In this document: one piece after another, positions 1 to 64,000 of the stretch
Position numbering within the stretch: position 1 is the first letter of the stretch
Layout: every line of letters begins with the position of its first letter
Assembly: GCA_050952525.1 (NCBI GenBank)
Contig: JBMNLC010000001.1
Span: forward strand, 340,123-404,122
From: Clostridia bacterium
GTDB taxonomy: Bacteria > Bacillota > Clostridia > Christensenellales > JBMNLC01
Direction: 5' to 3'
Length of the DNA: 64,000 nucleotides
Made by a program: the position numbers and the translations under genes
Notes under the pieces: model-generated
Database searches by the model: none
Told to the model about the DNA's origin: nothing
The model's input: the letters and a program-made list of their open reading frames with translations, nothing else

Positions 1-1305
1 CTCAAAATACCGGTCCTGCGCTGGCCTGGGGGATGCTTCGCCGATGAATACCACTGGCAGGATGGGATTGGACCGAAGGAAAGCCGCAAAAAGATGATCA
101 ACACCCATTGGGGAGGAGTGATTGAGAACAATCATTTTGGCACCCATGAATTTCTCAGGCTTTGTGAACTTTTGGGCTGCGAACCCTACATATGTGGCAA
201 TGTGGGCAGCGGTACAGTGCGGGAGATGCAGGAATGGGTGGAGTATATGACCTTTGACGGAGAATCGCCCATGGCCAATCTGCGCCGTGCCAACGGACGG
301 GATAAACCCTGGAAATTGAAATATTTCGGCGTTGGCAACGAGAACTGGGGATGTGGTGGCAATATGCGTCCGGAGTATTATGCCGATGAATACCGGCGGT
401 ATCAAACCTATCTGCGGAATTTCGGCGAAAACCGCTTATACAAGATCGCTTGTGGGCCCAATAGCGATGACTACCGTTGGACGGAGGTGCTGATGAGGGA
501 AGCCGGACGGTATATGGATGGGCTGAGCCTCCATTACTACACCGTACCAAGCGGCAACTGGAGAGATAAGGGTTCCGCCTTGGTGTTCGATAGCATCGGT
601 TGGTTCCATACCTTGAAGAGAACCATGTATATGGAGGAGCTTATTGAGAAACATTCCGCCATTATGGATCAATATGATCCCGAGAAGCGAATCGGCCTGA
701 TCGTGGATGAATGGGGGACCTGGTACAATGTGGAGCCCGGTACCAATCCCGGTTTCCTGTATCAGCAGAATACTCTTAGGGATGCTTTGGTTGCCGGAGT
801 GAACCTGAATATATTTAATAACCACAGCGACCGTGTTCAGATGGCCAACATTGCCCAAACGGTGAACGTCTTACAGTCGGTGATTCTGACCGAAGGTGAT
901 CGAATGCTGCGAACGCCTACCTACCATGTATTTGAAATGTATAAGGTAAACCAGGATGCCGAATGGCTGCCGGTTGATTTGATCTGTGATGAATACAGTC
1001 ACGATGGGGAAAGCATTCCTCAGATTTCGGCATCGGCTTCCAGGGACGAAAGGAGAGTTGTGCATATCAGCCTGTGCAATCTGCATCCGGAGAAGTCAGG
1101 GTCCATCCAATGTCAACTGGAGGATATTCAGATCAGCCGTGTGACGGGAAGGGTTTTGACCGCGACCGCTATGAATGCCCATAACACCTTTGACAATCCC
1201 GACCAAGTCAAGCCCGCATCCTTCCAAGACTTTCATGTGGATGGAGGGAATTTGGACGTCGAGCTGCCGGCCAAATCCGTTGTGGTATTGGCTATCGAAG
1301 GCTAG
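1..1305 (+). CDS. abfA: Alpha-L-arabinofuranosidase, GH51 (5' end outside window)
   Basis: Frame open from base 1 ([19 protein letters not shown]). GH51 motifs [11 protein letters not shown] and DEWGTWY; C-terminal AHNTF beta-domain. Confidence 0.93.
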
Positions 1306-1323
1306 AGCGGGGAGACGAGAAAG

Positions 1324-1581
1324 ATGGAAGATAAACTCTGCAAGGGGTGTTCGGCCAGCGTATGGGTGTCTGTAGAGGAAACCTATGAGAAGCTGGTGAC
1401 AACCCTGCTCCGTGAAGAAGATGCTGTAGACAAAGGGGAATACGAGCATCGACTGTCAAAATGCAGGGAATGCCCATCCCTGGTTTATGGGACCACCTGT
1501 AAACATTGCGGCTGTCTGGTGCATGCCCGAGCCCTGACAAAAACAGCCCATTGTCCAAATCCCGGCAGCCCTGCATGGTAG
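1324..1581 (+). CDS. Small Cys-rich protein (DUF6171-like)
   Basis: 85 aa with CKGC, CREC, CKHCGC and CP motifs; tightly spaced between two glycosidase genes. Confidence 0.7.
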   Translation: MEDKLCKGCSASVWVSVEETYEKLVTTLLREEDAVDKGEYEHRLSKCRECPSLVYGTTCKHCGCLVHARALTKTAHCPNPGSPAW

Positions 1582-1613
1582 GATCAATGCTTGAATGAAT
1601 GGGGGAAAGAGCC

Positions 1614-3572
1614 ATGGAGAAATTACAGAGGGGATCCAGCATCCCCCTCCAAAATGTGAAGATCGATAGCCCATTTTGGAACAGATACGTTCATCTTGTT
1701 CGAGATACGATGATCCCGTATCAATGGGAGGCCTTGAATGACAGGATTCCTGATGCCAGTCCCAGTTATGCCATGCATAACTTCCGTGTTGCCGCCGGCC
1801 TGGAGGAGGGTGAATTTCATGGCATGGTCTTTCAGGACAGCGATTTGGCCAAATGGTTGGAAGCCGTGGGTTATAGCCTTCAGACCCATCCCGACCCTGA
1901 ACTGGAGCGGATCGCCGATGAAACCATCGATATCATCGAAAAAGCCCAGGATAAGGATGGGTATCTGAACACCTATTTTCTTATCAAAGAGCCGGACAAA
2001 CGCTGGACCAATTTGAGAGAATGCCATGAGCTTTACTGTGCCGGTCATATGATTGAGGCAGCAGTGGCTTATTATAAAGCCACGGGTAAGGATAAGCTGC
2101 TGAAGGTTGTGGAACGGCTGGTGGACCATATCGATGCTGTCATCGGCCCGGAAGAGGGAAAGCTTCACGGCTATCCTGGTCATGAAGAGATCGAACTGGC
2201 ATTGATCAAGCTGTATCAGGTCACGGGAAAAGAGAAGTACCGTAGACTGGCGAAATACTTTGTTGATGAACGGGGAAAGTCCCCAAACTTTTTCGTTATG
2301 GAATGGGAAAGGCTGGGGCGGACCTCCCACTGGACGGTAGGGCAGGTACCCAGGCCGAATCATGAATATAATCAATCCCATATCCCTGTAAGGGAACAAA
2401 CAGTGGCTGTTGGCCATGCCGTCAGGGCGGTTTATCTATATGCAGGAATGGCTGATGTAGCCGTCCATTCTGGAGACCGAGAGCTATTGGATGTCTGCAA
2501 AAGACTGTGGCACAACATTGTGAAGAAACAGATGTACATTACAGGCGGCATCGGTTCAACCCATCATGGGGAAGCCTTTACCTTTGACTATGACCTCCCA
2601 AATGATACGATCTATGCAGAGACCTGCGCTTCCATTGGCTTGATCTTTTTTTCCCATCGCATGCTGGAAGTGGAAGCGGACAGAGAATATGCTGATGTCA
2701 TCGAAAAAGCCCTCTACAATATTGTATTAGCCAGCATGTCCATGGATGGCTGTCACTTCTTCTATGTAAATCCCCCGGAGGTATGGCCCCAGGCATCTGA
2801 GAAGGATCCTGGCAAGCGCCATGTCAAGCCGGTGCGGCAGAAATGGTTCGGCTGTGCCTGCTGTCCTCCCAATCTGGCCAGGCTACTGGCTTCTTTAGGT
2901 AACTACATCTATACGGTGAGCAGTGATACCCTTTATGTGCATCTCTATATGGGAGGGGAAGCCCTTGCTGAGGTGGCTGGTACCCAATTCAGGGTGATTC
3001 AGGAAACCAATTATCCTTGGGATGGCAAGGTCACCATCCGCCTGAAGGATCTAAAGGATTCCACGTTCCCCTTAGCCCTTCGAATCCCGGGCTGGTGTCG
3101 AAAGGCGGAAATCCTGGTGAATGGCAGAAAAATGGATTTGCTGGCAATCATGAACAAGGGTTATGCCGTCATAGATCGGACCTGGTCGGATGGAGATACG
3201 GTAATAATGGAGATGGAAATGCCTGTTGAGCTGGTATACGCTCATCCAAGGGTCAGGGAGAATGCCTGGAAGGCTGCCCTGCAGCGAGGCCCTCTGGTCT
3301 ACTGCCTGGAGGAGATCGATAACGGATCTAATCTGCCTGCCATATCTCTGTGCCAGGATAAGCTCCCCAGAGTGTCCTATGATCCCGATCTACTGGGCGG
3401 AGTCATGGTCCTCGAAGGAGAAGCTATCCGGCTGATCGATCCGGGGGATGATTCTTCCCTGTACAGAATATCACAGCCCCAAGTGGAACAATTCCGCTAC
3501 AAGGCAGTTCCCTATTTCCTTTGGGGTAATCGGGAACCCGGTGAAATGCTGGTTTGGCTACGATATTCCTGA
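1614..3572 (+). CDS. Beta-L-arabinofuranosidase, GH127 (HypBA1-like)
   Basis: HELYCAGH, GHEEIELAL, GHAVRA, YAETCAS and WFGCACCPPN (Zn/Cys catalytic motif). Alternative start at 1599. Confidence 0.92.
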   Translation: MEKLQRGSSIPLQNVKIDSPFWNRYVHLVRDTMIPYQWEALNDRIPDASPSYAMHNFRVAAGLEEGEFHGMVFQDSDLAKWLEAVGYSLQTHPDPELERIADETIDIIEKAQDKDGYLNTYFLIKEPDKRWTNLRECHELYCAGHMIEAAVAYYKATGKDKLLKVVERLVDHIDAVIGPEEGKLHGYPGHEEIELALIKLYQVTGKEKYRRLAKYFVDERGKSPNFFVMEWERLGRTSHWTVGQVPRPNHEYNQSHIPVREQTVAVGHAVRAVYLYAGMADVAVHSGDRELLDVCKRLWHNIVKKQMYITGGIGSTHHGEAFTFDYDLPNDTIYAETCASIGLIFFSHRMLEVEADREYADVIEKALYNIVLASMSMDGCHFFYVNPPEVWPQASEKDPGKRHVKPVRQKWFGCACCPPNLARLLASLGNYIYTVSSDTLYVHLYMGGEALAEVAGTQFRVIQETNYPWDGKVTIRLKDLKDSTFPLALRIPGWCRKAEILVNGRKMDLLAIMNKGYAVIDRTWSDGDTVIMEMEMPVELVYAHPRVRENAWKAALQRGPLVYCLEEIDNGSNLPAISLCQDKLPRVSYDPDLLGGVMVLEGEAIRLIDPGDDSSLYRISQPQVEQFRYKAVPYFLWGNREPGEMLVWLRYS

Positions 3573-3630
3573 GATGAATAAAGCCTGGAGAACAGAAGCT
3601 CCAGGCTTTGAGGAAGGTCGGTGAAGGTTT

Positions 3631-4170
3631 ATGAAGACCTTGGAAACCCATCGCTTAATTTTAAGAGCGTGGGAAATGGATGATCTGGATGATTTCTATG
3701 AATATGCAAAGAATCCCAATGTAGGCCCAATGGCAGGATGGGAACCCCATGGAAGCAAAGAAGTATCGAAGAAGATATTAGAATCCTTTATAGAGAAGGA
3801 TGAAGTATGGGCCATTGAGTATAAGGCTAACCGCAAGGTGATCGGTTCTATTGGTGCTCATCCTGATATGAAGAGGCAAGGTATCAGGGCAAGGATGATC
3901 GGTTATGCGCTATCCGAGGATTATTGGGGTCAGGGTATTATGACGGAGGCAGTAAAAGAGGTGATCAGATACCTCTTTGAAGAAGAGAAATATGATATGG
4001 TCTCCTGCTACCACTATCCTTTCAACAAGCGGTCAAAGAGAGTAATAGAAAAATGCGGCTTTATTTATGAAGGCACATTAAGGTCAGTCAGCATGATTTA
4101 TGACGGAACAACTTATGATGTTGCCTGTTATTCCATAACGAAGGAGGACTACTATCAGAGATTGAAATAG
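3631..4170 (+). CDS. GNAT N-acetyltransferase, RimJ/RimL family
   Basis: LETHRLILR start, IGYALSEDYWGQGIMTEA and NKRSKRVIEKCGF motifs. Confidence 0.88.
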   Translation: MKTLETHRLILRAWEMDDLDDFYEYAKNPNVGPMAGWEPHGSKEVSKKILESFIEKDEVWAIEYKANRKVIGSIGAHPDMKRQGIRARMIGYALSEDYWGQGIMTEAVKEVIRYLFEEEKYDMVSCYHYPFNKRSKRVIEKCGFIYEGTLRSVSMIYDGTTYDVACYSITKEDYYQRLK

Positions 4171-4251
4171 ACTGAAAAACGTTTCACGTACATACTCTTG
4201 CCATTGCTATCATCTGCTTTCGTATATACAAATAATGTTAGTATGATTTTC

Positions 4252-4301
4252 AAATAAAAAGGGCTGTGGATGAAGGGATTTCATCAACAGCCTTTTTATT
4301 T
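4252..4301. terminator. Bidirectional intrinsic terminator-like hairpin
   Basis: aaataaaaagggctgt...acagcctttttattt inverted repeat with A and T tails. Confidence 0.6.
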
Positions 4302-4528
4302 GGGAGCTGAGTGTATGTCGTTTGGTAGGAAAAAACCACACATTTTTACGGAAAATTCGACAGCACAGAGTTCTAAAGGTATTATTGTTGTATATTTTCA
4401 CCAAAATAGGTTCCGACTGGGTAAAATTCGTGGTATAATATGGAAATACGCTTAGTAGGTTGACAATGATGGACAGCTAAGGATGAATGGTTTAGGGGAA
4501 ATTGTAGAACTGTATTGGGGGAATATGA

Positions 4529-5646
4529 ATGGCAAGGGTATCGCTGCATAGGGTATGCAAAGTATACCCGGGAGGCGTTCAGGCAGTTAACGATTTTACC
4601 CTGGACATAGAAGACAGGGAATTCATTGTGCTGGTGGGACCCTCCGGGTGTGGGAAATCCACCATCCTGCGAATGGTGGCTGGGCTGGAGGAGATCACTC
4701 GTGGGGAAGTATATATAGATGGTCGGAAGATGAATGATATCCCCCCGAAGGATCGGGACATAGCCATGGTTTTTCAGAACTATGCCTTTATCCACATATG
4801 ACAGTGTACCAGAATATGGCTTTTAGCCTCAAAATCAGAAGAATGCCCAAACCTGAAATCGATAGGCGGATTAAGGAGGCGACGGACATTTTGAAGATCG
4901 GGCATTTGCTCCATCGAAAACCCAGGGTACTTTCCGGTGGAGAAATGCAGCGCGTAGCTTTGGGACGAGCCATGGTTCGTGATCCCAAGGTATTTCTCAT
5001 GGATGAACCTTTGTCCAACCTGGATGCCGAGCTCAGGATGCAGATGAGGACAGAGATCACGAAATTGCATCAACGCCTGCAAACCACCTTCATCTATGTA
5101 ACCTATGACCAGACGGAAGCCATGACCATGGGAAACCGAATTGTTGTGATGAAGGATGGATATATCCAACAGGTGGATACACCCCAGAATCCATATGATC
5201 ATCCAGCCAACCTGTTCGTAGCGGGATTTATCGGAAGTCCACGAATGAACTTCTTGGAGCTGGAATTGATGAGAGACGGGGACCAGGTTTATGGCGTATT
5301 TGGGGAGCATAGAATATCGATTCCGGGTGAGATCATAAGAAAAATGAATGGCCGATCATATATCGGGAGGACCGTCCTCATGGGGGTTCGACCGGAGCAT
5401 ATCCATACCGATACTTTCTTTTTTAATAATTCACAGAACATGCCGATCCCTGCCCGTGTGGAATTGGTTGAGAATATGGGAGCGGAGATTTACCTGCACC
5501 TCGCTATCCCCGGAAAGGAAGACACGTTGACCGCCCGGGTGGATGTGAGAACCATGGCGAAAAGTGGGGACACCATGCATATCTCATTTGACACAAATCA
5601 TTTACATTTCTTAGATAAAGATACAGAAGCCAGTATATTGAGATAA
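4529..5646 (+). pseudogene. Sugar ABC transporter ATPase (MsmX/MalK type), frameshifted
   Basis: Walker A GPSGCGKS is in ORF 4529-4801; LSGG and DEPLSNLD are in ORF 4798-5646. A 1-nt deletion near 4786 breaks QNYALYPHM. The H-loop reads YVTYDQ instead of YVTHDQ. Confidence 0.85.
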
Positions 5647-5765
5647 GCCCAAGGAAGCTATGACTTTGTTTACTAAGCTATACGATAATACAATGTCAAA
5701 GTCGTTTTCGTGAAGGCATATAAGAACGGAGATACCAACTCAGTCATATTGTGAGGAGGATGCTC

Positions 5766-7085
5766 ATGAGAAGGTTTCTGGCAATCATCAACATTATCAT
5801 TCTTGCTGTATTTCTGACAGCCTGCACCATACAACCAATGGAGACAAAAGGTGAGCATCAAGGAGAGACTGGGGAAGATAATCCTGCAGGAACAACCGTG
5901 GATCATGATCAGGACATTGTAACTGTTAACGTTCTTGTGCCGGAGCAAAGCACGTTAGGGATAATGAAACATAAAGTCCAGCAGGCGCTTCCCGAGGGAA
6001 TCCGTGTGCAATTTTTGGAAGCAAATCAAAAATACGCTTTGGAAGTGGATGAACTCATTTACAAACTGACGGCACACAGTAGTGAGTTTGATATCTTTTA
6101 TATACGGTCTGACCAGGAATTTGCCAGAAACATCATTGAAAAGGGTTTTTATGTGGATTTACTGCAAAATGATAAAATATCCGCATTCTATGATGCAATG
6201 TATTCTCAGATTCAAAAATGGTGTACGTATAATAATCAAATGTTTGGCTTTCCCGCCCTTGTAAGACCCTATGCTCATTTGACAGCCCAGGAGAATTCAC
6301 TGAAACAATTGGGTTATTCCATCGATGATTTACGTACTTTTTCGGATGTATTCCGGTTTTCGAAAGAGTGGGAGGACAAATTTCAGGAAACAGGAGTATA
6401 CTGGTCGCCGAGCGAAACCATCGCCACGATTCTGCGATCATATTTATTGTCCCATTATGATTACGATAAAATGTATATAGAGGTAGATAATCAAAACTTT
6501 CGGGATTTTCTGGAAGGCCTAAAGGACATCAGAAGGAACCAAGACTGGGTGGATGTGGATAACGTTGACAATCTTTACTTTGATTATTTTAGCGTCGAGA
6601 TATTTATTGGAAATATTTTTCCGGTGTATGTATATAAAACCCATGGATTCAATGAAATGGCACCAGCTTCCATGCCCTTACTGGACCAGGAGACAGATGG
6701 AAGACGGGCAATCGATGCTTCCTTTTATATCATCAATCCCTTTAGCAAACACATCGATGAGGCTCTTGAAGCCATGGTGCAGATCGGAGAAATCAGTAAA
6801 CATGCAGATGTTCGCGAGTTGCTATATAAGGACATGGCGTTTTATAGCAGCGGAGAGTCAACAGGGGTATATGGCACTCCTTTGAATGCCCTATATAAAG
6901 AACAAAGGATGTATGACAGGATGGGGAAGTACTGGCAGCAGCATGAGCTGTATTATGCTTTTCCTGGGATGAATGATCTCTTGGGAATTTGTGATGAGTA
7001 TTTGAAGGATGCTGTTTCCTTGGATGAAGCCATTGAAAAAATGGAACATATCATTGATATTGTACGACGGGAGAGTTTGAAATAA
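5766..7085 (+). CDS. ABC transporter solute-binding lipoprotein
   Basis: Signal peptide with lipobox LTAC and a GGAGGA RBS; lies upstream of two permeases. Confidence 0.75.
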   Translation: MRRFLAIINIIILAVFLTACTIQPMETKGEHQGETGEDNPAGTTVDHDQDIVTVNVLVPEQSTLGIMKHKVQQALPEGIRVQFLEANQKYALEVDELIYKLTAHSSEFDIFYIRSDQEFARNIIEKGFYVDLLQNDKISAFYDAMYSQIQKWCTYNNQMFGFPALVRPYAHLTAQENSLKQLGYSIDDLRTFSDVFRFSKEWEDKFQETGVYWSPSETIATILRSYLLSHYDYDKMYIEVDNQNFRDFLEGLKDIRRNQDWVDVDNVDNLYFDYFSVEIFIGNIFPVYVYKTHGFNEMAPASMPLLDQETDGRRAIDASFYIINPFSKHIDEALEAMVQIGEISKHADVRELLYKDMAFYSSGESTGVYGTPLNALYKEQRMYDRMGKYWQQHELYYAFPGMNDLLGICDEYLKDAVSLDEAIEKMEHIIDIVRRESLK

Positions 7086-7933
7086 TGGGAAAGATGAAAT
7101 TCCAACAGGTGATAGGGTTTCTGCTCCCTAGTTTGGCAGGACTGGGGATTTTCTATATTATCCCCTTCCTGGGCAGCCTCTACTATGCCTTCAGCCGCAG
7201 TGACGCCCGGGGAGGCTGGGCGGGATTGGACAATTTCCGCGCCTTGTTTTCAAGCGATCTTTTCTTGGTGGCATCAAGGAACACCCTGCTCTTTATGTTT
7301 CTGATCGTGCCGCTGATCGTTGCCCTGTCCTTCTTTCTTTCCATGCTGGTCTGGAGCCAGAGGGGCATCGGAAGGCTGTTTCGGAGCGTAATGATGACGA
7401 CCTATGTGATGCCTACGGTAGCGGTATTGCTTCTATAGAGCATGCTTTTCCATCGGGCCGGTACGATCAATGGGGTGATGGAGCTCTTCGGTTTCTCCCC
7501 TGTGGACTGGATGGAGGGGGGTCAAATGCGCTGGCCGGTTATCATGATGTTCCTTTGGAAGAACATCGGCTTTAACATGATCATCCTATTGGCCTCCCTG
7601 AATGCCATCCCCAAGGAAGTGCTGGAATCCTCCCTGCTGGATGGAGCCGGTTGGTTGAGAAGACAGGTTTTTATCATCATTCCCCACATCATACCTGCTC
7701 TGGTCTTCGTTATAATCATATCCATGATTAATTCCCTGAAGATATTTAAGGAGGCCTATGTACTAGCCGGACCCTACCCGGATGACAGTTTATATACCCT
7801 GCAGCATTTCATTTATAATCAGTTCAACCAGCTGAACTATAACTATGTGGTATCCGCAGCATTCCTGTTCTTGGTCGTCATTTTTATCTTGGTGGGCTTT
7901 CTGTTCCTGTTCGAGTACAAAATAAAGGAGTGA
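7085..7933 (+). pseudogene. Carbohydrate ABC permease with in-frame TAG at 7436-7438
   Basis: ORFs 7085-7438 and 7442-7933 share a frame; EAA-like loop IPKEVLESSLLDGA. Confidence 0.8.
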
Positions 7934-7940
7934 TAAGGAA

Positions 7941-8816
7941 ATGATCGGAGGTATTCCAGGGAAAAGAAGGATGGGCGGGATAATGGTATTCCTTTTTCTG
8001 ACTGTACTATCTTTTATCGTGTTGTTGCCCATATTGCTGACCATATCCTATTCCTTTGAAGGACTCTTGGAGATTACCCGTTATTTTGACCAGTTTGAGC
8101 ATGCACAACCTCAGAAACACATCAGGACCAAATGGCTGCCCATTGCATTCAACCTGAATCAGTACTACAACGTACTGATCAAAAAGTAAGGATACCTGAG
8201 ATATCTCTTTAACTCCGTCAGATATACCGTCATTATCTTGATTGGACAGTTGCTGCTGGCACCTTTGGCGGCATTTGCCTTCTCCAAGTTTACCTTTCGA
8301 TTCAAAAATGTCCTGTTCTTCATTTATGTGGTGGTCATGATGCTGCCCTTCCAGGGCGTCATGATTCCCAACTATATCGCTTTGGGCAATATGGGTCTGT
8401 TGAATACGGCATGGAGTCTGATCCTGCCGGGGATCTTTTCTCCCTTTGCTGTTTTCCTGCTGCGCCAGTATATGATGAATGTACCGGATGAAATATTGGA
8501 AGCCGCCAGGATCGACGGAGCCAGCAATCTTCAAATCTTCTTCCATATTATGCTGCCCCAGGTGACCCCGGGTTTGGCGGCCATGGTGGTTCTTTCCTTT
8601 GCAGAGATATGGAACATGGTAGAACAGCCCTTATTACTGGTCAGGGATAAAAAGCTATACCCTCTGTCCCTGGTTCTATGCGATCTGGAGAAAGTATCCA
8701 TGACGGAGGTATTTGCCGGAGCGGTGCTGTTCATGGCACCGGTTATCATCCTGTATTTCATATTCCATGACGACATCATATCAGGGATCGAATACTTCCG
8801 CATCAATCGACTGTGA
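7941..8816 (+). pseudogene. Carbohydrate ABC permease with in-frame TAA at 8187-8189
   Basis: ORFs 7941-8189 and 8238-8816 share a frame (linker GYLRYLFNS); EAA motif EILEAARIDGAS. Confidence 0.8.
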
Positions 8817-8826
8817 GGTGGTCTGA

Positions 8827-10157
8827 ATGAGAAAAACAGCCATAAAGGTAGCCATCCTGTTTGTAGTGGGATTATTTATCTGTGTCCTGGTCTCCAGAGC
8901 GGTTACATATCTGACAGCCCCTAAAGGCGATTTTGTCAAACAGCAAAAGGCTTATATCTACAAAGAGTATACTCACACGGGGAGTATAGAGTTTATTAAT
9001 CAGGAAGACATCTACTGGAAGGAAGCCTTGAACAGGCCCCTTCAAATTACAGAGGTGTACATTAAAACCGGAGATTATGTGGAGGAAGGAGATTCCCTTT
9101 TTACATTTGAGCTTTATCAGGATGCCCAGGAGGAAAAAATGGCGTTGGAGAAGGAGCTTCAAACTCTGGCTCAGACGAAGACCGCCTTGTATGAAACCAT
9201 CCTGAAGATGAGGGTAAAGCTTGAGTCCAGGGGAGTGCAGCTGGCCCGGGAATATGTGGAGATTCAAGCCCGCATACTGGTTCTGAAAAGCAAGATCCAA
9301 GATGCTCTGGCGGAGGAAATCGAATGGGAATTGTCCTCCCATGAAGAAACGCTTAAGGAACCCATACAGCAGGAAAATGTATCGGAGGACACCATTGCAG
9401 ATATCCAGGAGTATCTTTCTTTGACGGAACGGCTCCGGGAGATGCAGCCTGCTCTGGACAAAGAGCTGAAGCGAGGCAACAATACCGATTACCAGATTGG
9501 CCTGAAGTGGTATGAACTACAGCAGGAAATGGATGAAGTTGCTCAAAAACTGGCGGAGCTTGAACGATTGGAGAAACAGCCCATAAGCTATACAGCTCCC
9601 AAAAGGGGCAGAATCACTGCCGTCTATGGGAAAATTGGGGATGTCTATAACGGAGTAATGCCCCTGTTTGCCGTAAGCTCCAGCGAATTTCCCTGATCTC
9701 CATTCCGATCGAAGAGGTTTTTCAGGATGACTCTTATATGCAGAATAATTATACCATCAAGTACAAAGGCGGGAGTTTTGACTGCAAAATAAAGGGGATT
9801 CAGGATGACAAACTCATCCTTGAACCAGCTTCTTCCTTATTCAAAGGACAGAACATGGAGCGAATGAGTGAAATCTCAGTTGAAGTTCAATCCACTACGG
9901 AAAAAGTATTGTATACGTCAGCTCTGCCGGTATCGGCCATTGTTCATAAGGATAACAAGGATTACATTTATATTGTGAACAAGAAACAGGGCTTCTGGGA
10001 GGAGGAGTACAGAGTGGAGGAACACGAAGTATATATTTCCATATACAATGATCTTTATGCAGCATTGTCAACTCCTCTGGCGGATGATACCATCGTCCTG
10101 GACAGGTGGGACCGGACTATTATGGATGGACAGCGGGTGTATGAATATGCTCAGTAG
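8827..10157 (+). pseudogene. Efflux membrane-fusion/periplasmic adaptor protein (MacA/HlyD-like), frameshifted near 9690
   Basis: N-terminal TM helix, lipoyl half-motifs VYIKTGDYVEEGDSLF and APKRGRITAV around a coiled coil. The C-terminal LPVSAIV beta domain is in another frame (9738-10157). Confidence 0.7.
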
Positions 10158-11382
10158 AAAGAGAGTACTCCGAAAGCGTGGCTTTGTTTTTCTCCTGTGC
10201 TTGTGGATGGGAATAGTCCTTTTTTCTCTCGCTTCAGGAGTGCGGCTGCTCTATGCTGCGCCGGATATCGTCTCGGCCTGGACATCCTTATCCCTATATC
10301 CTTTTAATATGGACAGGAAATTTTTTTCAAGAACTCTTCCCCATGTGACGGCTGTGGGTTTGATGAAGGATGGAAATGTTTCCAGCCGGTATCGCACTGT
10401 CTACGAAGTGGATCTCATTCTGGTAGACGATCAGTATGCGGATGTCTACTCTCCAAGGATGAAGCAGGGAAGATTCTTTTGGGAAAAGGACTTTGACAGA
10501 AATACGGCAGTGCTTAACGACGAGCTTGCCTTTCAGTTGTTCGGCTATACGGATTGTGTGGGGGAACGTTATACCTATAAGGATCAAAGCTATGTGGTTG
10601 TGGGAGTAACCTCTGACGACAATACCCGATATTCAAAGAGCAGGTATCGCATGTATGTCCCATATTCCATAGGTGAGAATAGCCTCTGCGATTTTGTGGG
10701 AGTTGCAGGCATTCCTTTTCGCGGAAACACCCCAGCGAGGTTGGACATAAACCGATTTATGATGGGAAGATACAGGGTATTTGAAACCATCGACATTATT
10801 GCAGCCAAGCAGACCTTGTGGTTTTTGATCAAACTGAGCGGGATACCTATTTTAATAACAGCCTTCTCGGCACTGGCTATCATCTTGAAGGAAAGGGTTA
10901 CAAAGGACATCCGCATTATCAAAGAGCGTCTTCAAAGCTTATACCTGACCGATATCCTTCCCCAAATCCTTGGATGGAGTATTGTATATGCAGGAATTTT
11001 AACCGTTATCATCTATGTGTTAAGGAAACTATATGATCAATTCCTGTACGATCTTTTACGGCTGGGTGAAAACTTCAGCGTAAGCGCTGTCGATTGGAAA
11101 GGCCTTGTAAAGCTGTTTTATAGGATATACAACTTCCTGGATAAACAGGTGAAGCCCGATGAACTCCTTATATTACAGGACAGCAGAGCTTTGATCGGCT
11201 TTGGGATCATCTTGTTCTATCTGGGAGGATTGGCGTTTGCCCTCTATGGAATTTTCACAGGATTAGGAAGAAAAGCCGGTCACCTGATGTCAATCAGAAG
11301 AAAACCGTATGGTATCAATGTCTTCCGGTCTATTCCCATATTGAAGGAAAGGCTGGACATTAAAAAGATGTTAAGGAAATAA
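10141..11382 (+). CDS. ABC permease with MacB-like extracytoplasmic domain
   Basis: GRFF...AVLNDELAFQLFG...VG...YVVVGV MacB_PCD-like pattern plus several TM helices. Confidence 0.7.
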   Translation: MNMLSRKRVLRKRGFVFLLCLWMGIVLFSLASGVRLLYAAPDIVSAWTSLSLYPFNMDRKFFSRTLPHVTAVGLMKDGNVSSRYRTVYEVDLILVDDQYADVYSPRMKQGRFFWEKDFDRNTAVLNDELAFQLFGYTDCVGERYTYKDQSYVVVGVTSDDNTRYSKSRYRMYVPYSIGENSLCDFVGVAGIPFRGNTPARLDINRFMMGRYRVFETIDIIAAKQTLWFLIKLSGIPILITAFSALAIILKERVTKDIRIIKERLQSLYLTDILPQILGWSIVYAGILTVIIYVLRKLYDQFLYDLLRLGENFSVSAVDWKGLVKLFYRIYNFLDKQVKPDELLILQDSRALIGFGIILFYLGGLAFALYGIFTGLGRKAGHLMSIRRKPYGINVFRSIPILKERLDIKKMLRK

Positions 11383-11490
11383 GTCATCATCCTCTTACAT
11401 AGTTGAGGGGATACCGGAAACGATGGCACATGATTCGGAAGGAGATTCTAGTGTGTCAAATATAAATATATAATGGAGTGTGAACCAGCG

Positions 11491-11952
11491 ATGCGAAAGA
11501 TGAGAAGACAGGATCGAGCCATAAGCCATCAAGAGGCTGTTGAGCTATTGAAAAGGAGTCAGTATGGTATTCTGTCGACGGTTGACGCAGATGGTCGGCC
11601 ATATGGGGTGCCACTGAACTATGTATACCATAACGACAGCATCTATTTCCATTGCGCTCCGGTAGGACACAAACTGGATAATATTCGGGACAACGGAAAG
11701 GTATCCTTTTGTGTTGTGGGGGATGCGGAGCTTGTACCGGATAAACTTACAAGCAGATATGAAAGCGTTATTTTGTTCGGAAGGGCTTCCGAAGTGGATG
11801 GGGGAGAAAAGGAGGCAGCGTTCTTAGCAATGGTGGAAAAATATGCAGATCGGTTTCTGGAGAAGGGGAAGGACTGCATAAAGCATGTCAATGACAAGGC
11901 CAAAATCATCAAAATATCCATTGAGTATCTGTCAGGCAAAGCGAACAAATGA
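11491..11952 (+). CDS. Pyridoxamine 5'-phosphate oxidase-like FMN-binding protein (NimA family)
   Basis: MRRQDR start, PYGVPLNY, IYFHCA..GHK and YESVILFG motifs. Confidence 0.85.
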   Translation: MRKMRRQDRAISHQEAVELLKRSQYGILSTVDADGRPYGVPLNYVYHNDSIYFHCAPVGHKLDNIRDNGKVSFCVVGDAELVPDKLTSRYESVILFGRASEVDGGEKEAAFLAMVEKYADRFLEKGKDCIKHVNDKAKIIKISIEYLSGKANK

Positions 11953-11969
11953 GCTCAAGGATATGATGA

Positions 11970-13286
11970 TTACACCGTTGAACCCAATTTCCTGTTCTGC
12001 TTCCTCCAATAATATCTGAAACAGGGATTGCCCTTGATTTTCGCGGAAGGGATAGCGGTTCGGCAGGTCTCTTCGATGAGTTCTTCTTCCTTTTCCTTGG
12101 CGTAGGCCATGATCTCCAGCAGCCGGTCTTCATGGAAGCCTACTTTTTGTACCGAAGACACCATTTCATCGAGTTCATTCTCCAGGTCATCCCTTTTTGC
12201 GATGTATGCTTGTACTTCAGGAATTCGGTTTTCCAGGATCATCCGATGGAGTCGTTCCCGTTTGGTCCAGTATTCCACAGCAGAAGCCGTTTCCTCCTCG
12301 GCAAAGGTGAAGGGTTCGTTGTCAACCGTCCATAAGGGCTTAAAGACGGAAAGACAGGGAGTAGAGCTGCCGGTTACCCAATGGGTGCACCTTTCTTCAT
12401 CCAGCTGGGCAATGTAGCTGCCGGTGGTATGGTCTCCGTAAAGAAATCCGCCATGCATGCAAATGCTCTTCAGGGAACTCCTGGAGAATGGGTTTTTTCT
12501 GATCTTATCCTCATGATGCCTTAATATCCCCTTTAGTGTACGAACCGTTATTCTTCCCTTCTCCTGCTGGAGAATACGGGTACTGGCCTCGTACCTTTGG
12601 TGTGATCCACTGAAGTAGGTAATCAGGGGGTCGCCATAACATCGGGCGAAATGAAAGTCCTGTTCTCCCCTGCACCATCCCTTTTCAACGGCATGCTGTA
12701 TGAGATCGGGATGGCAACGATCAAAATGACTGCCTATGGTCAGGCAGTTGGAGATGCTTCGAACATCCTTTACCTTCTCGGCAGCCCAATACTTGCCTGC
12801 CGTCTCCAGCACCCAGGCCGATCTTTTGTCAGCGATCAGGAAGGAATTGTGGTAGGTGAAGGGCTTTTCGTAGCCGCAGTTTCCCCCCTGTCCGTATTGC
12901 TCCAGAAGGTCGGTAATCAGCTCCAGAGCTTCATCGCTGTTTTTGCACCGCTCCAGGGCAATCCGCAGCATATCCATGCCGATAAGGCTGTCTGGCCCCT
13001 TTCTTTCCTTGGTGAATACCGCCTCGTTTCCAATGGTAAGGCCAAATTCATTCCATCCCATTTCTGCGCCCCAAATCCAGGAGGGCTTTAGTAGCAGAAC
13101 CTCGTAGGTTTCTTCCGCCTGCTCAATCTCAATATAGGTACACTTCGCCCGAGTGCCCGGTTTGTAATGCTTTCGGGGAACCCGTACAATGATATGGGGT
13201 TCATTGGGCTGACGGTCACTGTTTTTTGCAAACAGGGTGGAACCATCCAGGGTGGCATTTCCTAAAGCGACCATGGTATCGCACAT
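11970..13286 (-). CDS. Peptidase C69 family (secernin/dipeptidase, Ntn hydrolase)
   Basis: Start MCDT (Cys2 nucleophile) after an AAGGAGG RBS; FAKNSDR, WGAEMG and GNEAVF motifs. Confidence 0.88.
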   Translation of the reverse strand: MCDTMVALGNATLDGSTLFAKNSDRQPNEPHIIVRVPRKHYKPGTRAKCTYIEIEQAEETYEVLLLKPSWIWGAEMGWNEFGLTIGNEAVFTKERKGPDSLIGMDMLRIALERCKNSDEALELITDLLEQYGQGGNCGYEKPFTYHNSFLIADKRSAWVLETAGKYWAAEKVKDVRSISNCLTIGSHFDRCHPDLIQHAVEKGWCRGEQDFHFARCYGDPLITYFSGSHQRYEASTRILQQEKGRITVRTLKGILRHHEDKIRKNPFSRSSLKSICMHGGFLYGDHTTGSYIAQLDEERCTHWVTGSSTPCLSVFKPLWTVDNEPFTFAEEETASAVEYWTKRERLHRMILENRIPEVQAYIAKRDDLENELDEMVSSVQKVGFHEDRLLEIMAYAKEKEEELIEETCRTAIPSAKIKGNPCFRYYWRKQNRKLGSTV

Positions 13287-13587
13287 GGCGTTCCCTCCTT
13301 TTCCATCATGTGGATGTATTCGACATTTAGAGGCCAAATCCTCTTTAGCAGCTAAAAACAACATATCTTTTGCCAAGTTGGCTGCAAGGAATCCTTGCGA
13401 ATGGAACCGCTTTTTCTATGAAAAAGAGGTTTTTTTTTCTTTGTCACGAATAACTTCTAATGGATGATCCATAAGGCGAAATCTGCTTATGCTTGAATAT
13501 AGCCTTTGGGATAAAAAGAAAATAGGAACGAGATTCCTGTAAATCTAGCAGGAGTGGCAGCTAGCATTCAAAAGTTTGGAGGTAAGC

Positions 13588-14922
13588 ATGATGAGTTTCA
13601 AAGAATTTCGATATGGGAGCCTGGATGAATTGATAGAGGAATCCGCTTCCCTGGGATTGGATCTGCATTTTTCAGTGAACTTGAAAGTGCTGGGTAAAAA
13701 GGCGACCATTCAAGGTCATACGGTACCCAACTCCATGGCCATACATCCCATGGAAGGCAGTGACGGCAACCCTGACGGCAGCCCCGGAGAATTGACCGTC
13801 AGGAGGTATGACCGCTTCTCCAGGGGAGGAGCAGGGCTCATATGGTTTGAGGCCGTTGCTGTTGTCCCGGAGGGGAAGGCAGTCTCCAGGCAGCTGCGGA
13901 TGGATGAGCATAACCTGCCGGAATTCCAGCGGCTCCTGGAGAAGATGACCCAAAATGCCCATAGAGAATTCGGGAACAACTTTGATCCCCTATACATCGT
14001 CCAGTTGACCCATTCCGGCCGATTCAGCAAGCCGGAGGGAGTATCAGCCCCCATCATTGCCTGCAAAAATCCCTATTTCGAGGAACGATTTAAGAATGAA
14101 AATATCGCCCATGTGATCCGTGACGATGAGCTGGAAGCCCTGGAGGATAAATATGTTGAGACGGCAGTCCTGGCTCACAAGGCGGGTTTTCATGGTGTGG
14201 ACATCAAAGCCTGTCATCGATATCTCCTTTCCGAGCTCCTGTCAGCGTACACAAGGGAGGGGAAATACGGAGGAGATTTCGAAGGCCGCACCCGATTCCT
14301 CCTCAATGCGGTGGATAAGATCAAATCCAGGCTGGGCAGTAGCTTTATGGTTGCCTCCCGACTGAATATCTATGATGGCATCCCCTATCCAAATGGCTGG
14401 GGGGTGGATAAGGAGGATTATCGGAGCTATGATCTGACGGAGCCTATAAGGCTGGTGAAGCTGCTCTATGACAAGGGGGTTCGGTTGGTGAACCTGACGA
14501 TGGGCACCCCGTATTATAATCCTCATGTTAACAGACCATATGACAAAGGGGGATATGTACCCGATGAACACCCTCTCCGGGGTGTTGCCAGACTGGTGAA
14601 AGGTGTCGGTGAGGTACAGAAAGCTTGCCCCGATATGGCTGTCGTAGGAACGGGCTACAGCTGGCTTAGACAGTTTTCACCCCATCTGGGAGCCGGCAGC
14701 CTGGAAAAAGGACTGGCTACCCTCATCGGATTTGGCAGGGAAGCCTTTGCTTATCCCGATTTCGCCAGGGATATCCTGACCCATGGGGCCCTTGACAGGA
14801 GGAAATGCTGTATCACCTGCGGAAAATGCGCCGAGATCCTGAGGGCCGGTGGCACGACCGGTTGTGTCGTACGGGATCCTGAGATCTATGTGCCGGCATA
14901 TAGAGAGTTTTGCGGGTCATAA
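13588..14922 (+). CDS. NADH:flavin oxidoreductase (Old Yellow Enzyme family) with C-terminal Cys cluster
   Basis: HPMEG, QLTHSGR, GVDIKACHRYL, YGGDFEGRTRF and CITCGKC...C motifs. Confidence 0.85.
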   Translation: MMSFKEFRYGSLDELIEESASLGLDLHFSVNLKVLGKKATIQGHTVPNSMAIHPMEGSDGNPDGSPGELTVRRYDRFSRGGAGLIWFEAVAVVPEGKAVSRQLRMDEHNLPEFQRLLEKMTQNAHREFGNNFDPLYIVQLTHSGRFSKPEGVSAPIIACKNPYFEERFKNENIAHVIRDDELEALEDKYVETAVLAHKAGFHGVDIKACHRYLLSELLSAYTREGKYGGDFEGRTRFLLNAVDKIKSRLGSSFMVASRLNIYDGIPYPNGWGVDKEDYRSYDLTEPIRLVKLLYDKGVRLVNLTMGTPYYNPHVNRPYDKGGYVPDEHPLRGVARLVKGVGEVQKACPDMAVVGTGYSWLRQFSPHLGAGSLEKGLATLIGFGREAFAYPDFARDILTHGALDRRKCCITCGKCAEILRAGGTTGCVVRDPEIYVPAYREFCGS

Positions 14923-14948
14923 TCAATGGATTTAAAGGAGGATACGAA

Positions 14949-15725
14949 ATGAAGCATCAAAAAGCAGCCCTGGTGACCGGAGCTTCTAGGGGAATTGGGA
15001 ATGCTGTGGCTGCCCAGCTCGCTGCGGAAGGCTATGCTGTGGCCGCCGTAGGTACCAGCGATGAGAAGGCAGTATCTCAAAATCTGAATCGCATCCGGGA
15101 AGCAGGGCAGCCCTTTGTCTATATACAGGCAGACCTTTCCTTAAGGGAAGACAGAAAGCGGATTGTGGATACAACCCTGTCTTCTTTCGGAAGGATCGAT
15201 GTACTGGTGAATAATGCCGGGGTAGCCCCCAAGGTTCGAAGGGACATATTGGAGATGACGGAAGAAAGCATGGATTATGTCTTGGGCATAAACCTGAAGG
15301 GCACCTTCTTTCTGACCCAACTGGTGGCTAATGTCATGATCAAGGAGATAGAGACGATAGAGGGAATCAAGCCCAAGATTATCAACATATCTTCCATATC
15401 CGCCTATACATCCTCCACCCAGCGGGGGGAATACTGCATTTCCAAGGCGGGGATCAGCATGGTGACAAGCCTCTTTGCCGACAGGCTGGCGGGGTACGGA
15501 ATCCATGTATATGAGATTCGACCAGGGATTATCCGGACGGACATGACTTCGGCCGTCAAGGACAAGTACGATCAGCTTATTAAGGAAGGCCTTACGCCCA
15601 TCAAGCGATGGGGATATCCGGAGGATGTTGCCAATGCGGTTTCTGTTTTTTGCTCTGACAAGCTGAATTTCTCAACCGGTGAAGTCATCAATGTGGACGG
15701 TGGATTCCATATCCGAAGATTGTAA
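14949..15725 (+). CDS. Short-chain dehydrogenase/reductase (3-ketoacyl-ACP reductase-like)
   Basis: TGASRGIG, NNAG, YCISK (YxxxK) and DGG motifs. Confidence 0.88.
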   Translation: MKHQKAALVTGASRGIGNAVAAQLAAEGYAVAAVGTSDEKAVSQNLNRIREAGQPFVYIQADLSLREDRKRIVDTTLSSFGRIDVLVNNAGVAPKVRRDILEMTEESMDYVLGINLKGTFFLTQLVANVMIKEIETIEGIKPKIINISSISAYTSSTQRGEYCISKAGISMVTSLFADRLAGYGIHVYEIRPGIIRTDMTSAVKDKYDQLIKEGLTPIKRWGYPEDVANAVSVFCSDKLNFSTGEVINVDGGFHIRRL

Positions 15726-15737
15726 GGGTGAGTTGGG

Positions 15738-17753
15738 ATGAACAAAGATAGGATTGTCATCAAAGGCCTTGAAATGGATGTATACAGTTTGAATACGGTG
15801 GTTGTGGGTACCGGCGCTGCAGGCTTCAATGCCGCCGACAGCTTATATACCTTTGGCCAGCGGGACATTGCCATTGTGACGGAAGGGATTCAGATGGGGA
15901 CTTCCAGGAACACGGGCTCGGACAAGCAGACCTATTATAAGCTGACCTTGTCCGGAGAGACCCAGGATTCGGTGATGGATATGGCCAGAACCCTTTTCAA
16001 CGGAGGTTCCATGCATGGGGATATTGCCTTAGTGGAGGCTTCTCTTTCCGCAAGGTGCTTCTTTAAGCTGGTGGATATCGGAGTCCCCTTTCCCCATAAC
16101 AGGTATGGGGAGTATGTAGGCTATAAGACCGATCATGATCCAAGGCAGCGAGCCACCTCCTGTGGTCCATTGACATCCAGGATCATGACGGAGAGGCTGG
16201 AGACCCGGGTGAAGGAAAAGGGCATCCGAGTCTTTGACGGCTATCGGGTCATTGGAATCCTGACAGCTCCCGACGGAAAAAGAGGAGGGACCAGGGCTGT
16301 AGGGCTGGCTGCCCTAAATTTGAACAAGCTTGAAGAGCCCAACATGGGCTTTACCTTGTTCAATTGCACCAATATTATCTATGCCACCGGCGGCCCGGCG
16401 GGCATGTACTTTAGCTCCGTGTATCCGGAGAGCCAGACAGGGGCTTCGGGGATTGCCTTCGAGGCCGGAGCCAGGGGGATCAACCTGACGGAATCCCAGT
16501 ATGGGCTGGCATCCATTAAATTCAGATGGAATCTTTCCGGCACCTACCAGCAGGTGATCCCCAGGTACGTCTCCACAGACCAGGATGGAGGGGATGAAAG
16601 GGAATTCCTTGAAGCGTATTTCGAAACGCCGGGACAAATGCTGGACAGCATTTTTCTCAAAGGATACCAGTGGCCTTTCGATCCAAGGAAGGTCATGGAT
16701 TTTGGCTCCTCCCTCATCGATATCCTGGTTTACCATGAGACCCAGATCAAAGGAAGGCGGGTTTTCCTGGACTTTACCAGGAATCCGGCTTGGGGCAGTC
16801 GAAATGGAGAGTTGGACTTCTCCCTCCTTGGCCGGGAAGCTTATCAGTATCTGGAAAACTCCGGAGCTCTCTTTGGTACTCCGATTGAAAGGCTGGAGAA
16901 GATGAACCGGCCGGCCATTGATCTATATAAAAACAATGGGATCGACCTGAGGAGGGAATACCTGGAGATCGGGGTATGTGCCCAGCACAACAACGGCGGC
17001 TTGATGGGCAATATTTGGTGGGAAAGCAATATCAAGCATTTCTTTCCGGTAGGAGAGGCGAACGGAACCTTCGGTGTCTACAGGCCTGGAGGGAGTGCAT
17101 TGAATTCCACCCAGGTGGGCAGCCTCAGGGCGGCCCAATACATCTGTGAAAATTATGGGGAGGCTCCCTTGAACGTGGAGAGCTTCACAGAGCTGGTGAG
17201 CCACCAGGTGGAGGTAAAAGTGGATGTGGCAAGACACTTTGCAGGGAAGATCTCTTCCTCTTCCAATGTGCAGGAGTTAAGAAAGAAATATCAGCAGAGG
17301 ATGACCAAATCCGGTGCCCATATCCGCTCCGGGGAAGGTGTCGCAAAAGCCGTCCAGGAATGCCGTAAGGATATCAAGGAGTTCATGACAGCCACCCGAA
17401 TGGGAACAATACAGGAACTCTCCCAGGTTTTCATCAACTGGGACATTTTATTGACCCAGCTGGTGTACCTAAGTGCTATCCAGGAATATATCAAAAGGGG
17501 CGGAAGAAGCAGAGGTTCTTACTTGGTACAGGATGAGAAGGGTGAACTGCCCATTCCGGGACTTCCTGAAGCGTTCCGATTCTCCCTGGGCGACGGTGAA
17601 CTCCTTGGCTACGTATGCGAGATGGAGCTTAAAAGGGGAAACGGGGAATGGAGATGCAATGCAGACTGGAAGCCTGTGAGACCTATTCCCATCGGGGATC
17701 ACTGGTTCGAAAATGTCTTGAATGAATATCGGAGAAAGGAAATCATTCGTTAA
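15738..17753 (+). CDS. FAD-binding oxidoreductase, succinate dehydrogenase/fumarate reductase flavoprotein superfamily
   Basis: VVGTGAAG, ATGG, QHNNGG, GE..G..RPGGSAL and SRG motifs. Confidence 0.8.
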   Translation: MNKDRIVIKGLEMDVYSLNTVVVGTGAAGFNAADSLYTFGQRDIAIVTEGIQMGTSRNTGSDKQTYYKLTLSGETQDSVMDMARTLFNGGSMHGDIALVEASLSARCFFKLVDIGVPFPHNRYGEYVGYKTDHDPRQRATSCGPLTSRIMTERLETRVKEKGIRVFDGYRVIGILTAPDGKRGGTRAVGLAALNLNKLEEPNMGFTLFNCTNIIYATGGPAGMYFSSVYPESQTGASGIAFEAGARGINLTESQYGLASIKFRWNLSGTYQQVIPRYVSTDQDGGDEREFLEAYFETPGQMLDSIFLKGYQWPFDPRKVMDFGSSLIDILVYHETQIKGRRVFLDFTRNPAWGSRNGELDFSLLGREAYQYLENSGALFGTPIERLEKMNRPAIDLYKNNGIDLRREYLEIGVCAQHNNGGLMGNIWWESNIKHFFPVGEANGTFGVYRPGGSALNSTQVGSLRAAQYICENYGEAPLNVESFTELVSHQVEVKVDVARHFAGKISSSSNVQELRKKYQQRMTKSGAHIRSGEGVAKAVQECRKDIKEFMTATRMGTIQELSQVFINWDILLTQLVYLSAIQEYIKRGGRSRGSYLVQDEKGELPIPGLPEAFRFSLGDGELLGYVCEMELKRGNGEWRCNADWKPVRPIPIGDHWFENVLNEYRRKEIIR

Positions 17754-17788
17754 CCGTCCGTGCAGGATGAGCTTGATGGAGGGATTTT

Positions 17789-18796
17789 ATGATAAAAGCG
17801 GTTTTTATGTCCCAGGGATGCAACCGGGAGTTGCTGGATAGGGTGTATGCTCCTGAAAGCATAAAAAGAATCGAACAATATGCTCTCGTCTATCCTGAAG
17901 CGGTGGAAAAGGACAATTTGACAGCCCATCGTGAAGATCTCAAGGATGTGGAAGTGGTTTTTGCAACTTGGGGTATGCCGACCCTGTCTGAAACAGAGAT
18001 TCAGGACTATCTGCCGAATCTAAAGGCGGTATTTTATGCAGCGGGCAGTGTGCAGTACTTTGCCCGCCCTTTTTTGAAAAAGGGCATTCGGGTAGTCAGT
18101 GCATGGGCAGCCAATGCAGTACCAGTAGCGGAATATACATTGGCCCAGATCCTGCTGGCCAATAAGGGCTTTTTTCAGAATGCCCTGAAAGCCAAAAAGG
18201 ATTATGCTGCAGCCAGGGGCTATTCTGAGATCTTCGCAGGCAATTATGGAGTGAAGGTGGGTATTCTGGGAGCCGGCATGATCGGTACAAAGCTGATTGA
18301 GCTTTTGAAGCCCTTTCAGTTGGAGGTGTTGGTATACGATCCCTACCTATCTGATGACAGGGCGGAGGAGTTGGGGGTGAGAAAGGCTTCCCTCTCAGAG
18401 ATTTTCTCCCAATGCCAGACCATTTCCAACCACATTGCCAACCTTCCCACCACGGTGGGTATGCTTCACGGAGAGCATTTTGACCGGATGCTGCCCAATG
18501 CCACATTTATCAATACAGGGCGGGGAGCCCAGGTGGTAGAGGAGGATTTGATCAAAGCGCTAAAGGCAGTTCCTAGCCGGACCGCCATATTGGATGTGAC
18601 GGACCCGGAACCACCGGCGCCGGACAGTGAACTATATAAAATGGAAAATGTGATCCTTAGCTCCCATATCGCCGGCAGCATGGGCAGGGAAGTGGAGCGG
18701 ATGGGATCCTATATGGTTGAGGAATTCGTTCGCTATATCAGAGGCGAAGCCTTGAAATACAATGTAACCATGGAAATGCTGGAGACGATGGCTTGA
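17789..18796 (+). CDS. D-isomer-specific 2-hydroxyacid dehydrogenase
   Basis: GAGMIG, FINTGRG, LDVTDPEP and HIAGS motifs. Confidence 0.88.
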   Translation: MIKAVFMSQGCNRELLDRVYAPESIKRIEQYALVYPEAVEKDNLTAHREDLKDVEVVFATWGMPTLSETEIQDYLPNLKAVFYAAGSVQYFARPFLKKGIRVVSAWAANAVPVAEYTLAQILLANKGFFQNALKAKKDYAAARGYSEIFAGNYGVKVGILGAGMIGTKLIELLKPFQLEVLVYDPYLSDDRAEELGVRKASLSEIFSQCQTISNHIANLPTTVGMLHGEHFDRMLPNATFINTGRGAQVVEEDLIKALKAVPSRTAILDVTDPEPPAPDSELYKMENVILSSHIAGSMGREVERMGSYMVEEFVRYIRGEALKYNVTMEMLETMA

Positions 18797-18813
18797 AGGA
18801 GGGAGAAGGGTTT

Positions 18814-19581
18814 ATGATTCATACAGGCCTTGTGTCCATTACATTCCGCAGCCTGTCCCCTCAGGAGATTGTAGCTTTGGTGGCAAAGGCGGGCTTGAGG
18901 GGAATCGAATGGGGAGGAGATATCCATGTTCCCCATGGTGATTTGCGACGGGCTAAGGAAGTATACCGAATGACAACCGATGCAGGATTGGAGGTTGCCT
19001 CATATGGTTCCTATTATCGTGTAGGCTGTGAGGAGAAGGAGAGCATACCCTTTGAAGGCGTTCTGGATACAGCCCTTGCACTAAAGGCTCCTGTTATCCG
19101 AGTATGGGCGGGAGACCGTGGCTCCCGGGAAGCCGATGAAGATCGGTGGACAAAGGTCATTGATGAGACCTGCCGGATTGGTGCACTGGCAAAGGAAGCA
19201 GGGATCACCATTTCCTTTGAATACCATGGCAACACCCTCACCGATACCACTGAATCGGCATTCAGACTAATGAAGGTGGTAGGTGGGGAAGGTATCACTT
19301 GTTATTGGCAGCCGCCAGTTGGGCTGGAGGATGAGCAGAGGATAGCGGGACTCAGACAGATCTTGCCCTGGCTGGAGAATATCCATGTATTTTGGTGGAA
19401 TATCTACGAGAGGAGGCCCTTGGTGGAGGGAATGGATGCCTGGAGAAAGTATATGGAGCTCATTCGAACCGCTCAGGGTGACCGTTTTTGCATGCTGGAG
19501 TTTGTCAGGGATGATGATCCCAACCAATTTTTGAAGGATACAGTCACATTAAAAGCCATTGTGGATGGTCCCGAAGGATAG
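18814..19581 (+). CDS. Sugar phosphate isomerase/epimerase (xylose isomerase-like TIM barrel)
   Basis: IEWGGD, FEYHGNTLTD, HVF and LEF metal-ligand pattern. Confidence 0.8.
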   Translation: MIHTGLVSITFRSLSPQEIVALVAKAGLRGIEWGGDIHVPHGDLRRAKEVYRMTTDAGLEVASYGSYYRVGCEEKESIPFEGVLDTALALKAPVIRVWAGDRGSREADEDRWTKVIDETCRIGALAKEAGITISFEYHGNTLTDTTESAFRLMKVVGGEGITCYWQPPVGLEDEQRIAGLRQILPWLENIHVFWWNIYERRPLVEGMDAWRKYMELIRTAQGDRFCMLEFVRDDDPNQFLKDTVTLKAIVDGPEG

Positions 19582-19777
19582 CTGCCATTTGATTCGTCTA
19601 TTCTTTGTCATCATGTTCTTGAATTTATGCAACCTGTGGTTGAATTTGCGGTTATATTCCCGATTCAACTACGCTTCCATTGTTTTTGCCGGGAGCAAAT
19701 GGTACATTGAAAACAGCAGAACAGCTGCTAGCTGTTGTGGCCACTGCAGCACCGATGAATATTTTGGAGGTGTAGGG

Positions 19778-20809
19778 ATGATCAATACCAGGATCGTAGG
19801 AGCATATATATCCCAGCTGAGGAAGGAGAAGAATTTAACCCAGGCCGAACTTGCAGAGCAGCTGAACATCAGCCATCAAGCGGTATCCAAATGGGAAAAC
19901 GGAATAGCTTTGCCGGATACGGAGACTTTACTGCTCCTGGCTAGGATCTTTCATGTATCGATTGAGGAACTCCTCAGTGGAGGAAAAACCGGACCTGTAC
20001 AGAGACGGGATGACCCTCGGTTGCCGGACTCCGAAGCAGAGCTGTCGGCTGATGAGGAAAGTATTTCAGATTTAGAATCTGAAGAAACCTTCATGCTTAA
20101 AGATGCCATAGCAAATGAAACAAATGATGGGATAGAAAACGGGATCAAAATACCCAATTTAGCCGCAATCAAATCCCTTATCCAGGCCAGGATAAAAGAG
20201 AAAAACAAGCTTGATGCAGAGCTGCAATCAGAGGAGGACATTGGGGAGCCCATCCATTCTGCACACACTTTCTCGATATCCCGCGAGCAGAAAAAGGGGG
20301 AAGAGACAAACGAAATTGATGCGATGGAAGCAGTCCTGGATCAGTCGCAAGCAGAAAAGGAGGGCAGGCGAATGAAGATCAATGCGGAATATTTGGCTCA
20401 GCTGGCTCCCTTCTTGAGCAAGGAAGCCCTTAATCGGGCTTTTGACATGATGGAGGAGGGCACCTTGAACATCAAATACCTGGGGCGAATGGCTCCCTTT
20501 CTGAGCAAGGAAACCCTGGACAAGGTCTTTAATATGATTTCAGAGGGCGAAATCAGCCCAAAGCATCTGGCCCATTTAGCTCCTTACCTAAGCCCGGAAA
20601 ATTTGGATAAGGCCTTCAATATGATTACGGAGGGTCAAATCAGTGCAGATCACCTTGTCCATCTGGCGCCCTTTCTAAGGTATGAGTCATTATTGAAGGC
20701 AGTTACGATGATCCAGGAAGGAACGATGAAGCCGAATCACCTGGTAGCTCTGGCACCCTTTCTAGACAAAGACACACTAGAAGCCCTTCTCTTCAGTGGA
20801 GAGGAGTAA
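19778..20809 (+). CDS. XRE-family HTH regulator with C-terminal tandem helical repeats
   Basis: LRKEKNLTQAELAEQLNISHQAVSKWENG HTH after a GGAGG RBS; five ~29-aa LAPFL repeats. Confidence 0.85.
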   Translation: MINTRIVGAYISQLRKEKNLTQAELAEQLNISHQAVSKWENGIALPDTETLLLLARIFHVSIEELLSGGKTGPVQRRDDPRLPDSEAELSADEESISDLESEETFMLKDAIANETNDGIENGIKIPNLAAIKSLIQARIKEKNKLDAELQSEEDIGEPIHSAHTFSISREQKKGEETNEIDAMEAVLDQSQAEKEGRRMKINAEYLAQLAPFLSKEALNRAFDMMEEGTLNIKYLGRMAPFLSKETLDKVFNMISEGEISPKHLAHLAPYLSPENLDKAFNMITEGQISADHLVHLAPFLRYESLLKAVTMIQEGTMKPNHLVALAPFLDKDTLEALLFSGEE

Positions 20810-21040
20810 TGATCCTGTTGTAACGGAATGCTGCAGGGCTTGTATTCATCCTTGAATATGGGCCCTGCTTTTTTATCGGACAGTGTTCGCTTATCAGGGG
20901 GTTCTGTTGATATCGAAAGGACAAGAAGAGGGGCGAGCCGGCATACGCTATGCATACTGTATTCAAAGGAAATAGTATTTGAAATATTACTATATATTTA
21001 GTATAGTTATACAATCATATATTATATAAGGGGGAGAAGG

Positions 21041-22473
21041 ATGACAGGGGATACTTTGCAAATTTTTATTGCTATGGTTTTATACGTGGCTGTAGTGATT
21101 CCCATCGGCGTGTATTATGCCAAGCGTGCCAGTGAAAGCAGCGAGAATTACATTATCGGAGGCAGATCCCTGGGACCGTGGGTGACGGCCATGGCCGCCG
21201 AAGCTTCTGATATGAGTGGATGGCTGCTGATGGGACTTCCGGGTGTCGCCTACTGGTTTGGCTTGAGTGATGCATTCTGGACATCGGTAGGTCTTTTGGT
21301 AGGTACATATTTGAATTGACCCTTGGTGGCTAAAAGAATTCGGAGGTATTCAGTGATAGCCGGAAATGCAATCACCATCCCTGACTTTTTGAGCAACAGG
21401 TTCAAGGAAGAAAAGAAGGTTATCGCTACAATCGCGGCTTTGTTTATTTTGATTTTCTTCAGTGTTTATGCGGCAAGCTGTTTTGTTACGGTTGGAAAGC
21501 TATTCAGCACATTATTCGGCATGGAGTATATATATATGATGATCGCAGGCGCTTTGTTTGTTATTGCGTATACATTTGTCGGCAGATTCTTAGCAGAGAG
21601 CGCCTCTGATTTTATGCAGGGTATCGTCATGTTCTTTGCCTTAGTTATGGTGCTGATAGCAGGGGTATCAGCCGCCGGCGGTGTTTCTGTTGTTGTTGAC
21701 AATGCCCGTCAAATACCCGGATTATTAGAGTTCTTTGGGATAGCCCAGCCGTTGCTTAACGATGGGGTCCAGGAGCTTGTGGCGGGAAAGCCTTTGTTCG
21801 GAGAAGCGGCTGAATATGGATTTTTAACCATTATTTCCACCTTATCTTGGGGGCTAGGTTATTTCGGTATGCCTCAGGTTCTGCTGAAATTCATGGCCAT
21901 CAGAAAAGCTGATGAGCTTGTCTTGTCCAGAAGGATTGCAACCGTTTGGTGTGTCATATCCCTGGCTGCAGCAGTATGCATTGGAATTATTGGCAGAGTG
22001 GTATTTCCCGATGCCTTGCTTACACAGAGTGCAGCTGAAAAAATCTTTATATTGACGTCAACGAATTATTTTGTTCCTATATTTGCCGGGGTTGTGATGG
22101 CCGGCATCCTTGCGGCTACCATTAGCTCGTCAGATTCATACCTTCAGATTCATACCTGTTGATTGCTGCATCTGCTTTTTCAAAAAGCATTTATCATGGC
22201 ATCCTGAAAAAGGATGCCACCGATAAAGAAGTTTTGTGGGCATCGAGACTTACATTAATTGCAATATCTATTATTGCAATGATCATCGCTTTGGATGGAA
22301 ACAGCATTATTTTCAAAGTCGTTTCCTTTGCATGGGCAGGCTTTGGGATTTACGAGTTGCTTCCGGCATTTGTCCTGTCCTGTATCGTCATTGTCATCGT
22401 TTCCTTGCTAACAAAAGAACCCTCCCAGGATGTATTGGATGAATTCGAGTTAGCGAAATCATATGAATTATAA
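21041..22473 (+). pseudogene. putP: Sodium/proline symporter, disrupted
   Basis: SDMSGWLLMGLPG and WGLGYFGMPQ motifs. In-frame TGA at 21317-21319; a 14-bp tandem duplication at 22130-22157 causes a frameshift; the C-terminus looks internally deleted. Confidence 0.85.
22130..22157 (+). repeat. Perfect 14-bp tandem duplication tcagattcatacct x2
   Basis: Read directly; removing one copy restores SSSDSYLLIAASAF. Confidence 0.9.
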
Positions 22474-22479
22474 TTTTAA

Positions 22480-22520
22480 TTAAAGATGCCGTATTCCCTG
22501 AAGGAATAAGGCATCTTTAA
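22480..22520. terminator. Hairpin downstream of putP
   Basis: ttaaagatgcc-gtattcc...ggaata-aggcatctttaa inverted repeat. Confidence 0.6.
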
Positions 22521-22654
22521 ATCCGGAGCACTATGAACGGATGTCTGATTGTAGTTCTTCATTATATTTGGGGATATATGGGTGATTAAGCTTTATATTA
22601 TTTTGGATAAGATTTCCTAACATAATAAAAGACAAAAGGGACACGATAATAACA

Positions 22655-23057
22655 ACGGGTGCGTAACGGTTGAGCCCAGACTCATATGTGCTCCACAGAT
22701 GGGGTATATATGGGTCGGCCAAAGATTGCATATGGGTCAGAAATGGTTCATATGCAGTCGGAGGGAAGATTCTATAGGGTGGGGAAAAGCTTTATTGCAG
22801 TCGTGTCCTTGGAAGTTCATGATTGTAATAGGGTTCCAACCTATTCTATAGGGTCGAGCTAAGATCATACAGGGTGCCGAAGGTTTTGTTTCTTTTATGG
22901 TTGTATGCAGTCGAGAGATTGCATACAGCTATGCAGGTATTCTGTATGGTCGAACGAACCATCATCATAGGTGACGAACTGCTTGGTCATGGTCGAAGGA
23001 TCATGGCTGGGTAATAAGTGATCTGTGGTGGTGCAAGGTAGATCGTTACGTGCTCGT
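22655..23057 (+). ncRNA. Candidate large structured RNA: nine G-U-rich 15-18 bp helices around a six-way junction
   Basis: Hand-verified pairings. The ends 22655-22671 and 23041-23057 pair with each other; almost all non-Watson-Crick pairs are G-U on the + strand; GAAA and GAGA tetraloops; no credible ORF. Confidence 0.8.
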
Positions 23058-23096
23058 CTCCATTTTTGGAACGAAATACTGTGAAGAGGAACGGGA

Positions 23097-23651
23097 ATGA
23101 ATTGCATTGAGCTTATGGTGGAAGAGCACAGGAACATCAAGAGAATGCTGGTGGTGATCCGGAAGTATTGCTACAGGATCCTGCAGGATGAAAGAATTGA
23201 ATTTGAGGATTTTTATAAAATAATCGATTTCTTACGAAATTACACCGATGAACACCATCATGGGAAAGAGGAAAGCATGCTGTTTAACAGGATGCTGAAT
23301 GAACTGGGGCCCATTGCCGAGAAATTAATTACCCATGGCATGCTTGTTGAGCATAACCTGGCAAGACTGCACATACAGGAGCTGGAGGACGCTCTAAAGC
23401 GTGTTCGAGAAGGGGATGATGAAGCCAGATTGGATGTCATCGCCAATGCCATTTCCTATACCCATTTACTCAAGAGGCATATTCAGAAGGAAGACGATGC
23501 TATGTATACATACGCTTCCCAGCGGCTGAACAAGGAAACCTTGGATGCCTTGAATCAGGAATGTAAGGAATATGAGGAAGACAGTACAAGAAGAGCCTTA
23601 AGGGGGGAATACCTAAGCCTTCTACGGGAATTGGAAAGAAAAGTGGAATAG
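23097..23651 (+). CDS. Hemerythrin/HHE cation-binding domain protein
   Basis: EH, HHGKEE, EH and HIQKED iron-ligand motifs. Confidence 0.88.
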   Translation: MNCIELMVEEHRNIKRMLVVIRKYCYRILQDERIEFEDFYKIIDFLRNYTDEHHHGKEESMLFNRMLNELGPIAEKLITHGMLVEHNLARLHIQELEDALKRVREGDDEARLDVIANAISYTHLLKRHIQKEDDAMYTYASQRLNKETLDALNQECKEYEEDSTRRALRGEYLSLLRELERKVE

Positions 23652-23714
23652 AATCTGAAAATGATAAAGCAGCTAGGCTGCTTTTTTATGCTTCATTCGG
23701 ATATATTCCTATGA

Positions 23715-23740
23715 ACACTTTTTTATATACGGCATAGTAT
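23715..23740 (+). promoter_or_regulatory. SigmaK-like promoter
   Basis: AC-N16-CATAGTAT upstream of the gene at 23781. Confidence 0.5.
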
Positions 23741-23780
23741 GGTAGTGAGACCAATCCCATAGAACAAGGGAGGTGATACG

Positions 23781-23969
23781 GTGGGATACGGATTTGGATC
23801 AAATAATAGAACTGAGTTATTATTCTTCTTTCTGTTGCTGGTGATTCTGTTTATACCTTATGGAAAGTCATGCGATGACGGCACAGAGTTGCTGTTCTTC
23901 TTCCTGTTATTAGTTATCCTGTTTATGCCATATGATACCAAGAGGTGCTTTGGTGTTAGAAAGGAATAG
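23781..23969 (+). CDS. Small hydrophobic duplicated-motif protein (probable sporulation protein)
   Basis: GGGAGGT RBS; two copies of TELLFFFLLLVILFxPY. Confidence 0.7.
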   Translation: MGYGFGSNNRTELLFFFLLLVILFIPYGKSCDDGTELLFFFLLLVILFMPYDTKRCFGVRKE

Positions 23970-24021
23970 GGAAATACGGTAGTCGAAATGTAATTCTATC
24001 ATGATAGAGAAGCGAAAAGTA

Positions 24022-24068
24022 AAGTGCATCTCCGATAATTGATACTTGAATATTCGGGGGTGCACTTT
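24022..24068 (+). terminator. Intrinsic terminator
   Basis: aaagtgcatctccga...tcgggggtgcactttt hairpin. Confidence 0.6.
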
Positions 24069-24161
24069 TGTTGCCTAAATTCATACTTAAGGTGAATAGG
24101 GGAAAAATATCATGTCTAAAGGAAGAAAAGGTGGTCTGAGACCACCTTTTTCGCTAGAGGC

Positions 24162-24557
24162 TTATACGGCATTGTGAACGAAGGACACAATTCTGTCAAT
24201 TGGGATGTCAGTTACAGATCCAACTGTACTGACGGGGTAGCCGTTCCATCCACCGGCATAGATTGCGCCGACATATCCGGCAGGACTGTAATAGCCATAG
24301 CCGGATCCGCAACCACCTCTGTACATTTCATTCCCTACCTGGAATCCTGAACACGCATTGCCCAATGAGCATCCGGGAGGGGGGCCAATACGGGTTAAAA
24401 GGCGCACAAAGCAGTCGTTTACACTAAGAACGACTCCGGTGAAACCCGATCCAGACTGTCCACCGCTGGTGGTAAATATGGTAACGGTTTCACCGATATA
24501 GTCAGCAATTAAGGCAGCGAAGTTTTTGCCTCCATGGAATAGGGCTGCATCAGCCAT
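24162..24557 (-). CDS. Gly/Tyr/Cys-rich putative spore coat protein (paralog 1)
   Basis: GGAGGA RBS; near-identical core to 26036-26440; sigmaK-like promoter upstream. Confidence 0.75.
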   Translation of the reverse strand: MADAALFHGGKNFAALIADYIGETVTIFTTSGGQSGSGFTGVVLSVNDCFVRLLTRIGPPPGCSLGNACSGFQVGNEMYRGGCGSGYGYYSPAGYVGAIYAGGWNGYPVSTVGSVTDIPIDRIVSFVHNAV

Positions 24558-24610
24558 ATTTTTTCCTCCTTCCTCTATAGGGGATATTGGAGTTCATTTA
24601 CTCCTAGTTT

Positions 24611-24636
24611 ATCATATGATATATGAGCAAATATGT
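24611..24636 (-). promoter_or_regulatory. SigmaK-like promoter
   Basis: AC-N16-CATATGAT on the minus strand. Confidence 0.6.
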
Positions 24637-24804
24637 GATGATACATATATAATTTTCTATGAAAGGATCGATGCCCTGAAAAATCAGCCTTTCAGCTTCA
24701 GACCGGCAGCCCTGACAGGCTTAGCTTGACATTGTCAGGAAAGCTATCTAAAATAAACCTAAATAACCATCAGATAAATGTGTGAACGGAGGAAGGTATA
24801 GGAA

Positions 24805-25383
24805 ATGGCAGAATTTAAACCTACTCGCCAACAGGCCTTTGACCTGCTGAAGAGATACAATCAGAGCGAGAATTTAATACGCCATGCTCTGACCGTAGAG
24901 GCTGTGATGGAACATTTTGCAGATTTGCTGGGAGAAGATACGGAAAAATGGGGAATTATCGGTTTAATCCACGATTTAGATTACGAAATGTATCCGGAGG
25001 AACACTGTAAAAAAACGAGAGAAATTCTGACGGAGCAGAATTGGCCAGAAGATTATATCTATGCCGTAGAAAGCCATGGCTGGAAGATATGCACGGATGT
25101 CGAGCCTACGGAAAAGATGGAACAGGTCCTTTATACCATTGATGAATTGACGGGCTTAATTGCCGCAACAGCTCTTATGCGACCCAGCAAAAGCATTATG
25201 GATCTCCAAGTAAAATCTGTAAAGAAGAAATGGAAACAAAAAAGCTTTGCAGCAGGAGTAAACCGGGAAGTCATCGAAGAAGGAGCCCAAATGCTCGGCA
25301 TGGATCTGGATAGGGTGATTGCCGAAACCATTAAGGGAATGCAAAAGGTGGCGGAGGAAATCGGATTAAAAGGTAATGTGTGA
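24805..25383 (+). CDS. HD/HDIG-domain metal-dependent hydrolase
   Basis: H...GLIHDLD, H, SH and DELTGLI motifs; TTGACA-17-TAAAAT promoter upstream. Confidence 0.85.
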   Translation: MAEFKPTRQQAFDLLKRYNQSENLIRHALTVEAVMEHFADLLGEDTEKWGIIGLIHDLDYEMYPEEHCKKTREILTEQNWPEDYIYAVESHGWKICTDVEPTEKMEQVLYTIDELTGLIAATALMRPSKSIMDLQVKSVKKKWKQKSFAAGVNREVIEEGAQMLGMDLDRVIAETIKGMQKVAEEIGLKGNV

Positions 25384-25436
25384 TATCATCATTTAGAAAC
25401 AGGATTCCAAGACCCGGATCGGTCGAGGAATCCTGT

Positions 25437-25805
25437 TTACTTTATAAGGGTTAATTCTAAACGGATTTTGTCATAAGGTTCAGCGGTATTTGCCTTGGAA
25501 GGGGAAAACACGTAGAGGTCAAAAAGAGTCGTTTCTGAATCCTTTTTATTCGTATCTTCATTGGAAATGACATCATAACCGATAATATCGTGAAAGCGGT
25601 AAGTATGCAGCCTGCCTCTGTCGTCAAGATAATTGAAATCCAATCTTGCAATTTTAGAATCTGCCGGACCTGTCCAAAAAGGTTTGAAACCGATCCCGAC
25701 AATTCTTCCTGTGATATTTTGATCAGCTATGCGTATTCTGCATCCTTGTCTGACCATTTCTGCAAGGGTAAATTTAAAAGCTTCGATTTTCATTGAAGGA
25801 ATCAT
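25437..25805 (-). CDS. Hypothetical protein
   Basis: 122-aa ORF with a GAGGAGG RBS, converging on a terminator hairpin at ~25399-25437. Confidence 0.65.
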   Translation of the reverse strand: MIPSMKIEAFKFTLAEMVRQGCRIRIADQNITGRIVGIGFKPFWTGPADSKIARLDFNYLDDRGRLHTYRFHDIIGYDVISNEDTNKKDSETTLFDLYVFSPSKANTAEPYDKIRLELTLIK

Positions 25806-26035
25806 TGGAATAACCTCCTCTTTTCCTGATGAAACATTCTATGCAGTCTCTTTCTTAGGATATTCAGCATGATATTGTTGTGGATCATATGCAGAAGACA
25901 TAGTTTGCTATATATTATGAGCTATGCCTTCCGGATGTGACAAGAGATTTATCTTCCGTAAAGATAAGATGAAAAACTGGGAGCGCCAGTCAGTATTGGA
26001 TTCACTGGCACTCCCATTTCGTTTTTTGTATTTCA

Positions 26036-26440
26036 TTAGACAGCGTTATGAACAAAAGATACGATGTTTGCGATGGGGATGTCGGCAACAGAACCTAAGG
26101 TATAAACAGGATATCCATCCCAACCACCGGCTGTACCAGCACCTAGTTCTCCACCGCCGTAAATTGGTCCATAACCGGCACCCATGCCATAGTCTCCCTT
26201 GCCCCAATCACCGTAGCCGTGGCTTGGACGAAAACCTGTGCAGGCATTACCAAGAGAGCATCCTGGAGGGGGACCAATCCGAGTAATCAAACGAACGAAA
26301 ACAGGATTTACAGACAGAATAACTCCCGTAAAACCTGATCCTGATTGGCCGCCACTGGTAGTGAAAATGGTTACGGTTTCTCCTACATACTTTGAAAGCA
26401 AGTCAGCGAAATTTCCACCGCTAAAGATACCATTGGACAT
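26036..26440 (-). CDS. Gly/Tyr-rich putative spore coat protein (paralog 2)
   Basis: GETVTIFTTSGGQSGSGFTGV...GPPPGCSLGNAC...SFVHNAV shared with 24162-24557. Confidence 0.75.
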   Translation of the reverse strand: MSNGIFSGGNFADLLSKYVGETVTIFTTSGGQSGSGFTGVILSVNPVFVRLITRIGPPPGCSLGNACTGFRPSHGYGDWGKGDYGMGAGYGPIYGGGELGAGTAGGWDGYPVYTLGSVADIPIANIVSFVHNAV

Positions 26441-26489
26441 ACTTTTCTCTCCTTTCCATATGGGATATAAGAAGGATTAGGTCTATTAC

Positions 26490-26515
26490 ATCATATGCAA
26501 TATCGAATAATATGT
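26490..26515 (-). promoter_or_regulatory. SigmaK-like promoter
   Basis: AC-N16-CATATGAT. Confidence 0.6.
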
Positions 26516-29162
26516 TCTTCGAACTTATACATCGGTATATCTTGGGTAGACTACCCATTTCTGCTGTAAAGCCCTGTTACGGAGGGCTATTGGGATATTT
26601 CCCGGGGTGCACTGCAATAGCATCATATGTAGCTCAGAGAAGGGATGTTCCTCAGAGATAGCCCTTTGGAACCAAAACATGGATGGTATCTATGGAAATA
26701 TAAAGATCAACAGGGATGAGATATGCAAGTGAAATACACGCAGCAGATGATGAACACGGGAGGAAAGCTAGCGGAATATCGATGCATAATACTGGCACAT
26801 CCAATATTTAAGGGCAAGAATCATGCCTTAGAGCATCATAGGAGAGTTATCATGTATCGAGGTGGTGGAACCCTCTGTGCAGTTTGGAGCAGGCTTGTCC
26901 ACGGAAAAGCAGGAGGACCATGCGAAGTAAGGGTCAAGACTGTCTGCATAAGGAAATGTTCGAGAAATTTTTTTACGGCTCCTGAACGATAAGTGAAACT
27001 GCATCCACAGACAAGACCACCTGGGCTTGGACCCTAGCCACAGGCTAGCTGGTCCCACCCAGACAAGTTGCGCTTTGAAAACTGAAGCATCAGGGACAGT
27101 ACTATCCAGCTGCTGTATGCTTTGCTGCAAGCCTTTGAGCGTGTTCCTGGGGGCTGCGTCACTGGATGACAGGTATCCTATCCCTTCGCACAGCAGAGCT
27201 GGTACAAATCGGGTAAGCTGTGCGCATCCAACCCAGCGCCGCAAAGCGACTATCGGAGGCCTGCTCCTGAGCATTAACTGTTGGGAGAACGCCAGCAGTC
27301 ACAGGGTTGCGACAGCTGTCTTACTGCCCTGCGAGGCACGCGATATTCGCTTCAGTACGCAATTAGTGAAAAGCACCCTGCGAGGCAGCCTTGAACCTCT
27401 CTTAGATCATCTCGCCCCGTGTGCCGGGAGAAAGCTCTGCCGGTACTGCATGCCACAGGGGTCAACGTATTCCCAACTGGGTCAGTGTACCAGCTATGCC
27501 TGAAAAAGCTTTTTCATTAGCTGCAGGAAAAGCCTCTCTCAATCTCCGCAAGAATAGTCGCAGCATGTAGAGCATGGCCAATACCTGGCAGGCTCTGCAG
27601 AAGATCAAGCGTCCATGCCGGCATGGGCATATCCTTCGCCATAGCCTGTCCAGCAGATCAGAAAGACGAAAGGTGGACTGAAGGACTCGGGCTCCAGGCC
27701 ACCTTGCCGAAGGCTGTATGATCCCATGGGGATGGGGGGAGACGCCCAGCATAATAACATTTGAGACATTACGAGTGCTCAGAGTGTTGCAGGAGCTCGT
27801 GGCCTTGGTACGCACCATGCACAAGCCCATACTGAATGGCCCTTGAGCCAGCTGAGTCGCTGTTTGCGGGATATCGTCTGAATCAGTGAAAGCGGCGTGA
27901 TGCGCTGTCAGCCTGAAGAAGATGGGCAGGAGTAAAGGCCTACTCCTCCATGGACAGCCATATGCAGGCCAATGAAGAGATGGATATTGGAGAAGACATC
28001 CGTGAAGCTAAGCAGGGGGGTTGGTCAACAATACCGGTAAGCCTGGCATTATGTAGCCGGCAATGCGCAGCCCTCAGTTTGTAGGACTGGCGAAGCATAG
28101 TGCTCCGTAGGAACAGCTCAATCTCCAATACAATTGATGAAGCCCGATGAAATGGTGGACATAAGTGCCTGACAAACTATAGAGTAGGGCAATTTATCCG
28201 GGCATCCACTCTAAACCACTATTTTACACCTCCAGCTGAGAGGCCAAGAAAGTATGATGGAGGATGCAGATTGGATCGGCGAGTTAGTTTACCGAAACCT
28301 TCATAAGCCAGGCTTTACAAAGTGAGGGGAGGAGCGATATGTTCCCGCCAGCTCGCCCAAGGTAAAAGGATTCCCCTATGTCCATATGAAAGGCCTTCCA
28401 CCACCATCCATTTAGTGTACTGCGGTATTTCTGTGGAGACATCACTCATGTCCAGGCCTCTTGTCAACAGGCCCGGTATTCGCGAGAGTGCAGGGTGAAT
28501 CGTCATGCGGGCAACCACTTCAATGGTAGGATGAAAGAATCGCCAGTTTGCCACTGAAGAACTGTGTACCCGCATCAATTCCTGCAATCGGTCTGAGAGG
28601 CAGGAGAATGCCACCTATGTAAGATTGGGTGGACTGGTGGAAGCCTCCATGGCCGTCCCATGGAAGCAAAGGCAACCTTGCATGTGACACGAGGAACTGC
28701 AGCCAGAAGGTAAGCTATTGGCCTCAGCTCAGCCAAACCAGGACAGACTCTGCCGGAATGGGAGTACATCCTCGATCTTCCGGCGTAATCGGCCCGCTCA
28801 GGTCCGTCCCAGGAGGTGAGACACTCACCTTCCAAGTCCAGGAGGATATCATGCATGCTTGGCAAGGATGTCAGGCCAATCAGGTGCCTAGGCAGCATGG
28901 CTAAGAGGTGCAGCCGGAAGATGATGCATTGGCATGCATTGGAATATACGAATGCAGTGATGGAAGTCCTACGAGAACGGCGGAGCTCTGGTAATGGGCC
29001 GAATCCAGTGCCGCCTCTCCATGGACACTCCTTTGACGATGCAATAATAATCTGCCTGGACATAGCGGCCGGCCCTTTGGGCACACCTACCCGAAGGGCC
29101 TTGTTATGGTATATATGGGACGGTGCAGCGGGAGCACAGTTTAATACGAAAGGAAAATTGAA

Positions 29163-29357
29163 ATGGCACGTATTCTCTACTCCATGGGGATACTCGCATG
29201 CGGATGGGTCCTTTATGGGAATATAAAACTAATGAGCAGTGATCAGGCAAAGGAATACCTGAAAAAAGAAACCGGAAAAAGGAAGCTGCTGATTTGGATG
29301 AATGTGATGCTGGCTGCTTCCATCTTCTTTCTTCTGTACTTGCTGATCAGTTTGTGA
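29163..29357 (+). CDS. Small membrane protein (possibly a remnant)
   Basis: 64 aa with two hydrophobic segments, an AAAGGA RBS and a following terminator. Confidence 0.4.
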   Translation: MARILYSMGILACGWVLYGNIKLMSSDQAKEYLKKETGKRKLLIWMNVMLAASIFFLLYLLISL

Positions 29358-29423
29358 GAAAAGAAAGAAAAAGACTTCCCCCTGGCAATAGCAGTTGGAT
29401 TGCTTTGCGAGGGGGGAGTTTTT

Positions 29424-29900
29424 TTATATAAAAAGCTGGATATCGGATTGTAGGGCATCCTCCAGATATTTGGTGGCTTCAATCACCTCAAGCTCCGGGA
29501 TCATTTCTTCCTCCTTTATTCCCATTATTTCCATGGAGAGCTTGCAAGCATAAAACTTGATACCGTTTTTTCGAGCTTCTTCCAGCAATTCAATGAGCCT
29601 CGGAGCATTTTTATCTTTCATCATCTTCAAGAGCATCATTTTTCCAAGACCGGTCATGTTCATTTTTGAGAGGGGCAGTTCTTCGGGGCCCTTAGGGGTT
29701 ACCACACCGAACATTTGCTCAAAGGCTGTTTTATCTTCTGTTGTTAGTTTCTCGGGATCCCTGAGGAGGAGTAGCCCCCAAAAGGCGAAAAAGATGGTTA
29801 CATCCATATTCATGTCCTTGGCTGTAGTAGCCAATATAAGGGCTGCAAGAGCTTTATCGTATTCACCGCTGAAAAGCAGCAGATTCATCTTCTTATTCAA
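29424..29900 (-). CDS. DsrE/DsrF/DrsH-like (DsrE2) sulfur-carrier/peroxiredoxin family protein
   Basis: LFSGEYDKA, FFAFWGL, LPLSKMN and FYACKLSM motifs; AAGGAGG RBS. Confidence 0.82.
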   Translation of the reverse strand: MNKKMNLLLFSGEYDKALAALILATTAKDMNMDVTIFFAFWGLLLLRDPEKLTTEDKTAFEQMFGVVTPKGPEELPLSKMNMTGLGKMMLLKMMKDKNAPRLIELLEEARKNGIKFYACKLSMEIMGIKEEEMIPELEVIEATKYLEDALQSDIQLFI

Positions 29901-29998
29901 ACCATTCTGCCTCCTTGTCCTGAACAACTGAATATACAGATCGCCCTTATTCTTTCCAGAATGGTGTCATTTATACTCGTTCCCTTTTAGACATGCAT

Positions 29999-31339
29999 TT
30001 AACGGAGAAAGCCGGGATCATATTTTTGAAGATATGCATGCTTATAGGCCATAATTTTTCTCAAGGAGGCAGCCAGACGATCAATTTCGTCATATGTATT
30101 ATAGAGACCAAAGCTGATTCGTACGACCCCGGGACGATATCGTGAAGGTGCCCGGATATGTTTTTGTATGTCATCGCCAGATAATTTTAACAGCCTTTGA
30201 ACATAAGGCTGAGCACAGAAACAACCGCTGCGCACGGCAATACCTTCCTCAAAAGAAAGGATATTCGCCGTTGTTTCGTGGTGAATGCCATCCAGATTAA
30301 AGGGTATAATTCCTACACTAGGACGATGATCGGATGCATCCGTGTACAAGTGGATGCCGGGTATATCCTTTAGGACATAGTGGGCATACTGACGCAACCT
30401 TTCCTCATAGGCAGCGATATTATTCATGCCGATGTATTGAAGAGTGTGGATGGCTGCCGAAAGGGCTACTGTCCCCATTACATTGGGAGAGCCTCCCTCC
30501 TCCTTTTGGGGAGGGGGATTCCAGCGTATATAATCATGGGTCACAAGATCAACGGTTCCTCCCCCAGGAAATTCCGGTTGTCCCTGCTCAAATAGAGATT
30601 TCGGTCCGATGAGCACACCCGTTCCAAAGGGGGCATACATTTTATGACCGGAAAATACTAAAAAATCAATTTCTTCTTCAGGATCAGAAGGATGCATATT
30701 GACAGAGACATGTGGCACTAGTTGGGCTCCATCCACCATGATACGAGCATGATTCCGGTGGGCCATTCTGGCGATCTCATGAATTGGGTTTATGTATCCC
30801 GTAACATTGGAGGCTCCCGTTATTGTAACCAGCTTGACACGGCCCCGGTACTGATCCAGTTTTTCTTTCAGATGCGGAAGGGAGAGCCTGCCGTCCTCAT
30901 CAACCCCGATATAGTCAACGGTAAATTTCCCCCTCCAAGGCAAATCATTGGAATGATGTTCCATATATGTAGATAAGATGACATCCTTGCCTTTTTCGTC
31001 TCGCAATCGATATGAGAGCTTGTTGATAGCTTCCGTGGTATTTTTAACGAAAATCACAACATCTTTTCGCCGGTCGGCTCCAACGAAGTCAGCCACAATA
31101 TTCCGGCTCATCTCATACATACTTGATGAAAGTCGGGATTTATATCCTGTTCCGCGATGAATGGAGGAATACCAGGGAGCGAAACGGTAAATTTCCTCCA
31201 TGACATGATAGAAAGGAGGAGTGGTGGCGGCATTATCAAAGTTTATACCTGTTATCCAAGCGCCGTTTGCCAGAGGAATTTTTTCCTCTACACCTACCAC
31301 CAAGGAACGGTAACTTATAGGATAGCGTTCAAAACCCAA
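29999..31339 (-). CDS. Aminotransferase class V / cysteine desulfurase (SufS-like)
   Basis: NFDNAATT, EHHSN, DGAQ, SGHKMY (PLP lysine) and RSGCFCA motifs. Confidence 0.88.
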   Translation of the reverse strand: MGFERYPISYRSLVVGVEEKIPLANGAWITGINFDNAATTPPFYHVMEEIYRFAPWYSSIHRGTGYKSRLSSSMYEMSRNIVADFVGADRRKDVVIFVKNTTEAINKLSYRLRDEKGKDVILSTYMEHHSNDLPWRGKFTVDYIGVDEDGRLSLPHLKEKLDQYRGRVKLVTITGASNVTGYINPIHEIARMAHRNHARIMVDGAQLVPHVSVNMHPSDPEEEIDFLVFSGHKMYAPFGTGVLIGPKSLFEQGQPEFPGGGTVDLVTHDYIRWNPPPQKEEGGSPNVMGTVALSAAIHTLQYIGMNNIAAYEERLRQYAHYVLKDIPGIHLYTDASDHRPSVGIIPFNLDGIHHETTANILSFEEGIAVRSGCFCAQPYVQRLLKLSGDDIQKHIRAPSRYRPGVVRISFGLYNTYDEIDRLAASLRKIMAYKHAYLQKYDPGFLR

Positions 31340-31484
31340 CGTTTTTCACCTACTTCCATTGTTTTCTAGATTATTGTATTCGAGTCCCTGAAAATTTGTG
31401 AGAAGAAGGAGCGGCAGAGTAAAATAAAGGAAAATGAAAAACGCCAACCCGAAGGTTGGTGTTTTTCAAGTGTTTTATGATTGA

Positions 31485-32012
31485 TCAGTATAGCCCATAA
31501 TAGCCTCTTCTTCGGAAGAGTTGGTTGATTAGAAGGATTGCCAACAAGCTTCTCAGCAAGCCTCTTCGGCCAAAATCACGTCCATACCCATACCCACCAG
31601 AGGGCATACCGTATGTGAAATCACCATAGGGATATCCGTAAAATTGGCTTGCTTCAACGTCCGATGGCTTGGATTGGGCTTTCATTTCATATTCCATGGC
31701 GTACTCAGCCAGGTCGGGATACATATGGCAGGTTTCCTCATACGCTTTATCTACCATACGATCAACGGCTTCTTGGGTTGGATAAGGCTGGTTCATATCG
31801 TCCATTTCATGGCAGACTTTTTCAATGATGGGATGCAGCCTGTAGTAGATTTCGGGATACATCACAGGGTATGCTGTGGCACCTCCTATCATAGGCGGGA
31901 CATTGGGTCGGTAGTGAGGCATATTTTCATAACCCGGTCTGCATGTATATGGAAGAGTGGTACCAGGTACATTCATCCAGGGTCCCATATAGGGATTCTC
32001 ATGCCAGTACAT
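31485..32012 (-). CDS. Tyr/Pro/Met-rich putative spore protein
   Basis: GGAGGTG RBS; YPEIYY motif; C-terminal LLAILLINQL-RRR; sigmaK-like promoter at 32069-32093. Confidence 0.7.
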   Translation of the reverse strand: MYWHENPYMGPWMNVPGTTLPYTCRPGYENMPHYRPNVPPMIGGATAYPVMYPEIYYRLHPIIEKVCHEMDDMNQPYPTQEAVDRMVDKAYEETCHMYPDLAEYAMEYEMKAQSKPSDVEASQFYGYPYGDFTYGMPSGGYGYGRDFGRRGLLRSLLAILLINQLFRRRGYYGLY

Positions 32013-32149
32013 AATGTCACCTCCGGTCTACTTTGCATTACTGGGATATCTTGCAGATATCCCATAATATCATATGCATATATTTCATCAAGTGACACCA
32101 TGGTATGTAAGGGAATTTTGCGCCATCATTTGTTGCATATGGAGAAGTT

Positions 32150-32285
32150 AAAAAAGCCCTCTCTATGACAGTTTCAAGATCAGGAAAGAGGTGAGGCTGG
32201 CAGGTTTCAGGGTCAGAGGCTATAGAGAGGGCGTTTATGGGCTATCTTGTGACAAAGCTGCAGATAGGTGATACATAGGGGATAC
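32150..32285 (-). ncRNA. Candidate sporulation sRNA
   Basis: SigmaK-like promoter at 32292-32317; no RBS-led ORF; an 11-bp stem followed by U6 at the 3' end. Confidence 0.35.
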
Positions 32286-32586
32286 ATTACTATGATATGA
32301 TGGCTTGCCGGATTTGTTCCACATTATCTGTTTTGAATATATGATTATGATATATTTTTTGATATCTTATCGCCTTATGAATGATTGGGGGAGATATTAA
32401 GCCGGAGAAAGCCTTCAGGCACTTGCTTTCCAGTCACATTATGCTCCATTGGATCATAAAATGGTAATAGATTTTTTCGGCCCTTATTGATAGCCTTTTA
32501 GCTAATCCGGTGAATACCATTGGTCTCAGAGGAAAGGGTACATTTGCCGGCAGTGGAGGAATAAAGATGGAAAGAGGGTTTCATTC

Positions 32587-33024
32587 ATGATTCACACCGG
32601 TATCGGTGAAAAGATACAGCAGTTGATACCCAAATACAGGAATGCACGCTTTGTTCACAATGGCCGTTCCTTGGAGGAAGGGATTGACTGTTTGGGTTTT
32701 ATTATTCTTTTTTATCGGGAATTCGGTATTTATATCCCGGATAATGATGGGAGGGAAATTGGGGAGGATTGGTTCAAAACTGATCCAGAGAGGTATATTC
32801 GGGCGATCCGTAAATTGAAAGGGAAAGAGGTGGGACCCGATGAGCTGAAGGCTTTGGACCTTGTGTATTTTGCCATCAGCCGAAATATTATTACCCATAC
32901 AGGTATCATGATTAACAACCGACAGTTTGTACATATGTCTCCGAAAAGCGGTTTTTTGGTCAGCAAGCTGGAGCGACACTGGCGTTCAAGATTTCGGGGA
33001 GCAATGCGGCTCATCGATGAGTGA
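32587..33024 (+). CDS. NlpC/P60 (C40) peptidase family protein
   Basis: GIDCLG catalytic Cys, DLVYF, THTGI and FVH motifs. Confidence 0.85.
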   Translation: MIHTGIGEKIQQLIPKYRNARFVHNGRSLEEGIDCLGFIILFYREFGIYIPDNDGREIGEDWFKTDPERYIRAIRKLKGKEVGPDELKALDLVYFAISRNIITHTGIMINNRQFVHMSPKSGFLVSKLERHWRSRFRGAMRLIDE

Positions 33025-33117
33025 GAATGGAATTCCTTGAACCCGGAAAAATCATTTTTATGAAGGACGGTTATAATAGCAGCAGAAACGGTGGCATAAA
33101 AGAAAGGATGAAACGAT

Positions 33118-34176
33118 ATGAAGCCGTTGGTTGCTATTACCAGGAGTCAATATATAGAGAGCGTCCATTCCGGTTATATTTGTGTGGTGGATGCCAATGG
33201 AAGCATTCAATTCAGCCTTGGGGACCCGAATACCCGCGTTTATTTCCGATCAGCTGCTAAACCCATCCAGTCTATACCCTTCCTGGAAAGTGGAGCGGCA
33301 GAAGCTTTGGGATTTTCTATGCAGGAGATTGCCATTGCCTGTGCTTCCCATACAGGACAGAAGATACACCAGGAGACCGTCCGAAAGCTCATGGAAAGGT
33401 TGCAACTGCAGGAAGAACAGCTGCACTGCGGTATAATGGAACCTTATAATAAAGAGGAAAAGGAAAGGCTGATAAGGGAAGGAAAAGAGCCAAGCGTTTT
33501 ACATAACAGCTGTTCAGGCAAACATGTTGCCATGATGGCTCTTGCTCTATATCGGGGTTATTCACTGGAGGATTATGAAAAGAAGGAGAATCCGGTTCAG
33601 CAGGAGGTTTTGAATGCCATTGCAGCTTTTGCCGGAGAAGAGCCTGAGTCAATCCCATTGGGTATTGATGGATGCGGAGTACCCGTTTTTCTTCTTCCCA
33701 TCCATAAGATTGCCCTGTCCTATGCCCGGTTAATGGCATGGTCTATGGATGACAGGCATCCATACTATAAGGCTAGCCAGAGAGTCTGTGAAGCCATGTG
33801 GGAACATCCGGAAATGGTTGCCGGTGACGGGGAATTTTGTACGGAATTGATGCGGGCAGCCAAAGGACAGATGGTCGGCAAGATCGGTGCCGAAGCGATT
33901 TACTGTGTGGGAGTGAAGAATCCTCCCACCGGTATCTGTGTGAAGATAAGGGATGGAAGTGAACGAGCTCTTTTTTCGGCTGTTTTACATACATTGAAGG
34001 AGTTGAGACTGCTGCACGATGATGTGTTTGCTGCTTTGCAGCATTGGTATCAACCTACCCTTTATAATCACCATGGAAAGGCCATCGGAGAGATGCTGCC
34101 GGTTTTTACTGCTGAATCTGCTCCCCATTCTTCGGAAATTTTGGGGAGAATGGTTTCGGAGCTATTAGACAAATAG
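33118..34176 (+). CDS. L-asparaginase II (Rhizobium AnsA-type)
   Basis: RSAAKPIQ, CASH, HNSCSGKH, DGCG and KIGAE motifs. Confidence 0.88.
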   Translation: MKPLVAITRSQYIESVHSGYICVVDANGSIQFSLGDPNTRVYFRSAAKPIQSIPFLESGAAEALGFSMQEIAIACASHTGQKIHQETVRKLMERLQLQEEQLHCGIMEPYNKEEKERLIREGKEPSVLHNSCSGKHVAMMALALYRGYSLEDYEKKENPVQQEVLNAIAAFAGEEPESIPLGIDGCGVPVFLLPIHKIALSYARLMAWSMDDRHPYYKASQRVCEAMWEHPEMVAGDGEFCTELMRAAKGQMVGKIGAEAIYCVGVKNPPTGICVKIRDGSERALFSAVLHTLKELRLLHDDVFAALQHWYQPTLYNHHGKAIGEMLPVFTAESAPHSSEILGRMVSELLDK

Positions 34177-34231
34177 AGCAAAGGAAAGGGCACCACCATG
34201 ATCAGATTCACGTGGTGCCCTTTATATAGTC

Positions 34232-34465
34232 TTAGGGAATAAGTTCATCAATAACTGCATACGTTCTTGGTCCTACAATCCCATCAACCACTAGCCCGTT
34301 TTCCCTCTGGAGTGCCTGAACAGCTCTGAAGGTCCTGGGACCGAATATCCCATCGATGGGGCCATTGTAATATCCCAGGCTTGCGAGTATATGCTGAAGC
34401 TGGACGACATCCGGCCCTCGGGAGCCTAACCTTAGGATCCTGCGGGTTATTGCCATGTCCTTCAT
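34232..34465 (-). CDS. Stand-alone peptidoglycan-binding domain protein
   Basis: LRLGSRGPDV..LQ..L...GY...DGIFG..T..AV...Q...DGIVG; sigmaK-like promoter at 34526-34551. Confidence 0.85.
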   Translation of the reverse strand: MKDMAITRRILRLGSRGPDVVQLQHILASLGYYNGPIDGIFGPRTFRAVQALQRENGLVVDGIVGPRTYAVIDELIP

Positions 34466-34576
34466 TCCTCCTTATATCCGTATGTAGTCAGGCTCCATGA
34501 AGGGATATCAAGGATCCGTTGATACATTATATGGTCTGTAGAGCAAAAAGTTCCGGGATTAGCATATTTTGAAGGT

Positions 34577-35332
34577 CTATTGTCCGGCTGCTTTCCGTAC
34601 CATTCTCTGGTGTTCAGAACACTTCGCGTTTTGAATATGGGTCTTGCTATTTAAGAAATGAATGCAGACCTGACCATCCATCCCATTACCCGGTATGGTT
34701 TCATATCCATGGGGCATGCCGTTGATAGAACCGGCGATGTATGTACTGCCGAATTTTACAAGGACGGCTCTTCTCTCCCAGCTCCAACTGCCACCATAGG
34801 TGGACAGCAGCTTCTGTGTGTCCGCTTTTGTAGCCGGCTCCACATCTGCATGGTTGGAGCCCCCAACTCGTACCATTCGATAGGAAATACCTGTTTCGTA
34901 ATCAACTACTGTAACGGAACTGCCTTTGGGGAACATCTTGTTCACAGATTTGAACCAGTCGACCAATTTACCCACCCGCGCAGCTCCTCCACGGGAAACC
35001 GGGCCTTTTGCCGTCTTTCTGTCCGTAATAATGGGTCTTCTTTTTGCCCGGTTGCTGTACAGGAAACCGGAGGTTTCAGGCCCCACCGTCCCGTCAACTT
35101 GCAGATTATTGGTTTGCTGGAAGACTGCTACGGCTTCCCGAGTGACACTGCCATAATATCCGGTGATTTTATAGTTGTAATAGCCTAAATCACGCAAGCG
35201 CATCTGAAGATTGATGACTCTATCTCCCGTACTCCCTATCTTTAGAATCTCAATTTCCTCACCACGAGCCTCTATAGGCGCAAGGGTGAGGAGCATGATC
35301 ATGCACAGGCATAAAGAGAATAAGCGTTTCAT
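34577..35332 (-). CDS. Secreted peptidoglycan-binding protein with C-terminal putative catalytic domain
   Basis: Signal peptide and PG_binding_1 repeat; C-terminal NHADVEP...GMPHG...CIHF. Confidence 0.8.
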   Translation of the reverse strand: MKRLFSLCLCMIMLLTLAPIEARGEEIEILKIGSTGDRVINLQMRLRDLGYYNYKITGYYGSVTREAVAVFQQTNNLQVDGTVGPETSGFLYSNRAKRRPIITDRKTAKGPVSRGGAARVGKLVDWFKSVNKMFPKGSSVTVVDYETGISYRMVRVGGSNHADVEPATKADTQKLLSTYGGSWSWERRAVLVKFGSTYIAGSINGMPHGYETIPGNGMDGQVCIHFLNSKTHIQNAKCSEHQRMVRKAAGQ

Positions 35333-35520
35333 GGTTCCTCCTCTTAAAGCGTAATGTTATCATTTCATATTTTACCACAATCTGGTGAAGGTTGTATAGC
35401 TTTTCGTTCAAGGAAGTAGGATTGACATTTTTTATTTTAAGGTTTGTCCTACGATGCGATAGAAGAAAAGGAGACCTGATCAAGGATGGTTCCTTTTTGT
35501 CTCCTTTATATTTCCTTATT

Positions 35521-36063
35521 CTATTCATCGTCTGTCTCTTCTTCAGGGAGCGAAATGCTATGGGCTCTGGGATTGGGTCTGTTGGGCATAGGTATGTTAC
35601 TCCCTGGCATGGGCATATTCACTCCGGGCATAGGCATATTGCTTCCAGGCATAGGCATGTTACCACCAGGCATGGGCATGGTACCACCAGGCATAGGCGT
35701 ATTGCCACCTGGCATAGGCATATTCCCTCCGGGCATGGGCATATAGCCTCCAGGTATGGGCATATTTCCACCAGGCATGGGCATATGGCCTCCAAACATA
35801 GGCATATTGCTCCCAGGTATTGGCATGTTGATTCCAGGCATAGGCATAGAGCCTGTATTCTCAGATGGGCATTGCATTCCGGGCATGGAAGGCATGGGAG
35901 CTCCGTTGCAGTGATGTAAGTACATTTGATAATGGTATTGAGCCATGGTCACATAGTGATGATGAATTCGCTCATAGCATTCTGAAAGGACCTTATAATG
36001 CATATACATCTCCCAATGGTGACGCATTATCATTTCATTGCTTGTTTCCGGTCTTTTTTCCAT
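35521..36063 (-). CDS. His/Tyr/Met-rich protein with MPMPGGN heptad repeats
   Basis: AAGGAG RBS; 13 heptad repeats; sigmaK-like promoter at 36127-36153. Confidence 0.75.
   Translation of the reverse strand: MEKRPETSNEMIMRHHWEMYMHYKVLSECYERIHHHYVTMAQYHYQMYLHHCNGAPMPSMPGMQCPSENTGSMPMPGINMPIPGSNMPMFGGHMPMPGGNMPIPGGYMPMPGGNMPMPGGNTPMPGGTMPMPGGNMPMPGSNMPMPGVNMPMPGSNIPMPNRPNPRAHSISLPEEETDDE
35575..35847 (-). repeat. Coding 21-bp tandem repeat, ~13 copies
   Basis: Periodic ggcat(a/g)ggcat units encoding MPMPG(G/S)N. Confidence 0.9.
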
Positions 36064-36256
36064 GTATGGATTTCACTCCTTTCCGCTAATGTTTTTTATG
36101 AACATGAAGGATGATCGGCCTATCATATCATATGAAATGGGATGGAAGGTTGTGATGCCATAGCTGATCTATTGATTTTTTTATATGGAAAGGATATAGT
36201 AAAGCCGGAATGAAAAAGAGATAAACCGGCTTTATCAGTAGAAAGGGGATGGGTTG

Positions 36257-36466
36257 ATGCAGTGCGGATGTCCTGAATGCGGCACTCTGATGGCCCAGGT
36301 AGTGAAAGGCTTTGACAGCTATTGTCAATGTCCGGCTTGCCTGCATAAATGCCGCGATTGTTTAGGCAGGGATGAAGGCTTTTCTACCTTTATTCCAAAG
36401 GCAGTAAGGGACAAGGGCAAGTTATTGGAAAGGTTTAGGAAAAGTCACAATATCATAAAAAAATGA
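36257..36466 (+). CDS. Small Cys-rich zinc-ribbon-like protein
   Basis: CGCPEC, CQCPAC and CRDC motifs. Confidence 0.65.
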   Translation: MQCGCPECGTLMAQVVKGFDSYCQCPACLHKCRDCLGRDEGFSTFIPKAVRDKGKLLERFRKSHNIIKK

Positions 36467-36568
36467 TGGGGGAAGCAACATTTTTGATAGAAATGAACGG
36501 ATAAAAGCTGTACAATTATATTGTTATATATATTGTTATGAATGAGATATGAGAAGGAGGAAGAGGGA

Positions 36569-37867
36569 ATGCCTAAAATTACTTTTTTGGGAGCCGGCAG
36601 CACTGTTTTTGCGAAAAATGTTCTGGGTGACTGTATGATGACACCTGCCTTGCGGGATTCCCACATTGCTTTGTTTGATATTGATCTCCAAAGACTAAAG
36701 GATTCGGAGGCTATGTTGAATAACATCAACAAAAACAACGGTGGACATGCAAAAATCGTTGCCTACACGGATCGGAAAGAAGCTTTGAGGGATGCAGATT
36801 ACGTGGTGAACGCCGTTCAGGTAGGGGGATATGAGCCCTGTACTGTGATCGATTTCGAGGTGCCCAAGAAGTATGGTCTGCGCCAGACCATCGGTGATAC
36901 CCTGGGAATTGGCGGTATCTTCAGGGCTTTGCGCACCATTCCGGTCATGCTGGATTTTGCCCGGGATATTGAAGAAGTCTGTCCTGACGCCTGGTTCCTG
37001 AACTATACCAATCCTATGGCGATGCTGACAGGGGCTATGCTCCGTGCTACCGGAGTGAAGACAGTAGGACTTTGTCACAGCGTTCAAGCCTGTGCAGAAT
37101 GGCTTTTGAAAGGCCTGGGAATGGAGTATGATGAAAAGGTTCAATGGAAGATTGCAGGTATTAACCATATGGCCTGGCTATTGGAGATTACCAGAGACGG
37201 TAAAGACCTTTACCCCGAAATCAAAGAAAGGGCTTTGAAAAGACCTACTCCCCATAATGATATGGTCCGATATGAGATTATGAAGCAGTTTGGTTACTAT
37301 GTGACCGAATCCAGTGAGCACAATGCGGAATACATGCCATATTTTATCAAGAACCAGTATCCTGAACTGATTGAAAGGTTTAATGTACCGTTGGATGAGT
37401 ATCCACGCCGCTGTGTAAACCAGATCAAAGGCTGGGAAAAGATGCGGGAGGATCTTGTAAACAATAAGGATCTTACCCATACACGGACCAATGAATATGC
37501 TTCCTATATCATGGAGGCGATGGAAACCAACGTACCATATAAAATCGGTGGGAACGTATTGAATAACGGATTGATTCCAAACCTTCCCTCCAATGCCTGC
37601 GTTGAAGTACCCTGCCTTGCAGATGCCAGTGGCGTTACACCTTGCTATGTAGGAGAGCTGCCTACCCAGCTGGCTGCATTGAACATGACCAATATCAATG
37701 TGCAGCTGCTGACCATCGAAGCAGCGTTGACGCTAAAGAAAGACGCTATCTATCATGCAGCTATGCTGGATCCCCATACTTCTGCAGAGCTGCCCATTGA
37801 TTCCATCAAGGCTATGGTGGATGATTTGATTGAAGCCCATGGAGATTGGCTGCCCAAATATAAATAA
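36569..37867 (+). CDS. melA: Alpha-galactosidase, GH4 (NAD/Mn-dependent)
   Basis: GAGS..F, NYTNP, GLCHSV (alpha-galactosidase-type motif), GINH and VTESSEH. Confidence 0.88.
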   Translation: MPKITFLGAGSTVFAKNVLGDCMMTPALRDSHIALFDIDLQRLKDSEAMLNNINKNNGGHAKIVAYTDRKEALRDADYVVNAVQVGGYEPCTVIDFEVPKKYGLRQTIGDTLGIGGIFRALRTIPVMLDFARDIEEVCPDAWFLNYTNPMAMLTGAMLRATGVKTVGLCHSVQACAEWLLKGLGMEYDEKVQWKIAGINHMAWLLEITRDGKDLYPEIKERALKRPTPHNDMVRYEIMKQFGYYVTESSEHNAEYMPYFIKNQYPELIERFNVPLDEYPRRCVNQIKGWEKMREDLVNNKDLTHTRTNEYASYIMEAMETNVPYKIGGNVLNNGLIPNLPSNACVEVPCLADASGVTPCYVGELPTQLAALNMTNINVQLLTIEAALTLKKDAIYHAAMLDPHTSAELPIDSIKAMVDDLIEAHGDWLPKYK

Positions 37868-37891
37868 GATCATCGGATGATGCGTGCAAAA

Positions 37892-37922
37892 CAAACGAGG
37901 CTGCATATTTGCAGCCTCGTTT
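37892..37922. terminator. Bidirectional terminator
   Basis: caaacgaggctgca-tatt-tgcagcctcgttt between convergent genes. Confidence 0.75.
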
Positions 37923-37953
37923 GCTTATATGGAATAGACAGTCAAAGGGATGT

Positions 37954-39489
37954 CTAGTCCTCAGGGCATCTCTTTTTTATCCCTAGTTTTGACAAGTGCT
38001 TCCCGATATGTCGAATGAGTGCCTCTTCATATTCCTTTTCGTAGCTGTTCCAGGCATGATACAATCTGTCCCTGAACAGAGATGTACCGTCCTCTGCTTG
38101 GGCTTGCAGAATGAGACCATAGGTGATGTGGATCAGCTGTCGGGAATCATCCATATCCATGAGGCTAGGGAGTTCTTCATCGACCAAAGCATGGACATCG
38201 GGGATATTCTCCGTCCGGGCACTGATCTGATAATATTGTTTTGCCTCCTCCAGATGCTCCAGAGCATATTGGTGCATTTCACGGTACAAGGCAGGCTCGA
38301 AGCGGGCGATGATCCGCATGGCTTCCAACCAGTTGGTGCCGGCTGTCTTCACATGGACCCGTCCTTCTGTTATTCGCCCGACAATGGGAAAGATGCTGAA
38401 TTTATCACTCCCTGAATGAACGCTTATCTTGTATCCGAAATGAGATGCAATAACTTGGTGTAGGACAAACTCTCTTTCAAAGTCTGCGATATTTCCTATA
38501 TAATCGATACCCTTTTGGAACTCACCGCAAAAACGGGGAGCCAGGCTGCTAATGTTTACCCCTCCTTTGATTAATTGGGAAGCAACGAAGAAATGAGCCT
38601 GGGGCGAGGTAGGTGTCAGGGTCTCGTCGATGGACATCTCAAAGTCGATCGCTTTTTCCAAGGGTTTTAAGAGCTTGTTGTAAAGCTTTATGGTATAGTC
38701 TATGGATCGGCCATAGGTCAATACGATCCTTTTCAAAGAAATAGGATCAAAGGTAATGCTTTCACCGTTTTCCAGGGGGAAAGATCGATTCAGATACTTT
38801 CCTTCTAATTTCTGGACAAGGTCTTTTGGAAGCAATTGATAACGGGCTTCCACTTCTTCATTGGAAAGCTGGATAATGGTATTGTCGATATGGTCGGAGC
38901 AATCCAGGGTAATCATGGTATACCCGCAATCCAATGCCATTTGAACCTCTTCCTCGGTTTTGAGGTGGTCCCCATCCGCACCGAATCCATTCGTGTAGCC
39001 TTCCTGAAAAACCGCCCAACTAGCCGCATCCAATACCTCATCATATGTTCTCTGGGTAAGGTTCAGTTCCCGTATGGATTGCTGCGCCAGCACAGGAAAC
39101 ACAGGATAATCCTTGATAAGCTTCAGATGTCCGGGAGAAGCAAGCCCCAGCCTGTCGCCCAAGCCTATCGTTGTTGCATGACCTTTGTGGGAGACGGGCG
39201 CGGTAAATGGAAAGAGCTGCCTCAGCACCTTTGCATTTTCGTGACTTAAGGGACATGACTTCAGTTGGCCTTCAATAATGATATCCCCCTGAAAAGCTTC
39301 AAATATCCTGCCGGATCCTATGACGATCAAACGCTTCCGGTTTTCATCTTTAGCCAGGAAAAGAAGGTCGCCTTCCAGCTCATGAAGGGATTCCGGGTAG
39401 ATTCCATATTCCTCTGCGGTAGCTTTCAACACATCTAAACTCTGAGGGGGAAGGGAGTGTTGCTGATAGAAATCTCTCCAATTTTTCAT
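37954..39489 (-). CDS. uxaE: Tagaturonate/fructuronate epimerase
   Basis: GLGDRLG, AQQSIRE, GADGDHLK, EMSIDE, HSGSDKF and HVKTAGT motifs. Confidence 0.9.
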   Translation of the reverse strand: MKNWRDFYQQHSLPPQSLDVLKATAEEYGIYPESLHELEGDLLFLAKDENRKRLIVIGSGRIFEAFQGDIIIEGQLKSCPLSHENAKVLRQLFPFTAPVSHKGHATTIGLGDRLGLASPGHLKLIKDYPVFPVLAQQSIRELNLTQRTYDEVLDAASWAVFQEGYTNGFGADGDHLKTEEEVQMALDCGYTMITLDCSDHIDNTIIQLSNEEVEARYQLLPKDLVQKLEGKYLNRSFPLENGESITFDPISLKRIVLTYGRSIDYTIKLYNKLLKPLEKAIDFEMSIDETLTPTSPQAHFFVASQLIKGGVNISSLAPRFCGEFQKGIDYIGNIADFEREFVLHQVIASHFGYKISVHSGSDKFSIFPIVGRITEGRVHVKTAGTNWLEAMRIIARFEPALYREMHQYALEHLEEAKQYYQISARTENIPDVHALVDEELPSLMDMDDSRQLIHITYGLILQAQAEDGTSLFRDRLYHAWNSYEKEYEEALIRHIGKHLSKLGIKKRCPED

Positions 39490-39517
39490 ATGACACCTCC
39501 AGAAAGAATGGGTATGA

Positions 39518-39531
39518 TGTAAGCGTTTACA
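39518..39531. promoter_or_regulatory. LacI-family operator TGTAAGCGTTTACA (upstream of uxaE)
   Basis: Near-palindrome with central CG; an identical copy lies at 39635-39648. Confidence 0.75.
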
Positions 39532-39600
39532 ATTTCATTATAGTCCATATGAACTTGTTGTACAAGGAAGAACACAAAGCGATCTGCCGTAGGATGTCAG

Positions 39601-39649
39601 TTGACAGGCCGATGAAAGGGGCATATAATTTTCTTGTAAGCGTTTACAA
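39601..39649 (+). promoter_or_regulatory. Consensus sigmaA promoter plus second LacI operator
   Basis: TTGACA (39601) - 17 nt - TATAAT (39624), followed by TTGTAAGCGTTTACAA. Confidence 0.85.
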
Positions 39650-39680
39650 TTCTTGAAAGTAAATAGAATGGGTGTTGTTC

Positions 39681-40670
39681 TTGAATATATACGAAATCGC
39701 ACAAAAGGCGGGAGTCTCCATTGCTACCGTATCCCGGGTTATCAATAAGAATCCCCATGTCAGCCCCAGGACGCGGAAAAAGGTAGAAGCGGTCCTTCGG
39801 GAATATAACTATACACCAAATGCCATTGCGAGGAGTCTTGTCATCAATTCCACCAGGACCATCGGCATCATGGTAAGCGATATTCGGGACTCCTATTATG
39901 CAAACGCAACCTACACCATCGAACAGGAGTTTAAAAAGCTGGGTTATAATGTGATACTGTGCAATACCGGGATGCAGTTGGAGGAAAAAAAGAAATACCT
40001 GAAGATCCTGTTGGAGAAGAAGGTTGATGGAATGATCCTGGTAGGCTCGGTTTTTAAAGAGATAAATGGGAACAATCATATATTGGAAGCAGCGCAGAGA
40101 GTACCAATCGTGATGCTGAACAGCTACTTGGAAGGAAGAAATGTGTTTTCCATCGTATGCGATGATGCCCTTGCTGTCCACCAAATTGTCAGCGTCCTGG
40201 TTCAAAGATCATACAAGGAAATTGTATATTTCTATGATGTGGATAGTTTCAGCGGCATGGCCAAGATTGAAGGTTTCAAAAGGGGAGTAAAGGCAGCAGG
40301 TCTTCCTTTGCATAGCTATTCGATTATGAAGGTTCCTTCGGGTTTCTCCGGAGGACAGGAGGGAGTTCGGAAACTGATCAAATCGGGCATACCCTTCGAT
40401 GCCATTGTCGCCAGTGAAGACATCATTGCAGCGGGGGTTTTGAAAGCCCTTCGTAAATATGAGAAAAAGGTGCCCGAAGAGGTCGGGGTTTTTGGATTCA
40501 ACAATTCATTAATCACCAGGTGTACGGTACCGGAGTTATCCTCGGTGGATAACAAAGTAGAGGCTATGGGGGCAGGAGCAGTCCAAATCCTCAAGGCTGC
40601 TTTGGATGGTAAGGAAGCACCTTCAAAAACCGTTATCGCCCCGGATCTGGTTTTACGTGAAAGCTGTTAA
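39681..40670 (+). CDS. LacI-family transcriptional regulator
   Basis: IYEIAQKAGVSIATVSRVIN HTH and YTPNAIARSL hinge. Confidence 0.92.
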   Translation: MNIYEIAQKAGVSIATVSRVINKNPHVSPRTRKKVEAVLREYNYTPNAIARSLVINSTRTIGIMVSDIRDSYYANATYTIEQEFKKLGYNVILCNTGMQLEEKKKYLKILLEKKVDGMILVGSVFKEINGNNHILEAAQRVPIVMLNSYLEGRNVFSIVCDDALAVHQIVSVLVQRSYKEIVYFYDVDSFSGMAKIEGFKRGVKAAGLPLHSYSIMKVPSGFSGGQEGVRKLIKSGIPFDAIVASEDIIAAGVLKALRKYEKKVPEEVGVFGFNNSLITRCTVPELSSVDNKVEAMGAGAVQILKAALDGKEAPSKTVIAPDLVLRESC

Positions 40671-40706
40671 GGCGTATCCTTATTTCATATAAAGGAGGAG
40701 TCAAAG

Positions 40707-41966
40707 ATGATGATTCAAAACCAACAAGAGCTGCGAAAAACAGTGGATAAGACAGTTCAGTCAGCGCGGATTGTGGATGTGCATACCCATCTATATCCAC
40801 CGAGTTTTGGAGACATTCTGCTCTGGGGAATTGATGAGCTGCTCACCTACCATTATCTGGTGGCGGAAACCTTCCGCTGGACGGATATTTCCTATCAGAG
40901 CTTCTGGAGCATGTCCAAAGTCCGACAGGCAGATCTGATCTGGAAAACCTTGTTTTTGGAGAATTCACCTTATAGTGAAGCCTGCAGAGGAGTGCTGGCG
41001 GTTCTCCAAAAACTGGGTCTGGATGTTTCAAAACGTAGTTTAGAGGAGTATCGCTCCTACTTTGCGGGGAAGACCGTCGAAGAATATGTGGATATTGTTT
41101 TCGATCTGGCCCGTATTGACTCCGTAGTCATGACAAATGATCCGTTTGATGATTTGGAAAGACCTTCGTGGTTGGAAAACGGGAATCAGGATTCCCGTTT
41201 TAAGGCTGCACTGCGTTTGGACGGTCTGCTCAATGATTGGGAAAGGAATTATAAACGTCTCATCGATTGGGGCTACCAGGTAGAAGAGGACCTGAACTCC
41301 AATACGGTCACAGAAATTCGCCGTTTTCTCACAGATTGGACGGAGCGGATGAAGGCGATGTATATGGCTGTGTCCCTTCCCCCTGATTTCGCCTTCCCGG
41401 AAGAATCCGCAAGGGCCAGAATTATTGAGGAGTGTGTTCTGCCGGTCTGCAGGGACTTCAACATTCCCTTCGCCATGATGGTAGGGGTTAAGAAGCTGAC
41501 TAATCCGGAGCTGCTTCTGGCCGGGGACTCGGTAGGGAAATCCGATATCTGCGTTGTGGAATATCTTTGTTCCCATTACCCCGGGAATAAATTCATGGTT
41601 ACCATGCTCGCTCGGGAGAACCAGCATGAATTGGCGGTCGCCGCAAGGAAATTCCGTAATTTAATGGTCTTTGGATGCTGGTGGTTCTTAAACAACCCCA
41701 GTCTGGTGGAAGAGATGACCCGCATGCGCTTTGAGCTCCTCGGAGTCAGCGTCATTCCCCAGCATTCCGATGCCCGTGTCTTGGATCAATTGATATACAA
41801 GTGGGAGCACTCCCGAAAGATTATTGCCGATGTCCTCTACGATAAATATAAGGATTTGATGGATACCGGATGGTCCTTATCCGAGAGGGAGATTCAGAGG
41901 GATGTGGAGAAGCTGTTCCGGGGCAATTTTACGGATTTTATTAGTCGAAAAATGAGTAAGGAGTAA
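40707..41966 (+). CDS. uxaC: Uronate (glucuronate) isomerase, divergent amidohydrolase type
   Basis: DVHTH, MTNDPFD, GCWWF and QHSDARVLDQL motifs. Confidence 0.85.
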   Translation: MMIQNQQELRKTVDKTVQSARIVDVHTHLYPPSFGDILLWGIDELLTYHYLVAETFRWTDISYQSFWSMSKVRQADLIWKTLFLENSPYSEACRGVLAVLQKLGLDVSKRSLEEYRSYFAGKTVEEYVDIVFDLARIDSVVMTNDPFDDLERPSWLENGNQDSRFKAALRLDGLLNDWERNYKRLIDWGYQVEEDLNSNTVTEIRRFLTDWTERMKAMYMAVSLPPDFAFPEESARARIIEECVLPVCRDFNIPFAMMVGVKKLTNPELLLAGDSVGKSDICVVEYLCSHYPGNKFMVTMLARENQHELAVAARKFRNLMVFGCWWFLNNPSLVEEMTRMRFELLGVSVIPQHSDARVLDQLIYKWEHSRKIIADVLYDKYKDLMDTGWSLSEREIQRDVEKLFRGNFTDFISRKMSKE

Positions 41967-42133
41967 TAATTTCTGCTGATTTAGCCTCCTTTCTGGTTGA
42001 TATCTGGCTAGGAGGCTTTCTGCATGGGAAATATATGTTGGCAGTGAGGGCTATTTTGGATATAATGATGGGTATAATCCAGGATATGGTTTAGATCATC
42101 CAGCAAAGACACAGGAAACAGAAGGAGATTGGA

Positions 42134-42748
42134 ATGAGAAAGAATTTCTTAAAAACGATCCGGATTGCATTGATCATTTTCATTGTTTTTATTTCGGGCT
42201 GTGGCCTGGTGAAGAAGGAGCTTCCTAACCCGATAGTCACCCTGGAAATGGAGAATGGAGCGACGATTAAGATAGAGCTGTATCCCGATGTAGCGCCCAA
42301 TACCGTCCGTAACTTTATCTCCCTCATCCAGCAGGGCTATTATGACGGTCTGACTTTTCATCGGGTGATACCTGATTTTTTGATCCAGGGAGGTGACAAG
42401 AACGGTGATGGCACCGGAGGACCGGGATATAGCATTCCCGGAGAGTTCGAAGCCAATGGATTCCGAAATCCCCTTGAGCATACAAGGGGTGTTATTTCCA
42501 TGGCTCGTTCAGAACATCCGGATTCCGCGGGGTCTCAATTCTTTATCATGGTAGGAGACGGAGCTCACCTGGATGGCCTATATGCCGCATTCGGAAGAGT
42601 ATTGGATGAAGAAAGTATGAAGACAGTGGATGCAATTGCCATGACTGAAAGGGATGGTGATGACCGCCCTCTTGAACCTCAAATTATTCGGAAGGCAACA
42701 GTGGATACCTTCGGGGAAGAATACGAGGAGCCGGAAAAAATATCATAA
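42134..42748 (+). CDS. Cyclophilin-type peptidyl-prolyl isomerase, lipoprotein
   Basis: Lipobox ISGC; FHRVIPDFLIQGGD, SMAR and SAGSQFFI motifs. Confidence 0.92.
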   Translation: MRKNFLKTIRIALIIFIVFISGCGLVKKELPNPIVTLEMENGATIKIELYPDVAPNTVRNFISLIQQGYYDGLTFHRVIPDFLIQGGDKNGDGTGGPGYSIPGEFEANGFRNPLEHTRGVISMARSEHPDSAGSQFFIMVGDGAHLDGLYAAFGRVLDEESMKTVDAIAMTERDGDDRPLEPQIIRKATVDTFGEEYEEPEKIS

Positions 42749-42888
42749 AAAAAGCAGCTTAGCTGCTTTTTTGTGATATCAGGGAAGGTATAGAAGGCTT
42801 AAAAAGGGATATCCTTAAAAATGAGAAAAATAATACCACAAATGGGAAATAAGCACGAAAATCCCCAGGACCTTTTTACTGTCGAGCT

Positions 42889-43359
42889 TTATTTTTCGAC
42901 ATTTTCTGGACGTTTTTCCTTCTGTCCTTTGCATTTGGAGCAATAGCCGTAGATTTCAAAGTTATGTCCAGTGATGGAAAAGTCTGTTTCCTTTTCCATC
43001 TGATTTTCTAAAAGGCGGAAAGGACAGTTGGCAATGGGGATTGTCTTGTTGCAGCCCAGACATATCAGATGGTGACGGTGGTCATTGCGATTTAGTTCAT
43101 ACCGGGCTTTGCCGTCATTGAAGACTATTTTATTTAAGATTCCCTTGGAGGTAAAGAGATCCAAGGAGCGATAAATAGTGGATAAATTAATAGATCTATG
43201 CAGATTCTTTACCTGAAGAAAAAGATCTTCTGCGGTGATCGGTGATCTCGCTTCCTTCAAGAGGGAGATGATCGCCCGCCGGGCCGGGGTGCTCCGATAC
43301 CCCTCTCTCTTTAACAGATCCTTGATATCTGAGTTGCGATCTTCTTTCACTTGGATCAT
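42889..43359 (-). CDS. Fur-family metalloregulator (Zur-like)
   Basis: STIYRSL, HRHHLICLGC and YGYCSKC motifs. Confidence 0.88.
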   Translation of the reverse strand: MIQVKEDRNSDIKDLLKREGYRSTPARRAIISLLKEARSPITAEDLFLQVKNLHRSINLSTIYRSLDLFTSKGILNKIVFNDGKARYELNRNDHRHHLICLGCNKTIPIANCPFRLLENQMEKETDFSITGHNFEIYGYCSKCKGQKEKRPENVEK

Positions 43360-43434
43360 CCTTATGTCTGTTGCTGTTATCCCCATTGTAAAGCATTTGC
43401 GGATAAGATTCAATAATAGCTTGCTTGTTTGATC

Positions 43435-43503
43435 TTGACAGATGAATTTAGCAGACATACAATAAACATACCATATTAATGCAAATGCAAATTATATGCA
43501 ATA
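43435..43503 (+). promoter_or_regulatory. SigmaA promoter plus Fur/Zur-type 7-1-7 box
   Basis: TTGACA (43435) - 17 nt - TACAAT; TGCAAAT-T-ATATGCA at 43486-43500. Confidence 0.65.
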
Positions 43504-43579
43504 ACTGCAGTCCCCTATCGCATCAACTTTTATGATGTGGACTATGGGCTATTTATTTTCTGTAAAGGAGCCTAAAAAA

Positions 43580-44332
43580 ATGAGTCATATTCATTTGCCG
43601 GATGGCGTTTTATCTCTCCCTTGGGTTATACTGGGGTATGGAATGACTGCCCTTTTTCTGTTCCTTGCCATGAGGAAGCTTAAGAAGGAGGATATCCGAA
43701 AAAAGGTACCCTATGTGGGGGTGATTGCAGCCCTTATGCTGTTAACCATGTCTGTACCTTTAGGAGTCATTCCTTTTCATCTGAACCTTTCTGTACTAAC
43801 AGGCATTTTAGCGGGTCCGGCTTTGGGCTTCATTGTTATTTTTGTTGTGAATGTCCTGCTCGGGTTTCTTGGTCATGGGGGCATGACGGTTATTGGATTG
43901 AATACTCTGATAATCGGCGCAGAGATTGCGGTTGGCAGCTTCCTCTTCCGTTTTCTTCAAAAACGGATCAATTGGGTGGTCAGTGCTGGAATCGCTACCT
44001 TTGTCGCGCTGATCCTTTCCACAACCCTCATGGTTGCTGTCATAGTTGCCGCGGATATCGGCGTTGACGTTGCTCTTCTACCCCATCATGGAGAAGGGCA
44101 TCATGAAGAAGCTACTCATCAAACTCACAATGAGGAAGGGACAGAAGCTTTCGCAGGGCATCGTAGTGGGAGATTGGAGGAGGGGGTTGAGGAAATACGA
44201 TTCCTTTCCTTAACGGGCTGGAATGCCATCGGAGCAATCATCCTCAGCGGTATTCTGATTGAGACCTTCGTATCAGGATTAGTTATCAACTTTTTCAGAA
44301 AGGTACGTCCGGATTTGATATCCCCGCAGTGA
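43580..44332 (+). CDS. ECF metal transporter S component (CbiM/NikM family), His-rich
   Basis: AAGGAG RBS; MSHIHLPDG start; GHGG..GLN motif; HHGEGHHEEATHQTH loop. Confidence 0.85.
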   Translation: MSHIHLPDGVLSLPWVILGYGMTALFLFLAMRKLKKEDIRKKVPYVGVIAALMLLTMSVPLGVIPFHLNLSVLTGILAGPALGFIVIFVVNVLLGFLGHGGMTVIGLNTLIIGAEIAVGSFLFRFLQKRINWVVSAGIATFVALILSTTLMVAVIVAADIGVDVALLPHHGEGHHEEATHQTHNEEGTEAFAGHRSGRLEEGVEEIRFLSLTGWNAIGAIILSGILIETFVSGLVINFFRKVRPDLISPQ

Positions 44333-44350
44333 GAAGAAAGGGAAAAGGAA

Positions 44351-45064
44351 ATGGATATTGCGTTTATGGACCGGATGGCTTCTGGCGGGAATAGTTTTTT
44401 TCATCAGGCCAGGGGTATTATAAAAATGATTTTCTGTTTCAGTTTACTGATCGCAGTCGTTCTTTCTCAGAACCTTGTAAAAATTGGAGGCATGGTGGTT
44501 GGTATTCTTGGGCTTTTTATTTTGGCAGGGATACCTTTCCGGAAGGTCCTCCATTTTACTTTGTTTCCTGTATTCTTCAGTATCTTATTCGCTCTGTTGA
44601 AGCTCCAGCAGTCATGGACAGAAGCCCTTATGCTGCTTCTGAAGGCGGTCGGAGCTGCTCTTTCTATGATTTTCTTAATTACTACCACTTCTTATGTAGA
44701 GGTATTTGGCATCCTGTCGATTTTTTTACCGAAACTGCTCATGGATGTATTTCTGTTCACATATCGATCCTTTTTTATCCTTTTAGAGAAGATTGATCAT
44801 CTGCTGAAATCCATTCGATTGAGGGGTGGATATCGTTCTTGGAACCTTATACTGAACTTAAGGAGCATTGCAGGTGCCATTGGAGTCATGATCATACATT
44901 CCTTTGATATGAATGAGAGGATGTACCATATTTACTCCCTCCGTGGATACAGAGGGGGAATTCCCTTTCACCCCAGGTTATGGCCATGGACAAGGGATGA
45001 TGGCAAAGTCATGATTATAATGGCTATTTTTTTTGTATGGATGGTGATCCCATGGAACATATGA
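44351..45064 (+). CDS. ECF transporter T component (CbiQ-like)
   Basis: Multiple TM helices and two LRG motifs. Confidence 0.85.
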   Translation: MDIAFMDRMASGGNSFFHQARGIIKMIFCFSLLIAVVLSQNLVKIGGMVVGILGLFILAGIPFRKVLHFTLFPVFFSILFALLKLQQSWTEALMLLLKAVGAALSMIFLITTTSYVEVFGILSIFLPKLLMDVFLFTYRSFFILLEKIDHLLKSIRLRGGYRSWNLILNLRSIAGAIGVMIIHSFDMNERMYHIYSLRGYRGGIPFHPRLWPWTRDDGKVMIIMAIFFVWMVIPWNI

Positions 45065-45906
45065 TTGAAGTGCGCTGTATACGCCATATATATCCTGACA
45101 AGACAGAAGTTAGTCTTTGTGGGATGGACTTTATCGTGGACGAAGGGGAGAGGGTTGTCTTACTGGGTCCAAACGGAGCGGGCAAGACCACTTTGCTCTC
45201 TCATATTCTCGGACTACTGGTTCCCGTAGAGGGTACCGTTCAGGTTATGGGGCTGAACCCCAATAAGGATTTCCACACCATGCGTAAAAGCTTGGGAGTG
45301 GTATTCCAAAATGTAGATGAACAGATCATAGGCCCTCTTGTGTATGATGATATCGCTTTCGGTTTGCGAAACGAAGGGGTGAAGGAGCCCGAACTAAGGG
45401 AGAGGGTTCATGCAATCGCCGATTGGCTGGGAATTACTCCGATCCTTCAAAAGATTCCCCACTATCTAAGCGGTGGGCAAAAAAAGAAGGTAGCATTGGC
45501 CGGTGCCATCATTCATCAACCCAGGCTGCTGGTCTTGGATGAACCCTTTGATGGACTCGATCCAAAATCCAAAGCTGAAATGATACAGATATTGAACAGG
45601 CTGAACCGGGAACAAGGCACTACCCTTGTACTCACTACCCATGATATTAATATCGTTCCCTCCATTGCCGACATCATCTATGTCATTCATGATAGTCATA
45701 TTGCTATGCGAGGTTGCCCCCAGGAGGTTTTCATGCAGATGGACCTTTTGAAGGAGGCAAACTTGGAGCCTCCCATTTTAATGGAATTATTCATTCGCTT
45801 CAAAGATAGGGGCTTACCCTTATCCATCCCTAATAATGTGGAGGATGCAGAAGAGCAGATTCTGAAGCTGTTGGAGCGAGGAGACAAGCGTTCCCTAAGG
45901 GATTGA
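45052..45906 (+). CDS. ECF transporter ATPase (CbiO-like)
   Basis: GPNGAGKT, LSGGQKK, LDEP and THD motifs. Confidence 0.9.
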   Translation: MEHMIEVRCIRHIYPDKTEVSLCGMDFIVDEGERVVLLGPNGAGKTTLLSHILGLLVPVEGTVQVMGLNPNKDFHTMRKSLGVVFQNVDEQIIGPLVYDDIAFGLRNEGVKEPELRERVHAIADWLGITPILQKIPHYLSGGQKKKVALAGAIIHQPRLLVLDEPFDGLDPKSKAEMIQILNRLNREQGTTLVLTTHDINIVPSIADIIYVIHDSHIAMRGCPQEVFMQMDLLKEANLEPPILMELFIRFKDRGLPLSIPNNVEDAEEQILKLLERGDKRSLRD

Positions 45907-45908
45907 TT

Positions 45909-47564
45909 TTACACCTTCATTGGAATGATGAAGTCCAGCCTTGTACCTTTCCCGGGCTTTGAATCGATATTGAGGCTGCCCTGTATCAAGGTCATTCTTT
46001 CCTTCATTCCTTCCAATCCAAAGCCGCTCATTAGCTTTTCAGCTCCTTTTTTTCTGGCATCCTCAGGATTGAAACCCTTTCCATTATCAGCAATGATCAG
46101 GCGGATTTTCTCCGGACCAATGTTGAGGAAGATATCCACCTTTGTTGCCTCTGCATGCTTTCTGATATTGGTGGTAGCTTCCTGGATGATACGATATAAG
46201 GTTGAAGTTACATAATACTGGAGAGAGGCATCATCTCCGGTATGATGGAAGTTTACCTGGATACCTGTTGCGTTATGGAATACGGATAAATGACTGTTCA
46301 GAGCGTGAATCAATCCCATTTCCAAAACAGAGGGCTTAAGATCGTATATCACCTTTCGTATTTCCTTTGTAGTATGTTTGATATTCGTATTCAACTCATC
46401 CAATTCCCTTAGGAAATCTTCCATCATGTCCCGCTGAAGGTACTTCTTCATGATTTCAATTTTCAAAGATGCGTTGGCCATGGACTGGGCAGGCCCATCA
46501 TGAATGTCACGGGCAATCCGCATTCTCTCGTCTTCATGGGCTTTTAGAATTTTTCCGCTGAGGCGCTGAAGCTCGGTATTCTGAAATTTATAGCTTCTCA
46601 ACAGGTCTTCCATATCCCGATATAGCAGAATATTCTCCAAAGCAACAGCCGCCTGACCTGCCAGTGAATAGACAATCATCTCATCCTTGACGTCATAGGG
46701 AATGATCTTCCCCTTTATTTTTTTATTGATTAGCTGGATGATTCCCAGGATGCGATCCTGATGATCCTTCATGGGAATGGAGAGGATGGAACGGGTTTTG
46801 TAGCCTGTCATTTGGTCGTAGGAGGGGTTATGGCGATATCGATAATCCTTTGGGATATGATAGGCATCATCGATACGCAGGGGTTGACCCGTCAACAAAG
46901 TATAACCATATATGCTTTCCCAGCTAATGGGGCAGGTGCTCGCTTCAAAACTAATAGGCATACTGTTGTTTTTTGCAATGACAAATTGCAACAGCTTTTT
47001 TTCTGTGGAATGGGACTCATAGAATGACCACTTTCCGTCATCCTGATTGATTACAAGATAGATGGTACCGGCGTCGGAACCGGTTATTTTCATACTGGCA
47101 TCAATGATGGTTTCCAGGAGGGCTTTTGGATTTTTTTCGGCAGATAAGGTTTTTCCAATGTGATAGAACTCCTTTATCTCCGATTCCAGCGCAAGTAGTT
47201 GAGCTTTGCAGTCACAAGCCCAGCTAAGACGGTTAAGAAATGACCGCACATGGAAAGGACTTCCATAATCAAGGACGTCATAGATGGGGAGCTGAATGTC
47301 CTCCGGTGCCCCCTTCGATAATACAATCAATAAGAGATTCCTATTCTCTAAGATGGAGCCAGGAATCTTTTTTATGGAATCAGCCAGTTCAGCAGGAAAA
47401 AAAAGAACGGTAAGTCGATTTTTGCCACCGGAAGAAAGGGCTTGGAATAAAAGGGGCCAATCTCCACAGATCTGAATGTCCTGACAGTGATTCTTCAAAA
47501 TACGAATCAGAGAATCGAAGCCATCAATAGAGGGTGTATATAGTAACATTCTGCAATTCAACAT
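45909..47564 (-). CDS. GAF-domain sensor histidine kinase (HisKA_3, DegS/NarX-like)
   Basis: GAF domain with QLINK...Y...DE; H-box RIARDIHDGPAQ; N-box QEATTNIRKHA; DNGKGF and GFGL. Start codon uncertain. Confidence 0.88.
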   Translation of the reverse strand: MLNCRMLLYTPSIDGFDSLIRILKNHCQDIQICGDWPLLFQALSSGGKNRLTVLFFPAELADSIKKIPGSILENRNLLLIVLSKGAPEDIQLPIYDVLDYGSPFHVRSFLNRLSWACDCKAQLLALESEIKEFYHIGKTLSAEKNPKALLETIIDASMKITGSDAGTIYLVINQDDGKWSFYESHSTEKKLLQFVIAKNNSMPISFEASTCPISWESIYGYTLLTGQPLRIDDAYHIPKDYRYRHNPSYDQMTGYKTRSILSIPMKDHQDRILGIIQLINKKIKGKIIPYDVKDEMIVYSLAGQAAVALENILLYRDMEDLLRSYKFQNTELQRLSGKILKAHEDERMRIARDIHDGPAQSMANASLKIEIMKKYLQRDMMEDFLRELDELNTNIKHTTKEIRKVIYDLKPSVLEMGLIHALNSHLSVFHNATGIQVNFHHTGDDASLQYYVTSTLYRIIQEATTNIRKHAEATKVDIFLNIGPEKIRLIIADNGKGFNPEDARKKGAEKLMSGFGLEGMKERMTLIQGSLNIDSKPGKGTRLDFIIPMKV

Positions 47565-47833
47565 GGTTTTTGTACTTCCTTTCTTCAGATGCAAATGAAG
47601 TATCCGAGAGTGCAAAACTACCAAGGCCGATGAAACGAAGCAATCCGCCTTCCGGTTGCTTTACGAAATCAAGTATCCATATTATAATGAAGACGTGTAC
47701 AATTGACAAAATTAGCCTTATTCCTTCCGGTTCGTAAAAAAATGCACAAAATCCAATTAAAGTCTACAAAACAAACGTTCTTATACATAGTATATATCAA
47801 GTTTTTTTACTTTTCAAACAGGGGGCAAAATGA

Positions 47834-50800
47834 ATGATATGTTTTAACTGTGGTCATAAAATCCATGACACCACTTATAGTGAGTGTCAGCTCTGTGGTG
47901 CCAAGTTTGGAACAGACTGTCCCTCCTGTAAACATCCCAACCCTCCTATGGCTCGATATTGTTTTTCCTGCGGGACTCCTGTCCAAGCTCAATCTTTGGG
48001 AAGTGCGGTTCAAAACTTCTCTTCCCTCAATGAAACGCGTAAAAATGTGACGGTTATCTTTGCAGATATCTCCGGTTTTACTTCCCTATCGGAAAAAATG
48101 GACCCGGAGCTTGTCAGAGATATTGTGAATGATTGCTTCTCCTATATAACGAGACCTGTATACGAGTTAGGGGGAACTATCGACAAATATATAGGGGACT
48201 GTGTCATGATTTTATTCGGTGCTCAGAACACTCACACGGATGATATACATCGTGCTGTAGTATGCAGTATGAAAATGATGCACCTCATCAAGGAGTTTTC
48301 AGCAGAACGAGCAGATCAACTGGGTTTTGACCTGGACCTTTCTATTGGTGTCCACTATGGTTTGGTGGTAACAGGAAGCGTAGGCAACTATTTCGATAAG
48401 GATTATACGGTTATGGGAGATACCGTCAACACAGCCCAAAGAATCCAATCCCATGCACCCAAGGGAGTGATCTATGTTTCGGAAGCGGTTTATCAGCAGA
48501 CGAAAGAGGATTTTGAGTATTCCGATCCTGTAGAGTTTTATGTGAAGAATAAGGAGAAGCCACAACGTTGCTATACTCCCTTGCGGATTTTGAACAACAC
48601 CTACGGAAATCAGGACGATATCTTTATGATTGGCAGAGATGAGGAACTGCATTATCTGCAGAGGGTTTTGGAAAAATCCTTAATTGAAGGAGGTCAGGTC
48701 GTAGCCCTTGTGGGTGAGGCTGGAATTGGCAAATCCCGTTTGATTCGGGAATTCCAATACAGCCTGGGTGACCGGATTAAAGTAACCCAGGTGGAATGCA
48801 CTCCTTCTTTTGCCTCAAGACCTTTCTATCTGTTAGCGAATCTCCTCATGGCGATGATGAATATCAGTCCGGAGGATACTCTTGATGTGAAGAGAAGCCG
48901 TATCATTTCCTATGTGGACTATATTTTAGGGAGTGTAGAGGAAGAAAGGAAGAAGCGGAACTATCAGTTTCTTGGATTGGTCATGGGGATACAATCGGAT
49001 AACGACCTGCTAAAAATTTTGGAAATGATGGACGCAGCTTCTATACGTTTGGAAGTAATAAGGCAGTTGCAATACTTCCTCGATGCATATACAGAAAAGT
49101 ATAAGTCTGTCATTGTGCTGGAGGATCTTCATTGGGCTGACTCCCGGTCCATGTCCATTATCAGAGAATTGATTTCCTGTTTTCATTACCCAAATACCAT
49201 GCTGATCTGTACATCACGGACGAAGATAGAGGCTTTATCCTCCTCCGTAGAAAATGGAATTCATTGCTTACCCATAAAGCCCTTTCCCAGGAAGCAGATA
49301 GAGCGAATGGCTCAGGAAGTCATTGGATGCCAGAAGATCGATGCTGATTTTCTTGCTGCTTTGGAGAGATTCTGTGGAGGAAATCCCCATTATCTTCGGG
49401 AGTTTCTTATATATATAAAAAGAAACAATCTGTATCGTCTACAGGACGGTATGGCTGTCATCCGGAAAGGTGCTATAAGTACCATACCCGACAGTTTGCA
49501 GAACCTTATTCTTTCCAAGTTGAATGATATGGATGACAATCTGGCTCATATCATTCGGATAGCATCCATCATTGGTAAGGATTTTCCTATATCGGTTATT
49601 AATTATTTGATGCATCGGGATGTAGAGGCGATGGGAGAGCTTGTCTCCTCCATAATCACGCTGAAATCCGTTTATGCTGTAACCGGGCGTTTGGAGAAGA
49701 TCTATACATTTAACCAAGAGACGGAAAGGGAAGTTATCTATAATAGCTTATTAATGAAGCAGAAAAAAGAGTACCATCAGAAGATTGCCGAAGCCATCGA
49801 ATATTTATACAGCCGTGTGTTGGAGAACTATTATGAGGTCCTGGCGGAACATTTCAGCAAGGCGGGTATTGTGGAAAAGGCGGTAGATTATTGCTACCGC
49901 TCTGCCATGAAGCATAAGATGCTCCATAATTATCATGAAGCCCTGGAGTATTTCCAAAAGGCTTTGGAGTATATAGATAACAACGGCAAATCCCCCGGCG
50001 AAAATCGTCTCTTAATGATCTACAAGGGGATTAGTGAAATATGCATCGTGATGGCCCGCTATGAGGATGCTTTGCATCATGCAGAGAAGGGACTTAAGTT
50101 GGCCCATGCACGGGAGGATAAATATGCCTTTCAATTGATCATAGCCCGAATCTGCAAGGAAAAAGGAAAATATGATGAAGCGATGGAGATCCTATCGAAA
50201 TTGCAGTCCCGCTTAAGGCAGAACAGTGATTTGTATGGTGACTTCCTGCTCCTGCGCTGTACCATTTTGCAGGAGACCGGATACCAGGAGGAGGCTCTGC
50301 GGGTTGCAAAGAAGGCGGAAAGGGTATTGGCCAGGAACAGGGACTATGAAAACCTGGCGAAAACCCTGAATACAGCCGGTGTCATCTATCACTCCATAGG
50401 GGACATTCAAAATGCGCTCAAGTATTTTGACAAATCCTATAAGTATTCGGAAAGGGTGAATGATCTCCAGACGATGCAAAAAGCTGCCGGTAATCTGGGT
50501 GTCATTAACCAGTCTCTTGGAAAGACCGCCACGGCTATGAAGCATTTTGATGCAGCCAAGGAACTCGCTCAAAGGATGTATCACCCTCAGGGGTATATTA
50601 TCAGTTCCATTAATCTGGGTGCTCTCTATTTGGATAAAGGCCTTTTGCAGAAGGCAAAAAGACTTTTTGAAAAGCTGCTGAAGGATGCCAGGGAGATTGC
50701 CACAGCCCCCCATGAATCTGCTATATTGACCAAACTGGGAGATATTCACTATCAGACTGAGCAGTATGACGCCGCCAGGGAATGCTTTGAGGATGCCCTG

Positions 50801-51343
50801 GAAATCTCCCAAAGGATTGAGAATCGGGAAGGGGAAGCCGTTAATTTCCTTGGTTTAGCAAAGGTTTCCTTGGCCTTGAGAGAATGGGCGGAGGCCAGGG
50901 AACAGCTGGATGCATCGATTGAAGGATTCAGAAGCTTGAGCGATATCGCTGGCATGAGTGATGGCTACTTTTATTCCAGCCTGTGGTTTCTGGAGAAAGG
51001 AGAATGGCAAAGGGCCTTGGATGATGCAGAGCTATCGGAGAAGTATGCCACAGAATGTTTCAACGAACGAAAAAAGGCCAGGGCATTGTGTATGAAGGGA
51101 CGCATTTACCAAAGGCAGGAGAATTGGACCGCTTCCCTGGATTATCTGACCGATGCCATTGCCATTTTTGAATCCGTTGATTCCGAATATGATATGGCAA
51201 AAAATTGTTATTTCAGGGCGATTAGCCACTGGAACTTGAAGATGACGCAGGAAGCGGAGGACGACTATGAAAATGCCCGGGAGAATATAAGCAGCATAGA
51301 TCCTTGCAGGTGGACCCGTATGATTCAGCAGGGTATTTCTTGA
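47834..51343 (+). CDS. Zinc ribbon - class III adenylate cyclase - STAND ATPase - TPR protein
   Basis: Four CxxC pairs; FADISGFT, DKYIGD and TVMGDTVNTAQR; Walker A GEAGIGKS and Walker B LEDLHWAD; many TPR-like repeats. Confidence 0.9.
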   Translation: MICFNCGHKIHDTTYSECQLCGAKFGTDCPSCKHPNPPMARYCFSCGTPVQAQSLGSAVQNFSSLNETRKNVTVIFADISGFTSLSEKMDPELVRDIVNDCFSYITRPVYELGGTIDKYIGDCVMILFGAQNTHTDDIHRAVVCSMKMMHLIKEFSAERADQLGFDLDLSIGVHYGLVVTGSVGNYFDKDYTVMGDTVNTAQRIQSHAPKGVIYVSEAVYQQTKEDFEYSDPVEFYVKNKEKPQRCYTPLRILNNTYGNQDDIFMIGRDEELHYLQRVLEKSLIEGGQVVALVGEAGIGKSRLIREFQYSLGDRIKVTQVECTPSFASRPFYLLANLLMAMMNISPEDTLDVKRSRIISYVDYILGSVEEERKKRNYQFLGLVMGIQSDNDLLKILEMMDAASIRLEVIRQLQYFLDAYTEKYKSVIVLEDLHWADSRSMSIIRELISCFHYPNTMLICTSRTKIEALSSSVENGIHCLPIKPFPRKQIERMAQEVIGCQKIDADFLAALERFCGGNPHYLREFLIYIKRNNLYRLQDGMAVIRKGAISTIPDSLQNLILSKLNDMDDNLAHIIRIASIIGKDFPISVINYLMHRDVEAMGELVSSIITLKSVYAVTGRLEKIYTFNQETEREVIYNSLLMKQKKEYHQKIAEAIEYLYSRVLENYYEVLAEHFSKAGIVEKAVDYCYRSAMKHKMLHNYHEALEYFQKALEYIDNNGKSPGENRLLMIYKGISEICIVMARYEDALHHAEKGLKLAHAREDKYAFQLIIARICKEKGKYDEAMEILSKLQSRLRQNSDLYGDFLLLRCTILQETGYQEEALRVAKKAERVLARNRDYENLAKTLNTAGVIYHSIGDIQNALKYFDKSYKYSERVNDLQTMQKAAGNLGVINQSLGKTATAMKHFDAAKELAQRMYHPQGYIISSINLGALYLDKGLLQKAKRLFEKLLKDAREIATAPHESAILTKLGDIHYQTEQYDAARECFEDALEISQRIENREGEAVNFLGLAKVSLALREWAEAREQLDASIEGFRSLSDIAGMSDGYFYSSLWFLEKGEWQRALDDAELSEKYATECFNERKKARALCMKGRIYQRQENWTASLDYLTDAIAIFESVDSEYDMAKNCYFRAISHWNLKMTQEAEDDYENARENISSIDPCRWTRMIQQGIS

Positions 51344-51421
51344 AGCCATGTTCCTTTTTCTTTATGATAGTATCATATTATAGTTTCCATCACGGTGCTG
51401 ATATGGATGGGAGGAAACAAC

Positions 51422-52075
51422 GTGGCAGTGATCACAAGGATTGAGGCGAATAAAAGGAACAAGAGGCGCTATTCTATTTACATTGATCATCGCTATTTTA
51501 CAAGTTTGGACGAGGAAGTACTGGCACGCAATCATCTTCAGGAGGGCATGGTGGTAGATGAAGAGAGCATGGGGCCTATACTTTATCAAGATGAGTTGAG
51601 ATGTGCCTATAATAAGAGTATTTCCTATCTGGGTTATCGATCCAGAAGCCGGAAGGAAGTCGCTGATTATTTGGAAAGGAAAGGTTTTTCAACGGAAGTC
51701 ATAGAGAAAACATTGGAAAAGTTGGAGAGTTACCGGTTTGTGGATGACGAGGACTTCGCCAGAATTTGGGTGCGGAATCGGAAGGATGGAAAGCTGATGG
51801 GGAAAAGGATCATCAGCCAGGAATTAATCCATAAAGGGGTTGATAGGGAGATTATCGAGGATGCCCTAAAGGAAATTACGGAGGAGGACGAATTGAGGAA
51901 GGCCATTCAATTGGTTCAAAGAACCCTCCCAAAATACAGTAAGCTGGCAAAGAAAGAGCAAGCATACAAAACAGGGCAGGTATTGGCGCGGAAGGGCTTC
52001 GGTTGGGAGGTCATCCGGAAGGCCCTTCGGGCAGTGTGGGATCAGGCAGAGGATCTGGAAGATTTGGATTCATAA
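51422..52075 (+). CDS. recX: Regulatory protein RecX
   Basis: GGAGG RBS with GTG start; YLGYRSRS..E, VDDEDFA, ELIHKGV and LARKGF motifs. Confidence 0.88.
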   Translation: MAVITRIEANKRNKRRYSIYIDHRYFTSLDEEVLARNHLQEGMVVDEESMGPILYQDELRCAYNKSISYLGYRSRSRKEVADYLERKGFSTEVIEKTLEKLESYRFVDDEDFARIWVRNRKDGKLMGKRIISQELIHKGVDREIIEDALKEITEEDELRKAIQLVQRTLPKYSKLAKKEQAYKTGQVLARKGFGWEVIRKALRAVWDQAEDLEDLDS

Positions 52076-52083
52076 GGCTGCAA

Positions 52084-54357
52084 TTAATTTGGCATCTTGA
52101 TAGATGGCGCATGGTGAGAGAGAAATATCCTTTTGGCATAATATTTCATGAATCCCTGCCTGTGACGGATGAAACGAGCTAATTGTTTATGAAAGCTGTA
52201 CAGGGTACGGACATCGTCACCGGAAACCGCTTGTTTACCGAACTGTACGGCCATCAGGATATCAATCATCTTGCGGAAGCCCCCTTCGCTGTTTTCCAGC
52301 CATGCATCCACTCTGTCTGCATATTCGTACAAGGTTTCACCGGGGAGAAGACGGGTATCGGTAAAAGACAGGATGCGCAGAATATCCTGAAAGTAATACC
52401 ATACCTGCTTTCCTTTTTGGGGATACAGGCGAGATACCAGGCGGGGGTGAAAACGAAACAAGAGGAGGAGAAGGATACAGGTCAAGACAATACCCATCAC
52501 AATAAGAAAAGGCAGCACGGTCAAGTAGGACTGGGCACCTGCTTCTTTTTCTCTGTCGGCATCTATTTTAACTCCTTCCCGAAGGGATTCATCCTCCTGC
52601 TTCATCAGAAAATCACCGTACGGATTTATAAAAATCTCGGGGTCACCGGATGCATAGGAAGAGGATGAATGGAATACAGGCGGAGATGGATCGAAGGTCA
52701 GCCAGCCGATACGGTCAAAATATATTTCCACCCAGGCATGGGCATGTCGGTTGGTGATTTCATAGCTATCCGTCTGCCATGATGAAGCAGGCAGTACATA
52801 ACCTTCGACATAGCGGGCCGGCAATGATAAAGTTCGAGCCATTACTGCCATGGCAGAGGCAAAATAGGTACAATAGCCCTTCTTTGTTTCCAAAAAATGT
52901 TCAACAAAATCCTTATCCTGGGGCGGAACATCCGGTGTCAGGGAATAAACAAAGTAGCTTCGCAGGTATCTTTCCAAAGCAAGGGCTTTGTCATAGGGCA
53001 TTTTGTGGTCTTGAGTGATGAAGCGGGCCAGCTGAGCTACGCTTCTGGAGTAATTCGGAGGGAGCTGGCAGTAAGTTCTCCTTAATCCATCATCACCCCG
53101 CGCCTCGGCACCGCTTCTGCTTGACAGGGAGTTCGCCAGCTGTCGGAATTCCGGAATTTCCTTGTGGAGGTATTTTACCTTCATGATGTAGCTGGTTTGA
53201 GCCGGGACATTCTTAATGGAAAAGGTCTCCCCCTGGCTGTTGTAATAAGGGATAATTGTCCAACGATCCTTGGACAAAATGTCATATACCCTGTTGGGGC
53301 TGAATAAGGAGGAAGGCCCTTCTTTCAGGGTGGTAATTTCGATCTCAATATCCTCTACGTATTTATTGTAGATGTCTCGGGATAAAGTTGTGGGATTGGG
53401 AAGATTCAGGTTAAAAATGGTCTCCCGTTCCTTTTTCCAGGCGGTACTGTCCATACGATAGCGTTTGCTGTTGGTGGTATCCTTCCACGAGGTTCCGGTG
53501 TATTCATTGTAGATGCTTCCGCGAAGATACACGGGATAGGGGGATTTTACACGCAGAACCTTTTCGTTATCAAGTTCTGTCGGTCCTCCGAGACGGTCAC
53601 CCAGGGGTTGAAAACCCGTTTGGCTCAATGAATAACCGGCTCGCGGTTTGGTAAAGGAAATGTATTCACCTAGAAATTCGTTGATGTTCTCAACCTTTGT
53701 TTCCAGGTAGTCCCATTTCCATGCATAGGGTTTACGGGGAGCAGCGATAAAAGCCAGGAGGACCAGGGCAAAGACAATGGGGAAGCACCAGAGTTGCCAT
53801 GCTCCGTATCCGGTTTGCCCTGTTCGCTGGAGATAGCTTCTGCCGAATAACAGGACAAGGCTGAGAAGTACCAATAACAATGGCAGAAAAAGATCCCTGT
53901 ACTGAGAGAACCATTCAAGAAGGAAGATAATCGTACTAAGAGTCAATAAAGGCCAAAAAACGAATTTCTTATGGATAAAGAGAAATCCTATGGAAGTAAT
54001 TGACAAAACAAGCAAAAAAACGAACAGGGATGCATATTGGACGGAGAGGCTTTCCAATCCAAGGATAAAATGAACAGCCCAGCTCCCAAAATCATGAAAG
54101 GAAAACCATCCGGTCTGAATTGTTAAAATAAGGTATCCAATTAAGCTGATAAGGATACTGGACAATGCAAACAACTGGATGCGTCGATTCCAGAACAGAG
54201 CGGTCAGAGCCCCATAAGTAAAAAAGACCCAAAGGGAAAGCTTCCATAAAGGAAAGGGAATAGATAGGGCTCCAAGTATGGAATGAGAGATACCGATGCT
54301 AAACATGCAGGTTAAAAGGCAGTCACTGATATGGTTTATCCATTCTTCCCGGTTCAT
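52084..54357 (-). CDS. Membrane transglutaminase-like protein (TgpA type)
   Basis: N-terminal TM helices; GYCTYFASAMAV, HAWVEIYF and FDP catalytic triad motifs. Confidence 0.88.
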   Translation of the reverse strand: MNREEWINHISDCLLTCMFSIGISHSILGALSIPFPLWKLSLWVFFTYGALTALFWNRRIQLFALSSILISLIGYLILTIQTGWFSFHDFGSWAVHFILGLESLSVQYASLFVFLLVLSITSIGFLFIHKKFVFWPLLTLSTIIFLLEWFSQYRDLFLPLLLVLLSLVLLFGRSYLQRTGQTGYGAWQLWCFPIVFALVLLAFIAAPRKPYAWKWDYLETKVENINEFLGEYISFTKPRAGYSLSQTGFQPLGDRLGGPTELDNEKVLRVKSPYPVYLRGSIYNEYTGTSWKDTTNSKRYRMDSTAWKKERETIFNLNLPNPTTLSRDIYNKYVEDIEIEITTLKEGPSSLFSPNRVYDILSKDRWTIIPYYNSQGETFSIKNVPAQTSYIMKVKYLHKEIPEFRQLANSLSSRSGAEARGDDGLRRTYCQLPPNYSRSVAQLARFITQDHKMPYDKALALERYLRSYFVYSLTPDVPPQDKDFVEHFLETKKGYCTYFASAMAVMARTLSLPARYVEGYVLPASSWQTDSYEITNRHAHAWVEIYFDRIGWLTFDPSPPVFHSSSSYASGDPEIFINPYGDFLMKQEDESLREGVKIDADREKEAGAQSYLTVLPFLIVMGIVLTCILLLLLFRFHPRLVSRLYPQKGKQVWYYFQDILRILSFTDTRLLPGETLYEYADRVDAWLENSEGGFRKMIDILMAVQFGKQAVSGDDVRTLYSFHKQLARFIRHRQGFMKYYAKRIFLSHHAPSIKMPN

Positions 54358-55565
54358 AATATGGTTTCCATCCTCTCAGACAGGTCATCATCAGGCGTAA
54401 TGGACATGGTATGGATACCGTTGTCTGTAAGCTCTTCCAGCATTCTCATCAATAAATGGGTTTTCTCCTTTTCAGCAATGACCAGCAGCAGAAATATTTC
54501 CATCCCTGTCCGTCTGAACAACAGGAGGATTTCAAACAATCTCTCTGATAATTGGTGGGTAGCCAGAAGGATATGACCACTATGCTGCAACTGGTTCATT
54601 TCGAAGAAAAGGATATCATCGATGGCGTACCGACTGGTAAAGCTGAGCGTTGCAAAAAGCTCATAAAAAGCCGGAAAATCTCCGGGCTTTTTTCCCCTCA
54701 ATTCATGACGGCTCTCGGTATAAGCCACAGCCCGAAGGGGCAGCCAATTGGAAAGGGTATAATTAGCGATGGCGATGATGACTTCGATCAGCTTATCCTC
54801 CACCCTGATTCTATCCAGTCCAGCCTGAAGATGCAGGGAGCAGTCTATGAAAAGGATCATTTCAGGCTGAGGGGCATCTTCATAATTCTTTACCAGCAAC
54901 TCTTGACGATGCGCTGACAATTTCCAATGGATTCGTTGCAGAGGATCGCCATAGCGATAGGAACGGATATCGGACAAGGATGCAGGTTCCGACGTGGCCT
55001 GCAGCTTCCGGTTAAGTTGCCCGTCGGAGCTGGAAAAGGTGATAGGCATGTCGTTTAAAGAGAGCACCTGGGGGTAAACCAATAGAGTTTCCTTTCTGAA
55101 CCCATGGATTCGGAACATATCTGAGGTAAGGGTAATTAGGCCAAAGATATCCCGAATTTCGACTCCGCATATTCCAATGAAATACCGTCCCCAGTAGGAG
55201 CATTCGATGCTTTCACAAATCTCTTCTGAACGACCAGGCAAAATAGAGAAGAAAGCGGATCTTATCTGCTGATTCATGGATGCATCGGGTATGCTGTAAG
55301 TTATTTTTATATGGGTCAGGGACAAAAAGCTGTTGTTGTAAATTCGGATTCGGTAAGTGACGGTTTTCCCCTTGATAGCGGATGTAGGGGAGAGGTCCTG
55401 ATCATATTTCAAGGTCCATAAGGCGTAAAATCCTGTAAAAACAGCAAAAACGAGCATAAATAACAGGACGAAGAAACCGATAAAGAAGATGTTCTCCCCT
55501 GTGTACAAACCAACCAGCAGGATAATTCCCATGGCAGCCAGAAAAAGACGCCTACGCTCTTTCAT
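54354..55565 (-). CDS. DUF58 domain protein
   Basis: IRSYRYGDPLQRIHWKLSA motif; lies in the MoxR operon. Confidence 0.88.
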   Translation of the reverse strand: MKERRRLFLAAMGIILLVGLYTGENIFFIGFFVLLFMLVFAVFTGFYALWTLKYDQDLSPTSAIKGKTVTYRIRIYNNSFLSLTHIKITYSIPDASMNQQIRSAFFSILPGRSEEICESIECSYWGRYFIGICGVEIRDIFGLITLTSDMFRIHGFRKETLLVYPQVLSLNDMPITFSSSDGQLNRKLQATSEPASLSDIRSYRYGDPLQRIHWKLSAHRQELLVKNYEDAPQPEMILFIDCSLHLQAGLDRIRVEDKLIEVIIAIANYTLSNWLPLRAVAYTESRHELRGKKPGDFPAFYELFATLSFTSRYAIDDILFFEMNQLQHSGHILLATHQLSERLFEILLLFRRTGMEIFLLLVIAEKEKTHLLMRMLEELTDNGIHTMSITPDDDLSERMETIL

Positions 55566-56506
55566 AGGTTCAGCATAGGTACTTCCAGATCATTGAGGAC
55601 GGATTGAAGTACCTTTCGGGGAGTAATATCCTTCAGCCGGGCTTCCGGCTTCAGAATTAAGCGATGGGCTAAGACGGGGATGACCATCTTTTGCACATCA
55701 TCCGGGATGACATAGTTACGCCCTTGGAGAAGGGCATAGGCCTGAGCGGCCTTCATCAAAAAGATGGAACCTCGGGGACTGGCGCCTAGGGACAGATCCG
55801 CTTGATCTCTTGTATAGTAAACGATTTTAGCAATATATGTCTTGATTTCATCTGCACAAAAAACTTTGGGCACCAAAGCCTGAAGAGCCAGGATTTCTTC
55901 TGCAGAGGCCACCGGTTTAAGGTCCTTTAAGGGATTGCCATGCTGAAAGCGGTTTAGAATTTCAATTTCTTCAGCCAAATGGGGATAACCGATGGTAATC
56001 CGCATAAAAAAACGGTCCAATTGGGCTTCAGGGAGCGGGAAGGTACCGATATACTCTACAGGATTTTGGGTCGCCAAAACCATAAAAGGTTGAGGAACGG
56101 GATAGGTCACTCCATCTACCGTTACCTGGTATTCTTCCATAACCTCCAGAAGACTGGACTGGGTTTTAGGGGAAGTCCGGTTGATTTCATCGGCTAAGAT
56201 GATTTGACTCATAATCAAGCCAGGATGAAATTCAAATTCGCCGGTTTTGAAATTGCTTACCGTAAATCCTGTGATATCAGAGGGCATGACATCAGGGGTG
56301 AATTGAATTCTTTTAAAAGAACAGTCCAATGACTTGGCCAAAGCAGAAACCAAGGTAGTCTTTCCAACCCCAGGAACATCCTCGATTAAAATATGCCCCT
56401 TGCACAGGAGGGATACTAAAATTAAAGAAATGGTTCTTTCCTTACCTACAATGACTTTGCTGATATTTTTTTGGATGGCGTTCAACAGGTCTAAGCCGTT
56501 TTGCAT
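55562..56506 (-). CDS. MoxR-family AAA+ ATPase
   Basis: EDVPGVGKT, RIQFTPD, DEINR, ATQNP and LPEAQLDRF motifs. Confidence 0.93.
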   Translation of the reverse strand: MQNGLDLLNAIQKNISKVIVGKERTISLILVSLLCKGHILIEDVPGVGKTTLVSALAKSLDCSFKRIQFTPDVMPSDITGFTVSNFKTGEFEFHPGLIMSQIILADEINRTSPKTQSSLLEVMEEYQVTVDGVTYPVPQPFMVLATQNPVEYIGTFPLPEAQLDRFFMRITIGYPHLAEEIEILNRFQHGNPLKDLKPVASAEEILALQALVPKVFCADEIKTYIAKIVYYTRDQADLSLGASPRGSIFLMKAAQAYALLQGRNYVIPDDVQKMVIPVLAHRLILKPEARLKDITPRKVLQSVLNDLEVPMLNL

Positions 56507-56659
56507 ACCATCCCTTCTTTCTTTGTTTAGATTGTTCTGATCATTCCTGCTGCCATATCCATTCGGGTTGAACGACGGATCATAAAAAGGATAGGAAAAG
56601 TTAATAGTATAATTAGTATAATATGAGCGGTATTAAAATACAAGGGTGCTTTTGTCCGG

Positions 56660-58212
56660 GATAGCGTCAAGATACTATGGGTTTTTAAAGAATAAAGTAA
56701 TCCCCTGTTTATCGTCTGCCTTAAGCATCCCTCACTGACTTGAGGAACTGGGTAGCCCAAGTCCTTTTACCGATATTCAAAATGGCTATGTTACCGATAG
56801 TTTCGTGCGATGCAGTAAGCTTTCGTTTTCTCATAATCTCCCGGTCCACTTTTACCTCCTTTGCTTCATTTATTGCTTCTCTTTTCTTTTCCATAAACAC
56901 GTCATACACATTTCCGCCATTTGCTACAAAGACCCTTAACCTGGCCATCTGGTCCACTCCCGTTTTACTCCAGCCCAAGGGCCTTGAGCTAAGCCTGGAC
57001 GACAAGATATGGCTAACATGACCTTCCGCACTGCAGCCAATGTAATCCGACGCATACTGACGCATTATCCCCTTCCAGTTACCAAGTATATACCTTCTTG
57101 CTTCCTGCACAGCCCTCTTCTTTGTCTCTGACTCAGTTGTACTTATAATTGCATTGAATAGCTCTTTTACACTCTCTTTGTTACCGCTGTTTATATAAGC
57201 CCACATAATTGGCGTGGTATAGCCCATATGCGCCGTAGCCTGTGTTACATATCCCGATAAATGATATCTGTCCAATACAAAAATACTTCCCTTTATCCAG
57301 CCTAGCCCATTCTTTATCCAGGGCCCCCCATCCCCTGATAGGTATATCTTTTCTATAGCATCCATGTCATAAGCTTTATCTATGTAGTCTAAAACTTCTA
57401 CCCATAACTTGTCACTGTTTGCATAAACGCCACTGAAATACCTTACATTCAATAGTTTCCAACGGTTTCTCCCCTCTTTCTTCCTGCCCTCATGTACATA
57501 TACAAGCTTTGGCTCTACGTTTCCACCATCCTGAAGTGCTACATGATCTTCATCAGCCTCTATGTAAAGTACCTTTACAGACTTTTTATCTTGCTTAACC
57601 TCTACTGCATCATTACTTACACTACCAAGTTCACGGATACTGTTCATTACTGTCTGTGATGTTAGATTTACTGCTTCAGAAGCTTTTTCTCCGCTTTTGC
57701 TGTAGGGCATAAATACTGCTTCTTCTATAAGTCTTGCCTTTAGTGAAGTACCAGTTTATCATGAGCTTTTATGCCCACTGCTTCATCTGACAGGTAGCTG
57801 TATTCACCAGTCCTTTTGTTTTCGTAATATGTTCTTTCGTACCGGACTTCACCAAATATCGTTGTAAGGGTCTTTCTCTTTTACTCTCCAGTTCTGTTTT
57901 CGAGCCTTACTGTTCTTATACACCTCGTCTATTGTTTCTAATGCTTCGACCACTAAGGTTACCCCAATCTCGTCCAACATCTTCTTAGTAGCTAGAATAA
58001 ACTCGGATATATCTCTTCTTTCGAGTATCAGGTTTTTTAGTTCCTTTTCATAACTACTACTGATTTTCTTTATGATTTCATGTATAATTAGTTCCATAAG
58101 AGTATCTCCTTTTTTTGTGATTTTTGTGGTGCTTACAAATTACATCATATCACAGGGGAGATACTCTTTCCTTTTATTTTTTGTTTTTTCCCCAAAGTAA
58201 TTTTACACTAAC
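56660..58212 (-). mobile_element. ISLre2-family insertion sequence
   Basis: Imperfect 22-bp terminal inverted repeats (gatagcgtcaagatactatggg / cccaaagtaattttacactaac), flanked by the 9-bp direct repeat tttgtccgg (56651-56659 and 58213-58221). Confidence 0.85.
56721..58097 (-). pseudogene. ISLre2-family transposase, two frameshifts
   Basis: YIEADEDHV, GDGGPWIK, LDRYH and GCSAEGHVSH motifs; frame breaks near 57875 and 57750. Confidence 0.82.
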
Positions 58213-58336
58213 TTTGTCCGGCTTTCCCGTCATTTCAAATCTTGATTTCCCCCGCCTTAGGTTGTAAGCTAGTAGTGGAGATTATCTGCCATTTGATTCA
58301 CCTTATACTTTATATTTCAAATGATATCATACGGGA

Positions 58337-59344
58337 ATGGATGTGAATTTGTTTATGCGGGAGACGATTCTTGAGATCCTGATTGGATCCAAGGACCAAT
58401 ACATATCCGGCGAAGAAATCAGCAGCCGGGTGGGAGTAACCCGAGCCGCTGTATGGAAGACTATCAATGGTCTAAAGGAAGATGGGTATATCATCAAGGC
58501 TTCACCAAGAAAAGGATACTGCCTTATAGAGATGCCCGATCGGCTGGAGCCTTCCATTGTCAGGGAGGGCTTAAAAACTCGCACCTTGGGCAAGCATATA
58601 TACTACTACCGTCAAATCGATTCTACAAATAAAAAAGCTAAGGAATTGGCCATAAAGGGTAAGCCAAACGGGACCCTCATCATTGCAGAAGAGCAGACGA
58701 AGGGGAGGGGAAGATTAGGGAGAGAATGGCTGTCTCCCTTCGGAACCGGCATTTGGATGTCTATACTGTTGCGCCCGGATATACATCCCTGGGATGCTCC
58801 ACGGATGACCTTATTGAGTGCGGCAGCGGTAGCTCGTAGTATTGAGGGAGTAACAAAGCTGAAAACAGGGATCAAGTGGCCGAATGATATCATTGTCGGT
58901 CAGAAGAAGGTATGCGGAATTCTGACGGAAATGAACGGGGAATTGGATCAGCTTCATTGGATTGTGATTGGAATTGGGATCAATGTCAATGGCGAGCAAA
59001 AGGACTTTCCGGAGGAGCTGCACGGAACGGCTTCTTCTTTGAAGATCGAGTTGGGCAGGCCGGTTGACAGGGCTATGCTGCTAAGAAGAATATGTACAGA
59101 AATGGAAAGCTATCTGGATGAGTTTTTAAAGAGTCGGGATTTTTCGCCTGTGATACAGGAATGTCGAAGAAGATCCGTTACCATAGGAAAAATGGTACGA
59201 GTGACGGGTTCCCATGACGATTGGGTAGGAAAAGCCGAGGACATTGATCTGGATGGTTCCCTCTTGGTCAGAAGGGCTGACGGTACCCTGGAAAGGGTAT
59301 TGTCCGGCGATGTTTCCGTGAGGGGGATTGCGGGCTATATCTAA
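58337..59344 (+). CDS. birA: Bifunctional biotin--protein ligase/repressor
   Basis: N-terminal HTH (SGEEIS..GVTRAAVWK); GRGRLGR, KWPND and KVCGIL motifs. Confidence 0.93.
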   Translation: MDVNLFMRETILEILIGSKDQYISGEEISSRVGVTRAAVWKTINGLKEDGYIIKASPRKGYCLIEMPDRLEPSIVREGLKTRTLGKHIYYYRQIDSTNKKAKELAIKGKPNGTLIIAEEQTKGRGRLGREWLSPFGTGIWMSILLRPDIHPWDAPRMTLLSAAAVARSIEGVTKLKTGIKWPNDIIVGQKKVCGILTEMNGELDQLHWIVIGIGINVNGEQKDFPEELHGTASSLKIELGRPVDRAMLLRRICTEMESYLDEFLKSRDFSPVIQECRRRSVTIGKMVRVTGSHDDWVGKAEDIDLDGSLLVRRADGTLERVLSGDVSVRGIAGYI

Positions 59345-59371
59345 TGGATTTGAAAGGTAGTGGCTGAAGGG

Positions 59372-59740
59372 ATGATTGTCGGTATAGGGACGGATATCGT
59401 CGAAGTGGAGCGTATTCGAAAAGCCTGTAGAAGACCCAGGTTCCTATCCAGGGTTTTTACGGAAAGGGAGCTGGCTCTTTTCCAAAGCCGAAAGGAAAAT
59501 TATCAGGTTCTTGCGGGAACGTTTGCCGCCAAGGAAGCAGTAGTCAAAGCAATGGGAACGGGATTCAGGGGATTTGCTTGGAAAGATGTGGAGATTCTCC
59601 GGGATGAATTGGGTAAACCCCATGTGGTACTGCACCGACAGGCTTTAGAGACAGTCAGAGCCATGGAGGGAAGAAAGATTCATATCTCCATATCCCATAC
59701 CCGGTGCTATGCCGTTGCTCAGGCGATATTAGAGGGATAG
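59372..59740 (+). CDS. acpS: Holo-ACP synthase
   Basis: GIGTDIVE, FAAKEA..KA and ISISH motifs. Confidence 0.93.
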   Translation: MIVGIGTDIVEVERIRKACRRPRFLSRVFTERELALFQSRKENYQVLAGTFAAKEAVVKAMGTGFRGFAWKDVEILRDELGKPHVVLHRQALETVRAMEGRKIHISISHTRCYAVAQAILEG

Positions 59741-59785
59741 AAAGATAGCGACGATGAAAAAAAGTCCAAAAGGGGGAATTCAGCT

Positions 59786-61336
59786 ATGCTGAAGCTAGTG
59801 ACTCCTGACGAGGCAGTTCGGCTGGACACTGAAGCCATTAAGGAATTTTGCATTCCCGGCGTGGTGCTGATGGAGAATGCCGCTCTCCGCGTGGCAGACC
59901 GGATTCAAAAGCGTTGGGAAGGGAATCTGGAGGGCAAAAAAATTGGTATTCTCTGTGGGCCCGGGAATAATGGAGGAGATGGCCTGGCAGTGGCGCGCCA
60001 TCTTTTTCAAAGGGGCGGGATCCCTGTCGTTCTTATCATAGGAAATCGGGAGAAAATAAAAGGGGATGCTCTGATAAATCTCAATATCCTGGAAAAGCTT
60101 CCAGTGGATATTAGCTATATTCAGAGCGTAGAAGACTGGACAGAAAAGAAGGCAAAACTCCTAGGATCCCGTCTTCTGGTGGACAGCCTTTTCGGAACCG
60201 GCCTTTCCAGAAGGATTGAGGGGGTCGGCGCTGCCATGATTGAGTGGATGAACGCTTCGGGCATTCCTGTCCTGTCTGTGGATATTCCTTCGGGTATCGA
60301 CGGCAGAACAGGCGCCATAAGGGGAACTGCTGTCATAGCAGAGGGGACGGTTACCTTTTCCTTTCCAAAACTGGGTCACTGTTTATATCCCGGGCGGGAT
60401 CATACCGGTATTTTATATGTGGAGGACATATCCATTCCTCCTCAACTGGGGACAAGGATTCAAAGGGAAATATTAGAGGATCAGGATATTAAAGGTTTTC
60501 TTCCTCTGCGTCGTGCCAACACCCACAAGGGCAACTATGGTAAACTTGCCGTAATAGCTGGTTCGAAGGGCCTTGTAGGAGCGGGTGCCTTGACGGCTAC
60601 GGCGGCTTTGCGGATGGGCTGTGGCCTTGTGACCCTGGGAGTTCCCAAAAGTCTGCTGCCGGTCTATGAGACAAAAATGACCGAAATTATGACCTTTCCC
60701 CTTCCTGATGAAGGGGGTAGCCTGGGTCCGAACAGTATGGATGCGGTTCATCAGCTCCTGTTGGACAAGGATTGTCTGGCCATCGGTCCCGGTTTGGGAA
60801 AAAGGGACGGTATTTTTGAAATTTTAAGGAATATTCTTGAAGAATATGATATACCAATAGTAATAGACGCAGATGGTATCAATCATATATGCCAAGATAT
60901 GAATGTATTGGGGCGGGCTAAAGGAGAGGTGATCCTGACTCCTCATCCCGGTGAAATGGCCAGGCTGACTGGAAGAGGTATTGAGGAAATTACCAGGAAT
61001 CCTGTGGAAATAGCCATGGAATTCGCTGCACGATGGGGAATCACCCTCATACTAAAGGGAAGCACTTCCGTTATTGCCCACAGGGATGGCAGACTTAGCT
61101 TAAATCTCACGGGGAATCCCGGTATGGCAACAGGGGGAAGCGGGGATGTGCTCACCGGTATGATCGCAGCTTTACTGTGTCAAGGATTGGATGCCTATGA
61201 TGCCACTCGGGTTGCCAGTTATATCCATGGAAAAGCCGGGGACTGGAGCGCAGCGATTAAGGGTGAATATGCCCTGACCGCCGGAGATATTATTGAAGGG
61301 ATGCCGGCTGTTCTAAAAGAGCTAATAGGGAGATAG
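59786..61336 (+). CDS. nnr: Bifunctional NAD(P)HX epimerase/dehydratase
   Basis: GNNGGDG, DIPSG, HKGNYG, TPHPGE and GSGDVL motifs. Confidence 0.92.
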   Translation: MLKLVTPDEAVRLDTEAIKEFCIPGVVLMENAALRVADRIQKRWEGNLEGKKIGILCGPGNNGGDGLAVARHLFQRGGIPVVLIIGNREKIKGDALINLNILEKLPVDISYIQSVEDWTEKKAKLLGSRLLVDSLFGTGLSRRIEGVGAAMIEWMNASGIPVLSVDIPSGIDGRTGAIRGTAVIAEGTVTFSFPKLGHCLYPGRDHTGILYVEDISIPPQLGTRIQREILEDQDIKGFLPLRRANTHKGNYGKLAVIAGSKGLVGAGALTATAALRMGCGLVTLGVPKSLLPVYETKMTEIMTFPLPDEGGSLGPNSMDAVHQLLLDKDCLAIGPGLGKRDGIFEILRNILEEYDIPIVIDADGINHICQDMNVLGRAKGEVILTPHPGEMARLTGRGIEEITRNPVEIAMEFAARWGITLILKGSTSVIAHRDGRLSLNLTGNPGMATGGSGDVLTGMIAALLCQGLDAYDATRVASYIHGKAGDWSAAIKGEYALTAGDIIEGMPAVLKELIGR

Positions 61337-61338
61337 CA

Positions 61339-61995
61339 ATGATGGAGACAGGAAGGAAACTTGATGCGACAATCGCTGTTCTGCTTCTTATCGTGCTTCT
61401 GGCAGGCGGATGTACGAGAATTTCTTCGTACGATTATATTAGCAGGACGGTATCCTTCCTAAACAGCCTGGAGAGCTATTATGCTGTTGTGAAAATGGAA
61501 ATTCAGGATGATGAGGAAAGTCGTATCTACCGTTACAGGCAGTGGGTGCGCCTGCCCAGTCATTACCGATTGGAAGTCATTGAGCCAAAATCCATTGCAG
61601 GTAAGGTGACGGCTTCCAACGGAAAAGTAACATGGATGACCCATCCAAGGATCAAGGAAGTCGTGGAGTTGGAATTCCCTGAGCTATATCAAAATGTCCC
61701 CCTCTTTATCGGCGACTTTTTATCAAAGTATTGGGATTCTGAAAAAGCATCTGCGAAGGAGACGACAATTGATGGAAAATCCTGCGTCATACTATCCTAC
61801 CCATCCGTCGGCAGGAATCCCGGCTATGCCCTGGAAAGGATCATCATGGATAAAAAGGAGAAAAGGCCCCTTTTTATTACGGTGTACGATCAAGAAGGCA
61901 AGGAAGTGGTGAAAGTTACTTTTGAAGAGTTCCGGCCCGTTTCCCACTTGGAGGATGATTTATTTGAGGCTTCGGAATCTCCTGCAGAGGGATAG
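61339..61995 (+). CDS. LolA-fold lipoprotein (GerS/YdcC-like)
   Basis: Lipobox AGGC; YRLEVIEP...G...SNG..W motif; syntenic position after acpS. Confidence 0.7.
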   Translation: MMETGRKLDATIAVLLLIVLLAGGCTRISSYDYISRTVSFLNSLESYYAVVKMEIQDDEESRIYRYRQWVRLPSHYRLEVIEPKSIAGKVTASNGKVTWMTHPRIKEVVELEFPELYQNVPLFIGDFLSKYWDSEKASAKETTIDGKSCVILSYPSVGRNPGYALERIIMDKKEKRPLFITVYDQEGKEVVKVTFEEFRPVSHLEDDLFEASESPAEG

Positions 61996-62180
61996 GTTGG
62001 CGGTTGATTCGTCCATGGCAGGAATTGCAGACAACAATTTCACGAATTATGGGATATTTATTTGGCGATTGTAAAATACTTGTTAGTAATATATAATAGG
62101 ATATATGATTTTATATGGATAAACTCCTGCATGAATTTACCTGTCTAACCATATAAATAATGATAGTAGGAGGTGCCATC

Positions 62181-62456
62181 ATGGCTGAGTTAAAGAAGAT
62201 CCTGGTGAGCTTGCCCGATAGCTTGCTGCGGGAAGTGGATGAGATTGTTTCCATGGAAAAAAAGAACAGAAGTGAATTTATTCGAGAAGCAATGAAACTT
62301 TACATCCGTGAAAGGCATAGAATAGAAATAAGAGAGAAAATGAAAAAGGGCTATGAGGAAATGGCCAGGATTAACAGAGAACTAGCCGAGGCGGGTTTTA
62401 ATTCAGATAACAAAGCTTATGAAGATTATGAAGCGTTATTAGCGGAGTGTGAGTAG
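62181..62456 (+). CDS. ndoAI: RHH antitoxin (EndoAI/MazE-type)
   Basis: AGGAGG RBS; LPDSLL.EVD...[10 protein letters not shown] and MKKGYEEMA motifs; overlaps the toxin gene. Confidence 0.88.
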
Positions 62457-62808
62457 AATTATGGTTAGACGAGGAGAAATCTATTATGCTGATTTGAGTC
62501 CTGTCGTTGGATCGGAGCAGGGTGGTATAAGACCGGTTTTAATCGTTCAGAATGATATTGGGAATAAGTACAGCCCAACTGTAATCATTTCGGCTATTAC
62601 ATCTCAGATCAATAAGGCAAAATTGCCTACCCATATTGAGATAAGTGCATCAGAATACGGTTTACCGAAGGATTCCGTTATTCTGCTGGAGCAGATTCGT
62701 ACCATCGACAAGAAGCGATTAAAGGATAAGATCGGCTACCTTTCACCTGAAATGATGAAAAAAGTAGATGAAGCACTGGAAATCAGTTTTGGACTGATTG
62801 ATCTGTAA
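62449..62808 (+). CDS. ndoA: MazF/EndoA mRNA interferase toxin
   Basis: [24 protein letters not shown] and EQIRTIDK motifs. Confidence 0.95.
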
Positions 62809-62963
62809 ACTGGAATGGGGACAGCCTATAAAGGGTTGTCTTTTACATTTTTTTCATAGTTATTGCTGTAGTATGATAAAATGCAAATAAAATGGACAAG
62901 ATTGGTAATAATTCGAATAGACGATTAGGAACGGGCGTAGATTTGCAAGAGATAAGGAGTTAT

Positions 62964-63833
62964 ATGAGAAGAGGTATGATGAAACGATATGAACAGTTCT
63001 ACGACTATTTTTTGATTGTGATCGGCACCCTTATTACAGCATTGGCGTTTAATTTTTTCCTCATTCCCAGCAAAATAGCTCCCGGGGGTGTGAGTGGTAT
63101 TGCCACAATATTTTACTACCTTTTCCGCCTTCCAGTAGGTGTGGTTATGCTGGCGATCAACATTCCCTTATTCTTAATCGGCATTAAGGAGTTAGGGATG
63201 GGATTCGGCCTAAAGACCTTTATTTCTACCATATTACTGTCTCTGATGATTGACGTCATAAAAGTTCCTTCTTTGACCCAGGATGTTTTTCTTGCCTCCA
63301 TCTACGGAGGCATATTGATGGGGATAGGACTGGGAATTGTATTTAGGGCCAACGCTACGACCGGCGGTACAGATTTGGCGGCAAAGATTGTACATAAATT
63401 TATCCCCATCATAGGGGTAGGATGGGTCTTGTTTATCATCGATTTTCTGGTGGTGGCCGCTGCAGGGATTATTTTTGGCCCTGAGCAAGCCTTGTATGCC
63501 TTGGTATCCCTTTACCTGGGAGCCAAGTTGATTGATCTGATCCAGGAAGGCATGAACAGTGCAAAGGCTTTTTTTATCATCTCGAATCATCCCCAACGGA
63601 TTTCACAGCGTATTTTGCAGGAGATGGACCGTGGCGTAACCGGTTTATACGGTAAGGGGATGTACAGCGGCTATGATAAGGATGTCCTTCTCTGTGTCAT
63701 TAGTCGCATGGAAGTGGCCAAATTAAAGCAAATCGTCTCTGAGGAGGATCCCACAGCATTTCTGATTGTAGCGGATGTCCGTGAGGTCCTGGGAGAAGGA
63801 TTCACTGCATCCGCCAGCTTCCATAGCAAATAG
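62964..63833 (+). CDS. YitT/DUF161 family membrane protein
   Basis: GGVSGIA, TTGGTD, RGVT...GMY, DP.AF and EVLGEGF motifs. Confidence 0.9.
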   Translation: MRRGMMKRYEQFYDYFLIVIGTLITALAFNFFLIPSKIAPGGVSGIATIFYYLFRLPVGVVMLAINIPLFLIGIKELGMGFGLKTFISTILLSLMIDVIKVPSLTQDVFLASIYGGILMGIGLGIVFRANATTGGTDLAAKIVHKFIPIIGVGWVLFIIDFLVVAAAGIIFGPEQALYALVSLYLGAKLIDLIQEGMNSAKAFFIISNHPQRISQRILQEMDRGVTGLYGKGMYSGYDKDVLLCVISRMEVAKLKQIVSEEDPTAFLIVADVREVLGEGFTASASFHSK

Positions 63834-63848
63834 AAGAATAAAAAGATA

Positions 63849-63867
63849 GCCTCCCTTTCGGGAGGCC
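63849..63867. terminator. Bidirectional terminator
   Basis: gcctccc-tttc-gggaggc hairpin between convergent genes. Confidence 0.7.
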
Positions 63868-63876
63868 ATTTTATTT

Positions 63877-64000
63877 CTACTTCATTTGAAAACCAACGGA
63901 GAAAAGGAAACGGTTAAAGGCTGAACGGCCTTCCTCCGTGTCTTTGAATACACCTGCATGCTCCAGGACCTTCACGCATTTTGCCGCTACGGCATCCCGG
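63877..64000 (-). CDS. galT: Galactose-1-phosphate uridylyltransferase (class II), 3' end only
   Basis: Hand translation gives ...KVLEHAGVFKDTEEGRSAFNRFL...*, matching the Firmicute GalT C-terminus. Confidence 0.7.
   Translation of the reverse strand, partial: RDAVAAKCVKVLEHAGVFKDTEEGRSAFNRFLFSVGFQMK

Follow-up and report, generated by a model that had tools for sequence, protein, structure and literature searches.

Large bacterial RNAs that are highly conserved but have no known function are few, among them OLE, ROOL, GOLLD, and the raiA motif; to our knowledge, each of these opened new biochemistry. ROOL and GOLLD often occur in association with prophages or tRNAs, the raiA motif RNA is ca. 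200 nt long, and Clostridiales-1 has a multi-hairpin shape. OLE is a large conserved noncoding RNA (ncRNA) of anaerobic and extremophilic Gram-positive Bacillota, which is reported to work as a ribonucleoprotein. Disruption of the raiA motif leads to sporulation defects in Clostridium acetobutylicum; the usual place of this RNA is between raiA and comFC, and it has been reported from >2,500 species, including Actinomycetota (PMC10861870). Two smaller RNAs are tied directly to the forespore. CsfG is a forespore-specific ncRNA dependent on sigma-F and sigma-G that occurs in endospore formers and is absent from non-sporeformers (Marchais 2011, as cited in later papers); in B. subtilis it is 136 nt long, lies between ylbG and ylbH, and carries CU-rich conserved loops (PMC3574147). 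Bvs196/S547 is an abundant, independently transcribed, sigma-F/G-dependent forespore RNA of 294 nt, with conserved stems, variable loops, and a promoter that ends 4 nt before the start; it lies between hinT and ecsA, is reported from no genus other than Bacillus, and its consensus structure folds at -82.3 kcal/mol (PMC9147052).

The RNA described here lies in a 64,000-nt stretch of DNA (the window) from a Clostridia bacterium, in which an earlier note had proposed a large, G-U-rich, multi-helix ncRNA. It belongs to a large structured-RNA family that, among the genomes sampled, is found only in those bearing genes for SASPs, that is, in endospore formers.

A regular, strand-specific fold

The + strand of 22655-23057 has a minimum free energy (MFE) of -205.9 kcal/mol (z -16.1), as compared to -115.6 +/- 5.6 kcal/mol for 100 dinucleotide shuffles, none of which reached the native value. 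The - strand gives -82.8 kcal/mol (z -1.85), which was equaled or bettered by 3 of 100 shuffles. Thus, the fold is strand-specific, as the earlier note had claimed. Of the 158 pairs in the predicted fold, 44 are G-U, including every non-Watson-Crick pair on the + strand; the G-U-rich character noted before therefore stands, with counts somewhat above the original hand tally of ca. 145 and ca. 40.

All nine helices and six linkers of the original hand-drawn model appear in the MFE fold, at nearly the same coordinates. The structured RNA spans ca. 403 nt, from the first to the last base of P1, and homologs align over query positions 1-403. The closing helix P1 (22655-22671/23041-23057; 17 bp) is predicted to open onto a six-way junction, from which two plain hairpins, P2 and P3, and three nested-hairpin domains, P4/P5, P6/P7, and P8/P9, project. 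Linker J1/2 (GAGCCCA, 22672-22678) is followed by the P2 hairpin (22679-22716; 17 bp, 22679-22695/22700-22716), whose loop varies within the family, and J2/3 (GGCCAAA, 22717-22723) by the P3 hairpin (22724-22759; 16 bp, 22724-22739/22744-22759), which has a GAAA loop. Beyond J3/4 (GGAGGGAA, 22760-22767) lies the P4/P5 domain (22768-22855), in which P4 (22768-22783/22840-22855; 16 bp) and P5 (22788-22805/22818-22835; 18 bp) flank a conserved GAAA/CCAA internal loop. J4/6 (GAGCTAA, 22856-22862) connects to the P6/P7 domain (22863-22951), with a 16-bp P6 (22863-22878/22936-22951) and a P7 capped by a GAGA loop. Here the helix and its loop were as previously drawn, but the pairing, once placed at 22898-22912/22917-22931, extends to 22896-22912/22917-22933 (17 bp). 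J6/8 (GAACGAAC, 22952-22959) precedes the P8/P9 domain (22960-23033), in which P8 (22960-22975/23018-23033) has one unpaired position and P9 (22980-22994/22999-23013; 15 bp) ends in a GAAG loop that is mostly GAAA in homologs. Finally, J8/1 (CAAGGTA, 23034-23040) returns to P1, and its GGU is predicted to pair with the GCC of J1/2; a CC/GG pairing within the junction is a further candidate tertiary contact. A genome-wide scan for perfect hairpins of at least 13 bp returned 1134 matches, and only at this element did four of them fall within ca. 300 nt, as judged by eye from the scan list rather than by a formal test.

The domains also resemble one another. R1, a covariance model of the P6/P7 domain that scores its own source at 109.7 bits, matched the P4/P5 domain (22761-22863, E 2e-9) and P3 (E 0.04) as well. 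The match to P4/P5 points to an internal duplication, and together these matches support the earlier suggestion of a repeated helix module as its building unit. In addition, a 'GUC-purines-GAU' turn recurs in J2/3, J3/4, and J4/6, more loosely at J1/2, J6/8, and J8/1, and again in the P5, P7, and P9 loops.

Homologs and covariation

A 22-nt pattern across J6/8, the most conserved stretch of the element, identified 19 loci in named, diverse Bacillota genomes. The homologs are full length and 72-83% identical to the window element. Covariation among such homologs had been set beforehand as a test of the ncRNA reading. In an alignment of 17 sequences, compensatory double changes were observed at 76 of 152 pairs, compared with 38.9 +/- 3.4 in shuffles (0 of 500 reached 76) and only 12-17 pairs in slid controls, and 98.3% of the alignment cells were paired versus 89.4% in shuffles. 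Double changes affected 10 of 20 pairs in P1 and the adjacent 3-bp mini-helix (none of them in the predicted 3-bp helix between J1/2 and J8/1), 8 of 16 in P2, and 6 of 14 in P3; covariation also supports the P4/P5 and P8/P9 domains. Thus, the element is an evolutionarily conserved structured ncRNA. The strong covariation, along with RNA contigs described below, also bears out the view that selection acts on the RNA and not on a DNA palindrome.

The distribution of conserved and variable positions is characteristic. All six junction linkers are almost invariant across the 17 sequences (J2/3 is identical in 17/17), and their family-wide strings include GGCCAAAG and GAGCKAAGAU. Fourteen G-U pairs are likewise invariant in 17/17. 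Most terminal loops vary in both sequence and length, which argues against loop-mediated base pairing, and the P7 loop is a GNRA tetraloop in 29 of 32 sequences by hand count in a 32-sequence alignment. Six further R1 matches, when folded, had the same architecture and linkers as the window element.

Short open reading frames (ORFs) occur inside the element, and 7 of 69 loci have stop-free antisense stretches; both are explained by the C/A-rich composition of the antisense strand. A coding reading was set aside on these grounds and because indels in the loops do not keep to multiples of three.

Occurrence in endospore-forming genomes

When 150 other genomes sampled from the phylum were searched with R1, the family was found in 55. 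All of these were among the 130 SASP-positive genomes and none among the 20 that are SASP-negative (Fisher p 4.7e-5, uncorrected for kinship), whereas 75 of the 130 SASP-positive genomes had no match. SASP genes are thus necessary, but not sufficient, for the presence of the RNA, which, being missing from so many SASP-positive genomes, cannot belong to the core of sporulation. Neither blastn nor R1 detected a homolog in 60 relatives from the same order, 23 of which carry SASP genes. The genome of the window is therefore the sole carrier seen in its order, which would reflect either loss in its relatives or horizontal gain. Only 5 of 150 other genomes from the class around the 'Bacilli' MAG had the RNA. 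Cultured, harmless carriers include Caldicoprobacter oshimai DSM 21659, C. algeriensis, Clostridium ganghwense, C. polyendosporum, and a Desulfitobacterium.

The recurring turns raise the possibility of a role as sponge or decoy for the RNA, with ca. nine turns (six linkers and three loops) titrating a single RNA-binding protein, as CsrB/RsmZ do for CsrA. The homology between modules seen in the R1 cross-matches fits this idea, and Hfq was considered as one candidate partner; it is encoded by 52 of 55 RNA-positive genomes, as compared to 61 of the 75 that are SASP-positive but RNA-negative (123 of 150 overall). However, this enrichment is weak, confounded by kinship, and has three exceptions, and Hfq was not retained as a partner on co-occurrence. 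Moreover, the linkers differ from one another while each is conserved individually, a pattern more in keeping with a unique tertiary core than with a series of equivalent sites. We consider the sponge unlikely, if worth keeping in mind.

Comparison with cataloged RNAs

At gathering scores, none of the 4227 covariance models of Rfam 15 matched anywhere in the window; no full-length hit emerged, in line with the earlier view of the element as a candidate undescribed ncRNA. A cmscan of 22000-23700 at E<=10 gave seven weak matches, none of them to Clostridiales-1 and none over the element to OLE, ROOL, GOLLD, raiA, or HEARO. The only one that overlaps the element is GEBRO (22557-22693), which scores 13.8 bits where its gathering score is 284.7. 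A kinship with Clostridiales-1, which had been floated previously, finds no support, as even at this relaxed threshold its Rfam model does not match the element. Among 15 homolog loci, Rfam recognized only tRNA, T-box, cobalamin, and BsrG models, all off the element, and four matches in 20 further loci (E<=0.01) also fell outside it. Full-text literature searches turned up no such RNA, and passages of the GC-IGR papers (Narunsky 2024; Stav 2019) contain nothing like the element, which their supplementary motif tables could still list. Thus, the family has no Rfam 15 entry and is apparently uncataloged.

A family present in 55 of 150 genomes is common enough that earlier ncRNA screens could have met it, and it may already have been described under a name outside Rfam 15, either as an unnamed screen motif or as the clostridial counterpart of Bvs196/S547. 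The latter is also a forespore RNA under sigma-F/G control with conserved stems and variable loops (PMC9147052). Against this stand the lack of Rfam matches in the window and in both sets of homolog loci and the absence of anything alike in the literature searched. Likewise, Bvs196 lies in the hinT-ecsA gap, is reported from Bacillus alone, and folds at -82.3 kcal/mol, and the family was rare (5 of 150) in the class around the 'Bacilli' MAG. A prior description is, in our view, distinctly unlikely.

A putative forespore-type promoter and the predicted ends of the transcript

Promoters of the sigma-F/sigma-G type have a -35 element of the form GnATA and a -10 element of the CAnnnTA type, at a spacing of 17-18 nt. 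Alignment of the regions upstream of 17 and of 49 loci revealed conserved blocks at a fixed distance from P1. In the window these are a -35-like ACATA (22620-22624) and, 17 nt farther on, a -10-like CACGATA (22642-22648) that ends 6 nt before P1; this copy is a loose match to the forespore consensus, and its -35-like element departs at the first base from GnATA, which is also the family consensus at this site. The loci were then scored with a sigma-G consensus string. Its strict form matched 13 of 49 loci, as compared to 0.17 expected and a maximum of two in 200 shuffles, and the end of every match lay 23-26 nt ahead of the GAGCC linker. In its loose form the string matched 35 of 49 loci, where 6.7 were expected, and did so at a single fixed position. 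Within the window's own genome the promoter motif has 11 matches, two of which are SASP promoters, and the arrangement 'ACCAG..TAAA..N..TGGTTAAnTnAATAG' is also found upstream of SASP genes in this genome and in three of five others examined; GGTTAA occurs in 7 of 31 SASP upstream regions. Sigma-F and sigma-G logos for C. difficile are given in a figure and supplementary tables of Saujet 2013. As judged from these sequence motifs, the promoter resembles forespore sigma-F/G promoters and those of SASP genes, and expression of the RNA probably begins within the developing spore.

Many copies have a perfect TATAAT at the -10 position, and the compost RNA data presented below are silent as to cell type. 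Both facts would also suit a vegetative housekeeping or stress RNA read by the main sigma factor, with the likeness to forespore promoters a coincidence of an AT-rich -10. Yet neither a TTGACA-like -35 nor a TG extension was seen in the aligned upstream regions, and a search of 22400-23200 found no sigma-70-type promoter (mean of 2.5 in shuffles). In addition, the GnATA block stands at forespore spacing far more often than in shuffles, the design is held in common with SASP promoters, and the RNA occurs in none of the 20 SASP-negative genomes. We judge vegetative expression to be improbable.

Transcription in the forespore would begin at the first base of P1 and end at or just past its 3' arm, before a run of U. 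In the window, five T (23063-23067) begin 5 nt beyond P1 and may serve as a termination signal with P1 as the stem. A run of at least four T lies within 13 nt after P1 at 13 of 17 loci and is absent at the other four. A simple terminator scan found nothing after P1 in the window, because P1 is a long-range helix, and several loci have a separate hairpin terminator farther downstream.

Environmental RNA and possible self-assembly

In the compost RNA run X19, several contigs of 373-387 nt lie wholly, or nearly so, within the element (22668-23049). Contigs of 376, 382, and 373 nt share 82-96% identity with the window, comprise several variants, and have depths of up to 52; they derive from other organisms, their strand is unreadable, the library, like any RNA library, can hold some DNA, and the cell type is not indicated.

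Such an RNA might assemble with itself into an RNA-only particle, as do ROOL, GOLLD, and OLE, all three of which are reported to form homo-oligomers (Kretsch et al. 2025). Helix lengths fixed at ca. 1.5 turns and the GNRA loops on P7 and P9 are compatible with this idea, and the quasi-palindromic arms could in principle pair between molecules. Nevertheless, the sequence and length of most terminal loops are variable, making conserved kissing loops unlikely, and we regard self-assembly of this kind as very improbable.

Genomic context

The nearest neighbors of the family are ordinary and unrelated genes (encoding ECH, permeases, SpoIIP, YunB, NUDIX, MatE, and others), and over 69 loci none recurs beyond a single clade of eight. 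Because no downstream gene family is constant, the element is a stand-alone RNA gene and not a leader. Both blastn and R1 find a single locus in its own genome. Other genomes have one to four copies of differing sequence, which argues against the element being a miniature transposable element (MITE). Neither the 20 nearest neighbors of the 15 homolog loci scanned nor the seven genes around the window element include a transposase. The DNA runs X4-X6 cover parts of the window and contain homologs in other contexts. Among plasmids, blastn gave a single match, 29 nt (6% of the query) in a Priestia plasmid, which was taken as chance.

A cis leader of the downstream hemerythrin gene, which in the window starts only 40 nt after P1 and has no separate promoter in the intervening sequence, a mobile repeat, as the 2-4 copies of some genomes might suggest, or a cluster of DNA palindromes is hardly credible, given that the downstream gene differs at almost every locus, that the genome of the window has one locus and no transposase nearby, that the 44 G-U pairs exist on the + strand only and the - strand does not fold, that every copy has its own promoter blocks, and that blastn gave no match in phage records and the 22-nt pattern occurs in no viral contig.

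Discussion

The reading we favor, with rather better than even confidence in the whole, is that the element encodes a stand-alone RNA of ca. 400 nt from an endospore-former family absent from Rfam, which would be made in the forespore and act in trans as a scaffold or the core of a ribonucleoprotein, and whose P4/P5, P6/P7, and P8/P9 domains would descend from one duplicated module. In this scheme, forespore RNA polymerase carrying sigma-F or sigma-G would transcribe the gene as it does the SASP genes, and the RNA would accumulate in the developing spore and work there as a folded particle. Selection keeps the helices paired and fixed at 15-18 bp, the G-U positions fixed, and the linkers nearly letter for letter, while leaving most loops free. 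This pattern of conservation is what suggests a scaffold acting through a conserved junction core, which is our best guess as to function. The invariant core, the 'GUC-purines-GAU' turns, and the GNRA loops of P7 and P9 would serve either to bind one or more proteins or to maintain the tertiary fold of the RNA itself; the molecule would be a scaffold, or the core of a ribonucleoprotein, and not a regulator that works by base pairing. A bolder version of this scaffold reading is a serious but still tentative possibility: a new class of large ncRNA, overlooked to date, in which a six-armed particle with an anciently triplicated module is made in the forespore along with SASPs, is stored in the spore, and either binds protein or self-assembles.

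If this is true, ca. one-third of the sampled genomes of the phylum would possess a spore-stored RNA with a part in dormancy, spore resistance, or germination. Covariation support for the family equals that for OLE, ROOL, GOLLD, and raiA, and the RNA is both common and seemingly abundant in environmental RNA. Its occurrence only with spore genes and its putative SASP-like forespore promoter provide a handle on its biology, and the cultured carriers open the way to expression, knock-out, and structural studies. With near-perfect helices of ca. 1.5 turns around an invariant junction, it is also an attractive target for cryo-EM and for the design of RNA nanostructures.

Among known systems, Clostridiales-1 is similar in being a multi-hairpin RNA motif of Clostridia. 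CsfG differs in size and in where its conservation lies, as the window RNA is 403 nt long with variable loops and conserved, purine-rich linkers. The fold of Bvs196/S547 is far weaker than that of the window RNA, a comparison made by description only. Like raiA, the window RNA is a widespread structured ncRNA of Bacillota that probably acts in trans; raiA has a usual genomic context, whereas the window RNA has no fixed context, was found only in SASP-bearing genomes, and has no match in Rfam. It recalls ROOL and GOLLD, large and ornate bacterial RNAs that likewise lack a known function and combine many helices with contacts of the GNRA type, but it has no match in phage records or Rfam, and its 22-nt pattern has none in viral contigs. 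The parallel with OLE lies in the fact that both are large, highly structured, well conserved, and stand-alone, with a biochemical function that is unknown. OLE, however, is ca. 600 nt long and occurs with oap genes, whereas the window RNA is ca. 400 nt long, has no conserved neighbor, is not matched by the OLE model, and has a far more regular architecture, apparently derived from repeated modules.

A strand-specific fold built from a repeated module

The element at 22655-23057 on the forward strand lies in a 620-nt intergenic gap, between a broken sodium:solute symporter gene (21041-22473), which is followed by a hairpin (ca. 22482-22519), and a hemerythrin-domain gene (23097-23651). The forward strand folds with an energy of -205.9 kcal/mol, against -115.6 +/- 5.6 kcal/mol for 100 dinucleotide shuffles, none of which equaled it (z -16.1), whereas the opposite strand reaches only -82.8 kcal/mol (z -1.85). 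This asymmetry arises because the 44 G-U pairs (both orientations counted) among the 158 pairs of the predicted fold would be A-C on the other strand. Thus, the strand-specific folding proposed in the earlier note holds. The note estimated about 145 pairs with about 40 G-U; its nine hand-paired helices (P1-P9) and six linkers all appear in the computed fold, shifted by at most 2 nt.

Each helix starts with GAU (or GAC) and ends with GUC, and the hairpin loops of P5, P7, and P9 echo the GUC-purines-GAU pattern of the junction. A covariance model built on P6/P7 (R1) also matched P4/P5 of the same genome (22761-22863, E 2e-9) and, more weakly, P3 (E 0.04), bearing out the idea of a repeated helix module; in other genomes, adjacent double matches were found. 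These cross-matches between domains indicate that the nested domains are ancient internal duplicates.

Other features of the locus and genome were recorded as well. The symporter gene reads as three ORFs with SSF domains, having an in-frame TGA (21317-21319) and a frame-shifting 14-nt tandem duplication (ca. 22130-22157), which makes it a pseudogene unless the assembly is in error. Elsewhere in the genome, three 13-bp hairpins containing G-U pairs, exactly 106 nt apart (contig C5, 179507-179719, minus strand), may be a tandem repeat or a repeated leader. The 13 contigs as deposited show a strong purine excess (G 782,489 vs C 665,006; A 872,744 vs T 836,140), suggesting that the leading or coding strand is the one deposited for most of them.

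Homologues and their distribution

The element is present in a single copy in its own genome, as judged by both blastn and R1. Public sequencing runs containing the stretch were bioreactor and anaerobic-digester metagenomes, and four runs aligned to the window carry diverged copies in other genomic contexts. Differences among these copies include compensatory ones (e.g., 22982 C>T with 23011 G>A, and 22989 A>G with 23004 T>C), and positions 22942-22965 are nearly without variation. A 22-letter probe pattern taken from this region retrieved 19 loci in named genomes, all Bacillota: Caldicoprobacter oshimai and C. algeriensis, Clostridium ganghwense (two copies) and C. polyendosporum, a Desulfitobacterium, MAGs labeled Clostridiaceae, Natronincolaceae, Syntrophomonadaceae, DTU074, and UBA3930, one MAG with three copies, and one labeled Bacilli. 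Sixteen of the 19 are 72-83% identical to the element over practically its full length, the other three being cut by contig ends.

Within the window's class, blastn detected the RNA in 17 other genomes of 399 scored, and five more gave short matches to P6/P7 only. These five belong to a second subtype (loci L074-L078; L086, L092, L094, and L099) with unchanged linkers and overall plan and a different 3' domain: the 5' half is as in the main type, J6/8 has the sequence GAGCAAAG, and the final domain, also a nested hairpin, differs, so that blastn detects the P6/P7 part alone. R1 found the RNA in at least 55 of 150 other genomes sampled evenly across the phylum, a floor because of the stricter filters applied in that search, and in 5 of 150 other genomes of the class around the Bacilli MAG. 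Six R1 loci from the phylum sample were folded, and all share P1, the linkers, and the domain order. Neither blastn nor R1 detected a copy in 60 same-order genomes (G001-G060), and the nearest copies (83% identity) belong to different families within the class; the order could have lost the RNA, or the window's lineage could have acquired it horizontally. By blastn, phage records lacked a match, and plasmids gave only one of 29 nt, taken as chance. Copy number ranges from one to four per genome, with some pairs a few kilobases apart. Two diverged copies occur together in G083 (C134, 18519-18935 and 25077-25488) and in G536 (C9, 1430-1545 and 4043-4149), and L011 and L016 lie on one contig.

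Selection on the structure

RNAalifold recovered the nine-helix, six-way-junction fold from an alignment of 17 full-length homologues. Two-sided changes that preserve pairing occur in 76 of 152 pairs, compared to 38.9 +/- 3.4 in shuffled alignments (none of 500 reached 76), and only 12-17 such pairs remain when the partner columns are slid by one to three positions; 98.3% of alignment cells are paired, vs 89.4% in shuffles. The homologues thus show the covariation that the earlier note had proposed as a check. Invariant or nearly so are the linkers (GGCCAAAGAU, GGMGGGAAGAU, GUCGAGCKAAGAU, GUCGAACGAACCAUCA, and GGUGCAAGGUAGAU) and the GAAA/CCAA internal loop of P4/P5. At 14 positions, the same G-U pair stands in every one of the 17 sequences, indicating that wobble pairing here reflects conservation and not decay. 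The helices keep their lengths, and most terminal loops differ in both sequence and size, the exceptions being the GNRA loops of P7 (29 of 32 sequences in a P6/P7 alignment, by our count) and P9.

Gene neighborhood

Adjacent genes differ from locus to locus (enoyl-CoA hydratase, permeases, SpoIIP, YunB, glucosaminidase, NUDIX, MatE), and no neighboring family recurs beyond one clade of eight among 69 loci. Transposase or phage genes were absent from the 20 nearest neighbors in 15 homologue loci and from the seven genes around the element in the window. Together, these observations argue against a mobile element, and the changing flanks exclude a leader of the hemerythrin gene. That gene begins 40 nt past the RNA, with a ribosome-binding site as the sole feature of the gap (23058-23097), and read-through from the promoter of the RNA may account for its transcription in the window's genome. 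Across the 69 loci, this layout is not conserved. In Caldicoprobacter oshimai, a match to the BsrG sRNA model (L008, 7283-7542; 55.4 bits vs a gathering score of 55) lies about 1.9 kb downstream of that species' copy of the RNA.

Promoter, ends, and transcripts

At 17 loci, two conserved blocks directly precede P1: a -35-like GnATA, often with CCAG before it, and, ca. 15-18 nt further on, a -10 region (e.g., TGGTTAATATAATAG) whose end lies 4-7 nt upstream of where P1 begins. Among 49 distinct loci, most -10 sequences are CAnAATA, CATAATA, CATATTA, or TATAATA, with G's just upstream. The sigma-G consensus of Bacillus subtilis is GnAT[A/G], 17-18 nt, CAn[A/T][A/C/T]TA. Its strict form occurs at 13 of the 49 loci, vs 0.17 in shuffles (maximum 2 in 200), with the -10 always ending 23-26 nt before the GAGCC linker, and a looser form at 35, vs 6.7; the window's copy (ACATA, 17 nt, CACGATA) fits less tightly. 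No sigma-70-type promoter was found in 22400-23200.

The same promoter design precedes SASP genes, the spore-protein genes that are classic forespore genes: one in the window's genome has ACCAGCGTAAAA, 14 nt, TGGTTAAATTAATAG upstream, and another has a similar arrangement. Of the 11 occurrences of the -10 motif in that entire genome, two are SASP promoters, and 7 of 31 SASP upstream regions from six genomes contain the motif. Thus, the RNA is probably transcribed by forespore sigma factors. In C. difficile, the SigF and SigG consensus sequences overlap, and three SASP genes are under both (PMC7438776; PMC3789822).

A run of at least four T's follows P1 within 13 nt at 13 of 17 loci (23063-23067 in the window), and some loci have a separate hairpin terminator further downstream. 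In a compost metatranscriptome, two contigs (376 and 382 nt) match 22668-23042 and 22669-23048 from end to end, one of 373 nt aligns to 22701-23049, and shorter ones cover parts (82-96% identity, several variants, depth up to ca. 52). Unlike DNA-derived contigs, they end where the RNA is expected to end, with no run-on into neighboring sequence. RNA of the right size exists in the environment; these contigs, which come from other organisms and show neither strand nor exact ends, support well, though indirectly, the existence of abundant, discrete RNAs about 400 nt long.

Link to sporulation

We cross-tabulated the RNA with SASP genes, as a marker of endospore formers, in the 151-genome phylum sample searched with R1, of which 131 genomes have SASP genes. 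All 55 RNA-positive genomes were SASP-positive, and the RNA was absent from all 20 SASP-negative ones (Fisher p 4.7e-5, uncorrected for kinship). Among the genomes searched, the RNA is thus confined to those bearing SASP genes. Conversely, 75 of 130 SASP-positive genomes lack it, as do all 23 SASP-positive relatives among the 60 of the window's order; SASP genes are therefore not sufficient, and the RNA is an accessory rather than a core feature of spore formers.

Function

The element has a conserved, strand-specific fold, is a stand-alone gene, and belongs to a large family. The combination of loops that vary with linkers, wobbles, and helix lengths that do not fits a scaffold better than an antisense regulator. 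From these sequence features, we tentatively suggest a folded particle, a scaffold or ribonucleoprotein core, that might bind protein via the invariant junction core and repeated turns. The RNA may instead be a sponge for one protein, an RNA-only assembly, or a ribozyme. Hfq was considered as a partner and set aside, its occurrence in 52 of 55 RNA-positive vs 61 of 75 SASP-positive, RNA-negative genomes being too weak a difference to count.

Comparison with known RNAs

No Rfam 15 family matched the element at E<=10, the window searched at gathering scores gave no match, and the RNA went unmatched in 15 homologue loci and, at E<=0.01, in 20 more. It is therefore not assigned to Clostridiales-1, OLE, ROOL, GOLLD, raiA, or HEARO; the suggested kinship with Clostridiales-1 was not borne out. 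Literature searches yielded no description of such an RNA, nor did passages of GC-IGR screening papers, whose supplements might list it. The candidate large ncRNA of the earlier note is real, and more than the sequence alone could show: a well-supported family of large structured RNAs in spore-forming Bacillota, uncatalogued as far as we have checked, and with a testable link to the forespore. Among known RNAs, CsfG is under forespore control, like that proposed here, but is 136 nt long with CU-rich loops (PMC3574147). The closest functional analogue, compared by description only, is Bvs196/S547 of Bacillus, a 294-nt forespore RNA with conserved stems (PMC9147052).
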